Position numbers and translations under genes: made by a program
DNA from: a phage
Sequence record: S81553.1
Length of the DNA stretch: 912 bases
Reading direction: 5' to 3' (one strand)
Shown here: one piece after another, positions 1 to 912 of the stretch
Numbering within the stretch: position 1 is the first letter of the stretch
Layout: each line of letters starts with the position of its first letter
Notes under the pieces: generated by a model
Database searches by the model: none
What the model was told of the DNA's origin: nothing
Seen by the model: the letters and a program-made list of their open reading frames with translations, nothing else

Positions 1-30
1 GGGGGTAGGCCCCATAAGGGGCCTGCCTTC
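1..30 (+). promoter_or_regulatory. 5'-terminal stem-loop of an ssRNA phage genome (replication signal; its complement forms the 3' end of the minus strand)
   Basis: Seen in sequence: window starts GGGGG; positions 1-13 (GGGGGUAGGCCCC) pair with 18-30 (GGGGCCUGCCUUC) around an AUAA loop (14-17), giving 13 contiguous pairs including G-U wobbles at 3-28, 2-29 and 6-25. Established: the same architecture, G-run plus terminal hairpin, is found at the 5' end of Qbeta and MS2 genomes. Confidence 0.75.
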
Positions 31-41
31 AACGCACTACA

Positions 42-47
42 GAGGAG
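42..47 (+). promoter_or_regulatory. Shine-Dalgarno ribosome-binding site for the maturation gene
   Basis: GAGGAG at 42-47, 5 nt upstream of ATG at 53-55. Confidence 0.8.
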
Positions 48-52
48 AATCT

Positions 53-912
53 ATGCCAACCCTTCCGAGAGGACTTCGCTTCGGATCGAATGGCGAAATC
101 GTAAATGATTTCAACGCGCTCTGGTTTCCAGAGCGCGAAGCATTCGATCTCGAGCTCGGCTCCTACACACTCACTGGTTACGTAAGTAATCAGCCTGGCT
201 ATACGACGCGCATGCGTAATCCTCGCATGCATTGCGTTCGTACACCGCACAGAAGTACTGTACCTGTTAACCATTTTGGTTATAGGCCAGTTACGACTGT
301 TGAGTATGTTCCAAACGGAACTTTCATCCGCCTAGATGGGGATGTAAAGTTTTCCGGTGGATCGGTTAGTGGGTCGCTTAAGCTAAACAACTTCGTTGTT
401 AACTTAGCGTCACAGGGCGGCTTCGATTACCAGTCGGTAATCGGACCAAGGTTCTCGTCGCAATTCTCCGCGTTTAGTACCAAGTATGGTGCTTTGCTCG
501 GGGAAGGGAGAGAAACACTTAGTTATCTTCTCCTGCTGTTTCGCAGAATGCGTGAAGGGATCCGTGCCGTAAGGCGCGGTGATCTCAAGCGTCTCAGGAA
601 TCTGATACGTACATTCGAACCACGGTCCATTTCTGGCCGACGGCAACGAACGACGTTCTCAGAGACCTATCGCGATCGACTCGTCAACGACGGGTGGAAA
701 GACAGTAGTGCGAGTGACCTGTGGTTAGAGTTCCGATACGGACTGATGCCGTTGTTTTACGACATCAAGTCTGTAATGGAGGACTTCATGCGTATCCATA
801 AGAAGATCGCGAAATTACAGCGATTTTCAGCAGGACACGGTAAGCTTGTGACGGTTAAGGGTAGGTTCTTCCCTGACCCGCACTTCGCTATTGAGGTCAC
901 CGCGGTGTTACA
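53..912 (+). CDS. A2: Maturation protein A2 (pilus-binding/maturation protein, lysis effector in Qbeta-like phages); N-terminal 286 codons, truncated at the 3' window edge
   Basis: Seen in sequence: ATG at 53 with SD; frame 2 is open with no stop through codon 286 (ends 910; 911-912 are a partial codon). Translation MPTLPRGLRFGSNGEIVNDFNALWFPEREAFDLELGSYTLTGYVSNQPGYTTRMRNPRMHCVRTPHRSTVPVNHFGYRPVTTVEYVPNGTFIRLDGDVKFSGGSVSGSLKLNNFVVNLASQGGFDYQSVIGPRFSSQFSAFSTKYGALLGEGRETLSYLLLLFRRMREGIRAVRRGDLKRLRNLIRTFEPRSISGRRQRTTFSETYRDRLVNDGWKDSSASDLWLEFRYGLMPLFYDIKSVMEDFMRIHKKIAKLQRFSAGHGKLVTVKGRFFPDPHFAIEVTAVL. Established/recalled: Qbeta A2 begins MPKLPRGLRFGADNEILNDFQELWFPD and contains RTPHR, RPVTTV, FSAFNAKYG..GEG, LLLRRLREGYRAVKRGDL, LWLEFRYGLMPLFYDI and RFSVGHG in the same order. 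The MS2 A protein carries a related WLELQFGWLPLMSDI motif. Comparison is from memory, not a database search. Confidence 0.9.
   Translation, partial: MPTLPRGLRFGSNGEIVNDFNALWFPEREAFDLELGSYTLTGYVSNQPGYTTRMRNPRMHCVRTPHRSTVPVNHFGYRPVTTVEYVPNGTFIRLDGDVKFSGGSVSGSLKLNNFVVNLASQGGFDYQSVIGPRFSSQFSAFSTKYGALLGEGRETLSYLLLLFRRMREGIRAVRRGDLKRLRNLIRTFEPRSISGRRQRTTFSETYRDRLVNDGWKDSSASDLWLEFRYGLMPLFYDIKSVMEDFMRIHKKIAKLQRFSAGHGKLVTVKGRFFPDPHFAIEVTAVL

Follow-up and report, generated by a model that had tools for sequence, protein, structure and literature searches.

The 912-nucleotide stretch of DNA analyzed here (the window) almost certainly corresponds, on the grounds of sequence identity, to nucleotides 1-912 of the plus-strand genomic RNA of NL95, an F-pilus-specific single-stranded RNA (ssRNA) coliphage of Qubevirus faecium, and there is no counter-evidence to this identity. 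A megablast comparison with 50,697 phage records aligns the window on the plus strand to positions 1-912 of AF059243.1, with 912 of 912 bases matching (100.0%); this is the sole perfect match among those records, and a direct string comparison confirms that the window and bases 1-912 of AF059243.1 are the same. The record is entitled 'Bacteriophage NL95, complete genome', is linear and 4,248 nt long, and is classified as Riboviria; Leviviricetes; Norzivirales; Fiersviridae; Qubevirus; Qubevirus faecium. The initial annotation had read the window as the 5' end of a Qbeta-like ssRNA phage genome rather than as a cellular locus, and the full-length, same-strand match from base 1 to a complete Qubevirus genome bears this out. 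It had also listed SP, FI, NL95, M11 and MX1 as candidates, and the BLASTN check that it proposed singles out NL95, with 100% identity over 912 bases to the Qubevirus genome AF059243.1. The window is already known, AF059243 dating from 1998 in GenBank. PMC3561173 places NL95 among the group IV alloleviviruses, and its isolation source was a calf (PMC6963950).

The next-best records at the DNA level (megablast/BLASTN) are FI HB-P24 (86.8%), HB-P22 (81%), and SP, BR1 and FI records at 76-77%, all of them Qubevirus faecium. Because the window covers only 912 of the 4,248 nt, downstream differences would be invisible, and Qubevirus faecium is common in animal and sewage samples; the window might thus come from a near-identical but distinct isolate, a metagenomic contig or a cDNA clone that shares its first 912 nt with NL95. 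We regard this as very unlikely, since 912 of 912 positions agree without a mismatch, in an RNA phage that evolves fast and from which even the nearest sequenced relative departs at 13% of positions, and the match begins at base 1 of the record with an equal number of terminal Gs, whereas the FI records are one G shorter. Were such an isolate nonetheless the source, the biology would be unchanged.

The sequence is given in DNA letters, from which an RNA nature is unreadable, and it might be a cellular or plasmid DNA locus, such as an endogenized fragment or a cloning-vector insert, instead of the end of a viral RNA genome. The probability of this is negligible: megablast searches of 5,426 complete Escherichia coli genomes and of 72,556 plasmid records returned no match to the window, on which ground a cellular or plasmid origin was rejected, and the only records matched are complete ssRNA phage genomes, each starting within two bases of the same position. 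No tRNA or tmRNA is found in the window by ARAGORN and no Rfam family is matched on either strand at a permissive E-value threshold, so neither points to a cellular context; Rfam therefore has no model that recognizes this 5' region. The ssRNA nature of the source is indicated indirectly by the taxonomy of the record (Riboviria/Leviviricetes) and the lack of E. coli chromosome or plasmid matches, and a DNA-genome context, which would have spoken against the first reading, is not seen in those E. coli chromosomes and plasmids. Nor does anything appear to lie upstream of position 1, as had been anticipated, since the records of relatives open at most two bases away from the same G-run, and those of the Qubevirus faecium relatives at most one base away.

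The group comprising Qbeta, SP, FI, NL95, M11 and MX1 is among the best studied in molecular biology, and the window advances no open question. Its value is that of a calibration point: a levivirus terminus and maturation gene were recognized from raw letters alone, with the right phage among the candidates.

Genome plan and 5' terminus

The annotation of AF059243.1 gives the following genome plan, of which the window holds the first gene only:

53-1381, plus strand: A-protein, with the note 'minor coat protein; involved in particle maturation and bacterial lysis'
1402-1800, plus strand: major coat protein
1402-2394, plus strand: A1 protein, by read-through of the coat stop codon
2414-4144, plus strand: replicase

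The NL95 record thus shows the Qubevirus features of a linear genome of ~4.2 kb, the order A2 - coat - replicase, and an A1 extension. Coat, A1 and replicase genes downstream in a genome of about 4.2 kb had been predicted for the source of the window, and they are annotated in that order within the 4,248 nt. The 3' end, for which CCCA had been expected, reads ...CUCCUCCCA, i.e. ...CCUCCCA. No separate lysis gene is annotated in NL95, and a scan of the plus strand yields only short unannotated ORFs, none of them in the window.

The record has one peculiarity outside the window, at about 1110-1130, where an insertion of 1 nt near 1110 (after CAGA) and another of 2 nt near 1129 (about 18 nt later) make up an apparent compensated frameshift. 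At about residues 353-360 of the A-protein NL95 has TRPALSVN (TRPALSV) where all seven relatives have I-GQLYRH, and the +1 frame of NL95 reads GQLYR. This pair could be a real local feature or an error made when the 1998 record was sequenced, and is a possible legacy artefact.

The window starts GGGGGUAGGCCCCAUAAGGGGCCUGCCUUC, and two terminal features can be placed on it:

1-5, plus strand: 5'-terminal G-run GGGGG of the plus-strand genomic RNA, base 1 of the window being base 1 of the NL95 record
1-30, plus strand: 5'-terminal hairpin of 13 bp with loop AUAA at 14-17, folding at -27.2 kcal/mol

A genome-terminus G-run with a terminal hairpin had been noticed from the letters, and both are present. 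The hairpin arms, 1-13 with 18-30, match perfectly except for G-U pairs low in the stem (-27.2 kcal/mol when the first 34 nt are folded). The first 60 nt fold at -28.9 kcal/mol, compared with -17.1 +/- 2.9 for 200 dinucleotide shuffles (z = -4.0), and none of the 200 folds as well. A terminal hairpin likewise forms in the folds of FI, Qbeta, M11 and MX1, although their stem sequences differ, and at two pairs of a consensus fold the two clades are set apart by compensatory changes from GC to CG. A start of GGG(G)(G) and an end of ...CCCA are common to the eight Qubevirus genomes examined, and the Qubevirus terminal pattern (5' GGG..., 3' ...CCCA and a stable 5' hairpin) is found in NL95 and the relatives examined, except in the upper stem of SP. 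In the SP records X07489.1 and GQ153933.1, positions 10-15 on the 5' side of the hairpin read GGGGGG instead of the GCCCC of NL95 and FI, which leaves the upper stem unable to pair (MFE -16.1 vs -24 to -27 kcal/mol). One possible cause is a GC-compression artefact passed between records; the other is that SP truly has a different terminus.

Qbeta replicase initiates with GTP opposite the 3'-terminal C run, so that both strands start with Gs, and a stable terminal hairpin is thought to keep product and template single-stranded. By analogy with Qbeta, the GGG... 5' end of NL95 would mirror its ...CCCA 3' end through replicase initiation opposite the 3'-terminal C run, and the stable terminal hairpin would help to hold the product and template strands apart.

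The A protein

Most of the window belongs to a single coding sequence, within which one insertion stands out:

53-912, plus strand: A-protein (A2 homologue) coding sequence, codons 1-286 of 442, continuing to 1381; identified from the open frame, PF03863 and the Qbeta A2 structures
620-685, plus strand: 22-codon Arg-rich insertion, amino acids 190-211, PRSISGRRQRTTFSETYRDRLV, absent from the A2 proteins of Qbeta, M11 and MX1

Frame +2 has no stop over all 303 codons of the window, while the other five frames contain 10-21 stops each; under uniform codon use, a run of 303 codons free of stops would arise with a probability of ~5e-7. The long open frame had been likened to Qbeta A2, and its 286 codons, in the sole stop-free frame of the six, match the Qbeta A2 structures 5VLZ, 5VM7, 7LHD and 5MNT at E = 2e-62. 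Maturation-protein searches, which had been suggested for the 286-aa translation, are likewise positive: the partial protein scores 103.3 bits against PF03863 (Phage_mat-A; gathering cut-off 25, E = 1.8e-29) and matches PHROG 4286 at E = 7e-78. Residues 1-188 align to A2 residues 1-190 (E = 1e-43) and residues 212-268 to A2 192-248. The identity to Qbeta had been estimated at about half, close to the 45-46% found at the protein level: tblastn gives 45.1-45.4% over residues 1-269 for Qbeta strain records (and 40-42% over 1-264 for MX1 and M11 records), and the full-length NL95 A (442 aa) and Qbeta A2 (420 aa) proteins are 46% identical. At the DNA level only a 120-nt piece of Qbeta aligns with the window, at 71%, in keeping with the view of the initial annotation that this is a divergent relative and not Qbeta itself.

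'Head maturation protease' is the name given to the maturation protein by PHROG 4286 and by NC_001890.1, a RefSeq record with the label Qbeta. The name is misleading, since the levivirus A/A2 protein is a pilus- and RNA-binding protein, in Qbeta a MurA-blocking one, and no protease.

Every Qubevirus faecium isolate examined carries the Arg-rich insertion (31 aa in SP/BR1, 9 aa longer), which falls at the break between the two blocks that align to the solved Qbeta A2 structure. PMC12856241 describes Qbeta A2's N-terminal beta-region as binding the F-pilus and MurA, with interface residues 30-120 and a minimal lytic fragment of 1-180. The window encodes the counterpart of A2 residues 1 to ~266, and its product is homologous to both this MurA-binding beta-region (30-120) and the minimal lytic fragment (1-180).

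Functional statements for NL95 are inferred by transfer from Qbeta at 46% protein identity, and we found no NL95-specific experiment on mechanism in the searchable literature. The A protein would be present once per virion, its helical region binding the genomic RNA and its exposed beta-region the F-pilus, and it would cause lysis by blocking MurA. A lysis role is assigned to the A protein because these phages are without a separate lysis gene; NL95 has no annotated lysis gene and the window no plausible extra ORF, and the A protein is therefore presumed to be the lysis factor, as the note in the record says.

We also considered whether the window holds a lysis gene apart from A, or an ORF overlapping it, and rejected this, no candidate having been found. 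More broadly, a second functional element could be hidden beside the A gene, as an overlapping ORF or a minus-strand gene, and the minus strand does offer ORFs of 81 codons (29-274) and 78 codons (410-646). These come from a mechanical list and have no sign of being genes; we know of no translation of levivirus minus strands. Within the window, ORFs in the alternative frames of the plus strand do not exceed 28 codons, the NL95 record and all relatives annotate the A gene alone here, and no test gave positive evidence, which together make such an element extremely improbable.

Leader and predicted long-range RNA structure

Upstream of the A gene, and in part within it, the following features were placed; the helices are predictions from minimum free energy (MFE) folds:

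1-52, plus strand: 5' untranslated leader of 52 nt, the A-protein coding sequence being annotated from 53 in AF059243.1
42-47, plus strand: Shine-Dalgarno (SD) sequence GAGGAG (AGGAG at 43-47) with a 5-nt spacer to AUG-53, read from the sequence
42-52, plus strand: 5' arm of a predicted SD-sequestering long-range helix, partner 449-459
449-459, plus strand: 3' arm of the predicted SD-sequestering helix, in A-gene codons 133-136 (R-F-S-S)
33-40, plus strand: 5' arm of a second predicted long-range helix, CGCACUAC, partner 705-712
705-712, plus strand: 3' arm of the second predicted long-range helix, GUAGUGCG

The leader is near-identical among Qubevirus faecium isolates. It contains AGAGGAG at 41-47, of which AGGAG (43-47) is complementary to the 16S anti-SD, and none of the eight genomes departs from G45, A46 and G47. 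A short leader with a strong SD had been claimed, and in part this stands: the leader is 52 nt long, with AGGAG five bases before AUG-53. However, the SD is predicted to be paired in a long-range helix, and is thus strong in sequence but probably not in function.

Whether the window or the first 950 nt are folded, 42-43 pairs with 458-459 and 45-52 with 449-456, and the fold of the entire window is far more stable than those of shuffled sequences (z = -10.7). When the first 950 nt of the eight genomes are folded independently, the SD pairs in every one with homologous downstream codons (Pro-Arg-Phe/Tyr-Ser/Thr, aa 132-136). The partner segments overlap alignment columns 466-482 in both clades, Qbeta/M11/MX1 and NL95/SP/FI, and both arms of the helix differ in sequence between the two. 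Covariation in the SD helix occurs only between the clades, the five Qubevirus faecium leaders being identical over this segment. In MAFFT alignments the inter-clade indels put the leader and hairpin arms out of structural register, and we used per-genome folds and a short consensus fold because column-wise covariation counts would be meaningless.

A scan for isolated duplexes tempers this prediction. The best partner for the NL95 leader among downstream 25-mers is at -18.6 kcal/mol and does not lie at 449-459, and shuffled leaders reach -17.6 +/- 2.1; in Qbeta only is there a unique strong partner for the SD leader (-21.7 vs -13.5 kcal/mol). Because the NL95 duplex energy is no better than that of shuffled leaders, the SD helix was downgraded to a prediction.

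In the MFE folds of NL95 and of four further Qubevirus faecium genomes, a domain of ~670 nt is closed by the second predicted helix, 33-40/705-712. Its two arms do not vary within this clade, and it is hence without covariation.

Long-range occlusion of the maturation-gene start in Qbeta is reportedly the model of Beekwilder's 1996 thesis and paper and of Jacobson and Zuker in 1993. According to PMC2978339, the site at which translation of the Qbeta maturation gene begins is far weaker than that of the coat gene and is silenced by long-range structure. The occlusion of the NL95 SD by 449-459 is a prediction that is consistent with this Qbeta precedent. If it forms, translation of the A gene would be held low by pairing of the SD with a segment ~400 nt downstream, and ribosomes would gain access chiefly to RNA that is nascent or briefly unfolded, or at times when the coat site, the stronger of the two, is blocked.

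The Arg-rich insertion and the weaker SD helix raise the idea that the group IV phages might have a functionally different A protein (through an extra RNA contact, or an altered interaction with MurA or the pilus) or a different translational control of the A gene. We consider this unlikely; if true, it would refine known biology and not constitute a new kind of element.

Comparison with known phages

The window is identical to NL95 (AF059243.1) and co-linear with it from position 1, with the same A start at 53 and no difference within the window. Among the other group IV phages, FI HB-P24 and HB-P22, SP and BR1 have the genome plan, the leader and SD, the terminal hairpin and the basic insertion in common with NL95. 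Their A proteins are 72-88% identical to that of NL95 over the 286 residues in the window, with 76-87% identity of the DNA, and the insertion has a further 9-aa extension in SP and BR1.

The maturation protein of the MS2/GA-type phages (Emesvirus, groups I and II) belongs to the same Pfam family, Phage_mat-A, as NL95 A, but none of their proteins is among the tblastn matches at E <= 1e-5. PMC12856241 gives the MS2/GA-type maturation protein the same single-copy, pilus-binding and RNA-binding role in the virion, and describes these phages as having a separate lysis gene and no A1 read-through, their maturation protein not being the lysis factor.

Qbeta A2 (Qubevirus durum, group III; 5MNT, 5VLZ, 5VM7) is a whole-length homologue of NL95 A encoded at the same genome position. 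MurA inhibition and pilus binding have been demonstrated for Qbeta, whereas NL95 is known here from its sequence. The two proteins have an N-terminal MP-LPRGLRFG motif in common, and a LWLEFRYGL-PLF block is nearly invariant between them. They differ in length, 442 aa in NL95 vs 420 aa in Qbeta, with the 22-aa insertion following Qbeta residue 190, and the leaders are of 52 nt and 60 nt, respectively, with barely detectable similarity of the DNA. The predicted partner of the SD in Qbeta is the same downstream stretch of codons as in NL95, but the predicted helix of NL95, with 10 bp that include a G-U pair and a bulge, is much weaker than the 15-bp helix of Qbeta.

Follow-up and report, generated by a model that had tools for sequence, protein, structure and literature searches.

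The stretch of DNA considered here, which we refer to as the window, is 912 nt in length and is identical to nucleotides 1-912 of AF059243.1 (100.0% identity over 912/912 nt), a record entitled 'Bacteriophage NL95, complete genome' that represents an RNA coliphage of Qubevirus faecium, a group IV allolevivirus. The NL95 genome, of 4,248 nt, has been in GenBank since 1998, where it was deposited alongside MX1 (AF059242) and M11 (AF052431), and it is one of those deposited for the comparative work on Qβ RNA structure by Beekwilder et al. NL95 belongs to the same genus as Qβ (Qubevirus) and is a close relative of SP and FI, with the next-nearest sequences being the FI strains at 77-86% identity (FI HB-P24 86%) and SP at 76%. 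The open reading frame that begins at nt 53 matches the Pfam family PF03863 Phage_mat-A (E = 1.8e-29), and the GenBank annotation of NL95 lists the A-protein CDS first (53-1381), then coat/A1 and then the replicase. Both nucleotide identity and gene order, with A2 first after a short leader, thus assign the window to the NL95 genome. The initial annotation had taken the start of the window to be an ssRNA phage's genome end, and this is borne out, as nt 1 of the window, with which the G-run GGGGG begins, is also nt 1 of AF059243.1, that is, the deposited 5' terminus. The features of the window are collected in Table 1.

Table 1. Features of the window, with positions counted from its first nucleotide.
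Feature	Position	Strand	Basis
5'-terminal hairpin, complete: 13-bp stem, 4-nt loop, no unpaired 5' nucleotide	1..30	+	folding, genome rank, AF059243.1 match
5' arm GGGGGUAGGCCCC, opening with a G-run complementary to the 3' CCCCC of the minus strand	1..13	+	pair list; invariant in NL95 and four FI genomes bar one terminal G
Loop AUAA	14..17	+	sequence not conserved among relatives
3' arm GGGGCCUGCCUUC; wobble partners U25, U28, U29	18..30	+	pair list; 0/13 positions vary in five NL95/FI genomes
Minus-strand 3' end GAAGGCAGGCCCCUUAUGGGGCCUACCCCC(A), complement of the hairpin; 7-bp core hairpin and two weaker G-C pairs	1..30	-	reverse-complement folding
Remaining 5' untranslated leader, outside the hairpin; Shine-Dalgarno-like GAGGAG at 42-47	31..52	+	sequence; 1/22 positions varies in NL95/FI genomes
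Maturation/lysis protein (A2) gene, 5' part, runs off the window	53..912	+	translation; GenBank CDS; Pfam

The first 30 nucleotides read GGGGGUAGGCCCC-AUAA-GGGGCCUGCCUUC, and an explicit pair list gives 13 contiguous pairs, from 1-30 through to 13-18. This is the arrangement that had been proposed from inspection, in which positions 1-13 pair continuously with 18-30 around an AUAA loop, although three of the 13 pairs are wobble pairs (G·U at 2-29, 3-28 and 6-25, against ten Watson-Crick pairs), a point that the initial annotation omits. When nt 1-60 is folded as RNA the stem is present in both the minimum-free-energy (MFE) and the centroid structure, at -28.9 kcal/mol (z = -4.02), with 0/200 dinucleotide shuffles as stable, and it is retained as the MFE structure at 120, 300 and 912 nt with pair probabilities of 0.97-1.00. 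The expectation that the terminal stem would be the structure of minimum free energy therefore stands up to the full length of the window, although this structure, like every other given here, is a thermodynamic prediction. The 30-nt hairpin folded alone also has the stem as its MFE, with pair probabilities of 0.84-1.00, and at the plus-strand 5' end there are zero unpaired nucleotides, P(unpaired) being 0.01 for nt 1-2. Co-folding of the genomic 5' and 3' ends likewise keeps the 5' hairpin as the MFE, on which ground a 5'-3' panhandle that displaces it was rejected.

Within the NL95 genome the segment 1-30 is the most stable of all, ranking 1 of 4,219 30-nt windows at -25.5 kcal/mol against a genome mean of -5.1 (sd 3.3), and the hairpin is 70% GC compared with 51% genome-wide. 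A contiguous stem of at least 13 bp anywhere in 912 nt arises in 84 of 5,000 dinucleotide shuffles, one of at least 8 bp beginning at nt 1 arises in 24 of 5,000, and the chance of a 13-bp stem at a fixed position, based on composition, is ~3e-5. The location at the terminus and the stable, GC-rich stem-loop are both as found for the 5'-terminal hairpins of the ssRNA phages (Leviviricetes). None of the curated Rfam families matches the NL95 5' hairpin: a cmscan of the 912-nt window at E up to 10 gave nothing at 1-30 and three chance-level matches elsewhere. The segments that come next in stability in the NL95 genome are 2854-2883 (-21.6 kcal/mol) and a 3'-terminal hairpin at ~4214-4243 (-20.0 kcal/mol, with UGCUU in the loop), the latter corresponding to the conserved U1 hairpin of PMC3561173.

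All four FI genomes carry the same stem as NL95, capped by loops of GUAA or AUAAA. Over NL95 and these four genomes, which are 76-87% identical across the window, 0/25 stem columns vary, a level of constancy that can be set against the 38% of CDS columns that vary (binomial P = 7e-6 for an invariant stem) and the 23% of second codon positions that do so (binomial P = 1.5e-3 for an invariant stem). The 5' ends of some deposited genomes, including the 5' arms of the FI records, may be primer-derived; since the loop differs among the NL95 and FI records, at least the 3' arm represents real data and not a shared primer. RNAalifold applied to group IV recovers the stem, with changes on both sides of a pair in 0/18 predicted pairs and a lone one-sided change in the stem, U28 to C in SP X07489, which converts the 3-28 G·U pair to G-C. 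Because there are no two-sided changes in group IV, close relatives cannot separate selection for structure from selection for primary sequence, and the case for structure depends on phages further removed, the hairpins of which are not alignable column by column.

The more distant comparison shows that the structure is conserved while the sequence differs. GC-rich 5'-terminal hairpins of other sequence are found in FI strains, Qβ, M11, MX1, MS2, PP7, AP205 and PRR1, the exceptions being the SP records (in the upper stem) and the GA record, and in Qβ, TW18, BZ1, M11, MX1, MS2, PP7, AP205 and PRR1 the hairpin comprises 10-13 bp and lies 0-2 nt from the 5' end. Across the Qubevirus genomes with full sequence, which are those covered by the comparison of genome ranks, the terminal segment takes rank 1 in its own genome in three FI strains, TW18 and BZ1 and rank 4-13 of ~4,190 in M11, MX1 and Qβ. 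The terminal GGG of Qβ Anc, when 60 nt are folded, shows only partial pairing. When the pairs of 13 phage 5' hairpins are ranked from the loop, ranks 1-3 are always C-G with the C on the 5' side (5'-CCC...GGG-3') and at ranks 5-10 GC, AU, CG and UA interchange, with G·U pairs concentrated near the terminus, a tabulation that was built from each sequence's own MFE and is thus partly circular as covariation evidence, rather than an independent column-wise test. The loop-proximal CCC/GGG motif reads alike on the complementary strand. An alignment by MAFFT of the terminal hairpins of ten phages was out of structural register, as stem lengths and bulges differ, and was left unused for the counting of pairs.

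With respect to the individual phages, it had been suggested that the NL95 hairpin be compared with those of Qβ, SP and MS2, and equivalent 5'-terminal hairpins are indeed present in Qβ and MS2, whereas the upper four pairs are broken in the SP records. In X07489.1 and GQ153935.1, nt 10-13 of SP read GGGG in place of the CCCC of NL95 and all FI strains, the four loop-proximal pairs are lost as a result, and the terminal segment is only 165th in the SP genome. Substitution of CCCC into SP takes the predicted hairpin from -16.1 to -30.1 kcal/mol. The GGGG probably stems from an error of sequencing or compression in the 1988 record, carried over into later ones, although a real difference is also possible. 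In the GA record NC_001426.1 no hairpin starts from nt 1 within nt 1-47, where the MFE helix spans nt 6-47 at -14.9 kcal/mol, and this exception may reflect the quality of the 5' end of the record.

The 5' hairpin of Qβ and the alloleviviruses is the first helix in the secondary-structure model of Qβ RNA (Beekwilder et al. 1996, as cited in PMC3561173). The NL95 element resembles that of Qβ in its placement at the extreme 5' end and upstream of A2, in its initial G-run, in its loop-proximal CCCC/GGGG stem and in having a G·U pair second from the terminus. It differs in that its 13 bp are uninterrupted and amount to -25.5 kcal/mol, whereas the Qβ-like phages have 10-11 bp with a bulged A and -17.6 to -21.8 kcal/mol, and in having three G·U pairs compared with one. 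The loops also differ, with AUAA in NL95, GUAA or AUAAA in FI, UUUA or CUUA in the Qβ-like phages and UUUC in MS2. The MS2 hairpin, with which the cloverleaf of the MS2 leader begins (Groeneveld et al. 1995; see PMC4615214), is nearly identical to that of NL95 in architecture, with 12 bp, a 4-nt loop, three G·U pairs, a complement that is 6.0 kcal/mol weaker and a free minus-strand 3' end, its 3' arm reading GGGGUCCUGCUC where NL95 has GGGGCCUGCCUUC. However, MS2 belongs to another genus (Emesvirus), and its leader runs to 129 nt and contains a cloverleaf and a kinetic trap, whereas in NL95 only 22 nt separate the hairpin from the AUG. A further likeness is with the small RNAs replicated by Qβ replicase, whose termini, 5' GG(G) and 3' CCC(A), are described as the same as those of NL95 (Biebricher and Luce 1993; Ugarov and Chetverin 2008; cited in PMC4652763, PMC6913131) and for which a need for a stem at the 5' terminus of template or product has been reported (PMC4652763, PMC6913131). 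These are, by the same accounts, non-coding replicons of 30-220 nt selected in vitro, whereas the NL95 hairpin is the end of a 4,248-nt coding genome.

A search of IMG/VR and JGI metagenome contigs with the A2 protein yielded no confirmed further Qubevirus relatives. The exact motif GGCCCC-N4-GGGGCCTGCC occurs in 42 IMG/VR contigs, nearly all of them from unrelated DNA phages and many with the motif in an internal position. The sole relevant contig, IMGVR_UViG_3300034668_001172, is levivirus-like, has a length of 3,051 nt and gives a weak Phage_mat-A match of 23.7 bits, just under the 25-bit cut-off. At nt 2-23 it reads CAGGCCCC-GAAA-GGGGCCUGCC, that is, the core of the NL95 hairpin with a GNRA loop, and it is apparently short of a few 5' nucleotides.

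The two strands of this element do not fold alike. The reverse complement of nt 1-30, which corresponds to the minus-strand 3' end, has a folding energy of -18.3 kcal/mol compared with -25.5 kcal/mol for the plus strand. Each of the three G·U pairs is replaced by a C·A mismatch on the minus strand, and as a consequence the 3'-terminal hairpin is weaker by 7.2 kcal/mol and the 3' CCC is unpaired. In the 30-nt fold the last three C residues of the minus strand have P(unpaired) of 0.90-0.97, and the ACCCCC tail as a whole stays mostly free when 912 nt are folded. The difference between plus and minus strands (ddG -7.2 kcal/mol) falls in the most extreme 0.26% of NL95 genome windows. The 5' end is paired in both NL95 strands, and in larger folds a long-range helix partly sequesters the plus-strand 3' end. 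Beyond NL95, and beyond MS2 with its similar imbalance, a free minus-strand 3' end is also seen in the FI strains and TW18 and partly in M11, while the asymmetry is absent in PP7 and PRR1, where the complements are approximately equal in stability.

The number of terminal G residues varies between records, with five in NL95, SP, TW18, HL4-9, VK, BZ1 and BR12 and four in the FI strains and Qβ Anc. With four, the C at position 30 has no partner. The difference in count could be real terminal heterogeneity or ambiguity in end determination, and the true NL95 terminus is uncertain by about one G (4 or 5).

Downstream of the hairpin, the segment 31-130, made up of the remaining leader and ~80 nt at the start of A2, is unusually conserved in group IV, and in the leader the variation (Table 1) compares with 38% deeper in the CDS. 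In the 912-nt MFE structure the SD/AUG region (~33-55) is paired with downstream sequence. Both this pairing and the conservation of 31-130 are consistent with the control over long range of A-protein synthesis that has been described for Qβ. Within the A2 coding region, window positions 115-137 (+) form a 10-bp hairpin, CGCGCUCUGG-UUU-CCAGAGCGCG, of -19.3 kcal/mol, which is present in 7/7 group IV genomes and has undergone two-sided changes (C115-G137 to G-C in BR1, BR8 and SP; C117-G135 to A-U in HB-P22) as well as one-sided changes from U-A to U·G. On the minus strand, no 30-nt window is more stable than the complement of this hairpin.

Why should a genome of this kind begin with such a hairpin? 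The hairpin lies at the deposited terminus, no other local structure in the genome is as stable, and its structure is conserved across the family. Taken together with the literature, this indicates that nt 1-30 are very probably the true stem-loop with which the plus-strand genome of NL95 begins, a cis-acting replication element and the NL95 representative of the GC-rich 5' hairpins of the ssRNA phages. According to PMC3561173 (citing Beekwilder 1996, J Mol Biol 256:8), every ssRNA phage sequenced possesses a stable GC-rich 5' hairpin, for which an important part in replication has been suggested. Qβ replicase is described as requiring a 3' CCC, a 5'-terminal stem and an interaction between the 5' and 3' ends (PMC4652763). 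The termini 5'-GG and CCA-3' are common to both strands; the penultimate C is the base at which templating starts, and when initiation complexes form the template CCA-3' occupies the catalytic site with its two C residues paired with two GTP analogues (PMC4200798). A need for the NL95 hairpin in replication would be by analogy with this Qβ replicase literature (PMC3561173, PMC4652763), with which the view of the terminal hairpin as a replication element agrees. The initial annotation had extended that view to the minus-strand complement, and in this respect it has to be modified, as the complement is the weaker structure and leaves its 3' CCC free.

The functional steps that can be envisaged are modelled on the work with Qβ and MS2. 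The 5' GGGGG would be the copy of a minus-strand 3' CCCCC(A) at which a replicase of the Qβ type would begin plus-strand synthesis de novo with GTP. Once ~30 nt of the nascent plus strand had emerged it would snap into the -25.5 kcal/mol hairpin, the formation of which would pull the product off the template so that free single strands, and not a dead-end duplex, were generated. The folded hairpin would also leave no single-stranded 5' end for 5'-end-dependent nucleases. On the minus strand, where the C·A mismatches that replace three of the 13 pairs leave only the 7-bp core and two weak pairs, the weakness of the hairpin would keep the 3' CCC single-stranded and able to enter the replicase active site. 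Through this asymmetric folding a single 30-nt element would thus provide both a closed, protected plus-strand 5' end and an open, initiation-competent minus-strand 3' end.

It is possible, if doubtful, that the main role of the hairpin lies instead in RNA stability, whereby the lack of any unpaired 5' nucleotide would block 5'-end-dependent decay (RppH, RNase E entry) of infecting and progeny plus strands and replication would need only the terminal G/C residues. The complete pairing of the plus-strand 5' end, with the very low P(unpaired) of nt 1-2, and the rank of the hairpin as the most stable local structure in the genome are what such a role would predict, and Emory, Bouvet and Belasco reportedly found in 1992 that E. 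coli mRNAs are stabilised by 5'-terminal stem-loops. A role in stability nevertheless leaves the conserved placement of the G·U pairs and the open minus-strand 3' end unexplained, and the small non-coding templates of Qβ replicase, though selected in vitro for replication only, reportedly need 5' stems (PMC4652763, PMC6913131, citing Biebricher and Luce 1993). Protection against decay is compatible with the replication role and is probably a secondary benefit of it. Unlikely is an involvement of the hairpin in controlling how the maturation (A2) gene is translated, whether, for instance, through the timing of leader folding or through masking of the ribosome-binding site. The A2 start codon is only 22 nt away and the whole leader is nearly invariant, and in MS2 the pairing partner of the Shine-Dalgarno directly follows the 5' hairpin on its 3' side, the kinetics of leader folding controlling the synthesis of the maturation protein (PMC4615214). 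Yet in no fold does the NL95 stem include or pair with either the SD (42-47) or the AUG (53), the SD region finds its partners downstream in the 912-nt fold, the MS2 5' hairpin is itself described as an element separate from the regulatory arms (PMC4615214), and the same type of hairpin occurs in phages with leaders spanning 52 to 252 nt. Masking of the A2 ribosome-binding site by the hairpin was rejected, given that no fold pairs 1-30 with 42-55.

It is highly improbable that the coat or maturation protein recognises the hairpin as a specific binding or packaging signal. Many stem-loops in ssRNA phage genomes do serve as contacts for coat protein, as is generally known and as is described in PMC4751978. 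Here, however, the loop differs even among close relatives (AUAA, GUAA, AUAAA), the stem is without the bulged purine of operator hairpins, and no evidence was found that ties the 5' hairpin to capsid proteins. There is finally the matter of artefact or chance. Self-primed second-strand cDNA synthesis can create terminal inverted repeats, and a snap-back of this kind during cloning of the 5' end could in principle have produced the hairpin. The probability of this is negligible, for a snap-back gives perfect complementarity, whereas three of the pairs are G·U and would be G·T mismatches in cDNA, and the same hairpin is present in independently sequenced FI strains, with versions of other sequence in Qβ, MS2, PP7, AP205 and PRR1. 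The G·U pairs and the agreement of independent isolates thus rule out a cDNA snap-back, while the low composition-based probability at a fixed position, given above, argues against chance.

The NL95 5' hairpin is therefore real, correctly interpreted and already known, being a textbook feature of ssRNA coliphage genomes. As such it has little discovery value, and its practical use is as a positive control, in which a genome terminus and replication hairpin were recognised from raw sequence alone. The strand-asymmetry figures (-25.5 versus -18.3 kcal/mol, with the 3' CCC free) provide a quantitative illustration of how a single element serves both strands, and the asymmetry could aid in judging whether metagenomic levivirus contigs are complete at the 5' end. 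A broader idea, that terminus-proximal G·U placement over a strand-symmetric CCC/GGG core is a conserved strand-discrimination device across Leviviricetes, is unlikely, and the principle of strand discrimination has probably been stated already in the older Qβ replicase literature. If the idea were true, the placement of G·U pairs could be used as a rule with which to orient and complete metagenomic levivirus contigs. The device itself would then shut the 5' end of the plus strand but keep the 3' CCC of the minus strand open, and it could explain how minus strands act as efficient templates without helper factors.

Follow-up and report, generated by a model that had tools for sequence, protein, structure and literature searches.

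The question raised by this locus, a 912-nucleotide stretch of phage DNA that was analysed whole and is called the window here, is whether the protein that begins in it serves its phage both as maturation protein and as lysis effector, as A2 does in phage Qbeta, and whether it would lyse the host in the same manner, through MurA. The window was found to be nucleotides 1-912 of the Enterobacteria phage NL95 genome (AF059243.1; 912/912 nt, 100% identity). NL95 is a group IV allolevivirus, at present classified as Qubevirus faecium. All nucleotide runners-up were group IV phages, namely HB-P24 (86%), HB-P22 (80%) and BR1, SP and FI (~76-77%), and almost no DNA-level similarity to Qbeta could be detected. 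The window starts at genome nucleotide 1 with a 52-nt 5' UTR, after which the frame opened by the ATG at position 53 runs without a stop through the window end; it is missing from the list of open reading frames only for lack of a stop within the stretch. These 286 codons represent the 5' two thirds of the first cistron of a ~4.2 kb genome, in which the order is maturation - coat - A1 read-through - replicase. A sequence-only reading of the window had taken positions 53-912 for a divergent A2 homolog, which is borne out by the annotated CDS (53..1381), by the matches to Qbeta A2 chains and by Pfam family PF03863. Its further proposal of a combined maturation and lysis function agrees with the genus-wide literature and with GenBank, where the A protein is noted as 'minor coat protein; involved in particle maturation and bacterial lysis'. 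The dual role of A2 is therefore the existing annotation of a known genome and not a new prediction; as a discovery it is minor, being already annotated (AF059243.1), with maturation-protein lysis treated as a trait of the genus.

Table 1. Features of the window and of the NL95 genome. Positions are those of the window unless another record or genome is named, and regional identities refer to the A2 protein in Qbeta numbering.
Feature	Position	Strand	Size, sequence or identity	Basis
5'-terminal hairpin	1..30	+	13-bp stem, 4-nt loop	RNA fold, inverted repeat I4
Shine-Dalgarno-like AGGAG	43..47	+	5 nt 5' of A2 start codon	read from sequence
A2 CDS, codons 1-286 of 442	53..912	+	rest runs to genome nt 1381	annotated CDS, homology
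NL95 counterpart of Qbeta aa 1-180 lytic fragment, aa 1-178	53..586	+		alignment; limit from PMC12856241
NL95 aa 29-118 (Qbeta aa 30-120), exposed beta-region	137..406	+		alignment; role from PMC12856241
Conserved island in variable beta-region, aa 63-87	239..313	+	RTPHRSTVPVNHFGYRPVTTVEYVP	A2 alignments
Group-IV-specific basic insertion, aa 189-211	617..685	+	EPRSISGRRQRTTFSETYRDRLV	A2 alignments
Most conserved alpha-region segment in window, aa 212-268	686..856	+	with WK..SASDLWLEFRYGLMPLFYDI	Pfam, HMMER, invariant columns
A-protein CDS	AF059243.1 53..1381		442 codons	GenBank annotation
Coat protein CDS	AF059243.1 1402..1800			GenBank annotation
A1 read-through protein CDS	AF059243.1 1402..2394			GenBank annotation
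Replicase CDS	AF059243.1 2414..4144			GenBank annotation
Alternative-frame ORF in replicase gene	NL95 3123-3260		45 aa, GTG start; hydrophobicity 2.30 over 19 residues, N-terminus
Alternative-frame ORF in replicase gene	NL95 3807-4028		73 aa; hydrophobic stretch
Replicase-start +1-frame ORFs	L003 2383-2727; L008 2380-2685; L006 2473-2817
NL95 vs Qbeta, aa 1-29			65.5%	alignment of nine A2 proteins
NL95 vs Qbeta, aa 30-120			33.7%	alignment of nine A2 proteins
NL95 vs Qbeta, aa 121-180			53.3%	alignment of nine A2 proteins
NL95 vs Qbeta, aa 1-180			45.5%	alignment of nine A2 proteins
NL95 vs Qbeta, aa 181-420			48.5%	alignment of nine A2 proteins

Upstream of the gene, folding of nucleotides 1-75 gave a minimum free energy of -31.7 kcal/mol (z -2.84 vs shuffles), and the hairpin at the start of the 5' UTR is of the kind that terminates RNA phage genomes. 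An Rfam search of the window matched no family. Just 3' of the A2 start codon, a 12-nt complementarity was noticed between nucleotides 60-71 and 497-508 (CCCTTCCGAGAG / CTCGGGGAAGGG). A long-range pairing of these arms that would close the start site and so limit A2 translation was considered and rejected: the complementarity is kept in relatives without compensatory changes, and both arms code for conserved residues.

The 286-residue translation matched the Qbeta A2 structure chains (5VLZ/5VM7/7LHD, 5MNT) with an E value of ~2e-62, the match being split into two colinear blocks by residues absent from Qbeta; one of the matched entries, 5VM7, is the Qbeta A2-MurA complex. The window-encoded part also scored 103.3 bits against Pfam PF03863 (Phage_mat-A, cut-off 25) and was matched by PHROG 4286 along its full length. 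Its best PF03863 stretch, aa 212-268, is likewise the second HMMER domain against Qbeta A2 and contains runs of invariant columns. Identity to Qbeta is 45.8% for the window-encoded part (121/264 aligned residues, 26 gap columns) and 47% for full-length NL95 A2, which is ~73-75% identical to the SP protein. In a tblastn search of phage records, the full-length protein matched the Qbeta-group phages at ~45% and the MS2-type maturation proteins at ~25%, the latter over the C-terminal two thirds only. By these alignments, NL95 A2 is an orthologue of Qbeta A2 along its whole length.

Searching 5.8 billion clustered proteins led to 12 matching clusters, all of them PF03863, so that NL95-type A2 represents a very small family. 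This small number of homologue clusters would also account for the mediocre confidence of the AlphaFold model (moderate, with a mean pLDDT of 61.7 and a pTM of 0.49), which was built on P0001, a protein 90% identical to NL95 A2 in the window-encoded part and 89% over the full length. The top Foldseek match of the P0001 model was nevertheless 5mnt, the crystal structure of Qbeta A2 (E 1e-37, TM 0.63-0.66), and the maturation proteins of PhiCb5, MS2, PP7 and AP205 ranked far below it. The architecture predicted for NL95 A2 is thus that of 5MNT, with an N-terminal beta-region and an alpha-region. An Arg-Gly-Asp motif was observed at window positions 575-583 (A2 aa 175-177), where the alpha-region is predicted to be helical; its G176 and D177 do not vary within the A2 family. 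RGD motifs in allolevivirus A1/A2 proteins have been remarked on in a review.

Two observations concern sequences beyond the window. At NL95 nucleotides ~1105-1135, an extra C near nt 1110 and an extra CA near nt 1128-1129 were seen relative to HB-P24, HB-P22, SP and a metagenomic NL95-like genome (L011). The extra bases shift ~6-7 A2 codons, giving TRPALSVN and not I-GQLYRH at aa ~354-361, which no relative shares; this out-of-frame stretch is either a genuine frameshift with compensation or an error in the old sequence. In addition, the metagenomic contig NODE_539 of ENA ERZ781412 (L010, 4065 nt) has the Qubevirus order of maturation, coat, read-through domain and replicase, and its A2 is 38% identical to the N-terminal part of that of NL95. 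L010 and P0011, along with P0008 at an intermediate distance, point to Qubevirus-like lineages outside the two named species.

Where NL95 A2 departs from Qbeta was examined region by region in an alignment that comprised six group IV and three group III A2 proteins (Table 1). It had been claimed from the sequence that the protein differs from Qbeta at many positions in the N-terminal half. The many differences are real, with 45.8% identity in the window-encoded part, but the N-terminal half is not specially divergent (45.5% vs 48.5% for the remainder of the protein). Divergence sits mainly in Qbeta aa 30-120 and in the group-IV-specific insertion. For comparison, NL95 is 58-60% identical to SP or FI over the aa 30-120 segment, and Qbeta and MX1 are 48% identical there. 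No other parts of A2 evolve as fast as this segment (aa 29-118 in NL95) and the insertion. Pairwise dN/dS over aa 29-118 was 0.13-0.36, which points to purifying selection. Among all A2 regions, the ratio ranged from 0.04 to 0.84 where it was computable, synonymous sites being saturated in some comparisons; it was below 0.4 outside the insertion and highest within it. As judged from these ratios, every region for which one was obtained is under purifying selection, and both of the variable parts evolve fast yet under constraint.

The variable beta-region contains one conserved island, aa 63-87, with the consensus RTPHRxTVPxxxxGxRPVTTVxYxP. Residues T69, V70, G76, R78, P79, T81, V83 and P87 are invariant in 15/15 A2 sequences, which take in three divergent metagenomic lineages, and the island supplies 13 of the 30 NL95-Qbeta identities of the MurA-contact region. 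The model is of low confidence at residues 66-81, within the island. The island is a candidate for a shared MurA contact, a pilus contact or a structural core.

The basic insertion was found in all group IV A2 proteins. It is 22 aa long in NL95, and a further 9-aa extension brings it to 31 aa in SP and BR1; it is absent from Qbeta, FrMerlot, MX1 and M11 as well as from the metagenomic P0008, P0011 and P0012. Modelled with a pLDDT of less than 50, the insertion probably forms a flexible loop in the alpha-region; that it touches genomic RNA is a guess. Along with the insertion, group IV A2 proteins have a much higher net positive charge (+15 to +19) than those of group III (+6 to +11). The net charge of the beta-region, taken to stand in for a surface complementary to MurA, was -2 to +3 in both groups and hence uninformative.

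Most contacts between Qbeta A2 and MurA lie in beta-region aa 30-120, and the shortest lytic N-terminal fragment of Qbeta A2 is aa 1-180 (both from PMC12856241, citing Cui et al. 2017); MurA contacts were accordingly mapped onto NL95 at the level of this cited range. The whole counterpart of the lytic fragment is encoded within the window and is colinear with it, with 2 gap columns and 45.5% identity, and the putative MurA-binding surface combines an identity of 33.7% with the single conserved island. This region is the least conserved part of the protein, and the caution of the sequence-only reading about MurA binding is justified by its low identity to Qbeta. The complex of Qbeta A2 with MurA was solved at only ~6 Å, so that the exact MurA contact residues would be uncertain. 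No phage lysis protein other than A2 is known to target a soluble enzyme. The cloned SP maturation gene reportedly caused lysis and reproduced the lysis morphology. In the literature, Qbeta and SP are said to lack a dedicated lysis gene (PMC12856241), the alloleviviruses are described as lysing through their maturation protein (PMC6071253), and MurA-mediated lysis by this protein is ascribed to the whole genus Qubevirus (PMC13114773); all mechanistic work that is cited concerns Qbeta. According to its title, Priano et al. 1995 found three Qbeta and SP proteins to be interchangeable, and Nishihara 2002 compared lysis by GA with lysis by SP. The literature searched yielded no test of NL95 A2, or of any group IV A2, against MurA. 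The hosts recorded for the close relatives of NL95 are E. coli, as for Qbeta, so that both would face one and the same MurA, that of E. coli. The shift in host specificity that the sequence-only reading had raised is for this reason unlikely.

By orthology with Qbeta A2, NL95 A2 is very likely a maturation protein that binds pilus and RNA and is present in one copy per virion. This copy would bind the genomic RNA by its alpha-region, and the exposed beta-region would bind the F pilus; aa 29-118 probably lie near the pilus-binding site also. NL95 A2 is likely the lysis effector too. Following the Qbeta mechanism, A2 accumulated late in infection would use the outer face of its beta-region to bind the closed, UDP-GlcNAc-liganded E. 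coli MurA. Peptidoglycan synthesis would be blocked at its first committed step, and the cell would lyse on attempting division. It is reasonably probable that NL95 A2 lyses in this way, by binding liganded E. coli MurA via its beta-region. The low identity of the contact region, the basic insertion and the higher net charge of group IV proteins weigh against a MurA-based mechanism, as does a model of low confidence (pLDDT 61.7) that is uninformative on the interface.

Lysis of the host by a small unannotated protein in another frame, MS2-style, with A2 restricted to maturation, would be a different answer to the question. Embedded lysis genes are small and hard to detect. They arise de novo quickly (PMC7693330), and a cryptic +1-frame lysis ORF near the replicase start has been reported in Qbeta (Nishihara 2004, cited in PMC12856241), both of which speak for such a gene. 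Alternative-frame ORFs of nine Qubevirus genomes were scanned for hydrophobic segments, and the open intervals of NL95 were checked for stops in five other group IV genomes. Two NL95 ORFs within the replicase gene, 3123-3260 and 3807-4028, have hydrophobic stretches that would suit this function, but neither is preserved throughout group IV. In HB-P24, BR1, SP and FI, the counterpart of 3123-3260 carries 1-4 stops, and that of 3807-4028 carries 2-3 stops in 4/5 relatives; both ORFs, common only to the closest relatives, were rejected as lysis genes. Neither had a PHROG match, and the ribosome-binding site of the GTG at 3123 is weak. As a separate observation, the C-terminal 27-43 codons of 3807-4028 begin at a start codon and are free of stops in all five remaining group IV genomes. 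In the replicase-start +1 frame, ORFs of at least 100 codons were found in SP, BR1 and HB-P24. The same frame contains three stops in NL95 (~2460-2822), and stops also in HB-P22 and FI; it was rejected as an NL95 lysis gene, being broken by stops and having no start codon that gives at least 25 aa. No alternative-frame ORF with a hydrophobic segment stays open in 6/6 group IV genomes, and the NL95 intervals that do stay open in all six (nt 718-798, 1550-1651, 2261-2371, 2355-2456, 2896-2976, 3003-3113 and the 3' UTR) contain no hydrophobic stretch of membrane length. The lack of a conserved membrane-type ORF in the six group IV genomes fits with A2 being the lysis protein and, as far as negative evidence from sequence goes, sustains the earlier proposal of single-gene lysis. 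An embedded lysis gene in NL95 appears very improbable.

Alternatively, NL95 A2 could be both maturation and lysis protein and yet act on another host target, or on another surface of MurA, than Qbeta A2. A contact region that differs this much from Qbeta, and that is only 48% identical even within group III, would be compatible with such a change, as would the rapid evolution of the beta-region and of the insertion. The Young laboratory further suggests that the affinity of Qbeta for MurA was recently tuned, the original Qbeta isolate having been barely lytic (bioRxiv 10.1101/2023.10.16.562596). On the other hand, the host and hence MurA are the same, the fold is kept in the model, both the island and the N-terminus (aa 1-28, 65% identity) fall inside the lytic fragment, and MurA inhibition is regarded in the literature as genus-wide (PMC13114773). 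We regard a change of target or of MurA surface as quite improbable. It is also unlikely that group IV A2, with its rebuilt beta-region and its insertion, uses a different MurA binding mode or inhibits another step of cell-wall synthesis. If a different mode did exist, group IV A2 might escape the murA alleles that resist Qbeta A2, and the two Qubevirus species would constitute a natural pair in which the surface of a 'protein antibiotic' evolves on one scaffold and in one host. Should a group IV A2, with about a third of the Qbeta contact-region residues conserved, still inhibit E. coli MurA, the minimal conserved determinants of this type of lysis protein would be defined; should it not, a second target would be revealed. 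Taken as a whole, the data are probably best explained by a Qbeta-type A2 that acts in maturation and, through MurA, in lysis.

Among known systems, the A2 protein of Qbeta (group III, Qubevirus durum; PDB 5MNT, 5VLZ, 5VM7) is the closest point of reference outside group IV. It has the same first-gene position, belongs to PF03863 and is colinear with NL95 A2, with which it shares the N-terminus MPxLPRGLRFG and conserved motifs of the alpha-region. The two proteins differ in length (420 aa for Qbeta, 442 aa for NL95) and in net positive charge, which is higher in NL95, and only NL95 A2 has the 22-aa basic insertion, which follows the helix ending at aa 188. Lysis and MurA inhibition have been shown experimentally for Qbeta A2 only. 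The A2 proteins of SP, FI, HB-P24, HB-P22 and BR1 (Qubevirus faecium) come from the same species as NL95, are 75-88% identical to its A2 and share with it the group IV insertion and the gene order. The A protein of MS2 and GA is a distant homologue, of the same Pfam family and with the same pilus- and RNA-binding role; in contrast to NL95, in which A1 is present and no embedded lysis ORF is conserved, these phages have a dedicated embedded membrane lysis gene (L) and no A1.

Follow-up and report, generated by a model that had tools for sequence, protein, structure and literature searches.

The A2 protein of phage Qbeta, known from a crystal structure (PDB 5MNT) and from cryo-EM structures (5VLZ, 5VM7 and 7LHD), is a well-described counterpart of the protein treated here, with a beta region that lies outside the capsid and an alpha region that lies inside it, on the genomic RNA (PMC12856241, PMC13483237). 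Pilus binding is a function of the beta region (PMC12856241, PMC13483237), and the alpha-helical part binds the RNA through two areas of positive charge (PMC8067240). According to what PMC12856241 relays of Cui 2017, the MurA contacts fall within residues 30-120 of A2, and for lysis the portion 1-180 suffices. The A2 protein of phage NL95 resembles that of Qbeta in sequence (46-47% identity), in the order of its beta and alpha elements, in two motifs that serve below as anchors (RGDL and LWLEFRYG), and in the position of its gene, but differs from it by a block of 22 residues that Qbeta lacks, so that the loop has about 11 residues in the one (Qbeta) and about 33 in the other. Closer still are the A2 proteins of group IV phages and contigs (SP, X07489/NC_004301; FI, NC_028902; HB-P22; HB-P24; BR1; metagenomic sequences), which are 73-88% identical to that of NL95 and share with it the place of the insertion, the conserved positions within it, and the RNA hairpins formed around it. 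SP-type genomes differ from NL95 in carrying 8-9 more residues (TGNKVEVRP) in the loop of one of these hairpins, hairpin B. In the wider PF03863 family, the loop that separates the G anchor from the W-L-E motif is, as in NL95, net positive and variable in length; its inserts show no sequence similarity to that of group IV and hence apparently reflect independent events.

The window, the whole stretch of 912 nucleotides analysed here, is identical (100%) to nt 1-912 of the NL95 record AF059243.1. The next nucleotide matches are to FI strains (77-86%) and SP (76%), and Qbeta matches over a patch of 120 nt only, at 71%. NL95 is classified as Qubevirus faecium, in genogroup IV of the F-specific RNA coliphages, of which SP and FI are fellow members. 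The window opens with the 5' UTR and continues into the A2 (A-protein) maturation/lysis gene, of which it holds 286 codons (nt 53-912, plus strand, as are all features below; AF059243.1 annotation at 100% identity); the full coding sequence of the gene spans genome nt 53-1381 and encodes 442 amino acids. The record calls the A-protein a minor coat protein and notes that it is "involved in particle maturation and bacterial lysis", and its annotation places A2 as the first gene of a genome of about 4.2 kb, followed by coat, read-through (A1) and replicase genes and with no separate lysis gene. The 286-residue window product matches PF03863 (Phage_mat-A) with 103.3 bits against a cut-off of 25, in two stretches broken at the site of the insert, and phmmer aligns NL95 A2 1-441 with Qbeta A2 1-420 (5vlz) collinearly and over the full length (E = 1.2e-110). 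The window product is a Qubevirus A2, a member of PF03863, and the NL95 protein itself. Elsewhere in A2 the NL95 record holds a suspicious, locally frame-shifted stretch (aa 352-358).

The feature under study lies between the two anchors. Upstream is RGDL (nt 575-586, aa 175-178), in the helix that precedes the insert, with G176, D177 and L178 invariant in a nine-sequence alignment of groups III and IV and G176 at least 90% conserved in a set of 21 sequences whose identities go down to 20%. Downstream is LWLEFRYG (nt 719-742, aa 223-230), which begins 12 residues past the insert at the start of a long helix; no motif of the maturation-protein family is better conserved, and W224, L225 and G230 are invariant in the same 21 sequences. 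The 44 residues in between (nt 587-718, aa 179-222, KRLRNLIRTFEPRSISGRRQRTTFSETYRDRLVNDGWKDSSASD) had been delimited exactly, in position and sequence, by the first-pass annotation, which gave Qbeta a counterpart of about 22 residues between the same anchors; the Qbeta sequence that it cited was right (RALRRVIQSYHNGKWKPATAGN, 22 residues), and the excess of about 22 residues that it had reported is a single 22-residue gap in both phmmer and MAFFT alignments. The gap falls in Qbeta between H191 and N192, opposite NL95 P190-V211 (phmmer against 5vlz and 5mnt; MAFFT), is the only long one in the phmmer alignment of the two proteins, and comes out alike in MAFFT alignments of 9 and 17 sequences. 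The insert relative to group III is defined by HMMER and MAFFT as 66 nt, or 22 codons (nt 620-685, aa 190-211, PRSISGRRQRTTFSETYRDRLV), with an exact placement that is ambiguous within about aa 186-212. Searched on its own against Pfam, the 44-residue segment yielded no domain.

All 12 group IV sequences examined (NL95, HB-P24, HB-P22, FI, SP, BR1, five Logan contigs and one metagenome contig) carry the insert, with a length of 22 residues in the NL95, FI and HB types and 30-31 in the SP types, which have an extra block T-G-N-K-V-E-V-R-P of 8-9 residues (24-27 nt) at the same place. MAFFT alignment with Qbeta, M11, MX1, SP and FI confines it to group IV: Qbeta, with its shorter segment, M11 and MX1 (three of three group III phages) are without it, as are all eight outgroup proteins. 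These represent four lineages, P0008, P0011/12, P0013-15 and P0016, of which the first, an uncultured one, is 55-57% identical to both group III and group IV, and the others show identities of about 45%, about 33% and 26%, respectively. Throughout group III and the four outgroup lineages the G and W anchors are 24-25 residues apart, a fixed spacing among close Qubevirus relatives at what is a variable site in PF03863. Since the insert is absent from group III and from all four outgroup lineages, parsimony places its gain on the group IV stem; on this sampling it is a derived insertion, not an ancestral element that Qbeta has deleted. The tentative assignment of the stretch to an SP/FI-type lineage, made from the segment's length, was borne out, the window being NL95 and the longer segment occurring in every A2 of SP, FI or NL95 type.

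Several possible sources of the added nucleotides were considered and rejected. Intragenomic duplication found no backing in a blastn-short comparison of nt 601-700 with the NL95 genome, which returned chance matches of 7-11 nt only; a host origin found none in 5,426 E. coli genomes, where the insert has no match; and an embedded gene is not indicated, with no plus-strand ORF of at least 20 aa in another frame overlapping nt 587-718. At the peptide level, RTFE (186-189) is faintly like TTFSE (200-204), a likeness with no support at the nucleotide level.

The insert is the fastest-evolving and least conserved part of A2. Among six group IV isolates, its mean pairwise amino acid identity is 0.54, compared with 0.81 for the rest of the protein, and the NL95 insert differs from those of its nearest relatives at 5-8 of the 22 positions. 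In the same isolates pN/pS is 0.52 in the insert versus 0.27 elsewhere, so that selection on it appears relaxed yet purifying, and P190, G195, F202, Y206 and D208 are largely kept within group IV. More widely, 68 diverse maturation proteins (viral and metagenome contigs, a few of them near-duplicates) have inter-anchor segments of 7-82 residues (median 26), without exception net positive (+1 to +10) and averaging 22% lysine plus arginine. Judged from this comparison, maturation proteins in general have a hot spot at the inter-anchor site, where length varies and basic residues accumulate, and the uniformly positive charge fits the AP205 principle that capsid-embedded surfaces of maturation proteins must be positive against the RNA (PMC10980823). 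The basic character of the insert itself is modest: it has six lysines plus arginines and two acidic residues in 22, against 61 lysines plus arginines in the 442 residues of A2 (binomial p = 0.07), and its net charge in group IV runs from +1 (HB-P22) to +5. The label of an arginine-rich segment given at first pass therefore holds weakly, for the 44 residues as a whole (11 lysines plus arginines, p = 0.03) and not significantly for the insert proper, part of the basic residues of the segment belonging to flanking helix positions that are equally basic in Qbeta.

Structural context came from AlphaFold2 modelling of P0001, a protein that shares 88% of its residues with NL95 and is numbered alike in this region. 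The model (21-sequence alignment, mean pLDDT 78.5) matches the Qbeta A2 crystal structure 5mnt in Foldseek with E = 7e-34. Its helices around the loop span 145-174 and 178-185 before it and 220-247 after it, and pLDDT drops below 50 only at 188-215, that is, in the insert plus a few flanking residues, a low value that, with an alignment of 21 sequences, is not in itself proof of disorder. A Qbeta model has helices at 147-176, 180-188 and 200-226 and, between the last two, a loop (189-199) that is also its least confident stretch (pLDDT below 50 at 190-197). Because the lowest-confidence loop sits at the same site in both models, the insertion would extend an existing flexible loop about threefold, and the suggestion of a lineage-specific loop agrees well with this inter-helix position. 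After the exit from the beta region past residue 120, the chain runs through a 30-residue helix, a short helix, the loop, a 27-residue helix and a long beta hairpin; with one helix outgoing and one returning, the loop should lie where the helical region is most distant from the beta region. This distal end of the helical part is reportedly the most conserved region, which is consistent with the invariant W-L-E-F-R-Y-G motif starting 12 residues past the insert. We infer that the loop is the capsid-interior tip of the alpha region, beside the RNA, a placement drawn from the helix topology of AlphaFold models and from general published descriptions. Of the "surface loop" proposed at first pass, the loop stands and the outer surface does not, chain topology leading one to expect the virion interior; the additional RNA contact proposed with it is plausible.

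The first-pass annotation had looked at the peptide alone. Here the same stretch was viewed as RNA too, by running RNAalifold on 6 and later on 12 group IV sequences and then counting the pairs explicitly (A6 columns). Upstream of the insert, hairpin 1 (nt 562-579, A6 columns 18-35; codons R-A-V-R-R-G) is 97.6% paired with two pairs changed on both sides, and is common to group III, being predicted also in Qbeta, M11 and MX1. The tip hairpin (nt 621-642, A6 columns 77-98) occupies the 5' part of the insert, over the codons P-x-S-x-x-G-x-x; 72.9% of its cells are paired, five of its eight pairs show changes on both sides, and around an invariant CC/GG core the stem sequence differs among strains. 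On its own, the single-sequence fold of nt 620-645 is not significant (-6.8 kcal/mol, z = -0.75). Hairpin B (nt 670-713; RNAalifold) has an outer stem, 670-674/709-713, and an inner stem of 7 bp, 679-685/689-695, closed by the triloop AAC (A6 columns 126-130/192-196 and 135-141/172-178). Its inner stem joins the last codons of the insert, R-L-V, in the 5' arm to the N-D-G-W codons in the 3' arm, is 98.8% paired in the 12 sequences, and has five of seven pairs changed on both sides. A larger hairpin (nt 596-668) suggested by RNAalifold with six sequences was not reproduced with 12.

Over all hairpins, 91.5% of cells are paired, compared with 34-44% when the partners are slid, and 13 pairs are changed on both sides versus 7.2 +/- 1.4 in shuffles, none of 500 shuffles reaching 13, with the caveat from the tool that covariation counts on related sequences may exceed shuffles without structure. 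Unusual stability was not detected in NL95 (z = -0.5 for nt 560-760; -0.75 and -0.85 for two hairpins), nor did either strand of the window match an Rfam covariance model up to E = 1. From the comparison of sequences, then, the same nucleotides are shown to be constrained as RNA as well, the hairpins being maintained by compensatory changes of which some are non-synonymous, so that peptide sequence and RNA structure co-evolve here.

The reading we favour, with a probability of roughly 60%, is that the insert, derived and tolerated, extends a flexible basic loop at the tip of A2 that is buried, making a non-specific electrostatic contact with the packaged RNA, and that its RNA is co-constrained as hairpins. 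An in-frame insertion of 66 nt on the group IV stem lengthened the inter-helix loop of the alpha region, and the SP types have a further 24-27 nt at the same place. The loop would link the two long antiparallel helices (145-174 and 220-247) at their distal ends, and would thus probably sit at the tip of the alpha region, buried in the capsid alongside the genomic RNA and immediately ahead of WLEFRYG. Models and substitution patterns suggest a flexible loop of net positive charge on which purifying selection persists in relaxed form, and it would most likely act as a tolerated non-specific electrostatic contact with, or a charge-neutralising tail towards, the packaged RNA.

Selection at the level of RNA offers a different reading, possible if unlikely, in which the extra nucleotides serve the genomic RNA mainly as hairpin modules, for its folding, its packaging or the control of A2 translation, and the encoded peptide is carried along because a flexible loop tolerates it. 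Hairpin B and the tip hairpin are indeed kept by compensatory changes that include non-synonymous ones, in the very part of A2 whose peptide evolves fastest. The extra 27 nt of the SP types lie exactly within the hairpin B loop, where they form a 4-bp stem of their own (GGUC/GACC in SP, GGUU/AACC in BR1, with the loop shortened to GUGA in L091), and the SP hairpin is thermodynamically outstanding (z = -3.5). A hairpin with x-G-x-W codons as its 3' arm recurs at this position in M11, in a weaker form in Qbeta, and in the P0008 lineage, where it again stands out in stability (z = -4.2). The likeness of the hairpin B 5' arm in SP (GCUUACC) to that in the P0008 lineage (ACUUACC) was considered as possible homology and judged uninformative, because any perfect complement of conserved G-K-W codons reads so. 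Against selection mainly on RNA stands the fact that the genomes of ssRNA phages are base-paired nearly throughout, so that conserved hairpins are the expected background here and do not single the site out. Moreover, a pN/pS of 0.52, below 1, together with the conserved residues and the net positive charge, argues for some constraint on the peptide, and the fact that distant proteins bear basic insertions here too, though unrelated in sequence, points to a property of the protein.

A role in packaging of the kind played by a coat-binding operator was also examined and rejected. Coat proteins of the Qbeta type need an adenine at the 3' position of a three-base loop, on a stem of about 8 bp. 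The NL95 operator at the replicase start, AAGC-A-UGUC AAA GACA GCUU, has a short stem and a three-base loop, as does hairpin B, which differs from it in having no bulged A and in ending its loop on C or U instead of A (AAC, AAU, AGU or GAU, with a 30-nt loop or branch in the SP types). As it lacks the 3' loop adenine, hairpin B is, under the rule just given, not an operator-like packaging signal. A related proposal, that the insertion was primarily an innovation in RNA structure, of two hairpin modules with a third nested in SP, and that the peptide was co-opted as a basic tail at the buried tip of A2, is speculative and in our judgement rather unlikely. It has a bearing on one pair of residues: V211 and D213 of NL95 (GUC/GAC) are A and G in other strains (GCC/GGC), two non-synonymous changes that preserve a single base pair, and if RNA came first they would be a case of RNA pairing dictating the choice of amino acid. 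A stronger variant of this proposal would have the longer loop change the way in which, within the virions of group IV, A2 interacts with the 3' RNA domain or with the internal coat dimer.

We regard as improbable that the insert has a specific function in group IV, as an ordered element that makes a sequence-specific contact with the group IV 3' UTR, that contacts the internal coat dimer, or that tunes MurA inhibition or host range. Such a function would accord with the retention of the insert in every group IV genome sampled, metagenomic ones included, and with the pattern P-x-[ST]-x-x-G-[KR]-x-x-x-x-x-F-[SN]-x-x-Y-[RC]-[DG] that runs through the 12 group IV sequences; DSSP, moreover, assigns a short helix at 202-208 in the P0001 model, which together with the conserved P190, G195, F202, Y206 and D208 could form a small ordered element. 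It accords less well with a length that is not fixed (22, 30 or 31 residues) in the least conserved part of A2. The functions mapped so far also lie elsewhere: in Qbeta, the MurA contacts (30-120) and the lysis-sufficient portion (1-180), as relayed from Cui 2017, are upstream of the insert, and pilus binding belongs to the beta region. With the MurA residues and the pilus-binding region thus placed, the insert falls outside both and is probably not part of either binding surface, the beta region being the site of the two. A2 is said to be among the proteins that Qbeta and SP can exchange. As far as its title conveys, Priano et al. 1995 deals with three Qbeta and SP proteins that are interchangeable, which also speaks against a function specific to group IV.

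That there is no real insertion, the difference being an alignment artefact, a sequencing error in NL95 (conceivable, given the frame-shifted aa 352-358 of its record) or a deletion in Qbeta only, is refuted by the presence of the same insert in 11 further genomes and contigs of group IV, each sequenced independently, by the invariance of both flanking anchors, and by the constant 24-25 residues between anchors in all three phages of group III and in the four outgroup lineages.

As an observation on sequence, the insert is an ordinary and already known lineage marker: the sequences have long been in GenBank (SP, X07489; NL95, AF059243), the difference in A2 length between groups III and IV is visible in any alignment, and its significance is accordingly small. 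What is added here is its derived state, its marking of group IV without exception, the recognition of its site as a hot spot, and its co-constraint with RNA hairpins. In the sample studied, the insert of 22-31 residues serves as an exceptionless empirical marker of group IV, as distinct from an official criterion, and would be usable as a simple discriminator of genogroups III and IV within the A2 gene; the loop site, in turn, is a candidate insertion-tolerant position for the engineering of Qbeta-like A2 proteins.

The amino-acid covariation at A2 residues 211 and 213, which lie in and just after the 22-residue group IV insertion (aa 190-211), falls within the inner stem and loop of an RNA hairpin, hairpin B (window 679-695, codons 209-214). 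These residues are V and D (GUC/GAC) in NL95, A and G (GCC/GGC) in the other NL95/FI-type strains, and T and G (ACC/GGU) in SP types, and each of the three combinations leaves a hairpin B base pair intact; RNA pairing is the driver of this covariation. A second hairpin, over the R-A-V-R-R-G codons (window 562-579), is kept with compensatory changes in group III and group IV alike and, being conserved in both, predates the insertion. Further upstream, the 5' UTR (window 1-52) starts with GGGGG, has a potential terminal hairpin in the GGGGGUAGGCCCC / GGGGCCUGCC region, and bears a Shine-Dalgarno-like GAGGAG (43-48) ahead of the A2 AUG at 53.

An uncultured Qubevirus-like A2, P0008, encoded by two Logan contigs (L119:62-1327 and L120:24-1289), is roughly equidistant from group III (56-58%) and group IV (53-56%), and its lineage may be a third at the species level. 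It is devoid of the insertion, and a strong RNA hairpin (z = -4.2) occurs at the site that the insertion occupies in group IV.

Downstream of the window, NL95 A2 reads TRPALSV at aa 352-358 (NL95 genome, ~nt 1106-1130), whereas all other group III and IV A2 proteins have I-GQLYRH, a block containing a near-invariant L and Y. Nucleotide alignment of this region with the group IV relative HB-P24 reveals a difference of +1 nt followed by one of +2 nt, and the +1 frame of NL95 here reads LGQLYRS; this compensated local frameshift is either genuine or an artefact of the sequencing behind the GenBank entry. In the SP-like metagenome contig L091 (MAVO01000006.1), the first ~60 nt (within L091:1-110) duplicate an internal A2 piece, YIPDGTYVRLDGHVKFEG, joined 5' of the true 5' UTR, a fusion that is probably an assembly chimera; the SP-type sub-insert of this contig is one residue shorter (TGNRV-VRP). 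The translation of M11 A2 (AF052431.1) contains an X near its C-terminal end (TQXIKR), which indicates an ambiguous base in the deposited record.

Across 68 diverse maturation proteins (L011-L113), the inter-helix segment between the conserved anchors G176 and W224, within which the insertion lies, ranges from 7 to 82 residues, with 82 in protein L074, and its net charge is positive in every one of the 68. For the family as a whole, this segment is a hot spot of basic insertions.
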